From Mytilus edulis (lineage: Eukaryota), in the NCBI RefSeq assembly GCF_963676685.1, contig NC_092348.1, positions 83,142,001-83,206,000 on the forward strand: a stretch of 64,000 nt of DNA. The letters are read 5' to 3'. The position numbers and the translations under genes were made by a program. The notes below the pieces were generated by a model, which had not been told where the DNA came from, did not search any database, and worked only from the letters and a program-made list of their open reading frames with translations. Positions 1 through 64,000 of the stretch are shown here, in pieces (positions within the stretch are counted from its first letter, which is position 1; each line of letters begins with the position of its first letter).

Positions 1-336
1 GGTGCTTGTGTTTAATGGTATGGTGTATAACTTAAACTAACATGCCTACATTGCTTCCATACATGAAAAGGGGGTGGGGTCTCTCAATTTTATATTCTTT
101 AACTTATTAGACATTTGTTAACTTATTAGACATTTGTATCTTTTATTTTTGGATGTTACCCATTATTCTCTATTCTTTATATTTTCGGTAGTATTGGTCC
201 ATTATTCTCTACAGTGTAGACCATATCTATGCTCTCGCATGCTAGTATACTGTAAATTTTCTTTAAACATTTATTTCATACAACCAAATTCTGGAAGGAA
301 ATATGCTTATTGAAAAATGTCATTTGTTATACACAG

Positions 337-726
337 GGGTAGAATGCTTAACAAATCTCCAGATAAGTACTGTTGGTCATGCTGTTCTTGGACCTAGTGA
401 TCTGGAATTACGATGTTCATACAATCCAGATACCGGGGATGATATATATTCCATCGACATACCCGCTGAATTGAACGGTCAGTATAGAACAATAGTCGCA
501 TTTTATCCAGAAAATAGAAGAAAAGATGGCACACTCCGAATGGACGGGAACTACCTAAATGGAAGAGTTACGATGAATAATCCCAATCAATCTTCTAATG
601 TTGCTGTACTGATATTCAATCAAACTGAATGTATAGATGAAACCATGTACAAATGTAGAGTGACTTATGACAGTAATATTGGTACGCAGATCCAAGAATC
701 AAACGCAACAGCCATATACGTGGAAG
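337..726 (+). CDS. Ig gene exon, V-like domain
   Basis: acacag|G at 336/337, G|gtacga at 726/727; within ORF 303-743. Confidence 0.85.
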
Positions 727-2820
727 GTACGAAATCAAATTGAATTCTAATGATTAAAGTTGAAACAATGTAATATAGACAGATCACGAATTATCATTCA
801 AATGATTTATGTATTTTACTTATTCTCGATAAGGAGATACTATTTTATTTTTAGGGGGGTTAGGACTGAGAGTACAGCTAAAAAAGATGCAGGACACAAT
901 TTGTCATCCGAGCACCCCTTAAAATGAAATAGTAGTTCCATTAGGAAATCCTGTATTAATTTAAGACTGCAGATACATTTAAGGTAAACAGCAATTAAAT
1001 CATAGATTCCGATTGAATGTTATACTATACTTTCTTATTTAAAGCAAGGCCAACATTCCCAGACAGTGTACCAAGCTATATACCCTCGGCTGGGATAGAA
1101 GAAGGAATGTCAGTTGTCTTCACGTGCACTGGAAATGTAGGAAAACCAATGGGTACATTTAGATGGATTGTATATAGACGTAACGCCAATGGTATTTCAA
1201 TACAAGAATCGCTGTATGACAACGTGACTACAACAGGACTTGAAATGCCAGGAACCTGCACATTTAACGGTACCAGTCAGCTCACACTTCAGGTGGAAAG
1301 TCTGGACAACAACGCAGTAGTGAGATGTCAAGTGGTTTATCAAGATGTGCCACATGGAAATTTATATAAACAAACGAACATGATAAATGTTTATTGTAAG
1401 ATTTTCCTCTTAATTTAAAATGCTGTTCTAATGGCATTATCTATTTAGTGTGACAGTGTTTGAGGAAAAATAGCAATGATCATAGTACTATACATTATAT
1501 AATACATAATTTTTTGAAATATTATGGGGGGTGGGAGTTTAGTATAGAGTCGACAAAAGTCTTAACAACCAATCAAATTGAAAGGACTAATATTTCATCT
1601 TAAACATCCAACTTGTTTGAAACACTTCAAAAATAAGAAAATCCATGATTTTCATATCTTTTATAGCAAAACTAATCTATGACAGATATTCTTTATTTAT
1701 AGTCAGGCACCGAGATAAAAGGATATAAATAACACTAGTTGTATAACATTAACTATAAGCCGACATCGTGCGTATCATTATATTCTATGTTAAACTATGT
1801 TGAGCACATGGCCTGGAATGCTGAAGTAATTCAGTGGTTGTCGTTTGTTGCTGTGTTACATATTTGTGTTTTGTTCATTTTTATTTGTACTGTGACATTA
1901 ATTAGACCGTTAGTTTTCACGTTTGAACTGTTTTCCTCCGTTTTCCTTGGTCATTTCAGGGCTTTTTATTGCCGACTATGCGTAATGGCTTTACTCATTG
2001 TTGAAGGATTTACGGTGACATCTATTTGTAAATTTCTGAGTCATTTTAGGGAATTATGACAACTTAGTTTCATTGATAATCATACCACATCTTCTTTTTT
2101 ATATTTACCCACCATCATCTCCGTAATCAGAAAACAGTTCCAACATTAAGGATGATAATCGATTGATAATGCATTGTCGGACGCGCAACAAAACAATCAA
2201 TTTCCATTGTAAACCAAACATAATTTTATTTTTTTTATTTTGACAAGATTTGAAAACCACAACTTTTGATTGGACTGATGATCAAACTGTTACCAAAAAG
2301 CGAATTGTACTGAAAATAGTCAAATTAATACCAAACAAAGAAGTAAATGATAACAAATCCTCAAAATAAGTTTATCAGCTAGTTCAATTTTTTTTGTAAG
2401 GAAAATCATCATTTGTTTTTGTCGTTTTTATTAGTCATCATAAATAAAATTATGCCAGTAGCAGTACTCTAGCTGTCAATAGGTCGCTACATACATCTAC
2501 TTCGTAATTAATTAACATTAAATTTTTATATATATTACACACAGACAGCGTGAGAAATGTTACAGTAACAAAGTCACATTTACATTACACTTTCGGCCCA
2601 GAACGAACAACTTTGACTTGTACATCAGATGGTAACCCAGCTGTTAGAAACGAAGACTATAAATGGTACAAAATGTCCCAGCAATACACAGTCATAGGAA
2701 CTGGATCCCAGCTCATTACAAATGCTACTGTTGGGGAATCAGACGTCTATATTTGTGTGGCACAAAACAGTTACAATGGGAAAACGTTTAGCTCAAATAG
2801 CTCGATACAGATTAAAATAG
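337..2820 (+). CDS. Immunoglobulin-superfamily protein (V-like, C2-like and third Ig domain), 5' exon(s) outside the window; exons 337-726, 1045-1395, 2545-2820
   Basis: Three AG/GT-bounded exons, all phase 1-1, one Ig domain each with paired Cys: LRCSY...DETMYKCRV; FTCTG..FRW..VRCQV; LTCTS..YKWYK..SDVYICVA. They join in frame. Confidence 0.85.
1045..1395 (+). CDS. Ig gene exon, C2-like domain
   Basis: aag|CA at 1044/1045, T|gtaaga at 1395/1396; within ORF 1017-1418. Confidence 0.85.
2545..2820 (+). CDS. Ig gene exon, third Ig domain
   Basis: acag|AC at 2544/2545, G|gtaaga at 2820/2821; within ORF 2550-2840. Confidence 0.85.
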
Positions 2821-2963
2821 GTAAGATATTAAACTCATAAACAACAACAAATGAGAAACTTTACAAATCAGCATGTACTAATACATTTTGTAATACAAAA
2901 CTGACGTATATTTGTTTTTGTATTTAATCATGTATCACCATGCTAGATCGTTTATGTTTTTAG

Positions 2964-2992
2964 AAAGTACAACAGATAAAGATGGCAATTAA
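2964..2992 (+). CDS. Possible short next/terminal exon of the Ig gene (ESTTDKDGN*)
   Basis: tttttag acceptor at 2963 gives the required phase-1 continuation to TAA 2990-2992; short and unverified. Confidence 0.3.
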
Positions 2993-3477
2993 AGAGTGTT
3001 GCAATGGCAGAAATACACATTGAACACAACTCTCAATTTCAATAATACTTTACTAGTACTGTCACTCAAACATAATACAAATATGAACATGTTGTAAGAT
3101 TGTCAACGAGACAACTGAACTCTCCACAAGAGACAAAATCACGTTAATATGAGCAACCATGGGACACCACGAGGCATTCAAAATGGTCAAAACCCAATTC
3201 AGTCTAATAACCTATAAAAGTTCGGGGTTTATAGCTTTTTATGAGGTACGGGTTTATTCCAATGTTGATCACCGGACGGTGACCAATAGTTGTTAACATT
3301 TTTGCCATTTAGTCTCTGGTGTAGAGTTGTCTCATCGGCAATCATTCCACACCATTCTTTAATAAATCAAAACAAAGTGTAAAAAAAATCAAACGAGAAA
3401 ATCAACGACCAAGTAATTAATTCACAAAAGAATAAACGAAAAGAAAATACAAATGCGATAAACAACGATAAACGAAG

Positions 3478-3722
3478 CAAAATTAAGATTCTAACTCCTG
3501 TCACACACTAACAAATACATGTACATAAAATACAATAAACTGACTGAACTTCAGATTCCAAATCCTGACACACACTTACAAATACATAAAATTACAATAA
3601 ACTGACTGAAATTAAGACTCCAATTCCTGACACACATCAATAAATACATAAAATTACAATAAACTGACTGAAATTCTGGCTCCAACTCCTGACACACATC
3701 AACAAATATACAAAATTACAAA
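3478..3722. repeat. Tandem repeat, about 60-bp unit x4
   Basis: Recurring unit ...ctcctgacacacatcaacaaatacataaaattacaataaactgactgaaatt... Confidence 0.85.
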
Positions 3723-4182
3723 TATACATACATTTTTAAACCAATTGGACGAATGTGCTAATTGCACATACAAATGTACTAGTATACCTATAAAAAAGAA
3801 GATGTTGGTATGATTGCCAAATGAGACAACTCTCCACAAGAGAAAAAATGACACAGACTAAATTAAAAACTATAAGTCACCGTACAGCCTTCAACAATGA
3901 GCAAAGCCCATACTGCATAGTCAACTAAAAAAGAACCCGAAATGACAACTGTAAAACAATTTATACGCGAAAACCAATTGTATTGTGACTGAATATCTTG
4001 TAACATGTTAATAATATAATAAAGACAGGTTAAAAATGAAAACGTATCCGTCAATATGTAGTAAAATTGTTATTTCCATTCATTCATTCGTTGAACTCAT
4101 AAACTCATTAATTCATGTATTCATATGTTGTGTATAATTGTGATATTGGTTAATTTGGTTCAATTGCTATATACCAAATTTA

Positions 4183-4396
4183 TACTGTCGAGTTTATTCA
4201 TTTACTTTCTCATTTCTTGAGTATCAATTTTCGTGGATTGCTGAAAATTTGCATTTTCGTGGATATTTTATTTCGTGGTTTTGCCAATCTGTGTATACAA
4301 TGCATATTGAAAATATGTTATTCGTTGATCATTTGAATTCGTGGTTCACTTGTACCCACGAAACCTTCGAAAATTGGATCCAACGAAAAATAATGA
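4183..4396 (-). mobile_element. Degenerate MITE, same family as 44780-44993
   Basis: Reverse complement similarity to 44780-44993 (cgtggattgctgaaaatttgc...cgtggatatttt). Confidence 0.6.
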
Positions 4397-6453
4397 GAAT
4401 TCAGATACGGTTGTTAACGTCTAAATGAGAGGATCCAAATGTGTAAAACAGTTACATTAGACAGAACGCGGACATGATTTTTAGAAACGAAAAGACAAGC
4501 AATAACGTACTAAACATAGAATACAGAGTAAAGGTAGATATTGTGTGTACTGGTAAGTATTATATTTTATAGATATGTAATTTATGACTCAATCAGCATC
4601 ACCAGAACAAGCATTACATATTTCATTTTCCTAATGTTGAAGTAAGACGATGTGGTAAGATTGTCAATGGCAAAGATTTTAGCGATCATAGACCAAGGCT
4701 ACGACCTCATTAGCAAAAGTCGGATAAAAAAGGCCACAACATGGTAATATGAAAAAACAATTCAAACGAAAACAGCCTAATGTATGTATAAAAAAAAAAC
4801 CACACGCCATACAGCAAACAACTACAATCACTGCATGAATTGCAGGCTCGTGACTTGGAACAGGCAAACACATAAGCCCTCCACCGTAAATTTTACGGAC
4901 GCTATTGCGAGTTGGTTGACTGTTATGGAAAATCCGTTTCACAATTGATATCAGATATGTTCCTTATGTCGTAATTAAAATCCCGTAGCGGTTCACGAAT
5001 GTGACCTATCGTTTTTGTTGGTGTTCATGTTGCTTAGTCTAGTTTTCTATGGTGTGTCTTGTGTTCAATTATTTGTTTGTTTGTCTTTTTCTTTTTTATC
5101 CATGGCATTGCCAATTTATTTTCGATCTATTAGATTGACCGTCTCTCTGGTATCGTTCGCCCTTCTTTACCTGGGACAGTGTTGATACAGCACACCGCTC
5201 GAGTCATCAGATTGACAAAAAAACACAAAATAACAATTATAGCTTGATGCATCTTATTGTTCTCTATCTTATTGTTCGCTAGCTTGAGTCTGGTCGAAAA
5301 TAAGAAAGTACAATTATAAATCATATAATAGGGTAGATTTGGGATATTATTAGAGTGCTCAATTCAGGTAAGGCTGGGATTCAGTAAAAAAAAAATGTGG
5401 AAACTAGATAAGAAATCTGAAATGTAATTAAGATTAAAAAAAAAAACAGTCGAAAAAAAGAACTGAAAATACCCCAAACACGAAATTTGTAATATCAAGG
5501 AAACAAAATTCAATTTGAAGCAATAAACCCATTTTGTCAAATAATGTGAAATACAATGGAAAATTAATACGACAAATGAGTAATCATAGTGAGTGACATC
5601 TTAAAAAATGTATAGAACATGTCAAAAATAATATGTTAACCACAACTGGCTTATGAAGAAATATTGATTATATTAAAAAGTCGAATTAGATAATTAGATA
5701 AAAAATGAAACTATGAAAATAACTAATTATCACATTTAAAAGATACTTACTTGAAGCACGTAAACATATTTTTTTTAATATCTAAAGACAATTTAAAAAT
5801 ATAACACAGAGCATATTAATATTATTAACTTGAATGTTGTATGGCAACACTATATTGTTAACAGTTGCTTATATTATTTTGTGATATTTGTTATTTTTTA
5901 TGTTTTGAATTGCTGCACCAGACCAGTATAAATATTATGTCACTTATTCCATCAACACAGCATGAACAATAAATCCTGCATTCAATATAAACATAAAGAG
6001 AGATGGTATGATTTTTTTAGTATCCTATGTCTTCGATAAATTCTTGATTCACCTTAAACTTACATCTTCAGTTATGGTCTAGAGATTGAAACTCATTTAC
6101 CGATGGTCTAAACATTTTTCTGAATCTGAGATTCAGACCCGAGACATGATGCCTACCACAGAGTTTTTAATTGATGCTTGTTAAAATTTGAATACAAAAT
6201 TTGATTGCGCATTTGCTATCCCCAAACCCCCTCAATTTACATGAGATATTGCCCTTATAAGTTAGATGATATTTTTGTACATGCATTAAATGTCAACAGT
6301 TTGCTTATTATCTTGAACACTATATTGGTAGATAAACTGGAACTGTAAACATTAGTTATAATCAATAATAGGACATGGTCTCGTCTTGAATATATATTTG
6401 ATTTGCGACTGGATATTGAACAGACGTTAACTTAATCCATTCACCTTGCAAAT

Positions 6454-7796
6454 AGACCTTTTCAACAATTGTCTACACCTACAGTTGAGCACGACTACGA
6501 CAGGTAAGATGTGAGGGGTCGTCTCAAAAATAAAAATTGAAAATAATACTATACATCACTAAGAGATTTAATGCTAGAAATTTATTTGAGTGACAATGAT
6601 AACCTTCCAAAAGAGTAAAATGACATTTTTAAATTTAGAAGGAAAAAAACAACGATCAACTAATTTTCTGTACGGTGAAAAATAGCAGAAGAAAAAACAG
6701 ATAAAAAAACCCCAAAACACAACAACAATCTCTGATCGACTAAAAAGGAATCAAATATGAAGGCGAAGCATAATTTCCACCGTGTGCGACCGTACACAGT
6801 ATCAACATTTTCAGGACTTGGTTCAGGCGAACAAAACAGGCGACGGGATTTTACTAATATAATAAGATAAAAAAAAAAAACTCCCTTATACATGGTCATA
6901 GACGAAATTTAAAAAGAATCATTAGTAAAAAAATTTAAAAGATTATAAAACCGGCAAAGATTTGTCAAGGAAAAAAGAAACAGCGAAATAATTCCTGACC
7001 CGTTGACAACAAAATAAAATACAGCAATAACAGTGTAACATATAAAACCAACGATACTTGATCAACACGAACCCCATTTAACTCTATTACTAAGCAATTC
7101 CCGCTTCTGGCAAGAAACTCAGAGGTCATTTTCGAGAACAGGGGAATGGCTCTACGATAAAATAGACAACGTTCTATAGTAACCAGTATGTTGAATTATA
7201 AATTCCATACGCACGTATGTACTGCTTAAATGTTGATACATCTCCCCTTATTCAAGAAGGAAATACACCAACTTTAACAAGGTATCTTGACCTTTTCATT
7301 CGACCTTTGAAATCAATATGTTTCTACCACTTCCCAAAATTGAATATGTACATCGGTGAAGGTTTAGATCGTTTAAAAAAGTCTCAACCGTGTTAACAAG
7401 TGTGATAACAGACTGACAGACAGTCCAGTATTAATATTGTTTCAGAAATTTTCAGAAATTTTTAGAAAAACTTTTACAGATACACATTTATTCTGGCATG
7501 CGGCATAATCATAAAGTTGCAGAGAAAGCTGATCAGGATGCGGAAAGATTACAGTAATTTTTTAATCAATTCAACGTGAAATGTCGTGTAATATATGTAA
7601 TAAAAATATTGTATGATAGAGCAATATTTTTATTTACTTTTTATATTTTTTATATCTTCTGTAGCTGTATATAACCGTCAAACCGAATTTATATATCGTA
7701 ATAATAATCAGACGTTTTTGTCTTTAAGACGACCCCTCCATTTTACCTGCAACTGTAGGTGTCATTAGTCGGTGTCGAGAGTTGTTGAAAAGGTCT
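6454..7796. mobile_element. Non-autonomous DNA transposon with about 80-bp imperfect TIRs (ISL2EU-like termini)
   Basis: aat|AGACCTTTTCAACAA...caggtaagatgtgaggggtcgtct at left; agacgacccctccattttacctg...TTGTTGAAAAGGTCT|att at right; AT on both flanks. Superfamily is inferred from the termini only. Confidence 0.7.
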
Positions 7797-8337
7797 ATTA
7801 ATAGAAAGGTGAAAAGCTTATAAACAAATTCAGCGACACGTCGACCTTGAAATAGACAGACATATTAAGTAGTACATGTAAGACAATATCTTTTCGTATT
7901 ACTCTCCTAATTTTGAAAGTTTACTGTATCTCCAAAATCAAGAAAATGACCCTGATAAACTTTGAAAAAGGCGCTGTGTGCCGCAACATTATTAACGTTT
8001 CTTTTTATTGTTCACTTTACAAACCGTCCGGTTTTCTCGCAAGTGTGACTACTTTCGGAAGAATTTCACCAAACATGTCATTTTACATATGCCTAAGCTT
8101 TTGGGTTTTAAGTATTATCATTGCCATTTGTTTTCACGTCCTTATCAAACAAATCGTTTAAAAAAGAAATTGGAATATATTCTAAAATATAAATATGATG
8201 TTTCAATAAAACATGATTTTGATCTTTATCACGAAGTCTTAGTGTCGAATTTCATTTATGAAATAAGTAATTTTGGTTAAATCATGACTTGACGTGTTTT
8301 ATTATATTGAAGTACATATTGTCTGATTTAAAAATAA

Positions 8338-8504
8338 GGGCTTCGGTGGACAAGTGGTCTATGTACTTCTTCTACTGTAATTTCTAGCCAGTCAACACTG
8401 AGGTTGTGAGTTCAAATCCTGCTCGTGCGTTTGCACTCGACTCCAATCTTAATTGACTTGTATTGTGTTTTCATATTGAAGGTCGGTGGTTTCTGACGGG
8501 CACT
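8338..8504 (+). mobile_element. tRNA-derived SINE, 5' part
   Basis: A-box-like tggacaagtgg (about 8347), B-box gttcaaatcc (8410-8419), then gtcggtggtttctgacgggcactc body. Confidence 0.65.
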
Positions 8505-9744
8505 CAATAATCAAAGAGCAGATTGCTCTGAGGGATATGATTGACATTGACACATGTAGCTGGATAATATTATTTTCAAAACTAATTCAACTGCAAATGT
8601 AAAATGTAATTTACGTAATCTGAATACGTGTAGTTACAAAAAAGCCAATGCCGGTTAAAAGTGTATGAACAATGTACTAAGGCCTATTGCGTTTTATTTT
8701 TGTACTATCAATTCCAAGTTTACTTTCCACAGCAGTCACCGAGACTCAGAGTGAGAGAAGTATTTAACTTCGTATCTTATCACCTATTTCCCTACGTTAA
8801 TTCTAGGAGGAACCCCATTCCTAACTCTTTAAATATTTAATTTCCTTTGGGTCAGTCATCATGACTCCTTTCCGTACACATTCCTCGGTTTAAATTGCGA
8901 TCGTTTTTAATATAATACGACGTTTATCGACAGAACGAGTTAATTTTTCTCAACGTGTTTGTTGTTTTGATTCAGAATTCACGGAGTGACTTCCGGAAGG
9001 GAGACAACTCGAAACGATAATATGGAAGACTCCATTTCGCCTGAAGGGGTGTTGATACTAAACCTTAACGTTTATTTTAATTTAAATGATGCATATGATT
9101 TAAAATTATGCAACAATAATAACCCTCAATAGCAGACATACATAGAAAGGATCCCATGAGTTATAAATTAATCAATCGAGTGGGGAATCCAGAGCAACCA
9201 TTTAACCTAGTACCCCTTGAAGTCAAGAAAAATATACGCATGCGCATACTTACCTAAACAAACCCTGTAGTAAGAACGTATATTAAACCTAAATGGTTCT
9301 ATATTTTTTATGAAGTTCAATATCATATATCAGTTTAATAACGCTGACATATAAGTAAAACTCCACTTCAGTTCTTATATGACAGAAATAGATTTATCGG
9401 AATTCAGAGAACTCTCGCATTTTTATCATAACTGGGGAATTCCCTCTGACGTGTTTCTAAATTTATAAAAACACCTAATATAAATACTGCTTGATTCTGA
9501 TTTTCCGTGTTGTTAAAACACGCATATATAAAGTCAAGGGAAATATTAGACATGAAGATTATGAAAAGAACATTATAGGAAAGTTGTTTAAGTTCAAACC
9601 CTTAGTTTGTTTTTACCTTTTAAACCAAGACAATCATAAGAATCTGAGATGGTCCTTAATGTTTAGAATAAAACGGTTGACGTGAGGCCATTGTCCTGAG
9701 CCACTGGTATAAGTCTACAAATTGCTTGAAAGCAATCGTATCTC

Positions 9745-9832
9745 AAAACTGTCCGCCACGAAATAGCCCGAAAGTGCCGCCTAAAAGTGGCGTTAAGCAC
9801 CAACATTCATTCATTCAATCAATCAATCAATC
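9745..9832 (+). mobile_element. SINE 3' tail ending in (attc)n(aatc)n
   Basis: aaaactgtccgccacgaaatagc...aaagtggcgttaagcaccaac followed by a microsatellite tail. Confidence 0.55.
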
Positions 9833-10210
9833 TGATTAATAAAATACCTCTGTAAATGTTTGAAAATAGCCGCAATATAGCTTTTTTGTTATGAGAATCT
9901 TATGAGGCGGCGTAGATCAAACACCAAATTGTAATCCATCTATCAATAGTTTAAATCTCACATATATATGTATATATCGTAAAACGAGGCGTTTATAATC
10001 CAATTGAAAGCAGAGTGAAAATCAAATTAAGACTCTTTCTTCTTCTTTAGGTTTTCAGTAGTCCTTCATTTCTGACGATTATATACTGTTAATACTCGTT
10101 GAATAAAAGTAAAAAAACAATTAAAAAACAAGTATCACATAATCTTCATTTCACATTAACGTTTTTCATGTGATAAATAAACTTTATGCAACGTAAGAGT
10201 TCATAGGTAG

Positions 10211-10218
10211 TATATAAA
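10211..10218 (+). promoter_or_regulatory. Candidate TATA box of the CYP gene
   Basis: TATATAAA 85 nt upstream of ATG 10296, flanked by TGATAA motifs. Confidence 0.5.
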
Positions 10219-10295
10219 TAGAATATAAGTATTGATAATATACACACTGATACATGTGATATGTATTAATTCAGGTAAATTTTAAGATATATACA

Positions 10296-10369
10296 ATGGA
10301 GTTACTCGGAGTTATCTCTGTACCAGGATGGCTGTTGACCATTTTGCTTCTGATTCTAACATTTTGCCT
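10296..10369 (+). CDS. CYP exon 1 (MELLGVISVPGWLLTILLLILTFC, membrane anchor)
   Basis: ATG 10296; CT|gtaagt. Confidence 0.85.
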
Positions 10370-13300
10370 GTAAGTCTACTTTCATTTTATATCCAACTAT
10401 AAATTAAAGTTATCTGCGATTATGTATCCGTTAAATAGGCGAGCCGTCATATTTCATTAAGGATTATGTACCCTTGTGTTGATTCAATGTTTAAGTTCAT
10501 GTGGACCCTATGGCTAAAATGGACGTATTTTCACCTCAAAATTTTCTCTGAGTACAGGAAAACCTGTGCATCTGGAAAAGTTTTAAAGCATAGCATGCCC
10601 TAGATAAATAGAATTCAAATGCATTGTATGATTTAGAAAATTTATAACTTAACTGGATTTTGCCGTACACTTTTTTCGTCTCTGTAGAAGATGATAAAAT
10701 TGTAACCGGAGGGGTTTTTACGTTGTGTATTTTCTGTGTCAACTTTAACATATTTTACCCCAGACCGTGTAAAGAGTAGGTATAGGAATCCTGAGTCTCT
10801 GATCCTCCATATTTGGCTTTGCAAAACTTAACACTAGCAAGTTTTCATAGTTTATTAGCAAATTACATAATTCAACAAATATCAACAATTTGTAAAGATA
10901 AAAACATGAAACATGAATATAAAAAGCAAGTTAAAATTCACATAAAAGTGACATAGCTTAATCTGTCATTAGTGACATAGCTTAATCTGTCATTTTAACC
11001 TTTTGTCTAGATGCATTATAATTCTAGACACAATAGCGACATTGTGTCTAGATGCTGTGAAATGCATTACACCTTTCGTGTAGACAACACCTTTCGTGTA
11101 CACAGTGAGCAAGGTCTGTGCAAGACCAGTTAGTCAGCAAAGTCTGTGCTGGACCTTACGTGTAGACAGTGACTGAGGTCTGTGCAAGACCAGTAAGCTC
11201 TTACTAAAAAGCTAAAATAAGCGGTCGTTTAATCAACCAAATGGCTTATGAAAACAAGCCCAGTACAATTATTTAAATCATCAGTTATTTAACAAATACT
11301 ATTCAAATATAAACACTCTATAACTAAATTATAAGTTGCAAATTCAACAAAATGTGAGAATAAATTCAATGAATTATAGCACCATAATGTAACTAAATAT
11401 ATAAACATGTTAAACAACAATTTTTATCAATTATAATTCATATTACCAATAGGAATTAAATGTTAATTTTACAACAGTCCATTTTAAAGGGACATAATAC
11501 TGTTCTAAAACATAGGGTCGCCGTTACAAAATTAACAAACAGTTGAGTTTACCTTGATATGGTCCACTCAGGTACACAGTTTAAATAACCAATTAATGTC
11601 AGGTATCTATTGTCCATCTAATGTCCATGTCAATTAAAAATGCTCACTTTAATTTTTGCCTGCGGGAAGTTCTCAAACCTGTTTTCCCACTTAGTTTATT
11701 TTGGCACCTGGAGGAATGAAAAAAAAAAGTGCACGGCAAAATCCTGGTAAGTTTTTATTTTTCTGAAACATAAAACATATTTAAAATTCATTTATCTAGG
11801 GCATGCTATGCATGAAAAAAAATTACAGATGCGCAGGTTTGTCTGTACTCAGAGTAAATTTTGAGGTGAAAATACGGCCATTTTAGCCATAGGGTCCACA
11901 TGAACCTTAAACATATGGAAATTTTATAGAAAATCCACAGCCTTTATCCTTGTTATCTCATATTTGGCAATTTAATGACTGATAGATATAGGATTATTGG
12001 ATGCAGTGCTAGCATTGATTTCCTTATAACAAGTTTATTAATGTGGTTATTGGTTAAAACAAACATAAAATATGGACCAAATCAAGTACACCTTTTAGGG
12101 TGCGCTCGACTTCAGTGACTCAGACTTGGTTTATTTGCCACAAAGTCCTCTTGTTCTATTAAATGCAATGAAACAGTAAATAATAATGCTTTGCATCAAG
12201 TTTCCCCTTGGTATATGTACAACATGGACTATCTCTATTATTCATTATATCTGTAGTTTTGATACAATTGAAGTTTGAAAAGTTCGTACAAAAATGGCTA
12301 CAGAAGGGGTCATAAACCTTAATAATACATTCATGACAATGTATCGCTTAGGGACTTGAGAAAAACCCACGATAAACAAAATCATGAAAAATCATCCATG
12401 ATCATTTGGAGACACCAGTGGTGTATCATTGCTTAGGGTACTGCTCTTACATGTATATTCTGCTATAAAGATGTTATTTGATATATCCAAGTCAAATTGA
12501 GGTTTATTGTCAGGTGAGTTATTGTTTTGGAGATCCACTTCAGCATGTTCAGTTATTACCAATGTTATTTCAACTGATCGGGCGGAGCTTACTTTTTATT
12601 TAGCGTAAGGACAGTCTATTTGAAGATGTGCGTGATAAGGATGATGGCCGTTATAATTATAACTGATTTCTAATCACCTGTCAGTGTCACCAAACAGATA
12701 TACAATGAACTGAGTGTATGATATAGGACGAATAACTGGACACTTTATTGATGAGTTATCCTGAAATACCTGTCTATAGATGAACTGGTCTTTAATAAGC
12801 GAACCAGTTAAACCCCGCCCAGTCATGTGAAATAAATCAAGTAATAGCAGCCATGCGTATAGTTTGTATTGTATTATGAAAATTATTGATGTTGTAATGT
12901 TTATGCCCTTTGGGGCCCATAATGGGAAATAAAATATCTTCTTCTTCTTCTTCTTCTTCTTCTTCTTCTTCTTCTTCTTCTTCTTCTTCTTCTACTTCTA
13001 TACATCAAATTTAGAATGCAAAGATATTACAGTTTGTCGGTTTTCTTAAAGTTTAAGACCTAACGACATGTTTTTTTTCTATGGGACCTTCTATTTAAAC
13101 AAAGAAATGTGAGGTATATATAGAAAAGGAGGATATGGTATGATTGCCAATGAGACAACTCNNNNNNNNNNNNNNNNNNNNNNNNNNNNNNNNNNNNNNN
13201 NNNNNNNNNNNNNNNNNNNNNNNNNNNNNNNNNNNNNNNNNNNNNNNNNNNNNNNNNNNNNNNNNNNNNNNNNNNNNNNNNNNNNNNNNNNNNNNNNNNN

Positions 13301-16300
13301 NNNNNNNNNNNNNNNNNNNNNNNNNNNNNNNNNNNNNATATTACAGTTTGTCGGTTTTCTTAAAGTTTAAGACCTAACGACATGTTTTTTTTCTATGGGA
13401 CCTTCTATTTAAACAAAGAAATGTGAGGTATATATAGAAAAGGAGGATATGGTATGATTGCCAATGAGACAACTCTCAACCAGATACCAAATGACCCATA
13501 CATTAACATCTATAGGTCCAAACCGCATACTCAGCTATAGAAGGCCCAATATCTAACAACTTTTTCCTCTACATGTATATGCAGGGTTTATATTTATTTT
13601 AATTATGTTGTTTTATAGATATTCAAAATGGAAGCACAGTTTGTGGAAAAGGCTTGGTGTTCCTGGTCCAGAACCAACTCCTTTTCTTGGGATTTTGAAA
13701 GAATATTTTAAAAAGGTAATTAAATGGAATGTTCTTTTTATGTTAAAGGACATATCATTTACGCATGATTTGATAATTTTTTTTTAATTTTTCTTAAAAT
13801 TTTGCATTCACTACTTGCAAATCTAAACGTCTCACAAAAAGATCAGTTTGGTCGTCCGATTTTGAACTGCCATGATTTCCGACTTTCTCCTCATCACAAA
13901 GGTGACAAGTTGTGTTAGATTCAAGTCGGATAACAAGAAACATTATAAAACTTAACCGATAGCCAAACCAGTATGTAGGAGGAATAGCAATGCCCGTTCA
14001 ACGCCCCGACATACATGTATATAGATAATTGATCATATGACTGTCCTCCTCATGAACTTATTTTATCATTTAATTTAAATTTTGTATACATTATCCTGTT
14101 TGTATTTAAATGTCACTCACTTTCAATGGAAAACAATATTCGTATAAATAAAAGGGAATCATAATTATATCGCCAACAGCGGGGAATCACTATACATGTA
14201 AAAATAAGTTATACACATGTTTATGCATATTCAGGACGAGATATGTTACAGTGAAACCGTCTGATGTGATACTCTGATCGATAATTTATACATTTAAGAA
14301 TTCAATGCTTCGTTTTGAAATTTTATTGATGTCTTAAAGCGTTGACTTGAGCAAATCTTGCACAATTTTATTGTATAACCGTGAAATAACTATATATTTA
14401 TCAAGCCTTTCGGTAGTTTTCTGAACTTTTGGCTCCACGACGATTCAAAATTGTAGAATTGTATGAAACTGTTTTTGTAATATAATGATTGTCTTGAAAG
14501 CAAAATGTACGAGGATGGTCAATGAGGTATACATATACTGAATTAGCATGAAATATTTTCAACTGGACGTTAAGCAAACACCAATAAATTGATAAAACTG
14601 AACATTTCTAAACTCTTATAATCCTTATTTGGCAACATAACGACTGAAAATATATACATATATACGAACTACGTACACACAAGTAGCTTTCAACAATTAA
14701 AAGAAATTGCAATGAAAGGACTTCATTGATCAAACACATACATGTCTAACTTTTTAAGATAGTATATACTCCTAGAGAAAAAGAAATGATGGACAAAATC
14801 GCCATAATGATGATAACTGAAAAACCCAAAGATCGTTGACTTCAAAAGCTGAATAATACAATACATATAACGTTAGAGAAATAGACATATGAACCTATTA
14901 TGAGTGTCCGGATAAATTGTTATGTATTTGTACTCCCAATACAAAAATCGGACACAATCAACGTTAAACCTCTATATTGTAGGGTTCCTGTAACACAGAT
15001 TTAGAACTTGTGAGGAAATACGGCAATGTTGTCGGGTAATATAAAATTTAAACACAAACAATGATTGAAAATAATAAATAACAATCATCTGCACAAACAA
15101 ACCAATAGTCAAAGGAGAAGTTGCACCCCATGAAATATCATTCTGAAAAATTGCACTAAGCAACAAGAACCCAACTGGTCAGCAAATAGTCAGTAGAAGA
15201 TGTTCGATGATTAAACTCATCGACCCGTGTTATAAGAATGGCGAATGAACATTTTGAAAGTTTACCCGTCAATTAACAAACTAATTGTTAATATATAATA
15301 GTTTAATTGCTAAACTGTTAATATATATAACAGTTATACGAATACTTTTGCCATTGAAAGGAAACACAAGCCTCCATCTACCAGGAGACAAAATGCCGAG
15401 AGTTTCACCCAGTTGATGGAATCCAAAAAAGCCATTGCTTCTGCTGGAACCCCTGAACCTACCACCAATACAAGCGTAGATAACATCTGTCAGATACAAG
15501 CCAGGGATACAGTTAGTGGTATACCACTTACACCAACAAAATATCGTGGAAAACCAGAGGGACTCAACATCAAGACGAACACTGTCACTAGTCTGTACAA
15601 CTCCCAGAAGGCATGCCATCGCCAGTACTTCTATACTCCAACCAAACCTAGAAGTAAGCTTCGGAGAGGGTTTTGACATTGATGGCACCGACCTACTTTG
15701 CACACCATCATATACATCGCCAATATCCTTGCCAGATCCAAAGGCCATTCGAACTGCCTTCGCCTAACTAGAACGGTCAGACACTCCGTACCAACATTAA
15801 CCATCAGGTCGGAGCAAGATAAAAGGGAAAAGAATGTAGCAGATCCAACACTGCAAGAATAGGTTATTGTAGTCCGCAATATCTATTTAGATAACCGAAC
15901 GTTAAAACCCAACATCAATCAAACTTTTGCCTACATTTGTAAAGTAACAATAGTCCTTTAAATAGTAACAGCCATTTTTATTCAGAGTAAGGTCCTCTCC
16001 GCGGTCCGCATTTAAGCCATGCCAATGAGACAACTATCCAACATAGTATATCATTGATATATTTAATATCAAAGACAATGGTTTGGACTTGGTTGTGATA
16101 CCAATACATTAAACCATAAAGGTTAAATTGCAAGATTAAAAAAAAATGCATGCTCACCGAGGACTATCTTTTTAAAAGCACTTTAGCTTAGAGCAGGAAT
16201 TGTATCTTTGCCCTGGTTAAGCAAAATATCAGATCAGTAACATCGATCTCTCTTGATATATATCATATCACCCCTTGCCTGTTACAGTAGTTTCTAGAGA

Positions 16301-19300
16301 TTAAGGCGAACAGACGTAATGTTTATGCGTAAATTATATGGTCTGATGTTTCTCTTTGCCAATGTAATCAATAGAATAAAGAGAGGTAAAAACATAATAG
16401 AAAAAACTAAAAAGGAAATAACATATTTAGTGAATTCGTTTCAGGGTTTATCAGTGTCATATACCAAGTTTGTTAGTTGCTGATCCAGAAATGTTGAAAG
16501 TGATTTTTGTTAAGGAATTCTCTAACTTTCCAAACAGATTTGTAAGTGAAAATAAAACATTTACTAATCTATGTCAGATGAAAAGAAATAATATTCTAGT
16601 TAATGTATTTATATGATATATGCTTCATACTTTTTTAGTTTTAGAAATGCGAATTGATAACTTAAATTTTCAAAAGATTTTAAGATCACAGACAAACGCA
16701 ATATTTTATTTTTAAAATGATTTTTAACAATACGTCCAACAGCATACAATTCAGTTTGATATTATATTACTAGAAACTTATTGCAGATACCAGTAAAGCC
16801 GACAGAACGAATGTTAGCTGGTGTAGCTTTGGCCCAGGGAACACATTGGAAGTTTCTCAGAAGTACAATTTCACCGACATTTACAGTGGGAAAGTTAAAA
16901 CTTGTAAGTTATATCACAATCAAGCAGCAATAATCAATCATTTAGCATCAGTATAATAATAAAAGATTGGTTCAAGCTTTAATTGCTTAATAGAAGGATC
17001 AGTTGGTATTTAGAAAAATGGAAACTTTATAGTTAAATGGCTAATTCTGCTGTGCGAGTGTTTCAAACGTCGTTTCTGATAAAAGTTTTGTTGGATTTTT
17101 GTAACATGATCAGTTAGCATCATTATAATAAATATCAGTTGAAGCCTCAATTGGCAAAAAGAAGGTTCAGTTTGTATATAGAAAAATGTAAACTTTATAG
17201 TTAAGCTTCTATTTCTGCTGCGAGGAAGTGTTGTTGGATTGTAGCATCATTGACCTAGTATCTTCCCTTTCATTATGTATACGTGTTGCAAGCCTTCTAT
17301 ATGATAGAATTCCTCAGCATTTTGTTGTAAGCATGCGCGAAATAGCTGTGTGTTTTAACAACTTAGTCAATCTGGGAATTAACGAAACATATACTTGTCC
17401 ATAAGATACCCTTTTACAACACTAAAGGTTTGGAAGTAATGTTTGAATGATACTTAGTAACGTTTGATGAAGGACTTTTATCTTCGTGGGATGGAACTAC
17501 TCAGTTAGTTCTAGACACCACAAAACTGTCAAATATTTGTTTGTTCAAGTGAACTGATGATTTTCAAATTATACTTAGACATTGGAAAAGTGCCATTCGA
17601 CTTTCAGTTACGAATTAATGAATGTTGGCATTTGTTTATAATTAAAACTATGATTAAAGGTGATTGTTTTCGTTCTTTATTAATTTGGGTACTATAAATG
17701 TGCTTTATTACAATTAAAATTGAGAAAGGAAACGGGGAATTGTCAAAGCGACAACAACCCGACCATAGAGCAGACAACAGCCGAAGGCCAACAATAGGTC
17801 TTAAATGTAACGAGAAACGCCCGCATCCGGAGGCGTCCTTTAGCTGGCCCCTAAACAAATATGTATACTAGTACAGTCATTATAAATGGACGTCATACTA
17901 AACTCTGAAGAAACTAAAAGTAAAAATCTTGACTTGCGACAGGCGCAAAATTGCGGCGGGGTTAAACATGTTTTTTGAGATCTCAACCCTCCCCTATACT
18001 TCTAGCCATTGTAAAAAAACAAACGCACTTATACGCACAGTAAAACTCAGTTTAAGTCCGAGTCCGATACCAGAATATGAAACAAAAGAAAATAAACAAA
18101 ATGACAATTAAACATAAATAACAACAGACTAAGTAAACTAGCAGTTAATGACATGCAAGCTACAGACCTCAATTAAACTGATCGAAAAATTATGTCTTCA
18201 TCATATGAATTTGAGGCACAATCCCTCCTGTTAGGGGTATAGTACTATACCATCATGCATTATATGAGAAGAACATAACCTGTGTGTTAACAACTGGTAA
18301 TTAGTCTAGTTTTGATATAAACCACTTTTTTTATTCAGCTAGATATATAAGACCTTTTTATTATTTTTGCGCTCATTTTTGTTCAATGGAACTGTCAGTA
18401 TCATTTTATCGTAACATTATACAGTAATACAAAATTTTCAATCAATTAGAATAAAAAAAGTTTGATAGTACCAAACATTACGGGACAATGGACAAGGAAT
18501 AGAAAGATAAGACAATATCATTTTGCCCAGGGGCAATATATAGATTTTTTTCCCTAAAAATTACGAAAATACCGAGGAAAATATAAATATGAAATTACCT
18601 TATCGATAGCAAAATCAAAAGCTCAAACACACCAAATGAATAAAAACAACTGACTTCTGTCCCTTTCCTGACTTGGTACAAATATCCCGGTATGTTGAAA
18701 ATAGAGGGTTAAACCTGGTTTTATAGCTAGTTAAACCACTCACTTTAAAAGGTGTTACACATCTGACGATATTTTTGTTTGGTTTGTCCTCTAGATGGTA
18801 CAGAAAATCGAAAAATGTTGTCAAGCTTTGGTAGAAAACATCCACTCACAGCGGGGAGACAACGAACCTGTTGATATGAAAGAGTAAGTGTCATGTGATT
18901 TTTCATCCATAATGTCTTCAAATTTACACTTAATCAACAGAATTACCGAATCAAGATGGTACGAACTCTTACAGTGAATAATTTAAAAGTAAGGTGAAAT
19001 TGACAAAATGTAATTAAACTTCTAGTCTGTATAATAAATAAAATTACATGCATTGTCAAATAGATATAAGAAGACGTGGTACGAGTGCTATTAAGACAAC
19101 TCATCCAAGTCACAATTTGTAAAAGTAAACTATGTATTAAGGGCATACGATACAGTTTTGATCCCGTATTTAAATTTTGATGAAAATTTGCATGTAGGCT
19201 ATTTTTTACCTGAATAGATCAAATATGTAATGAAAAACATACCTTCGTGTGCTGCTTTTGTTTAAATTAAGGTTCATATTTAAGATATTTCTTCACGGAT

Positions 19301-22300
19301 TTGTGGACGTGTTTTTCATTTCGATAGAAACACAAAAGTTTTTTGATGTAAAAGATAAACACGATCTGTTTTTTGTTGAATTATTTGTAATTTATGTTGT
19401 TATGATATTGTAATTATTGTATTTATTTATGTTGGCCTAATTTATGTTGTATGGCCTGATAGTTGTTTACAGAATAATCTTAGAACTGTGCAGTTTAGAA
19501 ATCACTGGAACAATTACAGAATGATTGGAACTTTCCAGAATTATCCTAATAAAAGATGCGTTATATAAACTTCTACATTTTACTAGAAACTTCCATTGTA
19601 ACTTTCTAGGATGTTCTAGTATAGATTGTTCTAGAATTTTCCTTGACAATTATAAATATGCAGACACTAAAGTTAAACGCTCACTCTTGGACTTGGACTT
19701 AGACATCGATAGACATTAGTATTCACTTCATTTGGATTGACACTTTAATTCTACAAACAACATCATACTGGATTGTGACCGTAGTAGTGAACGTAATATT
19801 CAGATTGGATTCCGAAAGATATCCGGATACAGACAAAGATAAAAGATTGGACTCATATTTTGACAGTTAAGTTGACAGTAATATTTGTGTAATACTTCTT
19901 GTAAACTTTTGTATAATACATATTGTTAAATTTTACTATCGATTTGTGTCTTTTGTTGGCTACAATTTAAAGGCGATTTCTGGCCGTAACAGTAATTGGG
20001 GGCTCGTCCGGGATATTGAAAATATCTTATTCAAAATTTGTTTAGTAATTTTTATTATAACTAGCCAACAAAATTCTACAAAATGGCATTTGATGCCGGT
20101 AAATTTTTGAAAACGCCAGACCTGGAGGGGTTTGATAATTTAAAGAAAGAGGAGTTAGTGTTGCTTGCTAAACATCTGAAATTAGATTTTAAAGTATCTA
20201 TGAGAAAACAAATTATAAAAAATTTGGTAATAGACAAATTAGTTGACGCAGACATTTTAGGTGAAGAGGCTCTTGAACTTAAGGTCGAAAATATTGACGC
20301 CTTTAAATTAAAACAGCTTGAATTAGAACATGAACTCAAATTAAAAGAACTGGAGTTAGAAAAGAAGATGAACTTAAATTAAAACAGGCAGAACTGGAAA
20401 TGAAGGAAAGGTTGGAAATGGATAAAAAAGAAAAAGAAGGTGAATTTAAATTAAAAGAACTTGAAATGAAGTTAAAAGAACTTGAAATGAAGGAAAGACT
20501 AGAGATGGAGAAAATGAAAATTGAAATGGTCAAAGAAGAAAGCAACACTAAAGTCCAGTCGAAATCAGAATATTTTGATGCAGCAAAAAAAATATACGTT
20601 TGGTTCCCAGATTTTGTGAAAAAACAGTCGATAAATATTTTCCACAGTTTGAGAAAATTGCTCATAATTTGAATTGGCCAAAGCCATATTGGACTACAAT
20701 GCTACAAAGTGTTTTTGAGGGTAAGGCCGCTGAAATATACTCCGCACTTCCATCAGAAAAAAGTTCCGATTATGACATGGTCAAACAGGAAGTTTTGAAA
20801 GCTTATGAGCTAGTACCAGAAGCATATAGACAGATATTTAGATCTTATAAAAAGTTTGATTCGCAAACCTATGTGGAATTTGCTCGGGAAAAAGAAGATT
20901 TATTTGATAAATGGCTTACTTCAAAGAAAACAGATAACAATTTTGATAACCTAAGACAATTGATGTTATTAGAAGAGTTCAAACAATGTGTTCATTTAGA
21001 CTTAAAGACACATTTAGACGACAAAACTGTTGGGACAATACATGATGCAGCTGTAATTTCAGATAATTATACCCTTTCACATAAAAGAAGTTTCAAGGGT
21101 CAAAATGTTAATAATTCAAGTGGAAATTACAAAAATCAAAGCACTGAGCGTACTGTTGCACAGAATAAGAGTCAGTCCAGTTTTAATTTGTCTAGTCCAA
21201 CATTTGATACTTTTGAGAAGAAGTCACTGATTTGTGCTTATTGTAAGAAGAATGGTCACCTGATGGCTGATTGTTTTAGACTCCAGAAGAAGAATGAACG
21301 AGATAATAAGTCGAAGTCCTAGAGTAAGTGCCAAAACCAGATAAAACCTTTCGTTTCGTGACTGATTTCAGAAAAGTAAATTCAGTCTCAAAATCTGATT
21401 CCTATCCGATTCCAAGGATAGACGATTGTATTGACAACATTGGTCAAGCAAAATTTGTGAGCAAATTTGATTTGTTGAAAGGTTATTGGCAAGTTCCATT
21501 GACACAGAGAGCTCGTGAAGTATCAGCTTTTGTTACTCCAGACTTTGAAAAACAATTTAAACTTGCCGTTGATGCAAGCGATGTAGGAATTGGAGCTGTT
21601 TTATATCAAGAGACAGATGATAATGTTGAGAAACCTATATCATATTTTTCTAAGAAATTAGATAAACATCAGAAAAATTATTCAACTATTGAAAAAGAGT
21701 GTTTTGCAATGTTGTCAGCACTTCAACATTTTGATGTATATTTGAATCCCACTGTATATCCTATTCTTGTTTGTACTGATCATAATCCTCTCACCTTCAT
21801 ACATAAAATGAGAAACAAGAATCAGAGGTTGACTAGGTGGAGTTTATTGTTACAGGAATATGATGTAATTGTAAAACACATTAAGGGTAAAGATAATGTA
21901 ATAGCAGATGCTTTATCTAGAGCTTATTAAAACACTTTGTATATACTATGTATTTTTGTTCATATTATTCATGATAAGTTTTTGTTACACTAAAACTTCT
22001 TTTAAGGGGGGAGGTGTTATGATATTGTAATTATTGTATTTATTTATGTTGGCCTAATTTGTGTTGTATGGCCTGATAGTTGATTACAGAATAATCTTAG
22101 AACTGTGCAGTTTAGAAATCACTGGAACAATTACAGAATGATTGGAACTTTCCAGAATTATCCTAATAAAAGATGCGTTATATAAACTTCTATATTTTAC
22201 TAGAAACTTCCATTGTAACTTTCTAGGATGTTCTAGTATAGATTGTTCTAGAATTTTCCTTGACAATTATATATATGCAGACACTAAAGTTAAACGCTCA

Positions 22301-25300
22301 CTCTTGGACTTGGACTTAGACATCGATAGACATTAGTATTCACTTCATTTGGATTGACACTTTAATTCTACAAACAACATCATACTGGATTGTGACCGTA
22401 GTAGTGAACGTAATATTCAGATTGGATTCCGAAAGATATCCGGATACAGACAAAGATAAAAGATTGGACTCGTATTTTGACAGTTAAGTTGACAGTAATA
22501 TTTGTGTAATACTTCTTGTAAACTTTTGTATAATACATATTGTTAAATTTTACTATTGATTTGTGTCTTTTGTTGGCTACAATTTAAAGGCGATTTCTGG
22601 CCGTAACAATGTGACGTATGCCCTTAAGTAACCGTAAAAGAAAGGGAAAAAAAAAATGTTTGTATTTTCAGTTATCTGCGTCACAACTATGTCTACTTGA
22701 CATTTAATTGATTGATAATTATCAAAGGTACCAGGCTTATAATTTAATACGCCAGACGCGCGTTTTGACTACACAAGACTCATCGATGACGCCCAGATCA
22801 AAATGGTTAGAAAGTCAAACAAGTATAAAGTTGAAGAGCATTGGGGACCCAAAATTCCAAAAAGTTACGCCAAATACGGCTGTAGTAATCTATGCCTGAG
22901 ATAAAAAAAAATACATAGTATTTCGAATAGTTGATACTTTTGCTAACAGTAAATTTAAAAATTGAAAAACGGCTCAGATTTATAACACCATTGTCACGTA
23001 AGTTATAATGTCAGGTTAAGATCGTGTTTTTTCTTCCGTGAATCGGTCCAGTTGTTTCGAGTGTAGCAAGGTTCTTTTTCAATGAAATTGCTTGCGATCA
23101 AATTAATATACTGCAATTGCATAGTATAATAAATAAATTTAGTGTTTTTACTGCCTTCTGATTGGTTAAAATTATTAGTTTTATTTTCAATGTTGTCAAT
23201 TTTGATGGCGACACGCCCACTCTGACGTTTAGTATTCATACGCCAACATGTGTGTACGTTGTTATTGTTAATATAAATAATATAAAAAGTTCTTTGAGCC
23301 TTATTTTTTGATAGAAATTTATTTATAATGAATGGCAATAATTTATTTTGATTTTATTGAACCATAAAAGTAATTTTTGACTCTTCACATTTTACATAAT
23401 CTGCTTCGCGGATTATTCAATGTGAAGAGTCAAAAATTAGTTTTATGGTTCAATAAAATCAAAATAAATAATAGCCATTCATTAAATAGTGTCATCCACG
23501 AACAGTGATCAACAGTAACACTATGATTTTTTAGATTGTGTGGAGCATTTACTATGGATGTCATATCTAGTACAGCTTTTGGTATTGAGGTTAATTCCCA
23601 GAAAGAGCCAAATAATAGATTTGTTTTCTATGGAAAGAAAGCAGCCATTGGACAACTTGCCTCATCATTTGCTGTTTTTATCAGTAATTTATTTTATTAA
23701 CGACTGTATAAATCATTTGTTGTTGTCGTAATTATGTGAACCATATATAAATTAAGAACACAGATTATTGTTTGACATTCAGATCAACAGTATACAACAC
23801 TATAAGAATAAAGAGACGTGGAAAGTTTACGAATGAGACAACTGTCCAATAAAATTCAAATGAAGTGTATATATGTGAGTAATTATAGGCAACCATGCGG
23901 CCTTCAACAACGAGAAAAAAACATACTGTAAAGGCTAACGATTTTTTTTCAATTTAAGAATCGTTATAACCAATCAAAAACACATTGAGTATTCATATGC
24001 GAATTAATTTATTAATTCTATTTTTCAGTAATAAATTCATTGCAATCTTTTTATCGATCTGCTTATCAATCAATAACACTTCTGTTTTAAAAGTAAGGTG
24101 AAGATTCTATGTTAAACTTATTGCCATCTCGGAGTACATTAGATAACCCCGAAGTTTGGTGGTGTTGGTGTTGATCAGTATTTTGTTTGTAGCCTGTGTG
24201 CTGTTGCTTGTATTTTCGTATTGGCAATGATATTTTTTTTATCTTTATTTATTTTACTTAATGTGGTTGACTGTCCATTTGAATCTACTGCATGTTGGTG
24301 ATGATTTGTATACTAGTAAAGCATCCTACTAAACTGACTATAAAATTTGGAATATGTACTATTAGTTCAGTTGAACCCCAAATAATTGGAAATTTGCTAA
24401 AATTACATATTCAATCATATTTATTTTACCAATTAAAGCTTACTAACGTAATTATGTTGCAGTTTTACGGATGATTATTCTAAATTCCACATAAAAATTT
24501 CCACAGTGATGCACTCAGTATTCAGCCCTTAATTTATCATTTCACACTATCAAAGCTGTACCAGTACAGTGACACAAGAGATTTATAAACCGTATGGACG
24601 AATATATATTGAAAATGTTTCTATTTCAGTGATGTTTCCATTTCTGAAAAATATAGTTGGTACCATCCTGCTCCATGGAAATAGAGTTGGCAAAGATGTG
24701 ATTGAATTCTTCGACACTGCGCTACGGTCTGCTATTGATCTTCGAAAAGAAGGAAAGAATGAGGTATTGGAATTCAATGTGAATACAATAGATCAGAAAA
24801 TATATCGTTCATTTAAACATACGTGTAATATGTTTGATTCAGTTCCTCAATCCTATTTTTTTTTTAAATATACAATGTATATTAATGGTTTTTACGCTAA
24901 GTCTTTATTTTGGTTTTTGGATTTCAAACTGATTATATATTAATCCCCAATTGATCTTCCTCTAAGTTCAGTATTTTTGTGATTTTACTTTAAACTTTCC
25001 CAGCTATAAATTTTACCATGAGCAGCAGTCTGAATTTATTCAAGCTAAACGTGTTGTGCACACGAAAAGGATTTGGAGATTGATAAGGTAAAGAGGTCTT
25101 TAAAATGTGATTTTCGTGTGCACAACACCTTTTCACATGTTTAATTGAAGAAATTCAGACTGCTTCTAACTGTCAAGTTTACATTTGTGAAAGTTAATCA
25201 TAAATTCAGTGTTAAATCCCACAACCAAAAATAAAGCTTAAGCTGATCAACCATTATTATTGCTTCCTAAACGATTTCAGATTTGAATATAGGAAAAAAA

Positions 25301-28300
25301 AACTCATAAAAGATACTAGTCTTTGGTATTAGTCAATTTGTTTTTGAAATAAGGAAATAATTTCCGACGATACATTCGATACTAGTATCCCTTTAATAAG
25401 TTGGAATAATTATTTCAACTTCTTCTTTGGTTGCTTACAATGTACAAGTAAGCGTGATGTCATTAGTATTGTCGCATATATTATTGCTAATACCAAATTA
25501 TTATATATTATATAGCAATACCAAGATTTCCTACAATTAATGATGAACGCAAGACACAAGGACGAAAAAAGAGGTCAGAAATAAATCAATCATTTAAAAT
25601 AAAAATAAAAATGTGTGTTTTATGTAGTGTGACTATGGAAAATATATAATGAGCCCTGTACAACAGTAATAAAAAATAAAAAGTCCAAACAGACAACATT
25701 AGCAAAAACTATCATTTAACTAATGGTTGTGGAAAACGAAATTACGAAAAAAGTTCTTTTCCATTTGTGGCTTTAATATTTTATTACTACATTTTGTAAC
25801 TGCAAACAGTTGATTGTTATCAATCATTGCAAAAAGTTGGTTTTAAATACTTTTTGCAAGCATTTGATAACATTTTATGTTCACTTACTGTTGATCACTT
25901 CATATTTTAAGTTATATTTTTGTTTACTGGGAAATCACAGTAATTCATTGGAACCAATGTCATACTTTGGAATAATTCCATCTAGTTCTTAATTTATATG
26001 AACTAATGCAAAAATCAAGAAAAAGTCAAATTACTTTTACTTTGCCTTAATGTTATATGCTTGGAGACGCATAGATATACATGTAACACCATTATTTTTA
26101 AATGCATAAAAGGGTAGGGTAAACTTTAGTTTGATGTTGTTTATATCTATATCATCAATAGAATAGCAATATGTATTTAACTAATCATTTTTTCCAATAT
26201 TCAGGTTGCTATGTAGTCTAATTTTTAATAAAAAACATTTTGACAGATGATATTTTTGCAAAACTGCACTTTAGAAAAAAAAATCTGTAACCGAAATTAA
26301 TTGCAGGAGAAAGCAAAACAAAATTGAATTGAAATGGTAAAAGAGAAAACACCACTTAATCCGTTTCATTTGTCTAAAGTGTTGAGGATTTATGATCACA
26401 ATTCATTATATAAATCGTGTCTTAATCGACCACTTGTCTGCTAGACGAATGATACTCAAAGGATTTATACCATACATCATGTTGTATCGACTTTAGGGGT
26501 TAAGTCAAAAACATCTAAAAGAATCAATAATTGTGTTACAACTACAGTTGTATGAGTATGTACAGCAATCGACGTGTAATATATATTAAAAACCACTATT
26601 GGTATTAAGATATGAATCTAAATCAGGGAAGAGTGATATCAAGGACTGTAGAAACCGAAAAAAAAACACAAGTTACTTATGCAAATATAATCTTAAAAGA
26701 AAAGCAACAGATTTGAAGTCTTCATCTCAAAGTTTCATAATCTTCCATATTGAGCAATATTTTATACCTCATTACAAATTCAAAGGAACAACTAGTACCA
26801 ATTCAGGTAGTCTGTGTGCCTTGAACTACAAAGAAGAGGATAATTTGAGTAACTAAAAAACCCACCATCACTGGCGATGAACTAACAACAAAATACTGTT
26901 ATAAAATCTGTATTGTGAATAAAGAATGATATAAGATATTTAGATTACCATTGGTCATCAGATTTAGATAATTATGTGCAATATAACTTCTCTGTAGGAA
27001 CAATAATTTCAATTGAAATAGCCATAAAGAGACACAACTTTGCTTTGCTTTTTAATGTCTTTTAATACAATGTTTTTAATTATTAACATATTGAAGTGTT
27101 ACAAATGACTCATTTTAAGGCGACCATTACATTGTTGTGAACCATACGATGACTATAAGGGAAGCGTAGACCTGTATGTTTTATTTTTTAGGAAGATAAA
27201 ATGTACTTATTACATATGTAACTTTACTTATAAGTATAAGGTCAGCTACAAATTTAATTAGTAAATTTTATACTGATGAGGATAAAAGAGGGACGAAAGA
27301 TACCAAAGGGACGGTCAAACTCATAAATCTAAAACAAACTGACAACGCCATGGCTAAAAATAAAAAAGACAAACAGAAAAACAATAGTACACACGACACA
27401 AAATAGAAAACTAAAGAATAAACAACACGAACCCCACCAAAAACTAGGGGTGATAAGTAACACTACGCCACCTAAAGCTGAACTGCTGCTCAGTCTAGAT
27501 GGCCGAGTGGTCTAATGTGCTGAACACATTTTCGGCGGTGTTGTCTCGATATCAAAATCCGAATCCCGGCGAGGAAAGAACACAAATTTGCAAATCTAAA
27601 ACTGTTGGGCGTATATTTATTAGGGTCCAAAAAAGTTAAAAAGTATATTTTAACAAAACATATTCGACTAACAGGTCGAACAACTAATGTTCATAAACCC
27701 TGCTGACTGCCATTGACGGTTGCCAAATAAATTGATCATAAGATGTAACAAATAGAAAACAATAAACTTGCGGCTATGATGGTAAACCACAAACGTGAGG
27801 TGCTAAAATTTGTAAACAATATCAAGATTTCAACAACTAATGTCTCTTCCGTGATGTAAGAAATCGAACAGTATTTGGAAGGCCATATAATTTACCTCAA
27901 TTTAGCGGAGGGAAACGATAATACTAGCCCAAACGAAATAAATACAAACAAGTCTAAATTAAAAAAAAAACCAACGTTCAAACCTATGATTGTGTTGGAT
28001 AAAAACCAATTACATGTAAAACAAATTTCGTTGTAGAGGGGTCTAAATACTCCACAAGCAACATTTTCCAAAAGACCAAAAAAAAAAGTAAAAAAGTATT
28101 TAAGATTACTCATTGAACACTCCTTTATACAGGTTTAAATGAAATGGAGTTGAAATCAAACGCCATGACATTCTTCCTAGCAGGCTATGACACAACTGCC
28201 AATACACTATCATTTGCTTGTTATGCACTGGCCACTAACTCAGATATACAGAAGAAGCTTATTGAGGAGATCGATACCGTTCTTTGTGGGGTGAGTTCTT

Positions 28301-31300
28301 ATTTACTCGGTAGCCGATAACCATTGTCTAAATCAAATTATGTTTAAAAACTACGATTTGAATTAAGAATTGTCTCATTGCCACTCATACCACATCTTCG
28401 TACACTACATACACAAGAAAATAAATGAAAATAAAGTGGCCAAGCACTTTTAATACAAGGCAAATTAGTATAACAAAATACTTTTATTTCTTTAAATGTG
28501 TTCTTATGCTGCGGCAAATAGTTTTAAAAGGTAATGCAATCAATTGGCATTTTGAAAATCAATAACATTTTCTTATAATGCTATTTACAAACAAAACGTG
28601 AATAAAAAATAAATATATTGATACTGTGAAAGATAATTTGGTGACTACCTGAAAAATTACATGACATAAAAGTTAATTAAACACATCATGTGCAAAATCA
28701 GTTTGTTCTCTGTGGGCTTGTTCAGAGATCTCAAAGTTTAAAATCTAAATATCTAAATACTCACAACACTCGACGTTAAGAATTAAATGTGGGTTAAAAT
28801 GATATAAACGTACATATTCGGTCGATTCAAATTTTTTATTGCAAGAATTAATATGATTACAGCTTAAAACATTTGCTTTAACATAGGAAAAACCCCAATA
28901 TGAAGACATATCAAAGTTACAGTACTTGGACAGATTCGTGAATGAAGTTTTGCGTCTTTATGGAGCTGCAACTAGGTAAGTCATAAAAGTATATAAGAAA
29001 GCAGTAAAACAACAAAAAATACCGAGCCCTGAGAAAAATTCTCATAAAGTTCATAAGCAAATGGCAAAATCAAAACATCTAACACATCAAACAAATAGAT
29101 AACAACTGGGATATTCCTGACCTGATACAGGCATGAAGAGATATTGCTTTTTCAAACACTCATGAGTCAACGATTCATCAAGGGCATAAACCAAATGAAA
29201 TCTAGGGATCAACATTTTTACTCAACAATATTTTTTTTTGTAGTTTTCAACTATAACAATTTTATTACTGGAAAATAACTTTAAATTGTCAGGATATTAT
29301 GCACTGTCAATTCCGGCCCACTGATGGTAAACTAACTTTGTCAATAACTGGTCGTCTATTATTTACCTCGTTGTTTGTTAAATATATATAAATATAACTA
29401 AAAAAATATATAATTTTTATTGATTTATGTCAACTGATATGGAAGTATTCATGTTTCAATTTCTTCAATGTTTTGTAAAATTATTGTTGTAAAACATATT
29501 TGTTTTAAATAAGTCCCATCTGATTCTGCTGAAATGAATTTACAATATATAGTTTACGATTAATCGAATGTTATAAATCTATTTTGATTATACCACAAAA
29601 ATAATAAAAACAAAATCGTATTTGAGTGATCATGACCTACGTAGTAGACACATTCTTCTGATATGCATACCTTACCATCCAAACCAATACACACCAGTCA
29701 AATTGACAGTTAAAAAATTTCAAATAGTTAATAAATCTTTACAGTAGTCATTTATTATGGGGTGGTATGATCTAGGACAGCAAAAAAACACCGACCGTGT
29801 GTTGAGACATAATCAATTTGTATCATGCAATCAATTCCTGATGGTGACAAAAAAAAAACCAACAACATGTGAAGTGTATATTTTATTCGCTTTCCATAAT
29901 TCAATATACATTGCTGTTTGTATTCATTAGATACAGTCAATATAATGTAAAATTGCAGTAAAATAACTGCTTTTACAACCGTTTTGTAGATTTAATAGGG
30001 AATGTCAGAGCGATATCAAGATTAAAGACACGTTTATTCCCAAAGGAACAGACATTAGTGTACCTTCATTTGCATTGCACAGAAATCCTGAATTCTGGCC
30101 AGATCCTGACAAGTTTGATCCTGAAAGGTAAATGGCAGAAAATTTATGTATAAAATAAAATAATAATATGTGTTGTAATTGTCAATGAGACGATTCCTCG
30201 AAAGAAACCAAAATAACACAGACATAACTACAGGACACCATAATGACTTCAACAATGAGTAAAACAATACATAATAAATTATAATAAAAGGACCCGAAAT
30301 TACAAGTGTAAAACAATTCAGAAAACTAACTGCTTCAGGAATAATTTACAAAATAATAAACGAAAAACAAATATGATATACAGGAACAAACGAGAATCAC
30401 TGATTTACAGGTTCTTGACTAAGGACAGACACATACAGTTTATGGCTAGGTGAAACTAGTTTGAAAGTGTCCTATGTTGAGACAGTGGTACAACAGAACA
30501 CTATGAGAACCTGCTATAAAATCATTTGAAAAAGGCTTGACTCTTTGATGGATACAAATCAGAAATAAATATAACTAAAATACGTACTGGATGTGGCAGA
30601 ATACTTATACAACAACAAGACACTAAGTACAGATCTGAAACTACTGGCAGCCACTACATTTAGTGCATAGCCAGTAAAAACTTACATAGTCTATTTGTAG
30701 ACATAATATATGTTATATGTATTGTGTATTTACTGTTTAATTGCAATTATAACATTAATGATTTTTCTTAGCATTTATTATTGTCCTACCATAAATGCTT
30801 CCTCCCTTTAATGTATACGTGCTTTTTTGGATATCCCAGTACAAAGTGACGATGCATTCTTTTTTGATATTATCGTTTTAAAAGGAAACTATTTATATAT
30901 GAATAATGATTGATTTAGAAAAATTACGTTATCCATTCGTTTGATGTGTTTGAGCTTTTGATTTTGTCATATGATACCGGACGTTCCGTTTCAAATTTTC
31001 CTCAATTTGTTTTTTATTTTACATTTGTAGTAAAACAAATGACTTTTGTTATATTTGAAAGAGTATTGATCATTTTCATCATGACAGCAGATTTGAATTT
31101 AAGGAAAGGCAAGTCGACATAATGCCTGTGTGTTTAGCTCTTAGCACTGTTCGAACCTCAAGTGTAATAAATGCATTAGATAAATGCATTTGGCGACTGT
31201 ATTGGAAAAGTTCTTGTAATGGATATAGTTTTCATTTTAAATGTATTTTTCAAAGCTGAATACTATTTTATATGCATTATTAAAATGTTTGTTTAACTCG

Positions 31301-33381
31301 TTTAAAGACATATTCATTTGTAACAGATTTACTGAAGACAACATCTCAAAACGACCAGAATATAGTTTTATCCCATTTGGCATCGGTCCAAGAATATGCA
31401 TTGGTATGAGGCTGGCATTACTTGAGGCAAAAATGGCTTTGGTGTATATGCTTCAGAATTTCTCTTTCACCGTTTGTGATACGACGGAGGTACGTTAAAG
31501 TTTCTGACATGAAATTGACCTTACATCATTTATACCATAAATGATAGATGCAAGGTTATTTGGTTATTATATAAAATAATATGACTACCTTTTATATATT
31601 GTGCATAAAGATGGAATTATGCTAATCTGTAAATTATCTAATCTGCAATCAATTGCATATTCATGCTCAATATATCATGAACTCTAGATTCTACAGTCGA
31701 GGATAGGTATCACTTGGCCACCGAACGCTGAACTTGTATTCAGCCATGGTAGCCGAGTTGTCTAAAGCACTGGACACAGTGCAGGTGGTGTTTTGCTTTC
31801 GATATCAAAATATCATGAGTTTGATTCCCGGCGAGGGTTGAACAAAAATTTGATTCCGAAAATTTGTAGATTTATCATTTTTGTGCTGATATTTAGGGTG
31901 AATATGAATATTATAGGTGTTTTAACCGTGTATCACATTCACTTATGATCCAATGGAGAGATCTATCGTAGAGTGGTCACTTGTTTAGGCGTATCTTTAT
32001 ATGACGCCCGACAAGCAAAAACGACCCTTATGGCAAAAATTATGAATTATCAGATTTTGTATTAATTAATCAGAAAATACTAATGCCAACTCAATGTAGA
32101 AAAATGGGAACGAACGGTGAAAAACTAGTTGCGAAATTTCAATTTTGTTTACACATGAAAACGTGCTCTAACGTAAATTCAATATAACGTTTGAATCAAT
32201 TGATTTAAGTTTGCTGCAATTTACTAGTTTACTCTTCTCCTGGTGCTTTACAAAATGAATCCAGATATTCCTTTCTAGCGACGAATTTTTTTATATGGAA
32301 GTTCCTACCTAACACGTGCAAGTCCGACTGCATGAATAGCTACAGGACGAACCAACAGATCGAATAATAAAGGACAATGAAGAGTATCTATTTTTTTTCT
32401 AAACTTGTGTATTTTCCTTTTGTATTATTAATTCCTGATTTATCACGAGTAGCAATGACATAATGGTACTTTCTGATACCAAAGAATAGGTAAAATTGGT
32501 TTCTAATCTCGCCATTGCTAGGTAGTTTCATCGTTCTCTTACACTGTTACAAAACGACTTATCTTATTGATGATGATTTTCGAACGAATTCTGCTACATT
32601 AGATATAGTATCACAGTTTGATCGTCAGTATTGTTTAGCTTGACAAAATCTACCAAACGTTTAGTATGACCAACGAACAAGGCTTATTTTTCTAATATTG
32701 TCCAGTTAACACAAACAAATCAAGATAGTCAGTCAAATACCATTTTTTTTCACGTTTATTTGTTGGATTTCAAATATAAGAATATATTTCATTTTGTTAG
32801 CGATTTCATTTATTTTGCAGTGTTATTTTTGATATGATAAAAAATCACGAAGTTATATTATATATGCAAAACAATAACGTTAAGTTACATTACTCCATGG
32901 TAACGTTACTTAGTTACATAGATATAAGAAAATGTTATAGGAGTGCCAACGAGACAACTCTCCATCCAAGTCACAATTTGTAAAGTTAACCATTATTGGT
33001 AATACATTGATAAGACCCGTGAAGGATGAAAACGGTAGAACAAGGATGCAAATATTTTATTATCTACTTACCTGATTTTGTGTTTTTTTATATAGAAGAA
33101 TTTGTACACGACTTGATTTTATATTTTTTTTATATATAAATATAATATTTGTAATTTGTATATTATACAGATATTGTATAGGCGTTAGCGCTTTATTAAA
33201 ATAATTTATTCATTTATTAAATTCATTTTATATTTATGTAATGAAACATAGATTGTTAGATATTTTGAATTATTAAAAACATATTTTATTGCAGATACCG
33301 GTCACATTTGAAAAAGGATTTGTTCTGAAGGCACAGAATGGGGTAGTTTTGAATGCAAATCCTCGTCAAGACACACAATAG
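10296..33381 (+). CDS. CYP3A-like: Cytochrome P450, clan 3 (CYP3A-like), 14 exons, 1503 nt, 500 aa
   Basis: Exons 10296-10369, 13619-13715, 14983-15035, 16445-16541, 16787-16903, 18795-18883, 23535-23683, 24630-24763, 25516-25573, 28133-28290, 28887-28975, 29990-30127, 31327-31489, 33295-33381. All introns are GT-AG and phase-consistent. Motifs: N-terminal anchor, PGPEP, WKFLR (WxxxR), AGYDTT (I-helix), EVLR (ExxR), FDPERF, FGIGPRICIG (heme Cys). Confidence 0.95.
10495..11906. mobile_element. Non-autonomous DNA transposon with about 185-bp imperfect TIRs and TTAA TSD (Kolobok-like), in CYP intron 1
   Basis: TTAA-gttcatgtggaccctatggctaaaatgg... and ...ccattttagccatagggtccacatgaacc-TTAA; inverted similarity of about 10495-10678 with 11722-11906. 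Confidence 0.85.
10701..11528. mobile_element. Solo LTR (828 bp) nested in the TTAA element
   Basis: TGTAAC...GTTACA termini; AAAT duplicated at 10697-10700 and 11529-11532; internal short tandem duplications. Confidence 0.75.
12937..12993. repeat. (TCT)n microsatellite, probably a LINE 3' tail
   Basis: About 19 TCT units directly after AATAAA. Confidence 0.9.
13162..13337. other. Assembly gap (176 N) flanked by identical 138-bp sequences
   Basis: 13024-13161 equals 13338-13475. Confidence 0.95.
13619..13715 (+). CDS. CYP exon 2 (YSKWKHSLWKRLGVPGPEPTPFLG...)
   Basis: tag|A...AAG|gtaatt; Pro-rich hinge. Confidence 0.92.
14983..15035 (+). CDS. CYP exon 3 (GSCNTDLELVRKYGNVVG)
   Basis: 53-nt exon, tag|GG...GG|gtaata; KYG motif; phases fit both neighbours. 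Confidence 0.9.
16445..16541 (+). CDS. CYP exon 4 (VYQCHIPSLLVADPEMLKVIFVKEFSNFPNRF)
   Basis: tcag|G...TTT|gtaagt. Confidence 0.92.
16787..16903 (+). CDS. CYP exon 5 (...HWKFLRSTISPTFTVGKLKL)
   Basis: gcag|ATA...CTT|gtaagt; WxxxR and SPTF. Confidence 0.93.
17712..18300 (+). repeat. Interspersed repeat in CYP intron 5
   Basis: GC-richer block (gcgacaacaacccgacc...gctggcccctaaac) sharing gacttg..acaggc and catcatatg segments with other repeats in the window; no coding signal. Confidence 0.5.
18795..18883 (+). CDS. CYP exon 6 (MVQKIEKCCQALVENI...VDMK)
   Basis: ctag|ATG...GA|gtaagt. Confidence 0.9.
19398..19991 (+). repeat. 5' LTR
   Basis: Direct repeat of 22015-22608; HSE array, TATAAATA at 19651. 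Confidence 0.97.
19527..19658 (+). promoter_or_regulatory. Heat-shock-element cluster plus TATA box in LTR U3 (copy at 22144-22275)
   Basis: GGAAC-TTTCC-AGAAT (19527-19541) and GTTCT-AGAAT-TTTCC (19628-19642) are perfect 3-unit nGAAn inverted arrays; further partial arrays at 19585 and 19603. Confidence 0.7.
19997..20014 (+). promoter_or_regulatory. Primer-binding site complementary to tRNA-Pro
   Basis: TGGGGGCTCGTCCGGGAT, the canonical 18-nt tRNA-Pro PBS, 5 nt after the 5' LTR. Confidence 0.92.
20083..21322 (+). pseudogene. gag: gag with two frameshifts (coiled-coil KELE repeats, SCAN-like capsid region, CCHC knuckle)
   Basis: ORFs 20083-20382, 20400-20672 and 20600-21322; LVPEAYRQIFR...LLEEFK; CAYCKKNGHLMADC; shifts in A-runs at about 20360 and 20585-20592. 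Confidence 0.88.
21328..21930 (+). pseudogene. pol: pol remnant: N-terminal RT fused in frame to RNase H; protease, integrase and YxDD core missing
   Basis: PKPD..RFVTDFRKVN..YPIPRIDD..KFDLLKGYWQV..AFVTP joined to DFEKQFKLAVDASDVGIGAVL...EKE...TDH...ADALSR*. Confidence 0.92.
22015..22608 (+). repeat. 3' LTR
   Basis: Direct repeat of 19398-19991, preceded by PPT AAGGGGGGAGG. Confidence 0.97.
22710..22970 (-). mobile_element. Retrozyme-family repeat copy with degenerate hammerhead (antisense to CYP)
   Basis: Reverse complement reads gcgtca-TCGATGA-gtcttgtgtagtc-AAAA-cgcgcgtc-tggcgt; flanks match 50276-50791. Confidence 0.75.
23327..23483. repeat. Near-perfect foldback of about 157 bp
   Basis: aatgaatggc...tttgactcttcacatt / aatgtgaagagtcaaa...gccattcatt, centred on ataatctgcttcgcggattat. 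Confidence 0.9.
23535..23683 (+). CDS. CYP exon 7 (LCGAFTMDVISSTAFGIEVNS...)
   Basis: ttag|A...A|gtaatt. Confidence 0.93.
24630..24763 (+). CDS. CYP exon 8 (MFPFLKNI...DLRKEGKNE)
   Basis: tcag|TG...GAG|gtattg. Confidence 0.9.
24993..25195. mobile_element. Foldback MITE in CYP intron 8
   Basis: agcagtctgaattt/aaattcagactgct and gtgttgtgcacacgaaaa/ttttcgtgtgcacaacac inverted pairs. Confidence 0.7.
25516..25573 (+). CDS. CYP exon 9 (QYQDFLQLMMNARHKDEKR)
   Basis: atag|CAA...G|gtcaga; DFLQLM motif. Confidence 0.9.
27285..27455 (+). repeat. Dispersed repeat family B (other copies: - strand about 4890-5170, 38220-38440, 43410-43722; + strand about 55770-55910)
   Basis: aaagagggacgaaagatacc..gggac..tcaaactcataaatc..ctgacaacgccatggctaaaaa recurs in both orientations. 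Confidence 0.8.
27490..27610 (+). mobile_element. tRNA-derived SINE (second family)
   Basis: A-box tggccgagtgg, degenerate B-box ccgaatcccggcgagg; homologous to 31741-31900. Confidence 0.65.
28133..28290 (+). CDS. CYP exon 10 (I-helix, FFLAGYDTTAN)
   Basis: acag|GT...GGG|gtgagt. Confidence 0.95.
28887..28975 (+). CDS. CYP exon 11 (K-helix, YLDRFVNEVLRLY)
   Basis: atag|GAA...AG|gtaagt. Confidence 0.95.
29990..30127 (+). CDS. CYP exon 12 (IPKG...LHRNPEFWPDPDKFDPE)
   Basis: gtag|A...AG|gtaaat. Confidence 0.95.
31327..31489 (+). CDS. CYP exon 13 (heme-binding PFGIGPRICIG)
   Basis: acag|A...GAG|gtacgt; ORF 31241-31498. Confidence 0.97.
31741..31900 (+). mobile_element. tRNA-derived SINE (second family)
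   Basis: tagccgagttg A-box, gagtttgattcccggcgagg B-box. Confidence 0.65.
33295..33381 (+). CDS. CYP exon 14 (IPVTFEKGFVLKAQNGVVLNANPRQDTQ*)
   Basis: gcag|ATA...TAG; AATAAA at 33556. Confidence 0.88.
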   Translation: MPVTFEKGFVLKAQNGVVLNANPRQDTQ

Positions 33382-34366
33382 AATACTTACACATAATATA
33401 AGGACTTTATGACTCGATTATTAAAAATAATTGTTAATTTGAATTGAACGGTCTTTCATATAACAGATACATATAAGCAGGCAATGTTAAAATGATTTGT
33501 AATATCACTTCATGTTAAAATTTGTTGTTAGTTACAAGTGGTTGCGTGATTGTATAATAAATATGTTATGCAAAAACATACATAAACAAAATGATATGTT
33601 CTGAAATTGTAATATATATGTACAATGTACCACACAAATATTTTTTGTATTAGGGTATTGTAACGTAGTGTGTTTTTTGTTCAATTGAAAATAAGAATAA
33701 CTTCTCTTCCAATACCTGACCTCCACCTAAACTTCATATACAATATGAAGCAATAATTGCTGCCTGATCAGTTCAGATAATCAAAAACATTTATGTAATA
33801 TTCTTGATTATGTCTTGTGGTACCAAATTTCGTTTAGTATTTTTGTGATTTGCAAGAAATAACACAAATTATGATATTTATACACACCATAATACAACTG
33901 AAAAGCATTTTACAAAAATAAACAAAATGCAAGCGTGCATTGGATAACAAAAAAAAACACTTTTAGTGCACCTTTTCGAATTTAATGATCTTGTCATTAA
34001 CATTTAGAAATATGCAGCCAACAGCTTTACCCAGAAGTGTATTTCATTAAAAATGTAATCTGAAAGGATGTTAGTATGTGTAATATATATTTTTGAAGTA
34101 AAACTGTTGCGCATTATTAATTAAAAAAATTTTATTCAGAATATGAGCATTTAGGTAGATTTCGACATGTTTATTACGTCATGGTGACTCAGAAGCAACT
34201 TCGACACAAATAAAAACAAAACGGAAACAAACCGACCCGATACAGGTGAAGCGGTTTATGACCAAAAAATACCTAAAATAATATTGAAATCACTCTAGGA
34301 TTATTTTACCTCAGGGAGTTGAAGCCTTAGTTTATTAAAACAATAGTTACAAATCGAGTTGATTTT

Positions 34367-34707
34367 ATCAAGATATACCCGAGTACTCGGTTGGAAATAT
34401 ACCTACAAAACGGTAACACAAAAAATACGTAAACAAAGCTATTTACATAAGTATCTAGGACAGGGAATTACATACAGTTATGAATAGTTCGTTACCGTCA
34501 AGTACTAACTAAGCAAAACACAATAATCTATTTAATATCAAGATATACCCGAGTACTCGGTTGGAAATATATCTACAAAACGGTAACACAAAAAATACGT
34601 ACACAAAGCTATTTACATAAGTATCTAGGACAGGGAATTACACACAGTTATTAATAGTTCGTTACCGTCAAGTACTAAGTAAGCAAAACACAATAATCTA
34701 TTTAATA
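34367..34707. repeat. Recent 170-bp tandem duplication
   Basis: tatcaagatatacccgagtactcgg...aatctatttaa twice, with few mismatches. Confidence 0.9.
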
Positions 34708-36639
34708 TAATTTAATATACACCCATTAAAAAATATAACAAGAAGAAAACCATGTCAAACAATAGTACCTTTTTTCTTTATCATTCAGAAACGCTTTGAA
34801 TGGTTACAAAGTCGTAAAGATTAGACGTTGTAACTTTTAATTGAGGGTCACTAGAAGATACCATGAATAAAGTTATGTTATTTTGAAACATTTTCTTTGA
34901 AACAATTGTTTGTGTTACCCTTCAGTGTTTCTATTGTTCCATTGTTTTCCTCTCATAGTTGACGTTTTTCTCTCAGTTTTAGTTTGTAATCCGGATTTGT
35001 TTTCTCTAAATCGATTTATGACTTTTGAACAACCGAATACTGTATGTGTTATAACTTTATTGGTGCCAGTAGGTTTTGCAACTTTGCAAAGTATAGTTTT
35101 ACGAACTAAATATTTGCTCTGACGGTACACCGATGTGACATGTTAAGTTTAAAGTGTAATCCTTGTTAAGGCTTACGCACGTATTTTTTTAGGCATTTTA
35201 AATGACAATTTCACACCAGCATTCGAAACAAAAAGTAGTTTATTTATTGATATGATTAATCAATGATGTCTATTTACCCAAGTAGATAAATTTTACAAAA
35301 AGAAGGCAGGCAACTGAATAGTCGACTTTTGTTTGGGTAATCGAGACTCGGCACCACCGTCTGATACTCACATTCTCGAGTACTCCTTGACATCTCGTCT
35401 ATACACTGACAGTTTGAGAAACGACTACGGATATGATGATACCTCAAGGGACTGATAGTTCACCTGCAGAGGTATCAACCAAGTGCTGTAAAAATTGAAA
35501 ACAACACGTTATCAATTTCAAGTGTCAAGATCATAATAACCTGACCTATTGTCAATAAAAATAACAATATTATGAGTTAACCATTTATGCAGATTCAAGG
35601 GCTAAATACTGATTCTTGTCATACCACTTTCTTTCTCAAACTATACTAGTAATGAGTAAACACGGAGGAAATCATGTATATATGTACATCATCACCACCT
35701 CATTTCCTAAAAAAGACTATTCCGTTATCCAGGTTTCATCACATTGGACCTAGAACATTGTGATGATCCAGGACGAAGCACATTCGCAAAGAAATCTTTA
35801 AACGGGTAACTTTAATCTTATAAATAGACAATATTAAAAATTACAAGTTTGTATTGCTATTTTTTACTTCAATTATTGAAGGTAATCTCATATATAAGCC
35901 GGCTTGTCATTTTTGCGTTTATTTTAGGATCGCTTTTAAGATAATAATATGAGAATATTTCTTATATCTACAAATGTAGTAAGACTGTATCTCATCATTA
36001 TGCTTAACACGTAATGGGTTATGCACATGATTTTATTTTGAGAATTATTCACCTACTTAATTGTAACATATTTACAGACAATATAAATTTAAATTCACAG
36101 ACAATATAAATTTAAATTCACATTCGTTTATAAGATGCTTAAATTCATAATCATTATTTCAAAACACCTTCATTTAGGTATTTGTTTATTATGTAAACAC
36201 TAAATCACAAAAAAAATAAACACCAAAGAAAATTCGGAAAAAAACATTTGTGTCTGTTTTAATTGGTATATCAATTCTGGAAAATATTAAAACAACAAAA
36301 AACTTTACTCTAAGGGAAACCCGAAGAGGATAGTCCCTAGATAAACACCAAAAATAAAAGCTGTAACAAATTAAATGATGTTTGGAATATAGAAACGACT
36401 ACAAGGTTGTGGTTCTATTCTTATACAGCGTAAATACTATCAAGAACCATATTATAGCACTGGTACAGAACCATCCTATATCACTGGTAAGTTTAAAGTT
36501 TTATTTCATTTTTACAGCATAAGAATGCCAAGAAGTGAGAAGGAGGTTTTTTCTAGGTAAACAAAATGTTTTTCGTTCACTTCAAAAACTCAATCAAAAC
36601 GATTTTTCTTCAGCCAACTGACGTCAATTAAATAAATTC

Positions 36640-36810
36640 ATCAAGGATAAAATTTCGTATTTACACCAGACGTGCGTTTCGCCTACAAATAACTCACCAG
36701 TGACGCTCGAATCCAAAAAAGTTAAAAAGACAAAATAAAGTACGAAGTTTAAGAGCATTGAGGACCAACATTCCTAAACGTTTTGCCAAATACAGCTATG
36801 GTAGAAAAGC
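36640..36810 (-). mobile_element. Retrozyme-family copy, degenerate hammerhead
   Basis: Reverse complement gagcgtca-CTGGTGA-gttatttgtaggc-GAAA-cgcacgtc-tggtgta. Confidence 0.7.
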
Positions 36811-39758
36811 CTCAAAACTCTACAACAATGGCACTGGCCTTATGTATGTAACCATTTAATTGATGAAAACTGTAAATTTGAAAGTACATTGTTCTTTAAT
36901 CGTGACTCAATTAGTTAATCAAAATGTTTGAAGGTTTTTATCCCCAGGCAAATACATCTCACATGAGAGTGTTTGTCCTACACGGTCTAAAACAATAAAT
37001 GAAAAGTTTGCTAGACACACCTTTTTCCTCTATTTTTCCATTTGTTTTAATTTGTGAATACAAATTTACATTTATAGACAATGACCTCACACTAAGAAAA
37101 AGAGCATCGCTAAACGGAATGTATCTTATATAATCACTGGTTCAGTTTAAACAGATGAGCGACTCAGACAGTCAATAAAAATAGTAATGATCGTACATTG
37201 TTTTTGCTGTTGTGCCATTGACGGACGTTTGCTGTATATAATGTGTTCTGTGCTTACTGTTTCCAAAATTCATTGTCATAAATACATTAAAGCGAACCAA
37301 GAGCCTTTATGTGTGCTACTGAGATAACAGTCATTACATTATGAAGACGAAAGAAACTAATCGTTTGACACAATACACATAAATATTTATAAGAATTAAA
37401 AAAAAATACGTCCTTTAAAAACTGCATTCAAACGGAGTTATATCAAATAATTCTTTTTACAGTTTGCTTTTACTATGCACGTGTAAAAAAGTTAATAATA
37501 CAACAAATAATCAATTGAAATCATGCAACAAGAATAAAAACATTACTCTCCTTAATCTATTCATTCATCAACCTACCATTTACCAAATTAACAATTAAGT
37601 AACTAACCTTTACGCGAGAGTTAAAATGGAATGGGCTATTTAGCATGTTTAGATATATATGGGAACTTATCGTTCTTATGCCGTAGTGTGGTCTTACTTT
37701 ATTTCCTCCGAAATGGCATTTGTCCTTTTTATAAATTAATTGACAACATTGATTTCTTTGCAAACATCTGTTTTTGTTTATCCCGTCTCAATCTCATGAT
37801 TAAAAGGGGGAATCCGAAATAATAAAAGACAAAACATTTATTTCTTCTTCAATATATTTAACTACTAGAGAGTCACGAGGTGTCTGACCTTTTGACTGCC
37901 AACTTACATTTCGATAGTTTATATCTTATCCTGATAAGAAGTTGCGTTACTTTGGGACATTTTATTTGATCAGGTATGTGTACATTTCTCATAGTATGTT
38001 AATATTTAGAAATCTTTATAACGCTTGAATAATTGAAAAATTATGTTTTGTTTTACTGCTGATAAAAATTTAAAACGTTCCAATTTACCAACTTAACAAG
38101 GAAGTGATATTAAAAGGACCTGTCGAGTATCAGATAATATGTCATTAACCTCAACCACCCATCAAACTACAACGCTGCATCCCATAGATCATTAAGAATC
38201 GAACGAGTGTCAAACGATGCATGACCTGTTTACCCTTCTAGACGAAGCGTTCTGGAGCACTTGAGACCATCCCCAGTGTAATTGGGGTTCAAATTGCTGA
38301 GGTATTAGTTATTCTATGTTGTACCTTGTGTACTTTCAATTGTTTGTTGGTCTTTTACCTTTTTAGCCATATGCCATACGTCATTTTTTTTAAATTATCA
38401 GTTAGAATGTTTCTTTGGTATCTTTCTTCTCTCTTTTGAATGTTCTACATGTTATACATCATATACATGTTAAGGCAAAGTTATAAGGGTTTACTATTAT
38501 AAATTGTGATTTGGATGGAGAGTTGTCTCATTGACACTCATACCACATCTTCTTATATCTATATTAGGGCACTTTTTGCTCAATTTAATTAGAGATTACA
38601 AAAAGGGTTATTGATCTATCATTTGAAACCTTTCAGATGTTCATAAGACATTCAGATATCAGTATGTTTAGTTTAAGAAATGTATAGGATATCTGCATGA
38701 GGGCTTCAACTTTCTTGTGTTTTAGTGTAAAACTGAGGAAAAAAAACAAAAGGCCAAGTGTTAATTTTGTCAGTCATATTTCAGTTTTATTCAAGGCTTA
38801 ACTAAAACGATATTATCCGTAACATTTCTTTCTAGCTAACCCCATAGCTAATATCTATTTGGTCCAAAAACAATGAAGTTATTCCTTATTTGGTGTTTTT
38901 TTAACAGCATACCTTAATTTGTAAAGCAGGTTTAAACAATTCACAAAAAACATAAGTTGTCAGTTTAAACTCTACAAGGAACCATATTTTTTGAACTATG
39001 AAAGTAAAATTGTCACTATAGAGCTTGACATCTATTTTGTCATCAGTCTCCCTCTTCCAGTTTTTGATGTGGTTTCAATTATTCATTCCTGGTCTAGTTT
39101 CTGCACTATTGTTTTTTTTGTCGTATTTTGTTTGGTCATTGGGTTCTCGTGATCATCAACTATATGATCGAACTTCTTCTCACTTACCTCAAACATTGAA
39201 AAGAGGCAGATATGGATATGTAATATACAAGTTGCGATTTTGTACAGGTTATAACATGTACAGAAATTCTGTGCATGTTATAATTTGTACAATGCAGAAA
39301 TACAAGTAATAACGTGTACAAAAGTACATCATACATGTTGTAACATGTACAAAAGTACCTCATACATGTTACAAAATATCGCTTAAAAATGGTTTTAACT
39401 TTTACAAAATTTAGAAATACAAATATGTTTCTATTATTACAAAACATGCCATTAACCTCTAAAATACTTTCATCATTTTGTTTTGTTATTGTCCTTTCAT
39501 GTCAGTGTGGTACCTTTTTGATACAGTCATAACCAGATAAATAGCTTTTATAATTACTTAATACTTTAAAGGCTTTTAAAATACACATTATTCGGTATGC
39601 ATCCAATAATATTGATAGTGGAGACCCTTTTACCTAGACAGAACACAATACCGACACTGAAAGTAATACTGACAAAACAATATCTAAAAAATTGGAACTA
39701 AAGTTGGACAAATAATGCGAGAAAGTGATATGAATTTGAGAGAGATAGTGCGTAAGTT

Positions 39759-40209
39759 GGTCCGAGACCACAATTGTCGTCCCTTGATTTTCGTTGTTCA
39801 CGAATATAGTCCCTAGTGTTGACAGTGGGTTACTTGCCATTAATTTGTATACCCCTTCCAAATTAATTTCTCCATGTTTAATGCCTCAAATTGCAAGTAG
39901 GGGGGTGAAATTACACTGTTAAAAAATTTGGGTCCAGAATTTTAAAGGAAAGGAGTGATTTGGTCCAGCTGAAAAAGGTTGAAAATTAGCACTTCGGAAG
40001 CTGTCAAAAGATTTCAAGACGCCCTAAACATAAAATTGTCCATATTTTGAGTTAGAGCCGATGAAGTTTTCTATAATTTTGATATAATTTGTCCCAAAAG
40101 TAGTACAACACACTGTAGAAGTTTCTTTGAGAAAGCGCAGGTGGGATTTTTTTTATTTTCATTTATGTTCTAAAAGAAATGCACTACGAAATAATTGTGT
40201 TCTCGGACC
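39759..40209. mobile_element. MITE, 451 bp, 17-bp TIR, 4-bp TSD AGTT
   Basis: agtt|GGTCCGAGACCACAATT ... AATTGTGTTCTCGGACC|agtt. Confidence 0.85.
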
Positions 40210-40269
40210 AGTTATCATTGAGTGGGCAATGTTTTGTGCATGGTCAGTATAAGAAAGTCAGTAGTAAAT

Positions 40270-40800
40270 ATAAAAAAGAAGAAGTGGTATGATTGCCTAT
40301 GAGACAACTCTTTAAAAGAGATCAAATGACACAAAAAGTAACAACTATAGTTCACCGTATGGCCTTAAACAATCCGCATAGTCAGCTATAAAGGACCAGA
40401 AATGACAAAATTACTGTTTGTAACAGTTCAAACGAAAAAACAAACGGCCTTATTTATCTACAAAAAATGAACAAAAAACAAATATGTAACAAATAGAAAA
40501 CGACAACCACTGATTTACAGCCTTCTGACTTTGGACAGGTACATACATACAGAATGTGACAGGATTAATCATGGTGCTGGGATCACAAACCTATCCTAAC
40601 CTAGGACAACAGTACAACATAAGAGTGAACTATAAAAATCAGTTGAAAAAGGCTTACCTCATCAGAAAGATACAAATGAAAATACATTATAACAAAAACA
40701 CAAAGTGTACGTGGCCGGGCACTTGTATATCCCAACAATAAAAAGACACTAAGTTTTGATCTGAGAGTACTCGCAGTTACTGATAGCTAGTTCAGCTGTA
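40270..40800 (+). repeat. Dispersed repeat family A, long copy (fragments at about 1800-2100, 3090-3360, 3790-3980, 4640-4870, 13435-13550, 19065-19130, 23810-23930, 30165-30680, 32920-33000, 38500-38560, 41300-41470, 56460-56570, 57355-57560, 62060-62235)
   Basis: Core aagaagatgtggtatgattgccaatgagacaactctc...gccttcaacaatgagcaaagcccatac..catagtcagctataaaaggcccc recurs on both strands. Confidence 0.9.
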
Positions 40801-41635
40801 AGTCTAGTAGGAGTTAATGTAGAAGAATGAAAGTTTTGTGCATCTCAAGGTATCACATGTCTTTGTCTTGTAGCAACAAGTAAAGAAACTCTTTTTCTAA
40901 AATGAATGAAAATGTAGCATTTTATTCCGGCTGTAAATAATGCGCATTATTTTGCTTTTGATTATTGTTCTTTACTATTTAATAAATTTCAATCGTGCAT
41001 GAATATTCCGCTTTATTATTATTTTCAAACTTTGTACATGTTAAAACCATTTCTAAGCAATATTTTTGGTACATGTTACAACCTGTACAAAATTGCAACT
41101 TGTACACGACACATATACTACAATCTATGCCTTTGTTTAGTATGGCACGGAATCAGGGTCATAATTATCGCTTTTAGCATAAGCTAAATTCATCTAAATC
41201 AATTTAGCATATGCTGAATTGTTCAGCTTATACAGAAATGTTGGCGCAGAATTAAGATCATAAATATTAAACTTCGCATATATGATCATACATGCCAATA
41301 TAAAAAAGAAGATGCGGTATGATTGCCAGTAAAACAACTTTCCACAAGAGACCAAAATGACACAAACATCAACAACTATAGGTCAACAATGAGCAAAGCC
41401 CATACTGCATAGTCAGCTATAAAAGGCCCCGATATGACAATGTAAAATAATTCAAACGAGAAAACAAGTTAATTTTAGCATATACTTAATTCATTAAGGC
41501 AAATATTTAATGAATTCAGCTTATGCTAAAATGAATTTAGCTAATGCAATTTAAAACGTTTGCTAAATACACGGATGTTAGAAATCCAGAATATGTTTTA
41601 TATGACTGTACAATAAATTGTTTCATGATTTCAGC

Positions 41636-41715
41636 ATGAGGAGTTTCTTCCTGTTGTTGCTGTTGGCAGTTACGTTTACATACGGACTACCATCTAGCAA
41701 GAAAAGATTCGACGG
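41636..41715 (+). CDS. CPB-like exon, signal peptide [17 protein letters not shown]
   Basis: Acceptor tcag|C at 41634 then ATG 41636; GG|gtatgt; implies an upstream non-coding exon. Confidence 0.88.
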
Positions 41716-44700
41716 GTATGTGATTAATATAATGTTATAATGGTTGATTTTAAATGGGTTACCATTTTTTTTTAAAGCATGCACACATTCCTGTCCTAAA
41801 CACATTTAGATGTAAAGAATGTACAGCACATTTTTTGTTTGTTCTCAGGATAACAAATATTCACATAATTCCGTTCTTTATCATGTTTATGTTGTTAAAT
41901 TTTTCAATGAAACAGATAATAGTCTTGAAGATTTATTTTTCAGGAATCAGGTGCTTCGTATTTTACCAAAGAGTTCGGATGAAATTCTGAAAATCGTAGA
42001 CATGGGTAAAAAGTACAATGTTAGTACATATAGTTTGTTATTTTAATATAATTTAACAGTGAAAATATGTAAAGTAACCGATACCGTTATCCTAGAGCAA
42101 ACATATGGAAGTTTTTAACGACCTTTACTGGCTATACAACCCTTGGACTGTCGGTAAATATCCTAGAGCAACAAAAGAAGACACTGATAGAAATAACCAT
42201 CTAATATGTTCTTCCCTATTTTCCAATGGTATTATACAGAAAAATATTAAAATATTTAACGAATAGAAGAGAAAAAAAAATCCAAACGACAACAAATACT
42301 GAATATTGAACTAAGCTGAGGATCATTATGTTCTACCTTAATAAATGTTCTGCGTTCAGAATATTGGGTCAGTCGAAATCGTCCGTCGATGAAAAAGTAG
42401 TAACACCATATCTAAGTGAAAACGCAACGCAGAGGCAATCAGCAACCATAATTTGAACGTCATTTGAACTCAAGTGGATATATGTCTCATTTTATTAAAA
42501 CAAGATTAAGATGAAACAACACAAATCTCAATAAATGCAGGGTGTAAATTCATATGCTCCTTAAAAGTCAGTAGAAAAATGACATTCGCTTTAGATAACA
42601 ATAAGGGTTAATAATACATTGTTTTTGTTGGAATAAATAAAATGTATAGAAAGAGACACGTACTTATATATTAAATTCTTGTAGGTTGATATTTGGAACA
42701 TACCAAAGTCCCTCAACAGTACACTGGATATTCATGTTGACGCACATAATCTCAAGGGATTTGTGGCAGAACTGAAATCACTTGGAACCAATTACATGAC
42801 ATGGATTGAAGACCTACAAAAGTAAGAAAGTAAATTATATTCAATATGTCGTTATAGAACTACAAATTGCAGTCAATATAAACTAAATTTGATCAAGGAA
42901 AGCGTCAACGGACATCTACTAAATGACCCGAGTAACACAGCAAGGGTTAGTTATACTGTCTTCAACAATAGAACTGATGTACACGATATTTATGTCAAGA
43001 ATTAAATCGTTCCCATCAACAGGTTTCAAGGATTTCGATATATCTTTGGTAACCATGGGCCAGTCACATCATATGTGATGCACACGGATTACATTCTACA
43101 TGGTGAATGAATGTTTCAGCGACTACCAAAGATCCGTCTCCAACAACTACATATAACTATGCACAGTTGAATGATTTAAAACTGTTTACAATAATCTAGA
43201 AATTATACAAGCATCTGGGTGGGATATGAATAAAATGAGATATAGGACCGGGACAACTGCATTCCTTTTAATTTAGGGAAGGTAGATTACATATCGTGTA
43301 CGTATTATAACCCTATGATTTATCAACGCCAGAGGTATGGCATTCGCTCTCGGCCTTTTGCCTCGGTGAAAATCATATCTTTGGGTTGATAAATCATAAT
43401 ATGTGTCTTACATCGTAAATACAATCCCCTTCCACTTTATGAATGTGACCTACCGAATTAGACTTTTTACCGGATTTGTTATCTCATAATCACCACGACG
43501 GGTGCCACATGTGGAGCAGAAATCTGCTTACCCTTCCGCAGCACCCGAGATCACCCCTAGTTTTCGGTCGGGTTCGTGTGGTTTATTCTTAAGTTTTTCT
43601 ATGTTGTGTCATGTGTAGTATTGTTTGTCTGTTTGTCCTTTTCATTTTTAGCCATGGCGTTGTCAGTTTATTTTCGATTTATGAGTTTGACTGTCCCTCT
43701 GGTATCTTTCGTCCCTCTTTAGTATCAAACTCATTAAAAGTCAATAATTGTATAATGTCAATGTGACAACTCTCACCAAATACCAAATGACTTAGATGTC
43801 AGCAACTATTGATTATCAATAAAGGCAACAGTAGTATACCGCTGTTCAAAACTCATAATCCATGGACAAATAACAAAATCGGGGTAACAAACTAAAACCG
43901 AGGGAAAAGCATTAAATATAAGAGGAGAACAACGACATAACACTAAAATGTAACACACATAGACAAAATTCCACGAGAATAACAAATATAACATATATAT
44001 ATATATAACATCAAAACCAAATACATGAATTTGGGATAGACAAGTACCGTGACACGTCTTATTGCAATGTGAATTTACACTCAAAAATAAGAGAAAACAA
44101 ACGACACAACGTTATAATGTAATACACACAGAAACGAACTATAATATAACAATGGCCATATTCCTGACTTGGTACAGGGCATTTTTAAAGGAAAAAATGG
44201 TGGGTTGAACCTGGTTTTGTGTCATGCCAAACCTCGCACTTTTATGGCCATGTGAAATATAACATCAAAATGACAACACAGAACTACAATATAAATAAAT
44301 TGGAGAACACAATTGACAAAGAATCACACGAACAACAGCCAACAAAAGGCAACAAGTTCAGAAGTGTATTTTGTCCACACAAGACCTACGTGTGACGCCC
44401 AGATATCAAGCCATCATACATGACAAATAGTAATCAATTCAGACGAAAAACCATTTGCCACATCGGTTTCCTATGCCTTAAAGCATACAGTTTTGGAAAT
44501 AATTGAGAAGAAAACTCTGACATTACATCAAATTTCCATAAAGTGACATCAGTATCAATATGTGCAGAAAAATAAAGGTGCAACAAAAAGCCCTAGACGC
44601 CGAATAATTGACAAAATCAGTAAAATCAAACAGAGTTACAAACAAATAACAATTCACTAAACATTAAGAAATACAAACCCCAAAACTACCGGGGTACTTA

Positions 44701-47700
44701 TGCCATACATTTCAATCACAAACAAAAAACATTTTATTTCCACATCACATAAAAGCAAAAGATTTATTCATTTACCATATACTATGGATTCATTACAATT
44801 CAATGGATACCAATTTTTCGAGGGTTTCAAGGGGAAAGATGAACCCCGAATTCAAACGCTCAACGAATAACACATTTCAAATAGGCTTTGTATACAGAGA
44901 TTGACAAAACCACGAAATAAAATATCCACGAATAGGCAAGTTTTCAGCAATCCACAAAAGTTGATACTCACGTAAATAAATGAATCCACAGTAACTTATG
45001 AAAAGATTTACTCACTCTTACATGTAATACCACATTTGTCGTATTAGAATCAAAATAAACAATTGTTACTGTCATTCCAAAAAATGAACGTTTTAACTCT
45101 TTCAGACTAATAGAAAATGAAAATGTCCATTCTTCACACGTGAAATCCAGAGCAGCGGCTAGCTTTAGTTTGTCACATTATCATTCAAGCTTTCAGGTAA
45201 TTATGTCATATTGTCATTCCAGTTATCATTTAACTATGTCCTAATATCATTCCAGCTATCAGGTAATTATATCTCATTGTCATTCCAGCGTTCAGGTAAT
45301 TATGTCGTATGATCAATCCAGCTTTTTAGTAATTATTATCATTCCAGCTATCAGGGTTCTATGTAATATTATCATTCCAGTTGTCAGTTAATTATAATTC
45401 ATGATCATTCCAGTTTTCAGGTAATTATGTTCCATTATCATTCTAGCTGTAGGTAATAATATTACATTTTCATTCAAGCTATCAGGTAATTAGGTCTTGT
45501 CATCATTCTATCTATCACGTGATTATGTCAAATTATAATTCCAAATATAAGGTAAATATGTCATTTTATCAGTCTAGCTATCAGGTAATTATGTTGTATC
45601 ACATGTATAGTTGTAGCAACCAGGTAATTATGTCATATAACAAGGAGACAGTAATATACCGCTGATTGAAAGTCATAACTCAATTGAGAGAAAACAAAGC
45701 CGGGTCGATATCATCATTCTAGTTATTAATTAATTATGTCAAATTATCGTTACAGCTATAAGGTAAGTCTGTCACATTGTCAGTCTACCAACCAGGTAAC
45801 TATGTCACATTATCATTCTAGCAACCAGGTAACTATGTCACATTATCATTCTAGATATCAGGTTATTATGTCACATTATCATTCTAGCTATCATGTTATT
45901 ATGTCACATAAGCATTCTACGATAAGATATCTCAATTTAAACATTTCCTTTATCGTGTGTCCATTTGGTGCCAATTTCAGGACATTGTGGCGCAGGTTTA
46001 AACGAAATGCGCATCTGGCGTATCAATTTTTAGAACTTAATCTATCATGGTAAAACATAGAACTGAGAATGGAATATATGAGTCCATTTATAGATGATTA
46101 GGTTTCCTGATCTTTATACAACAATATCACCTTTATTCAGGTAACATACAAACATAGTGACGAATAGAGGAACTATATCACGTAAATTACCAAAGTTTTA
46201 AGGATACTGAATATGACATACAGTCAAACACTTTGGTCCTGAATTAGAGATGGTATTTTTAGAAATAAAACTTATATTATTTACTTATTCATTTAAGTAT
46301 AATAGTATAATAGTAAATCTTGTCATTCATTTTTCACCACAGATCTCCAATCATTTAGATGCCGTAGCATTATCATCCAGATACGCAACTGTACATACTG
46401 CTGGTCATAGTGTACAAGGAAGGGCGATCAAATATTTGAAGGCAAGTAAAACGAATAGGTTGTGAAAAAGACCAATGTGAATTAGATGTGTTGTGTCTGT
46501 TGATTTTTTCTAGAGTCATAAATAGTCTATACTTTTATACGTCTTAATGATAATTCCTCGAATATTGTAGTTGTATTGACATCATTTACAAACTTAAAAC
46601 TTAGTGTATATAATCTATTCATTGTGTCTGTCTGATATGGGTAAACTATATGAATCATCAAGAGTAGCAATTATAAATTTGTATATTAAAACATAACAAA
46701 TACGCTGGCTGATAATATTTTGAATTTGTTTAATAGATGCAATGAAAAATTTACAATACAACAGTTTAAATAGTAATTAAAAATGTATGAAAACATAACT
46801 TTAATTAATGATCATTATATCATGTTCGTTTGTATAGGTCAGTTCAGGGGGATCAAAGAAAGCTATAATAATCGACGGAGGTATTCATGCTAGAGAATGG
46901 ATTTCTACTGCTGTTGTAATGTACCTCATTGATCAGGTTTGTTCTCATAACTAATAATGGGTAAATTAAAGAAATTCATAAATACAAATAATCTATACAT
47001 AGTGGTACTACTTGATATTTGGTAACAACTTCTTTTTTTTTTTTTATCTTTGAAAGGAATTTTTAGTCAATAATATAACTGCAAAATATCATAGCGTATT
47101 TAATAGATCCACAGATTATAATAGATTCATAGTTTAAAAAAAAAAAAAAAAAAATCCAACAACAACAAAAAACTCTTTAACGCTTAAAACGTTTTAAACG
47201 CTGGTGATACATCAGAAAATGCCTGTACCAAGTCAAGAATATGACAGTTGTTATGCATTCATTTGATGTGTTTTAGATTTTGCTATTTGATGAGGGATTT
47301 TCTGTTTTGAATTTTCCTCTGAGTTTACGGTAGTATTTTTTGTGATTTTACTTTTCAATGTATGGGGTTTGTACTGACTGTTTTATGATATGAGTCATGA
47401 GTGACGTAATTTAACAATAAATATCAATCTTCTTAACATTTAGCTCGCCATGAATCCTGATAACAACCCCGAGATAACTTCAATGTTACAGAAATTTGAC
47501 TGGTACCTTTTACCAGTGATGAATCCAGATGGATACGAGTACTCGAGAACGAATGTAAGTAAACTTATAAAACGATAAAATATAAAAAGGCAATTCAAGT
47601 ATTTTAATCTGCTCGAACAAAATTTAAATCAATATATATAAATATATATATATATAACATCTTCAGAAAGGTAACTGAACGTATTAAAACAACAGGAACT

Positions 47701-50700
47701 CAATAGAACTAAGGCGGTTCAAGTATCTAAAACTGCTCGAATAAAATGTAAATTAATAAATACTGACTCCAAGTATAAATGTAAGTAAATTTATAAAACG
47801 ACGAGAACTTGTTCATGTTGTTACAACCTATAAGAATTCATGCAATTCAAATAATGAAAAGTGCTCGAACACAATGTGAATAAATAGATAATAGCTTCTA
47901 GACCAAATGTTAGTCAACTATAAAACAACACAAATATTTATGTAGTTTGGCAGAAAGTACATGAACTTCTAAGGCAGGTCAAGTAGTAAAATCAACAGGA
48001 ACAGATGTAAGTCATTTATGCAATCGTGTGCAATCGCGGCTAAATCTATAATTTTGCATACCTTGTAAGAAGTTCAAAAAGGAACAAGCATGTGCTCTCA
48101 TTTTCAATTGATAGTGTGGCGGCTTAGTACCGAAATTTGACAAAATCATGCAAATGGTGATACAAGCAAGGGATTTGACATAGATGTTCATTAGGAAGTA
48201 CTTTATCGTATACGAGGAGTAGCCAACATGTTTTTGATTTTTTTTTCACGGCGGCCATCTTGAAGTTAAAATTGACATCATTTTGCTCAATCGTGGAGAT
48301 TGAAAAACTGTTCTTACCATTTTCAACGCTATATATGTCATGACAACTATTTGAATACAATAAAATGATATGAAAATATGTCAAACAGACAACAATTGTA
48401 AAAAAAAATCACCACTTCCGGTTTGGGTCGAAAAAGTTCGTACACTCGAGTGAAATAATAGTGGTATAGATATACGATCAAAATATCCGTTTGATATATC
48501 GGTAATAATATTAGACATGCTGGAGGAATGATTAGTGTAATAATGTACAATATTTTCCGATGTATTCCGTTTTAACAGATACATGAACATAATTTTGTAC
48601 AGGTCAAGCCAGCTTTGTAACACTTACAATTACCAAAACATGTTTTCTTGCAACCACATTTATGTAACTCCTGGCAAGATGCAGCAATTGCTGCTAATTT
48701 TGTCAAATGAGGAATCCACATTCCATCTGCGTTCTAGATCTCCTAAACCCATCCCCAATCACCAGGACTAGGTAGATGTTGATCATGCGTGACTGCCTGT
48801 CCCCATACATGGCCACCTCGGTATGTAGCTAGTTTGGTACAGCTCTAGTTGGTCGAATGGTGTCATACTGTCTTTGTTTGCGTGCAAATAGTTCAAGTCT
48901 GGATTCGTTGATGTCAAATGTTGTTGTAGTTCTGTCGTACATAACCACAACAAATGCCTCTATCAACTCCATATCAGCCTCACTGACCAATACAGTTTTC
49001 TCACTTTATCGTTCAAAAACCTCGGTTATATCATTAAATATTTCCCACGTCATGCCATCTCAATATGTAATCCACCGAACGTAACAACGAATTCATTTGG
49101 CCATTCCCATTGAATTTGATCTGCCAAAACAAATAGCGGTTGGTCTGCTGTAATCAATGGAGTTTGACCAGCATTAACAAACAACACAACATCCCTGAGC
49201 TTATCCATCGAATGTTTTATGGTAGCAACTGAGTGAGCTTGTTCTTAAAATAATGGCATTAAGCAGCTAAGACTTATTTCAACAGTTGATCCACGTCTCT
49301 CTAAAGAATGAAATGATGACCATGAAATATTTTCGGACGTAATATCTTCACTTGTTAACCTCACCGTATTTAACCACTCAAGCTCATGAATAGATAATTG
49401 TGGTTAAGTATATTAGTAATATCGTCAGGCAGAATGAGAAGTTTTGGTTTTGTTTTAAGATAGGCATGTTCTTACAAAGTTTCATGCTTGTATCACCATT
49501 TGCATGATTTGTGTGGTAAGCTGCTTAACTATGACATCAACACAACTATATCTAAAGCTACAGATACGTTAAAAAAAATAAATGAAAATGAACTTGTTTG
49601 ACACTATCATATTTAAATGTTCACTAAACCATGACAGTATTATCATCTACATAATTTGTTCAAAAACCTCATCAATATCAAGGACAATAAACTCATAATT
49701 GTGAGCAACAGTCGCGGGTCCCGTCTACAGAACACTCACCTGTGACAATCGAATTTAACAAGTCAAACGACCAAATATATAAATACTTGGAAAGTTCACA
49801 TCATAATTTACACATATACCAAGTCTCAAATTGATTAGACTATAAGTTCATAATAACCAGCTTCGTTGGTCAATAAACTTCAACCTGATACGGGATGGAA
49901 GAACAGTTGGTCGATCAAAACAAAATCTCCCTTTACTTTATGTGTATTTCTCTAATGGTTGAAATTGCAAGTTCTTTGTGATAGAAATTATCTTCATTCT
50001 AATGTTTTTTTTATTAATTTCGTCATAAGATACGTGTACAAAATTGTATTTCAGAATAGAATGTGGAGAAAGAATCGAGCAACATCTCATAGTATAACAG
50101 GAACATGTACTGGTGTTGATCTCAATAGAAATTTTGGATTTCACTGGAATCCAGGTATTATAAAAAAAATCTTTATACAAGTTAAATGATGTGATACATT
50201 CGAAGTTTTCAATTTAACAGGCCATCGATGATTTTTTGCATTATTAGGATTCTAGTAAAACTATTTCTATAAAATTATTTGGCACAACTTTTCGGAATTT
50301 TGTATCCTCAATGCTCTTCAACTTTGTGCTTGTTTGGCTTTATAAATATTTTGATATGAGCGTCACTGATGAGTCTTATGTAGACAAAACGCGCGTCTGG
50401 CGTACTAAATTATAATCCTGGTACCTTTGATAACTATTTACACCACTGGGTCGATACCACTGCTGGTGGACGTTTCGTCCCTGAGGTTATCAACAGCCCA
50501 GTAGTGAACACTTCGGTGTTGACATGAATATCATTTATGTGGTCATTTTTTTTTTTTATAAATTTCCTGTGTACAAAACTTTGAATTTTTCGAAAAACTA
50601 AGGATTTTATTATCCCAGGCATAGAATACCTTAGCCGTATTTGGCACAACTTTTCGGAATTTTGGATCCTCAATGCTCCTCAACTTTGTACTTGTTTGGC

Positions 50701-53415
50701 TTTATAAATATTTTGATATGAGCGTCACTGATGAGTCCTATGTAGACGAAACGCGCATCTGGCGTACTAAATTATAATCCTGGTAACTATTAATTTGGCG
50801 GAACTCATGTTTTTATGATTTTTTGTGTTGATGCGAATTATTTATAGGGACTCCCCTCCGCCAATCACATTTCAGCCTACCCTCACGCCATCGACATTAA
50901 CACATGGTTTAGAATGTTGATTTTTATATCATACACAAATGTGTACTATGCCTATTGTTGGCTGTTATTTTTACACTATTGCGTTTCCAATTGTGTACAT
51001 GTATGCAAGACAGCTTTTTGGTACCCCTCATGGTCATCATTTTAGATTACATTGGTAAATAAGATTTCGTGTTTAAATTTATTAAGCGTGGATTACATCA
51101 TGGTCATTATTTTAAATGACATCGGATAAGAAAAGATTCCATACTAAAATTGATGAAATATATCATAATTACGCATAGGAGAACAATATACTGTAAAATA
51201 TTACAACTCTAAATTTCAGCGATCGGCGGAAGTAGAGATGAATGTGAGGAGACATTTGCTGGAACTAAAGCTTTCTCAGAACCAGAGTCCCGAGCAGTCG
51301 GTCATTTGATGCAAAGTCTTAGAGGTCAGGCAATAGCATACCTTAATTTACACTCTTATGGACAGCTGTGGCTTTGGCCATGGGGATATACTACTAGTCT
51401 TCCTTCTGATTTGGCAGATCTGGTAAGATGTAAGATTGGTGTTGCTTTTAAATATCTTGGACATTTACTTCTAAATTGATTTGGAATATAGCTTTTGCAG
51501 TCTTTACATTTTACTATGTTGCGTATAACTTCCTGTTGACACGTTATTTATCGAAATGAAGTCAGCACTTTTTATCTCACCTAGGGCGGAGGACCAAATG
51601 AGGTTTCGCATTACTTGGAGTCCGTAGTCCGTCTTCGTCGTCGTCGTTGTTAACTTTTTGCATTTTGGACTTCTTCTAGAGAACCACTGAATAGAATGAA
51701 ACAAAACATGGCATGAGTGTTCCTTATTAAGTTCTGACCAAGTGTTGTAATTTTGTATACGATCCATCATTCAAGATGGCGGCCAGCGGGGGATAATCCA
51801 TAAAAATGTCTTTTCTTAGAGAACCACTGTACATGTATATTAAATATTAAACCAAATTTGACCTCAATCGTTATTAGGGTATCTGTTATGATTTTTATCT
51901 GTTTTACATTATTTCCAAAACCAAAGTAGAATCAGGTGAGCGACACAATCTCTTTGGAGCCTCTTGTTTAACTTAGAACGATAAATAGACTATATCTATA
52001 TAGATAAGCAACCCTTTATTGATAAAAGTTTACAGTTATATACTCTTTATATAAGTACATATTATATTTCAAACAAAGCGCAACATTTCCCTATAAAAAT
52101 CAATATTTCATAAAGTTTTACATTTGAACGATTGTTGATTGCTGAACGTACAGCGGTACATTGTTTATGATTATTCAGATTGAAAACAAATCATAATAAA
52201 TCAAATAGGTAGATCGGAATACTAGTTTTGACTGCTCCAGGAAAATGATTGAAAGGATAAAACATGTTGCCTTCCAATGAGGCACCTCAAAACAAAAGGT
52301 CAACTGTAACGGGACATATCTTTTATTCCCAGGTCAATTTTAATGAAATGTTTCCTCTACTGTTCGTGAATATACTGCTTACATGTGTGTGTATTGTTTG
52401 TCAGGAAGCGCCAGCTCGGCACATCAAATGTGTTATTTTCCAACCAAATTTATGATTCATATGCGGTATATATATAAAGAAACGTACATTATTTGTTTAT
52501 CCTTTGAGATCGATAAGAGTTATGTTAAGCATTACTTAAAACGTTTATGTTCTCTTTTTTTTCTACAGAAACATATGGCTGGAAGAGGAGCTGCTGCTAT
52601 CTACCCTTCCAATCATGCCCATTACACCACCGGTGGTGATGCGACAGATTTATGTAAGTGTTGTTTTTTTTATGTGCATTCTGTTGGAGAATCAATAGTA
52701 TATTTATGTTTTTTTTATGTTTGTGCATATTTGTCTAGGTAGGAATTGTAAAACGAAAATGTTAACTTTTGATCAATAATTGTTCTGATTGATTGTTGAC
52801 ATGTTTTTATCAATATATAAGAAGTACAAATAACAAAATAACTGAACTCTGAATAACATTTAAACCGGAAATTTCCGAATGAAATCGCAAAATTAAAAGC
52901 TCAAGACATCAACCGAATGGATAATAACTAATTTATTCCTGACTTGGAACAGACATTTTCCTAATGGAATAAACCTGGGTTTATTGATAGCTACACCTTT
53001 CACTTGTATGACGATTGCATAAAAATTCCATTGTGTTGAAAAACCCAGACATAATTGGTTTCATCTAGGTGTCTATGTATACACGATTATAAATCGCTGG
53101 AGATGTACTAAACACATTAATAATTATATTATCTTAATGTTGTTTTGTGTTAATTTTGCAATGTTATAAACAAATAACAAGATTTGTCACCACTTGATGT
53201 ACATACGTTCTTTATCAACAGACCCAGCTGCTGGAGGAGCTGACGATTTCGCTAAAGGTGGCGCTGGTATAAAATATTCATACACCGTAGAATTACGGGA
53301 TACTGGACGACATGGCTTTGTTCTACCAGCTAGCACTATTATCCCATCCGGGGAAGAAACATTGAAGGGAATAATAGCATTTGCCAGCGAACTATATGCA
53401 TATGAGAGACTGTAG
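41636..53415 (+). CDS. CPB-like: Preprocarboxypeptidase, M14A family, carboxypeptidase B-like; 11 coding exons, 1275 nt, 424 aa
   Basis: Exons 41636-41715, 41944-42019, 42685-42821, 45106-45196, 46343-46441, 46838-46936, 47444-47554, 50055-50154, 51220-51422, 52569-52653, 53222-53415. Signal peptide, pro-domain, GIHAREW (His69/Glu72), NPDGY, WRKNR, DLNRNF, LHSY (His196), YPAAGGADD (Tyr248, Asp255), TVELR (Glu270). Confidence 0.95.
41944..42019 (+). CDS. CPB-like exon, pro-domain ([10 protein letters not shown]...)
   Basis: cag|G...AAT|gttagt. Confidence 0.88.
42685..42821 (+). CDS. CPB-like exon, pro-domain (VDIW...DIHV...IEDLQ)
   Basis: gtag|GTT...AA|gtaaga. Confidence 0.9.
43810..44370 (+). 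repeat. Dispersed repeat family D (fragments at 34900-35045 minus, 45641-45710, 55205-55460)
   Basis: caacagtagtataccgctgttcaaaactcata...aaaatcggggtaacaaactaaaaccgag shared among copies. Confidence 0.7.
44780..44993. mobile_element. Tc1/mariner-type MITE (TA-flanked)
   Basis: TA-ctatggattcatt ... aatgaatccacag-TA. Confidence 0.75.
45106..45196 (+). CDS. CPB-like exon, activation junction (LIENE...[18 protein letters not shown])
   Basis: tcag|A...CAG|gtaatt. Confidence 0.9.
45171..45920 (+). repeat. 33-bp minisatellite (about 20 units) derived from the exon 3' end plus splice donor
   Basis: Consensus tgtcacattatcattccagctatCAG|GTaatta; unit 1 overlaps exon 45106-45196; interrupted at about 45641-45710 by a family-D fragment. 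Confidence 0.9.
46343..46441 (+). CDS. CPB-like exon ending at a GC donor (...[13 protein letters not shown])
   Basis: acag|ATC...AAG|gcaagt. Confidence 0.88.
46838..46936 (+). CDS. CPB-like exon ([12 protein letters not shown])
   Basis: atag|GTC...CAG|gtttgt; Zn ligands. Confidence 0.95.
47444..47554 (+). CDS. CPB-like exon ([12 protein letters not shown])
   Basis: ttag|CTC...AAT|gtaagt. Confidence 0.95.
48112..49531 (-). mobile_element. Academ DNA transposon, internally deleted relic, in CPB-like intron 7
   Basis: TAG...CTA termini, TGA TSD (48109-48111 and 49532-49534), perfect inverted block aaatcatgcaaatggtgatacaagca. Minus-strand fragments: [58 protein letters not shown], and Cys-rich [26 protein letters not shown]. 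Confidence 0.85.
50055..50154 (+). CDS. CPB-like exon (RMWRKNR...GVDLNRNF)
   Basis: tcag|AAT...G|gtatta. Confidence 0.95.
50360..50403 (+). ncRNA. Type I hammerhead ribozyme, core mutated (GAAA to AAAA)
   Basis: gcgtca-CTGATGA-gtct tatgt agac-AAAA-cgcgcGTC-tggcgt. Confidence 0.8.
50722..50765 (+). ncRNA. Type I hammerhead ribozyme, intact core boxes, stem III mismatch (AUC site)
   Basis: gcgtca-CTGATGA-gtc ctatgta gac-GAAA-cgcgcATC-tggcgt. Confidence 0.85.
51220..51422 (+). CDS. CPB-like exon (FSEPE...[14 protein letters not shown])
   Basis: tcag|CG...CTG|gtaaga. Confidence 0.95.
51569..51970 (+). mobile_element. Helentron-associated non-autonomous element (HINE/pearl-like)
   Basis: T-run plus ctcacct subterminal repeat, (gtc)n microsatellite, core, caggtgagc inverted repeat, 3' ctct-ttg-gagc hairpin then ttgttt. 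Confidence 0.7.
52569..52653 (+). CDS. CPB-like exon (...[11 protein letters not shown])
   Basis: acag|AAA...T|gtaagt. Confidence 0.9.
53222..53415 (+). CDS. CPB-like last exon (PAAGGADDF...[16 protein letters not shown]...*)
   Basis: acag|AC...TAG; ORF 53194-53415. Confidence 0.95.
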
Positions 53416-54437
53416 AATAGTGTCTTTGTTATGAATTGTGTCAAACTCAATGATATATTAGATTTTAACGCCTATTTTCTGTTCCTTCGAATTCCAGTAA
53501 AACAGTTTGAAATATATTTGATTTAGTTAATTATAAAAGATCAAAGTTTTATTATTTGTGGTGATTTATTTGCGCGATATTCTATTTCTAGCGAATGTCG
53601 CAAATAATAAAGTGCTCGCGATTTAGTTGATTTACAGTATATTGTAACTCAAATTTAGCATGTAAATATCGAACATAGATAACTTTTTTAAACTCCTCTC
53701 AAAAAATATATAATATTAGTAATAAAAACTTATACAGTATCGATGACGTGCTCTGAACTACCCTGACAAGGTACGCCCATATCCCGAATTAAAAATATAT
53801 GTACCAAATGTTTTTTTAAAGATACCACGGGGTGTCCATAGCGATACTTCTATTTTGTTACCCTAAATCATACATTGACGACGAACAACTCTTCTACAAT
53901 AGCTATGTTAATGATTATGCTTATAAACAAAGCATAATAGTTTTGTGTACACAAAACATGATTGTTTCTTCAAAGAGTCTTAGTTTTAAGGAACAAGGGG
54001 TTATTAGGTTTGTTTTGGACACAACCCAAATGTCACGTAACTTGTTATGGTGCCACTCTATACCATAGACTTTCTGAAAAGGGTATAACTCGTATATTCT
54101 GTTGCCAATATACTAGTGGCGATAAACAATATGCTAAATATACAGCAGGAAAAAACAATACACATTGCAACATGAAAAACTATTACTACATGTACTACAC
54201 GCGTAAAGCATTAATCTATATTACATATTTAAGAAAGCTTAAAAAAATTTGGAAAAGTATTTTTCGAATTCAAAGAAAAACATCTATAAAATCAAATCGA
54301 TTTATTCTGAACTGATTGATATTTTTGTCCTTGAGATTGACTTCTTTATCTTATCGGCTGATAATCAAATACAGACAACATTAGTATACTGTATTTCAAT
54401 AGTTAAAGTTAGCAATTCACAGTTCGGAGTGTGGTTT

Positions 54438-55045
54438 TAACAGCCCAGTAATCAACACTTCGGTGTTGACATGAAAATCAATAATGTGCTCATTTTAATA
54501 CATTTCCTGTTACAAAACTTTGAATTTTTCGAAAACTAAGGATTTTTTTTATCCCAGGCATAGATTACCTTAGCCGTATTTGGCACAACTTTTTGGAATT
54601 TTGGATCCTCAATGCTCTTCAACTTTGTACTTGTTTGGCTTTATAAATATTTTGATATGAGAGTCACTGATGAGTCTTATGAAGACGAAACGCGCGTCTG
54701 GCGTACTAAATTATAATCCTGGTACCTTTGATAACTATTTGCATTCATTTTGCCTCCGTGAATTTGTTGACTATGAAAATTAATTTGAAATAAAATTAAT
54801 GTGAAATAAAATTCATTTAAACATAAAATTCAGTTAGACAGCTGATGACTAATTCAGCTTTCAGATTGGGTTCACCTGAGCTGTTTTTGGCATTTTTGTT
54901 CTCAATGCTTTTCAACTTTGTACTTTATTTGGCCTTTGTAATTTGTTTTGGATTCGAGCGTCACTAATAAATCTTTTGTAGACGAAGCACGCTTCTGGCG
55001 TAAAAACAAAATTTAATCCTGGTATCTATGATGAGCTTATTTATA
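54438..55045 (+). mobile_element. Retrozyme-family repeat: one well-preserved unit (54438-54740) plus a degenerate partial unit (54885-55045)
   Basis: Near-identical to 50492-50791; second hammerhead degenerate (CTAATAA...GAAG at 54964). Confidence 0.85.
54661..54704 (+). ncRNA. Type I hammerhead ribozyme with canonical core
   Basis: gtca-CTGATGA-gtctt atg aagac-GAAA-cgcgcGTC^tggc; predicted cleavage after 54698. Confidence 0.88.
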
Positions 55046-58000
55046 AGACCATAAAGATTATTGTTTATATATTTTACGGGCTGTTTTCTGATTTTTCATT
55101 GCCAGAACGGCCATAGATTCAGAATATTACTGTTATGTTTACTAACATTATTTTAGCACATGAACTTAACGAAGTAAGGTTACAAAACAAATTTGATTAT
55201 TCCTACCATTAATCGATTTAGCAAAAACAAATCTGGGTATAACAAAATAAAACCGAGAGAAGCACATCAACTATAAGGAAAAAACGGAAGAACAAAAGCA
55301 CTGAACCGATTATCGTTTGCAACTGTCATATTCCTGAGGCTAATTTAAGAAAACTTGTTATCTGGCCTAGCAAAACTTTCCGCATGGATGACAATAGTAA
55401 AAATACCGCCGAAAATACAACACGTCGTGACAGAAAAAGAGTAGAAACAAATTCAAGCACAGAGATATACATAACTAAATCATATAAAAGTACTTTACAT
55501 ATCATTGCTTTAAGCTAAAAACTCATATGAATAAGTAGCTGACTTGTTTATCTTTACTTTTAAATATATAGGGAAAACGAAAATAGAATTTGATTAGCTA
55601 TAGGGACGTTTCATTTTGAATTTTCCCTAGTTTTTATTATTTTTACTTTGTATCTTTTACTTTGTATCACAAATTTTCATCTTCCTTTGTTTTTAATCTA
55701 CAATTTGGACGAAAGCTATAAGCACGTTGTTAATTATGAATGTTCCAAAATTGGTCTGTATTGATATGTATCCAGGAGAGGCGAACGATATCAAAAGAAT
55801 GTTCAAATCATAAATCGAACACAATCTGACAAGGCCAGGGCATAAAGCAGACCCGACCTAAAGACAACAACCATACTCAAAACCAAAAACAGATATCTAA
55901 AGACAAAATATGAAGTGGTATTTAAATCATGTTCAAATAGTTAGAGAAACCAGACTTATATTTATAATTAAAGTACAAAAGAAGTTTCGTTCATTCAAGA
56001 CTTCTCTTTGTACTTTAATCAAAACATCTGAAAGGCATACTAAATTAAGACGTTGAAGAGGTGGTTTGACAACCAAACATTCCCCAAAGAGTTGTATCAT
56101 GTATGGCAAAGTCTATCACGATCTGCACTTTGACAGATATGTACACTTTACAATTCTATTAATTATTGTAAAGTATCTCTTAACTTCCTGATAGATGGTA
56201 AGCGTACACATCGGTGCTGAGAAGTACTTTATACCTCTGGGCATCATGCAAACATCATGTTATTACTGATTACATCATATACATGTTCACATTTACAGGA
56301 CCATTGCAAGCGATGTATTACCATAAAAGTGTTGTTTTTATTGTATACTTATTTTTCAAATTTGACGTTGGTGAGTACACTATATGGTTATAACATGGAC
56401 GGTAACAGATTCCATAATGATCGGGTCAACAATAATCTAACACGAAAAAGTAACTGAACTATTTTCTTTGCTCATTGTTGAAGACGATTTTATGACCTAT
56501 AATTGCGTACATTAACGTCATGTTTACTTTGTTGGATAGTTGTCGTATTTTCAAACATTCCACATCTCCATATGTGTATACATGGCCGCGCAATACAACT
56601 GTGTAATTATTAGCATTTTTACAGACAGAAAAACAGATTGTCTTGTTCTACTTCGTTAATAGTTGTCTTTCAATTTTGCGTCCATTGATTAAGGTATAGA
56701 AATATCTTCAACTAATTTGATGAATATATTGTAACACGCCATAAAATTCTCAAATTGGTAGAATCGAACCAGGTCTTAAAAACAAATGAATATAATATTC
56801 ATAATTTTTGTGCGTTATAAGCACTGTTCTGTATTAAAGTTCAAAGCCAACTATTTGAAAGCCAAAGATGTATGAAAACTGAAACACGTGGAGAGCTATA
56901 ACACCAAAAAGGGCATAGAAATAATGTACAGAGATAGCTAGAGTCAATTTTGCCTGAGGGAGTCAAAAGTTTACTTTCCAAATTAATAAACGACAGTTTA
57001 AGAAAGTGATTTTTAAAATAATGTCAGTGATTAAGTACGAACTACAGAAAGATTATGATACCCTCAGGAACTGATATTCCATCAATGGCGGTATCGACCC
57101 AGTACTTTTAAAAATAAAAATAATACATTCTATTTTTATGCGTGTGTAGCGCATATTGCTATTTACCCTCATCAGGAAAACTGAAAGCCAAAAATTTGAA
57201 AGCCAAGCTTAAACATAGCATTAATTTTTTTTTTTATTGTAAAACATTTTATTCTATGTTTAAGGAATTTGGTAGATTAGTACACTAATAAAATTGTACT
57301 GCTAAAAATCGTCAAAAGGACTGGTAGAAATACCTTTTACAAATTAACGGACATTAAAAAAGAGGATGTGGTATGATTGTCAATGAGACAACTCTCCAAA
57401 AGAGACCAAAATGACACAGAAATTTTAAACAACTACAGGTCATCGTACAGCCTTCAAGAATGAGCAAAACCCATACCGCATAGTCAACTATAAAAGGCCC
57501 CGAAATGACAATGTATAACCATTTGAACGAGAAATATTACGTCCCTATTTATGTACAAAAATTGAATTTTTGTAACTTTATGAAAATATATATTACTTGG
57601 CTTCTTTCTCCGGAACACAATTGGTACTTGTCATATAACCATTTCTTTATTGACATTGCTTATTCAGTCACATTTTGACGTTTACTTCCGCTATTATGAT
57701 GGTCCTTTTGGAATACTTATCACAATTGAAACAGCTAGTACTTACAAAATATATTATTACCTATTTGATACCATTAATTGAAACCTTTGTTTAATTTTCT
57801 TATAAAAAAAACTTCCCTTTATCAATTCCTTTCCCTAAATAAAGCTATATTATGGGTAATGGCAATGTTAGTCTGTCAATTTAGACATGCCTTTTAAAGT
57901 ACACCGACGTTAATATTTTTAAATTACTGGCCTATTTTATGAACAACATTATTGTTGAATTTAGAGTATTAATATTTTAACTAAAAAGTTGTTATTCGAA

Positions 58001-59081
58001 TCGGTACTTGTTAATGACTGACAATAATTGATCATTGTAAGTTATTATTAGTACTTACTTACTAAATCATTTTCCTGCGTACTTGCACATGAGTTCACGA
58101 TCTATAAAAAACTAATAATTCATTCCTTTGTTCAAAAAGTTTTAATAAGAGAAATAAGTATATGTTTGTAATTAATTTTAGTAATTTCTTGTTATTCATA
58201 TATAAGGATGACAAAATGTATTTTCAGTAATTAATAGCAATTAAGTTTAGTAATTTATAGTAAATGCTGGAATTTGAAGAAAAAAAAAAACTTGCAAGTC
58301 TTTCATCCCGCTCAGGATTGTGCAAATTTTGAACCAGTTCAGAATTAGTTCAAGTAATTTTTGTTTTTCTCGCAGCTAACATGAATATAATGACAGATTA
58401 ATTCTGATTGGCTGAATACCCTTAATAGCCAATCAAATACTACTACATGTATAACCATTTTAATCATGTAAGGTCAAATATTAAATGTATATTTGAAAAA
58501 AAATAAGTGAAATGAATAACGAACCATAAGAAATGTTATTTACATGTATGAAGTTGTTGCTTTTTTGTGAAATATTTTTAATACAGTATATAATAATTTT
58601 AATTTATAAAATCTCAGACTAATTTCCATGTCTGTTATGAAATTATTCTCTCAGCATACCAAGTAATACGTAGAAGTCGTCTCAGTAATCAGAAGTAATT
58701 TCATTTGTTTTTGCTGCATTTAAGAAAAGTTTTTATAGAATTGCAGATATTTTATTTAAACATAATGTGGGGAGACAATTGTTATAGAATATTTAGAAAC
58801 TTTACAAAAAAAGACAAAGGAACATGCATGAACAAATCATGTTAATGTAAAAGAAAATATGACGTTCTTTGTGGTATATTTGTAGCAAGTGTCACCTTGG
58901 TCCAGAGTAACAAAATAGGATTCAGATATACAATCAAACAAATATTTAATGTCAATTGTTCGCTGATTTCACTTTATTCATCTATTTGTAATAATACCAA
59001 TTTGTATAACTAAAAATAAAGATTTTGATAAATGTTTGTTTAAATTTAACCCATATGATCCCAAAACATGTCTGCTCAGCT

Positions 59082-59200
59082 GGACCGTACGCGTATACTC
59101 ATACGGTCCGACCGTACGCGTATGGTCGGACCGTACGAGTATACGTATACGGTCCGGACCGTATGCGTACGGTCCAAATACTCATATGGTCTGGAACATA
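59082..59200. repeat. CpG-rich nested palindrome (ggaccgtacgcgtacggtcc units)
   Basis: 59082-59155 is a 74-nt palindrome (4 mismatches), followed by another 20-nt palindromic unit. Confidence 0.9.
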
Positions 59201-59818
59201 TACACCCCCCCCCCAAAAAAAAAAAAACGAATTCTGAACAAGAGTGGACACACTGAAATGTCTCGCCTGTTCTAGTGTTCATAATATAATTTATGTTGAA
59301 AGTATAAAAGAGCATTGTATACCACAAGCATTAATTAACTGTACTTGAGATGAAGGCGACACAAAAATCACATCATGAGGAAGATGTGTACTAAGTTTCA
59401 AATTGATGTGCCTCTAACTTCATCAAAAACCACCTTGACCAAAAACTTAAACTTGATGTGGGATGGAAAATCAAACAAATACACTATTGTAGATAAAAAA
59501 ATGTTTCATTATAGACTTGTTTTACTTAAAAGCAGGTGTATTTTTTTAAATAAACAAGTTACTATTTTTAAAAGGCAGAGTGCCCATATTCATTGTATTT
59601 GGCTTGTCTTTTATTCATGAATTTCTTCTGTGAATTAGGTTAGAGTTTTTTTAAATATAAAAAAAGAAGGTAAATAGTTTTGCTCCATGGATCAGTATTT
59701 CAGAAAAAACCCATTAAACTTTGATTTATCATAGCATGTTATCTAACCAAAAGTGATTAACAGCAAAAATATGGCACAAGCAAATTAGGGGCCTAAACTA
59801 CATGATTAAAAAAGTTTT

Positions 59819-62800
59819 TCACAATAATTGTTCAACAGCATCAGCCTTGTTTAAAGCAAGAATAACAGCATCAAGATCTTGGTCAATATCTGCAATTGGT
59901 GTTTTACATCTCTGCATAACAGCCAATCTGGAGAAAAAGGATGCAATCTGTCCAAGTTCTAAATATTCCTAGGGGTGAACCTTTTGTTTCCATTTTCATC
60001 CCTTGCCACTCTCATGTTCCTGACAACAGTTGAAGGATTAGCTTTAATTCCACTTCTTTCACCTTCTTCAAAAATGTTGCTCAAGTAAGATTTTACATTG
60101 TCTGAAAATCTTACAACCTTTCTTTCCTTCTTTAAGGCCCATCCCATTATTTGTTCATTGGAGCCTTGCTTTAACCCAGTCTCACATCTGAATTTGATTG
60201 TGTCTTCAGTTAGGTTAAAGCACGACTCCTTCCATCTCAATTTAATATCATTAAAGGTGCTTCCTTTATGATCTTGGTGTTCATGGTTGCCTAGCAGACA
60301 ATGGTTGTTCATGTCACTGTACGATTCAAAATACAGTATACAGCCAATTTCTGGACAACTGATGTTAAATGACTCTGAATCTGTCTGTTTTGGCATAGTT
60401 GGTTTTTTTATAATACCATCAGGTTGTGTAGGAATTGTAAAGTTTGCATGGACATCAACATTCAATTCTACATCATTTAAAGTACTATTTATAGAAATCT
60501 TCTTCCCATTTCCAATTTCAAATGCCTTCCAGGCTGTTATTGTGTCATCGTTGTTGAATCTGACATTTGAAATCTTTGTAATTGCCTTAATAGGACAGGT
60601 GATCTTCTTAACGAGAGAATTAGGATCTACAGCTACACATGCTGCTTGGCAGGATGTTACTCCACCATGTTTGTCAATGGCCATTTTCATATCTGAGGCA
60701 GTTAAAACATCACTACCAGATGCAGCTGATCTTCTGATTTTCCCTCTCATATGGGCAATCTTTGCGTCACAATATGATTTACCATTTTGTGGCTCACTAT
60801 AGTCATACCGTGCAATTGTTATGCCTAAAAAAATAAAAATATACATGTACATTAATTCAACTTAATGACACCAGAGTTGAATTGTGTTGACAAGCCTTCA
60901 ACATAACAGAGAACTTCCACACAAATTTTCAAAGCATAAATATCTCCATATTATGTGTTTATAGTATAGTATGCAGTAGATGATAGTTCAAATTTTGAGA
61001 CACTTGTATGTAAACAAATAACACTTTTAAAGTCATCAATGAACTAGCTATATATATATATTACGGTTATTTCTGGCAATTTGTATATTTCCCTTTGATC
61101 CAACTGGCTTATATTTTCAAATATCAATGTACTGACTGTATCACTAAAAATATAGGCAATGCATTGTGTGACATAATAATTTGTGTTACCTGCGATTTCT
61201 GTCCCAAAAAGCAAGACTTATGGATATAGTGATCTGGCAGCATATTAGTAATAGGTTAACTTTATTTTGTATGTGCGTACCTTGCAAGGTTCTCATACAT
61301 GCACAGATAGACAATGGTTATTCTTATAGTGTATAATAGATTACCAATGAAATTATAAATGGTATTTATACCCTGGGATTTTAAAGTAAATTATATACTT
61401 TAAAACCCAGCTTTTTAAAGTAGATGATTATAGTGTTGTGGAGTTTGTCTATTTGAATTTAAGTGCAAAATGACATTATTTCTCTTACCAGTTGTTTCAG
61501 TGATCTTAGGTATAGCCAACCAAAGACTGCCACAATGGTAGCATCCTGCATTATCGCTTCTCAAGTATACTGTGTTGATTCTGGGAAGCTGAATTTTTAT
61601 TGTTCTTAAAGTGTGCTCTAACACGGAAGCTACTGCAACCCAATCTTGTTTAACTGCATCCATTGTATGTGTATATGTTCTTTGCTGCAAGTAAAATAAA
61701 AGGAATCTAAAAAAATATTTTACTAAAAAGATAATTCTATAAAGAGGCTCCTAAGAGCTTGTAATCTTTCACCGATAGTATTGAATAAAAACTGCCAGTT
61801 TATAGCAATATTTTTAAATTTTACTAGGCAACACACATACATATTTTGTGTGAGACAAACAAAGGTGCTTTAATATATCATTTATCTGATATTTTTGACA
61901 AATTTAAGCAATAGTTATTGGTGGTGACCATTTTTAATAGGTACTGGGATCATCAACCTTAAATGTGGTAGTTTATTTAAAATACATGCATGTATTCATA
62001 GGTTTCTCAAAATTTTGTTGAAATTGGCCCCTTCAATAATCTTGATTTTTTTTTTAAACACAGTTTGTTTATCTCCTCTGAATTGTTTTACATTGGCCAT
62101 ATTGGGACCCTTTTCAGCTTACTTTGCTGAGGTGGCTAAGACTCTGTTAAAGGCTATAGTAGCCTATAATTTCTTACATTAACAACAATTGGTCTTGGAT
62201 GGAGAATTGTCTATAATTGGCAATCACACCACAAAGGAAAAAAAATGAAATAAAACATAGGTGAGGTCTATGAAGTTCAACTGACTATATGCATTTTGAA
62301 TAAGGAAATTACCATTAAATTCTGATTTTCATCTTTAAAAATACACACTGAAACATGCCAGTTAACTCCTTTTTGGCCAAACCAATCACTCTGTTTCTCA
62401 CGAAATGCTAAAGGAAGGAATTTCATAGCCCAGTCCATGATTATGAGACATTCTCCATCTTTCAATTCCTCTAATAGTAGGATCCTTGCTAGATCTTGGT
62501 TGACACCTCTTACAATATGACTCTTCCATTCAAGAATCTTAGCCTCAGCTACATCTATACTGGCCAGCAGATCATTTCTAACTTCATCTGGTATGTCTGC
62601 AAAATAAATAATGTCAACTAGATATAGTATGCCTTTAGTAAAATAGATATGGGCCTGATTAAGACCTCCTCTGGGTGCAGGATTTCTTGCATGTTGAAGA
62701 CCCATTGGTTGCCTTGAGTTGTTTTGTATGTTTTGGTTGGGTTGTTGTCTCTTTGAAAAAAAATTAAAAAATTCAATTCCTTGCTTTTTATTAACTTTTT

Positions 62801-63585
62801 CTTTGTTTTCAAGAAAGTGTATTTTCTAAATCAAAGAAAACTTAAAAATCATGATTATAATCGTACTATGTTTTATTATTTGATGACACTAGCAATAATG
62901 AAAAACACTAGTATTATTGCTCTCTTTTTATATTGAACAGTAATGTGCACCTAATGCATAAACTGAGAAAAGTTTATCTATTCAAATCAAATTACAAAAT
63001 AAACAGTGATTTAAATTTGTTAAGGTTGCAATAAATACCTAATTCAGAAAGACGTCTTTTGATGGTGGAGACTGCTTGTGGAAGTAAATTACATCTCTCA
63101 CATACCATGTCATGCTGATGGTCGACACAGTGCTGTTGTAGATGTTGGTCTGTTGGATCACTCAAAGAATAATTGATACAGTGATCTGGACATTTATCAC
63201 ATTTCCTGAGGTGTGCTTTAAAGTCTGTCTTCAAGTAAATTTTACTGGCATTTAAACTGTCCTTGCAGTCACGCAACTCTACTTGCACTTCCTCATCAAC
63301 AACATAGTTACCCATTTCCTTGACTGTTGTTAACAATGTCTCATATGATGCACCACCATCAGCGGCACAATTGTCGAGGCCTTTCAGGTTTGTTCGTCTT
63401 GAAGATGGACATGCATTTAGAATTTTGAATAAAGTGGATCTTGATAAAGGCAGGAATTCAGTTTCTGTACAAAATTTTGTATACACGTTTATAAGAGTGG
63501 CATGACATGCAGTTCTCACTACTTCAGGTATTGTTACTGTATTTCCATTGTCCAACTTCATTTCCTTTACACCAAAGGATGAGAC
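59819..63585 (-). mobile_element. Spliced DDD transposase-like gene (Sola3-like), 5' part beyond the window, frameshifted near the C-terminus; exons 63585-63039, 62596-62313, 61684-61489, 60824-59819
   Basis: Phase-consistent GT-AG introns. Motifs IMDWAMKFLP..REKQSDWFG, LRSDNAGCYH and SEPQNGKSYCD give a candidate D-D-D triad; C2H2-like CPEIGC..H..H. Conserved-looking EYL..QIASFFSRL lies in a shifted frame after about 59971. The Sola3 assignment is from recalled motifs, and no TIR was found. Confidence 0.72.
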
Positions 63586-64000
63586 CTAGAAATCAAAAAA
63601 GGTTTAAGCTATTATTAGATAATTCAAGAACCTTAAAGAGAAAACTCGCATTACCATGCCCAAATAATTGTCACTAGTCAAACAAATCTTATCAGATTCA
63701 ATAGTTGAAAGACTCATAACTCATACAAAAAGTTAGTTGATCAAAATCTGTGTGTGTATACAAATCTTAACAAAAAGTCCTAATCATCTATAAAGTTTCA
63801 TGATATTCTGTTTTATGGTTTCAGAGAAGTTTCACTGACCAACAGTTGCAGTTGCAGCTGAATATTATGAGCCCATTTTCTCATAGAAAAAAACCATTTA
63901 AATATCTAAAGTAACTTAATCAAAGTTTGATTAACAAAATCATAGTGTAAGAGCACTATTTTCACAAAATTATACCCCTGCATCTTGCAAAGTTCATGTT

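Follow-up and report, generated by a model that had tools for sequence, protein, structure and literature searches.

The window, a stretch of 64,000 nucleotides of Mytilus edulis DNA, shows an LTR retroelement inside a cytochrome P450 (CYP) gene. An earlier note had read the LTR U3 as a stress-activated promoter packed with heat-shock elements (HSEs), which could drive heat-induced, truncated CYP transcripts. The locus therefore raises the questions of whether the U3 contains a heat-inducible promoter, whether this promoter belongs to the whole family of the element or only to the window copy, and whether it concerns the gene in which this copy lies.

Structure of the element and of its insertion site

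The element, of 3,211 bp, is located at 19398-22608 (+), in intron 6 of the CYP gene (18884-23534) and sense with it, and its features are collected in Table 1. Its paired LTRs show 6 differences (1.0%). The features of Ty3/gypsy elements are present: a TG...CA LTR pair, a target-site duplication (TSD), a primer-binding site (PBS), a polypurine tract (PPT), gag, RT and RNase H, the latter extending to the PPT. The PBS is one that we take to be of the tRNA-Pro type, and a tRNA gene search of the 64-kb window found none. Compared with two full-size sisters, the window copy is without about 2.3 kb and 0.4 kb of internal sequence, and because of this loss it is regarded as non-autonomous. The full-size sister L032 shows integrase matches (H2C2, core, C-terminal) ahead of RVT_1 and RNase H, and a SCAN-like capsid C-terminal domain with an E value of 5e-11 (8e-11 in the window copy). 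A SCAN-type capsid domain and an integrase located before RT-RNase H are also described for the Gmr1-like clade, in passages of PMC6238403 and bioRxiv 10.1101/2025.03.03.638093. From its sequence, the element is classified as an internally deleted, Gmr1-like Ty3/gypsy element.

The insertion target is a MITE-like repeat from whose middle about 350 bp had been deleted, and only its terminal bases (about 22613-22628) are found after the 3' LTR. A second copy of the exon-6 part was found in none of the 40 scored among the 3761 candidates of the genome search, the left flank being a high-copy repeat.

Table 1. Features of the retroelement, its LTRs and the host gene (positions in the window)
Feature	Position	Strand	Remarks
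CYP3A-like host gene	10296..33381	+	500 aa in 14 exons, free of internal stops; hand-modelled exons, only the 7-8 splice read-supported
MITE-like high-copy repeat, left part	19137..19397		Insertion target; 3761 candidates in genome search
Target-site duplication	19394..19397; second copy 22609-22612	+	ATGT, flanks the element
5' LTR	19398..19991	+	594 bp, TG...CA ends
Distal HSE	19527..19541		Perfect three-pentamer, GGAACTTTCCAGAAT; 19536 is a spacer base, C/T across copies, cores kept
HSE array	19580..19594 (core from 19581)		One mismatch in window copy; perfect in 31/73 copies
HSE array	19603..19617 (core from 19604)		One mismatch
Proximal HSE	19623..19642		Perfect three-pentamer 19628-19642 (GTTCTAGAATTTTCC) plus one degenerate pentamer (one-mismatch core from 19624)
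TATA box	19651..19660	+	TATAAATA in this 5' LTR alone; the 3' LTR (22268) and nearly all copies have a TATATA-type box
Initiator-like TCACTCT	19681..19687	+	Predicted start near A19683 (22300 in 3' LTR)
Likely poly(A) hexamer position of the family	19915..19920 and 22532-22537	+	Weak variant AATACA in window copy
Primer-binding site	19997..20014	+	83 exact matches genome-wide
gag	20083..21322	+	In three frames (broken); SCAN domain (E 8e-11) and zinc knuckle (zf-CCHC weak)
RT fragment (RVT_1) and RNase H (RT_RNaseH)	21328..21930	+
Polypurine tract	22004..22014	+
3' LTR	22015..22608	+	594 bp; matching HSE cluster (22144-22158, 22245-22259)
CYP exon 7	23535..23683	+	In-frame ATG 23554, Met183 of 500

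The family in the genome

A 17-base word of the LTR has 276 exact matches in the genome, and 64 of the 70 PBS sites examined belong to the family of the window element. The 149 BLAST rows were reduced to 113 unique full-length LTRs, partial matches being dropped, including L060, which has no U3. TSDs of 4 bp are shown by 26 of 34 sister elements and by five of the seven LTRs classed as solo. The two LTRs are identical in 10 of the 34 sister elements, and the median is three differences. The family was mobile recently, and the window copy, with its six LTR differences, is older than most copies. Tandem family copies were also observed (L013-L015, at G000:C6:21.11-21.13 Mb; L016-L017; L084), and some of them use one common middle LTR, giving three LTRs with the PPT before and the PBS after. 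One metagenome locus, L159, belongs to the family; it is 90% alike and contains three perfect HSEs.

Heat-shock elements of the LTR

The two perfect three-pentamer HSEs pointed out in the earlier note are present in the 5' LTR, together with the partial arrays beside them, whose one-mismatch cores start at 19581, 19604 and 19624. The LTR contains two perfect HSEs and six HSEs with one mismatch or better; 1000 dinucleotide shuffles yield 0.009 and 0.20 on average (P<=0.001). As background, flanking DNA of 228,630 bases holds four perfect HSEs and the window without the element (60,790 bases) holds none, from which the chance of at least two perfect HSEs in 594 bp is about 5e-5. The 64 kb window contains four perfect HSEs, all of them in the two LTRs of the element, those of the 3' LTR having their cores at 22145 and 22246. 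None of the six inter-LTR differences falls in an HSE core, and the retention of the HSEs in both LTRs, also claimed before, is thus borne out. The several further GAA units that had been listed (19472-19519) do exist, but they form no in-phase array, and 25 or more of the 73 copies are without the unit at 19472. In the family, at least one perfect HSE is found in all 113 full LTRs and at least two in 104 of them.

TATA box, predicted start and likely poly(A) signal

The HSEs had been placed directly upstream of TATAAATA at 19651; there is a TATA box at this position, but its TATAAATA form is found in one of 73 LTRs and is absent from the 3' LTR. The distance from the proximal HSE to the TATA box is 9-13 nt in 69 of 73 copies. 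By the initiator consensus, most copies show an Inr-like A 30-34 nt past the TATA T, and 14 of 69 show none. Two other candidate signals of the U3, TATATAAA at 19562 as promoter and AATAAA at 19548 as poly(A) signal, were rejected, since about 30 or more of the 73 copies show changes in each. AATAAA or ATTAAA is found about 75 nt before the LTR end in 104 of 113 LTRs, and this hexamer is likely the poly(A) signal of the family. The AATACA variant is found at this position in two of 113 LTRs, both belonging to the window element, in which a GT-rich tract follows the hexamer position.

An HSF-driven, heat-inducible promoter of the family, located in U3, is the probable reading of this arrangement. 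HSF trimers would bind the four HSE arrays under heat or protein damage, transcription would start about 30 nt past the TATA box (about 19683), as at hsp70, and the transcript would be terminated by the poly(A) signal, some 75 nt short of the end of the LTR. The benefit of such a heat switch would go to the element. Matches to the HSF DNA-binding domain were found in the genome. The stress-activated LTR of the earlier note is supported at the level of the family, with HSEs in all copies, the selection signature described below and the 9-13 nt to the TATA box, and only poorly in its CYP part.

RNA reads

Four raw RNA runs without stated treatment were mapped to 19992-24900; the sampled animals may have been unstressed and need not carry the insertion. 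In these runs the LTR bins show a low depth of about 24-88x with both directions summed, the depth of U3 is about that of R, neighbouring repeats are as deep or deeper, and neither a step-up nor a start pile-up is found behind the TATA box. Reads of X21-X23 lean toward the direction that is antisense in X24. Reads of the family are scarce and for the most part 90-95% alike, which indicates that they derive from other copies; 3-4% of the mapped reads are 99+% alike. Reads of three of the four runs join the LTR end to the PBS. The RNA signal over the family looks like passive read-through; coming from runs without a stated heat state, it weighs neither toward nor against induction.

The CYP gene

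The host gene encodes a protein with the CYP motifs AGYDTT (306, I-helix), EVLR (362, ExxR), PERF (416) and FGIGPRICIG (435, heme), and the top PDB matches of one of its exons are CYP3A4/7/5. The 3' LTR is, as had been claimed, sense to the CYP gene and 0.9 kb upstream of exon 7 (927 bp), and the in-frame ATG of AFTMDV is found in this exon. On this layout rests the proposal that, under heat, the 3' (or 5') LTR reads into the CYP gene and yields truncated transcripts or a dampened allele. The HSEs and TATA box of this same-sense insertion are intact, there is a donor-like site at 22998, and, the poly(A) hexamer of either LTR being weak, transcripts could continue past it. However, the routes tested from the 3' LTR to exon 7, through three donor-like sites, pass 7-14 upstream ATGs, none of them open to Met183, and the intron contains four AATAAA/ATTAAA hexamers ahead of exon 7. 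The exon 7-8 splice is found in reads of two of the four runs and an LTR-to-exon-7 joint in none of them, which is weak evidence against the proposal, as carriage of the insertion by these animals is unstated and so small a share of the mapped reads (3-4%) is 99+% alike. The product would lose residues 1-182, and a P450 without its membrane anchor and N-terminal third would not work. The heat-driven truncated CYP of the earlier note is thus poorly supported: a shortened CYP protein from the window copy is unlikely, a functional truncated P450 is very unlikely, and heat-driven effects on this gene as a whole we hold to be unlikely. They are compatible with the HSF-driven family promoter but not required by it, and the location of the element in the CYP gene is most likely incidental. 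On this reading the window copy is an internally deleted passenger in the CYP intron, and it may be silenced. Transcriptional interference or read-through may nevertheless occur, favoured by the weak poly(A) hexamer of this copy. The hexamer could spare the CYP transcript a premature end, and an intronic copy in the same sense would persist more easily for it; it could also let heat-induced transcripts enter the intron.

Some other features of the gene were observed. Just before exon 7, a repeat at 23108-23484 contains an inverted repeat with 66-nt arms (23326-23391 / 23419-23484) and is well covered by RNA reads of other loci. Exon 9 as modelled (25516-25573) ends at the unusual donor GAG/GTCAGA. 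Intron 1 shows a short direct duplication (13032-13161 and 13338-13480) flanking an N run, and intron 3 a 120-aa open frame at 15314-15676, in a GC-richer stretch.

Signs of selection on the HSE cores

Variation was analysed in 73 LTRs, about one per insertion: 66 are 5' LTRs and seven were classed as solo, although two of the seven probably pair, as 3' LTRs, with LTRs that the set already contains. Variants found in at least two copies affect two of 30 GAA/TTC core columns, against 46 of the 155 remaining U3 columns (P=0.006) and eight of 20 flanking "n" spacer columns (P=0.009); when at least three copies must share a variant, none of the 30 core columns is affected, against 33 of the 155 (P=0.003). 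For the core depletion, P is 0.002 in a base-matched permutation. In contrast, singleton mutations are not depleted in the cores (8/30 vs 57/155, P=0.40). When the LTRs were realigned with MAFFT and the cores set on seven different reference copies, the result was kept with all seven (P=0.003-0.019). With two of these seven the test on at least three copies is not significant (P=0.10 and 0.21), and with the same two the singletons are depleted too (P=0.019 and 0.043). Since the shared variants avoid the cores and the singletons mostly do not, selection on the HSE sites is indicated, and the copies' own variation points to HSE cores that were selected during the spread of the family. Mutations after insertion would be neutral, while replicating lineages would need the HSE cores, and copies with intact HSEs would have left more descendants.

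Selection reveals a function and not its trigger, and something besides heat could account for the binding or selection of the arrays: HSF acting in germline or embryo development, NFAT5/TonEBP (osmotic), or Rel/NF-kB. By its consensus, 69 of 73 LTRs contain one or more NFAT5-type words, the distal HSE looks like a kB site, and NFAT5 and Rel read overlapping TTTCC words. However, the TTTCCA base on which these factors depend at the distal HSE reads T rather than C in 26 or more of the 73 copies, with every GAA/TTC core retained, the canonical kB word is found in one of 73 copies and the STAT word in nine of 73, and the conservation tracks the 5-bp period of the pentamers. Variation spares the pentamer cores but reaches the bases that would set NFAT5- or Rel-type sites apart, which weakens these two readings, and a trigger other than heat appears quite improbable. 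U3 regions evolve through short duplications, and HSE-like words could also be a neutral by-product of TTCYAGAA-type duplications, common to the copies by recent descent, as these are 82-100% alike and hence not independent; but this is highly improbable, being largely refuted by the inherited variants, which lie around the cores and not in them, by an array that a subfamily has in perfect form, and by the TATA spacing, which is kept.

Other LTR families and host hsp70 promoters

The HSE cluster was also considered as a trait of all Gmr1-like elements, and this was rejected. A perfect HSE is found in none of the six non-family Pro-PBS LTR ends of the genome (70 PBS sites examined), and in none of 42 non-family Pro-PBS metagenome loci, of which 21 have 700 bp upstream and most are unverified as Gmr1 members. 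Unlike the capsid domain and the gene order, the cluster is thus not a clade trait among the Pro-primed LTR ends examined; these are without it, and the gain of HSEs is family-specific. The genome contains at least two other Pro-PBS LTR families, without HSE clusters (L054, L076, L080 and L107; L052; L081).

Seven intronless hsp70 loci of the host were compared. In three of them an imperfect HSE of five pentamers precedes TATATATAAA by about 10 nt. A fourth has one near-perfect HSE, and in the other three, of which one has a misplaced start, the 800 bp examined contain no HSE. The HSE-TATA spacing of the LTR resembles that of the host hsp70 promoters. Capture of the U3 from an hsp70 promoter was rejected: local alignment against five promoters gives scores of 24-33, and the shuffle maxima are 34-37. 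As the scores are below these maxima, the LTR is not considered homologous to the five promoters. Intronless hsp70 genes (L110, L113, L115 and L117, at G000:C8:35.80-35.83 Mb) form a cluster which includes a divergent pair, and in L110 and L113 the proximal HSE-TATA is located about 580-610 bp before the ATG.

Discussion

The closest comparison is with Macrostomum lignano, as described in passages of PMC12801592. In this species six of 137 LTR families contain HSEs and four of these six are strongly heat-induced (mean log2 of 8); all three families with at least two HSEs are induced, two single-HSE families are not, and mutation of the HSE abolished the heat response of the one promoter tested. 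The HSE-bearing families include Mlig-id38 (Gmr1/Osvaldo; induced) and Mlig-id115 (Mag). The family described here resembles the Ty3/Mdg4 LTRs of these passages (PMC12801592) in its nGAAnnTTCnnGAAn arrays upstream of the start, the family-specific gain and an intertidal host, the last being likely in our case. It differs in belonging to another phylum and in showing two or three perfect arrays together with near-perfect ones, against one HSE in the Mlig Gmr1 family as given there. Moreover, induction was measured in Macrostomum, whereas here it would follow from selection on copies.

In the passages of PMC13602373 and PMC12801592 that deal with ONSEN of Arabidopsis, this element also has an HSE-rich LTR whose natural variants keep HSF-compatible motifs, but it is a plant Ty1/copia element with demonstrated induction and HSF dependence. 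The Helitron-borne HSEs of Caenorhabditis, in the parts of PMC6927752 and PMC12801592 that concern them, are likewise spread through the genome as HSF sites by a transposon family; however, these are DNA transposons. Among bivalve genome papers, PMC9210306 and PMC10137854 treat Steamer-like elements and heat stress separately in their main-text passages, and these passages contain no HSE-bearing LTRs.

A far-reaching extension of the HSF-driven promoter would be that the recent family has spread at least 276 predicted HSF promoters of hsp70 strength, that heat waves mobilise the family and rewire neighbour genes, and that heat read-through suppresses the CYP gene, the weak poly(A) signal sparing its transcript at rest, with an allele-specific heat-by-pollutant sensitivity as the result; taken as a whole, we regard this as decidedly unlikely. 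The CYP angle matters only if carriers show an allele-specific effect. Since the family is young and its host likely intertidal, the link between heat and transposition is directly testable. No HSE-driven LTR retrotransposon of a mollusc was found in the open-access literature, supplements aside. If confirmed, the family would be a further, independent LTR retrotransposon that has adopted the heat-shock response, and the first case in a mollusc found in that literature.

What the first reader, a model, noticed from the sequence alone, without database searches (positions are those of the whole stretch)
50360..50765. Two individually defective intronic hammerheads that complement into one canonical dimeric ribozyme
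Seen: two type I hammerheads 362 nt apart, sense within intron 8 of the CPB-like pre-mRNA. Copy 1 has a dead core (GAAA to AAAA, 50386) but a good GUC site. Copy 2 has intact CUGAUGA/GAAA but a stem III mismatch (AUC). Established: minimal hammerheads with a palindromic stem III (ACGCGCGU) act as dimers that swap cleavage strands, and such tandem retrozymes yield circular RNAs in mussels. Inference: pairing 50389-50396 with 50751-50758 (6 contiguous bp) and 50722-50727 with 50398-50403 builds a canonical site from the copy 2 core and the copy 1 GUC. Both lesions then fall in the other site. Prediction: a single cut after 50397 in the host intron and no monomer/circRNA release, so a retrozyme reduced to a one-shot pre-mRNA cleaver.
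Basis: partly seen in the sequence, partly recalled or inferred. Interest (0 to 1): 0.8.

Follow-up and report, generated by a model that had tools for sequence, protein, structure and literature searches.

The report
Decaying mussel hammerhead retrozyme in intron
The two hammerhead ribozyme motifs are real, but they belong to an ordinary, mutation-worn 1.4-unit copy of a known and very abundant mussel "retrozyme" repeat inside a carboxypeptidase intron, and the way their defects complement each other occurs about as often as chance predicts.

Summary
Two type I hammerhead motifs lie at 50360-50403 and 50722-50765 on the + strand, 362 nt apart. They run in the sense direction in an intron of an M14 procarboxypeptidase gene. 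Copy 1 has GAAA changed to AAAA (50386). Copy 2 has a C·A mismatch in helix III (50757).

The element (50276-50796) is a 5'-truncated, 1.44-unit copy of the published Mytilus retrozyme family. This genome holds more than 17,600 hammerheads with the consensus 3' half. Both lesions are CpG-to-CpA transitions away from that consensus, and 861 other copies carry the same AAAA.

50738 T>C shortens helix II of copy 2, and it falls inside the supposedly good site.

Substitutions are no rarer in the hammerheads than in the rest of the element. The same upstream-dead-core plus downstream-mismatch arrangement occurs at 3 of 107 eligible tandem pairs, against 1.25 expected (P=0.13).

In an RNA run that expresses the gene, the intron is spliced out normally. 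The runs gave no locus-specific evidence on read ends at 50397/50398.

A single cut is structurally possible but untested, and nothing suggests selection for it. The scan has already noted this retrozyme family many times elsewhere in this genome.

The parts
50276..50796 (+). Retrozyme insertion: 521 nt, 1.44 units of the 362-nt repeat, 5'-truncated, with the family's usual 3' end (…AACTATT), GC 0.37. An 8-nt deletion lies near the 3' end (GGTA/ACTATT here versus GGTACCTTTGATAACTATT internally).
   Evidence: Direct repeat. 93-94% identity to many genomic units. Flanks 50155-50275 and 50797-50950 score no better than shuffles against the unit. GC and length. The common 3' end shows as loose read ends at 50437-50440 and in the sibling copies.
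50360..50403 (+). Hammerhead copy 1. The core is dead by G12>A at 50386 (GAAA to AAAA). The GUC cleavage triplet is intact, with C17 at 50397.
   Evidence: The commonest natural 44-mer has G at this position (57 of 106 copies). RNA reads from other copies show G in about 92%.
50722..50765 (+). Hammerhead copy 2. CUGAUGA and GAAA are intact. 50757 G>A gives a C15.2/A16.2 mismatch in helix III (AUC triplet). 50738 T>C shortens helix II from 4 to 3 bp.
50398..50759 (+). One full 362-nt repeat unit between the two nominal cleavage sites. It has 15 substitutions against the majority of 55 natural units, plus extra T's in a run whose length varies among the natural units. Median identity to natural units is 93.9%.
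50389..50396 (+). Palindromic helix III strand of copy 1 (ACGCGCGU). It can pair with 50751-50758 of copy 2, giving 6 contiguous bp, then one C·A mismatch, then a terminal A-U.
   Evidence: Pairs enumerated. Predicted pair probability is about 3%.
50152..51216 (+). Host intron of the M14 procarboxypeptidase gene that contains the element. The cut point is ambiguous by +3.
   Evidence: Spliced junction 50151>51217 with GT..AG ends, in an RNA contig at depth about 1,600. Flanking Peptidase_M14 exons. Propeptide exon at 42685-42822. Stop codon at 53413-53415.
54430..54745 (+). Sibling solo copy of the same family, 5'-truncated. Its hammerhead at 54661-54704 has an intact core but a C>A change (54662) in the helix I 5' strand relative to the commonest 44-mer. 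It lies about 1.25 kb downstream of the gene's stop codon.
22720..22960 (-). Another degenerate sibling copy. Its hammerhead also carries AAAA, plus changes in the CUGAUGA box.

Best explanation
This is an ordinary, old insertion of the Mytilus type I hammerhead retrozyme, a non-autonomous, non-LTR retroelement family. It lies in the sense direction in an intron of a digestive-type M14 procarboxypeptidase gene.

The copy arrived as a 5'-truncated 1.44-mer carrying two hammerheads from one template. The two repeats share a derived C at 50293/50655, which supports a single template. Since then the copy has decayed neutrally. The two repeats have picked up 6 substitutions between them. Three of these lie in the hammerheads, and the two headline lesions are CpG-to-CpA transitions.

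The intron, with the element inside it, is transcribed as part of the pre-mRNA and removed by normal splicing. That the AAAA and the helix III mismatch both fall in the same half of a potential double hammerhead is a coincidence. The remaining hybrid site (copy 2 core plus copy 1 GUC) is itself weakened by a helix II mismatch. It might cut a minor fraction of intron RNA, but there is no sign that this happens or matters.

Basis of each step:
- Shown: family membership, the lesions and their direction of change, the chance-level frequency of the arrangement, and normal splicing.
- Inferred: neutrality, and no functional cleavage.
For: Family:
- 4,660 first-look candidates and 161 scored matches at 89-94% identity, many in tandem arrays of 354-365 nt.
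- The consensus 21-mer of the hammerhead 3' half occurs 17,612 times in the genome.
- The genome is 1.37 Gb and the hits fall on contigs C1-C14.
- PMC7229834 describes about 5,000 such type I hammerheads in 350-390 bp repeats in M. galloprovincialis, expressed as circRNAs.

Lesions are ordinary:
- The exact G12A 21-mer occurs 861 times.
- Both headline lesions sit at CpG sites of the consensus.

No constraint on the hammerheads:
- 2 substitutions in 44 hammerhead positions against 13 in 314 elsewhere in the unit.
- 3 of the 6 differences that arose after duplication are inside the hammerheads.

The arrangement is at chance level:
- A downstream G16.2A follows 43 of 3,692 pairs with a wild-type upstream copy (1.16%).
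- It follows 3 of 107 pairs with a G12A upstream copy.
- Expected 1.25; Poisson P=0.13; Fisher P=0.14.

Splicing and read ends:
- The exon-exon junction across this intron is present at depth about 1,600 in RNA run X15. Unique intron sequence is at depth 3.3.
- Two raw RNA runs show no pile-up of read ends at 50397/50398. Those reads come from other copies, so this is weak evidence.
Against: The hybrid site has every invariant core nucleotide, a GUC triplet, a 6-bp helix I and a 6-bp helix III. Its predicted energetic cost (+7.8 kcal/mol) is no higher than that of double hammerheads in intact dimers. Some cleavage after 50397 therefore cannot be excluded.

Three loci against 1.25 expected is a slight excess, though not a significant one.

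The DNA contigs of an independent individual (X4) break inside the repeat, so the two lesions were not independently confirmed as real bases on one haplotype.

No RNA run gave locus-specific reads over the element.
Confidence: 0.85

Rival explanations
1. The two copies in the intron RNA form a strand-swapped double hammerhead, and the single competent site (copy 2 core plus copy 1 GUC) cuts after 50397 in a detectable fraction of pre-mRNA or excised intron. This would be a by-product without selected function.
For: The pairing is correct and the core nucleotides of the hybrid site are intact. The double conformer costs +7.8 kcal/mol above the MFE here, against a median of +10.0 in intact natural dimers. 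It also costs less than folding both copies as monomer hammerheads, which is +20.4. Dimeric cleavage through an elongated helix III is documented for newt and viroid hammerheads (PMC6155905) and for axolotl retrozymes (PMC7229834).
Against: Helix II of the copy 2 core is cut to 3 bp by 50738 T>C. The predicted probability of the trans helix III is about 3%, and of the hybrid helix I about 0.2%. Even intact family members are slow, at about 0.1 per min in vitro, and lack most of the nucleotides conserved for the loop 1-loop 2 tertiary contacts (PMC7229834). Copy 1 is transcribed and can misfold 362 nt before copy 2 exists. No ends were seen at 50397/50398, although no locus-specific reads were available.
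Confidence: 0.12
2. The element has been retained or co-opted as a single-cut regulator of the carboxypeptidase pre-mRNA, in the manner of a domesticated intronic or discontinuous hammerhead.
For: The element is in the sense direction in an intron. Domesticated intronic hammerheads (amniote RECK, CTCL, DTNB) and the discontinuous Clec2 hammerhead exist as precedents (PMC6155905).
Against: Substitutions are not depleted in the hammerheads. The arrangement occurs at chance frequency. The mRNA is spliced normally and is abundant. One of thousands of dispersed copies is expected to land sense in an intron by chance. The scan has also noted another sense-intronic tandem copy of this family.
Confidence: 0.02
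3. One or both lesions are assembly errors or rare alleles, and the locus really carries two intact hammerheads that release a 362-nt monomer.
For: Short-read contigs from an independent individual break inside the repeat, so the bases were not independently confirmed. RNA reads over these positions mostly show the consensus bases.
Against: Those reads match only partly and come from other copies: 350 of 397 and 367 of 396 reads are only partly on the stretch. The lesions sit among about 15 other private substitutions in the same unit, as expected of a truly diverged copy. The same lesions are common genome-wide.
Confidence: 0.03

Closest known systems
Metazoan non-LTR retrozymes with type I hammerheads, Mytilus galloprovincialis family (Cervera & de la Peña 2020, PMC7229834)
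   Same: Unit length of 362 nt, within the published 350-390 bp. Low GC (0.37). A type I hammerhead with a 2-bp helix III capped by GCGC. Thousands of genomic copies, often tandem. The genome is mussel-like. The family is transcribed, as family reads in the RNA runs show.
   Different: This copy is a decayed 1.44-mer with three hammerhead lesions. It cannot release a monomer by two cuts, so it is very unlikely to be a source of circRNA.
Double (dimeric) hammerhead self-cleavage of newt satellite 2, ASBVd and axolotl retrozymes (reviewed in PMC6155905; PMC7229834)
   Same: Two tandem motifs in one RNA, a weak helix III with a palindromic sequence that can form an elongated intermolecular-type helix III, and swapped cleavage strands.
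   Different: In those systems both sites are competent and both are cut. Here only one hybrid site keeps its core, and that site is weakened in helix II. A dimer requirement has been shown for amphibian motifs, not for the mussel family.
Discontinuous hammerhead in Clec2 3' UTRs, and conserved intronic hammerheads of amniotes (RECK, CTCL, DTNB) (PMC6155905)
   Same: A hammerhead built from segments hundreds of nt apart within a host pre-mRNA or mRNA, or a hammerhead lying sense in an intron, that could cut the host transcript once.
   Different: Those are conserved across species with intact cores. This locus shows neutral-looking decay, and no conservation or cleavage evidence.

Membership tests
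Hammerhead ribozyme type I (Rfam RF00163) | Conserved CUGAUGA box | tested here: met
   50366-50372 and 50728-50734.
Hammerhead ribozyme type I (Rfam RF00163) | Conserved GAAA box, with G12 as the general base | tested here: not met
   Copy 1 has AAAA (50386 A). Copy 2 has GAAA. So the feature is met in copy 2 only. The role of G12 as general base is from PMC6155905.
Hammerhead ribozyme type I (Rfam RF00163) | Three helices around the core, with helix I open, and an NUH cleavage triplet | tested here: met
   Helix I is 6 bp in both copies. Helix II is 4 bp in copy 1 and 3 bp in copy 2. Helix III is 2 bp in copy 1 and 1 bp in copy 2. The triplets are GUC and AUC.
Hammerhead ribozyme type I (Rfam RF00163) | Score at or above the Rfam gathering threshold (34 bits) | tested here: not met
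   26.5 and 24.3 bits, with no match at gathering level in the whole window. The intact sibling reaches 33.4 bits.
Mytilus non-LTR hammerhead retrozyme | Short repeat of about 350-390 bp carrying a type I hammerhead, found as dimers to multimers, with low GC | tested here: met
   362-nt spacing. Tandem arrays of 354-365 nt elsewhere in the genome. GC 0.37. Published description in PMC7229834.
Mytilus non-LTR hammerhead retrozyme | Thousands of related copies in the genome | tested here: met
   17,612 exact consensus 21-mers and 861 G12A variants. 4,660 first-look candidates for the whole unit.
Mytilus non-LTR hammerhead retrozyme | Expressed as monomeric linear and circular RNA | not testable with these tools
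   Family-level reads are present in the RNA runs and circRNAs are published (PMC7229834). Nothing is locus-specific, and this copy lacks two competent sites.
Double-hammerhead (dimeric) mechanism | Palindromic helix III sequence that allows an extended helix between two motifs on one RNA | tested here: met
   ACGCGCGU pairs with ACGCGCAU over 6 contiguous bp. Both motifs are in one intron on one strand.
Double-hammerhead (dimeric) mechanism | Cleavage that depends on, or is enhanced by, the second copy | not testable with these tools
   Needs in vitro transcription of constructs with one motif and with two.
Domesticated host-gene hammerhead (amniote intronic / Clec2 type) | Sequence constraint on the ribozyme beyond that of the surrounding DNA | tested here: not met
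   Substitution density is 2/44 in the hammerhead against 13/314 elsewhere. 3 of the 6 differences that arose after duplication lie in the hammerheads.
Domesticated host-gene hammerhead (amniote intronic / Clec2 type) | Cleavage of the host transcript in vivo | tested here: inconclusive
   No end pile-up at 50397/50398. However, the raw RNA runs lack exon reads of this gene, and the reads on the repeat come from other copies. The mRNA is spliced normally in X15.

The most novel reading that the evidence does not exclude
The decayed dimer still works as a natural 'complemented' double hammerhead. The intact core of copy 2 cuts the intact GUC of copy 1, 362 nt upstream, once, after 50397 in the carboxypeptidase intron. 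No monomer is released. This would be an accidental, retrozyme-derived analogue of the discontinuous Clec2 hammerhead. About 3 loci of this exact kind exist in the genome, and more could exist with other lesion pairs.
Probability: 0.1. Interest if true: 0.45.

Novelty: already known. Interest (0 to 1): 0.15.

Why it matters
As it stands, the locus is one more worn-out copy of a published mussel retrozyme family, so it adds little. In genomes with thousands of tandem hammerhead repeats, random decay will regularly produce dimers in which only one hybrid site survives. If such sites cut, retrozyme debris in introns and UTRs could act as sporadic single-cut elements on host transcripts. That would be a plausible first step towards the domesticated intronic hammerheads of amniotes. 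The counts obtained here (107 tandem pairs with a dead upstream core, 3 with the complementing partner) give a concrete list on which to test that idea. They show no sign that selection favours the arrangement.

Tried and rejected
1. The Rfam gathering-threshold scan of the whole window gave no hit. The motifs appear only in the permissive scan.

2. RNA-seq test of the predicted cut:
- The two raw-read RNA runs had zero reads on the gene's exons.
- Their reads on the element were mostly partial matches from other family copies, with G at 50386 in about 92%.
- Read ends at 50397/50398 therefore could not be assessed for this locus.
- The only read-laying run is now used.

3. Confirming the lesions in an independent DNA run (X4). 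The Logan contigs break at the repeat borders, near 50268 and 50764, so the result is inconclusive.

4. A possible third, older repeat remnant upstream (50200-50275), suggested by a forced MAFFT alignment. Rejected: blastn scores equal those of shuffled sequence.

I shortened the pattern to within the stated limit.

6. The idea that the hybrid site is energetically inaccessible. Rejected: it costs no more than the double hammerhead does in intact dimers.

7. The ordinal 'intron 8' and a full gene model were not pursued. Only the exon positions from the Pfam matches and one verified splice junction are reported.
Full report
**What is there**

Reading 50200-50900 shows two near-identical stretches 362 nt apart, and each contains a type I hammerhead.

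Copy 1:
- helix I 5' strand, GCGUCA: 50360-50365
- CUGAUGA: 50366-50372
- helix II, GUCU/AGAC with loop UAUGU: 50373-50385
- AAAA: 50386-50389
- C15.2, GCGC, G16.2, U16.1: 50390-50396
- C17: 50397
- helix I 3' strand, UGGCGU: 50398-50403

Copy 2 has the same layout at +362. Its CUGAUGA (50728-50734) and GAAA (50748-50751) are intact. It has A in place of G16.2 at 50757, and C in place of U at 50738.

Rfam's Hammerhead_1 model aligns end to end to exactly 50360-50403 (26.5 bits, E=5.7e-4) and 50722-50765 (24.3 bits, E=2.9e-3). Both are below the gathering score of 34, and nothing in the window reaches gathering level. The intact sibling copy at 54661-54704 reaches only 33.4 bits, so part of the shortfall belongs to the family. 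A motif pattern gives 4 hits in the window against none in 100 shuffles. The repeat 50276-50426 / 50638-50788 is 95% identical.

**Host context**

Peptidase_M14 matches on the + strand lie at window 46844-46948, 47459-47578, 50052-50156, 51225-51428 and 53221-53367. A propeptide exon lies at 42685-42822, and the stop codon is at 53413-53415. An RNA contig in run X15 joins 50151 to 51217 with GT..AG ends at depth about 1,600. The element therefore lies in the sense direction inside a verified 1,065-nt intron of a procarboxypeptidase gene. I did not verify that this is intron 8.

**What the element is**

One 362-nt unit finds 161 scored matches in the window's own genome, out of 4,660 first-look candidates. 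Identity is 89-94%, and many matches are head-to-tail arrays of 354-365 nt. The genome is 1.37 Gb and the hits fall on contigs C1-C14.

The 21-mer that covers the consensus 3' half of the hammerhead occurs 17,612 times. The commonest natural 44-mer hammerhead makes up 57 of 106 copies in 30 fetched loci. It has GAAA, GUC and a 4-bp helix II.

This matches the published retrozymes of Mytilus galloprovincialis: about 5,000 type I hammerheads in 350-390 bp repeats, low GC, expressed as abundant circRNAs, and a cloned repeat that cleaves at about 0.1 per min (PMC7229834).

The flanks 50155-50275 and 50797-50950 are unrelated to the unit. The insertion is therefore 50276-50796, which is 521 nt or 1.44 units, with GC 0.37. 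Its 3' end (…AACTATT) is the family's usual end:
- The sibling copies in the window at 54430-54745 and 22720-22960 stop at the same point.
- RNA reads from many other loci diverge into heterogeneous flanks at 50437-50440.

The 5' ends differ between copies, as expected for 5'-truncated retrotransposition.

**The lesions**

Relative to 55 natural units, the full unit 50398-50759 carries 15 substitutions (about 4%). It also has extra T's in a run whose length varies among the natural units.

The two repeats differ at 7 positions. Six are substitutions and one is at the deleted 3' end. By comparison with the family majority:
- Copy 1 changed at 50303, 50328 and 50386.
- Copy 2 changed at 50679, 50738 and 50757.

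Both repeats share a derived C at 50293/50655, so they came from one template and diverged after insertion.

50386 (GACG to GACA) and 50757 (GCGT to GCAT) are both CpG-to-CpA transitions. The same G12A 21-mer is present 861 times in the genome. The degenerate copy at 22758-22786 in this window has it too.

**Is there constraint?**

Substitution density is 2/44 in the hammerhead part of the unit and 13/314 elsewhere. Of the six substitutions that arose after duplication, three fall in the 44-nt hammerheads, against about 1.8 expected. There is no depletion, and so no sign of purifying selection on either motif.

**Is the complementing arrangement special?**

I counted tandem pairs genome-wide with exact 15-mers separated by 335-360 nt.

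| Upstream copy | Pairs with any downstream copy | Downstream copy with G16.2A |
|---|---|---|
| Wild type | 3,692 | 43 (1.16%) |
| G12A | 107 | 3, this locus included |

The expected number for the G12A row is 1.25, with Poisson P=0.13 and Fisher P=0.14. Older pairs carry more lesions in both halves, so a mild excess is expected anyway. The arrangement is what random decay of thousands of dimers produces.

Yes, as geometry. 50391-50396 pairs with 50756-50751, and 50398-50403 pairs with 50727-50722. This assembles a three-way junction from the copy 2 core and the copy 1 GUC. The AAAA and the C·A mismatch fall in the reciprocal site.

Constrained folding of 50276-50800 gave these costs above the MFE (-111.8 kcal/mol):
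- double hammerhead: +7.8 kcal/mol
- copy 1 as a monomer hammerhead: +9.0
- copy 2 as a monomer hammerhead: +14.0
- both copies as monomer hammerheads: +20.4

In 12 intact natural dimers the medians are +10.0 for the double form, +9.3 and +8.0 for the single monomers, and +16.8 for both monomers. The hybrid site is therefore no less accessible than in working dimers.

Several things count against efficient cutting:
- In every case these are minor conformers. The predicted probability of the trans helix III is about 3%, and of the hybrid helix I about 0.2%.
- The model ignores tertiary contacts.
- The family is slow even when intact, and lacks most of the nucleotides conserved for the loop 1-loop 2 contacts (PMC7229834).
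- Helix II of the required core is shortened.

Dimeric cleavage through an elongated helix III is documented for newt and viroid hammerheads (PMC6155905) and for axolotl retrozymes. The same paper groups mussel motifs with the invertebrate hammerheads that cleave as single motifs (PMC7229834).

**RNA evidence**

Run X15 expresses the gene. Exon depth is about 1,500, the correctly spliced junction is present, and unique intron sequence at 50841-51200 has depth 3.3. The element therefore does not prevent expression or splicing.

The two raw-read RNA runs have no reads on the exons. Their 397 and 396 reads on the element are mostly partial matches and carry the family's consensus bases: G at 50386 in about 92%, T at 50738 and G at 50757. 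They come from other copies. No accumulation of ends is seen at 50397/50398, but this says little about this locus.

DNA contigs of an independent individual stop at the repeat borders. They show that the 3' junction (50764 onward) exists there, but they do not confirm the lesions.

**Verdict**

The locus is a member of a known family in a known state: a neutrally decaying retrozyme copy in an intron. I put detectable cleavage at about 10% and a selected role at about 2%.

What argues against anything beyond coincidence:
- a third lesion in the 'good' site
- CpG-type decay
- no constraint on the hammerheads
- genome-wide frequency at chance level
- normal splicing

From my own knowledge, not tested here: ribozyme cuts inside introns are often tolerated by co-transcriptional splicing. 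Even a real cut would therefore not necessarily affect the mRNA.

Earlier notes of this scan describe the same retrozyme family at many other places in this genome, including its fixed 3' end and another sense-intronic tandem copy. They agree with what I found here.

Noticed in passing
window 54430-54745 (+), hammerhead at 54661-54704: A solo, 5'-truncated copy of the same retrozyme family. Its hammerhead has an intact core (33.4 bits) but a C>A change at 54662 in the helix I 5' strand. It is on the same strand as the carboxypeptidase gene, about 1.25 kb downstream of its stop codon (53413-53415). If the 3' UTR reaches that far, this nearly intact single motif would bear more on the mRNA than the decayed intronic pair does.
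   Followed up: partly
window 54880-55030 (+): A more diverged hammerhead-like repeat with a degraded core (CTAATAA in place of CTGATGA, GAAGCACGCTTC in place of GAAACGCGCGTC), apparently from a related retrozyme subfamily. It lies directly downstream of the solo copy.
   Followed up: no
window 22720-22960 (-): Another degenerate copy of the family. Its hammerhead carries the same GAAA-to-AAAA change plus changes in the CUGAUGA box. It illustrates how common this CpG lesion is.
   Followed up: partly
window 50437-50440, and the 3' ends of the copies at 54745 and 22720: Family copies share one fixed 3' end, about 40-43 nt downstream of the ribozyme cut site (…GATAACTATT), and have scattered 5' ends. 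RNA reads from many loci diverge into different flanks exactly here. This fits target-primed reverse transcription from a defined 3' end rather than random opening of a circle.
   Followed up: partly
window 50505-50522 (+): The retrozyme unit contains a short hairpin with a cUUCGg-type tetraloop (CACUUCGGUG). It is conserved in the sibling copy at 54456-54470. Earlier notes of the scan link this domain to Naiad-type Penelope-like elements.
   Followed up: no
G000:C8:62683290-62683667 (L032) and G000:C10:45241143-45241509 (L033): The only two other tandem pairs in the genome with the same combination: an upstream AAAA core and a downstream GCGCATC site. Their genomic context was not examined.
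   Followed up: no
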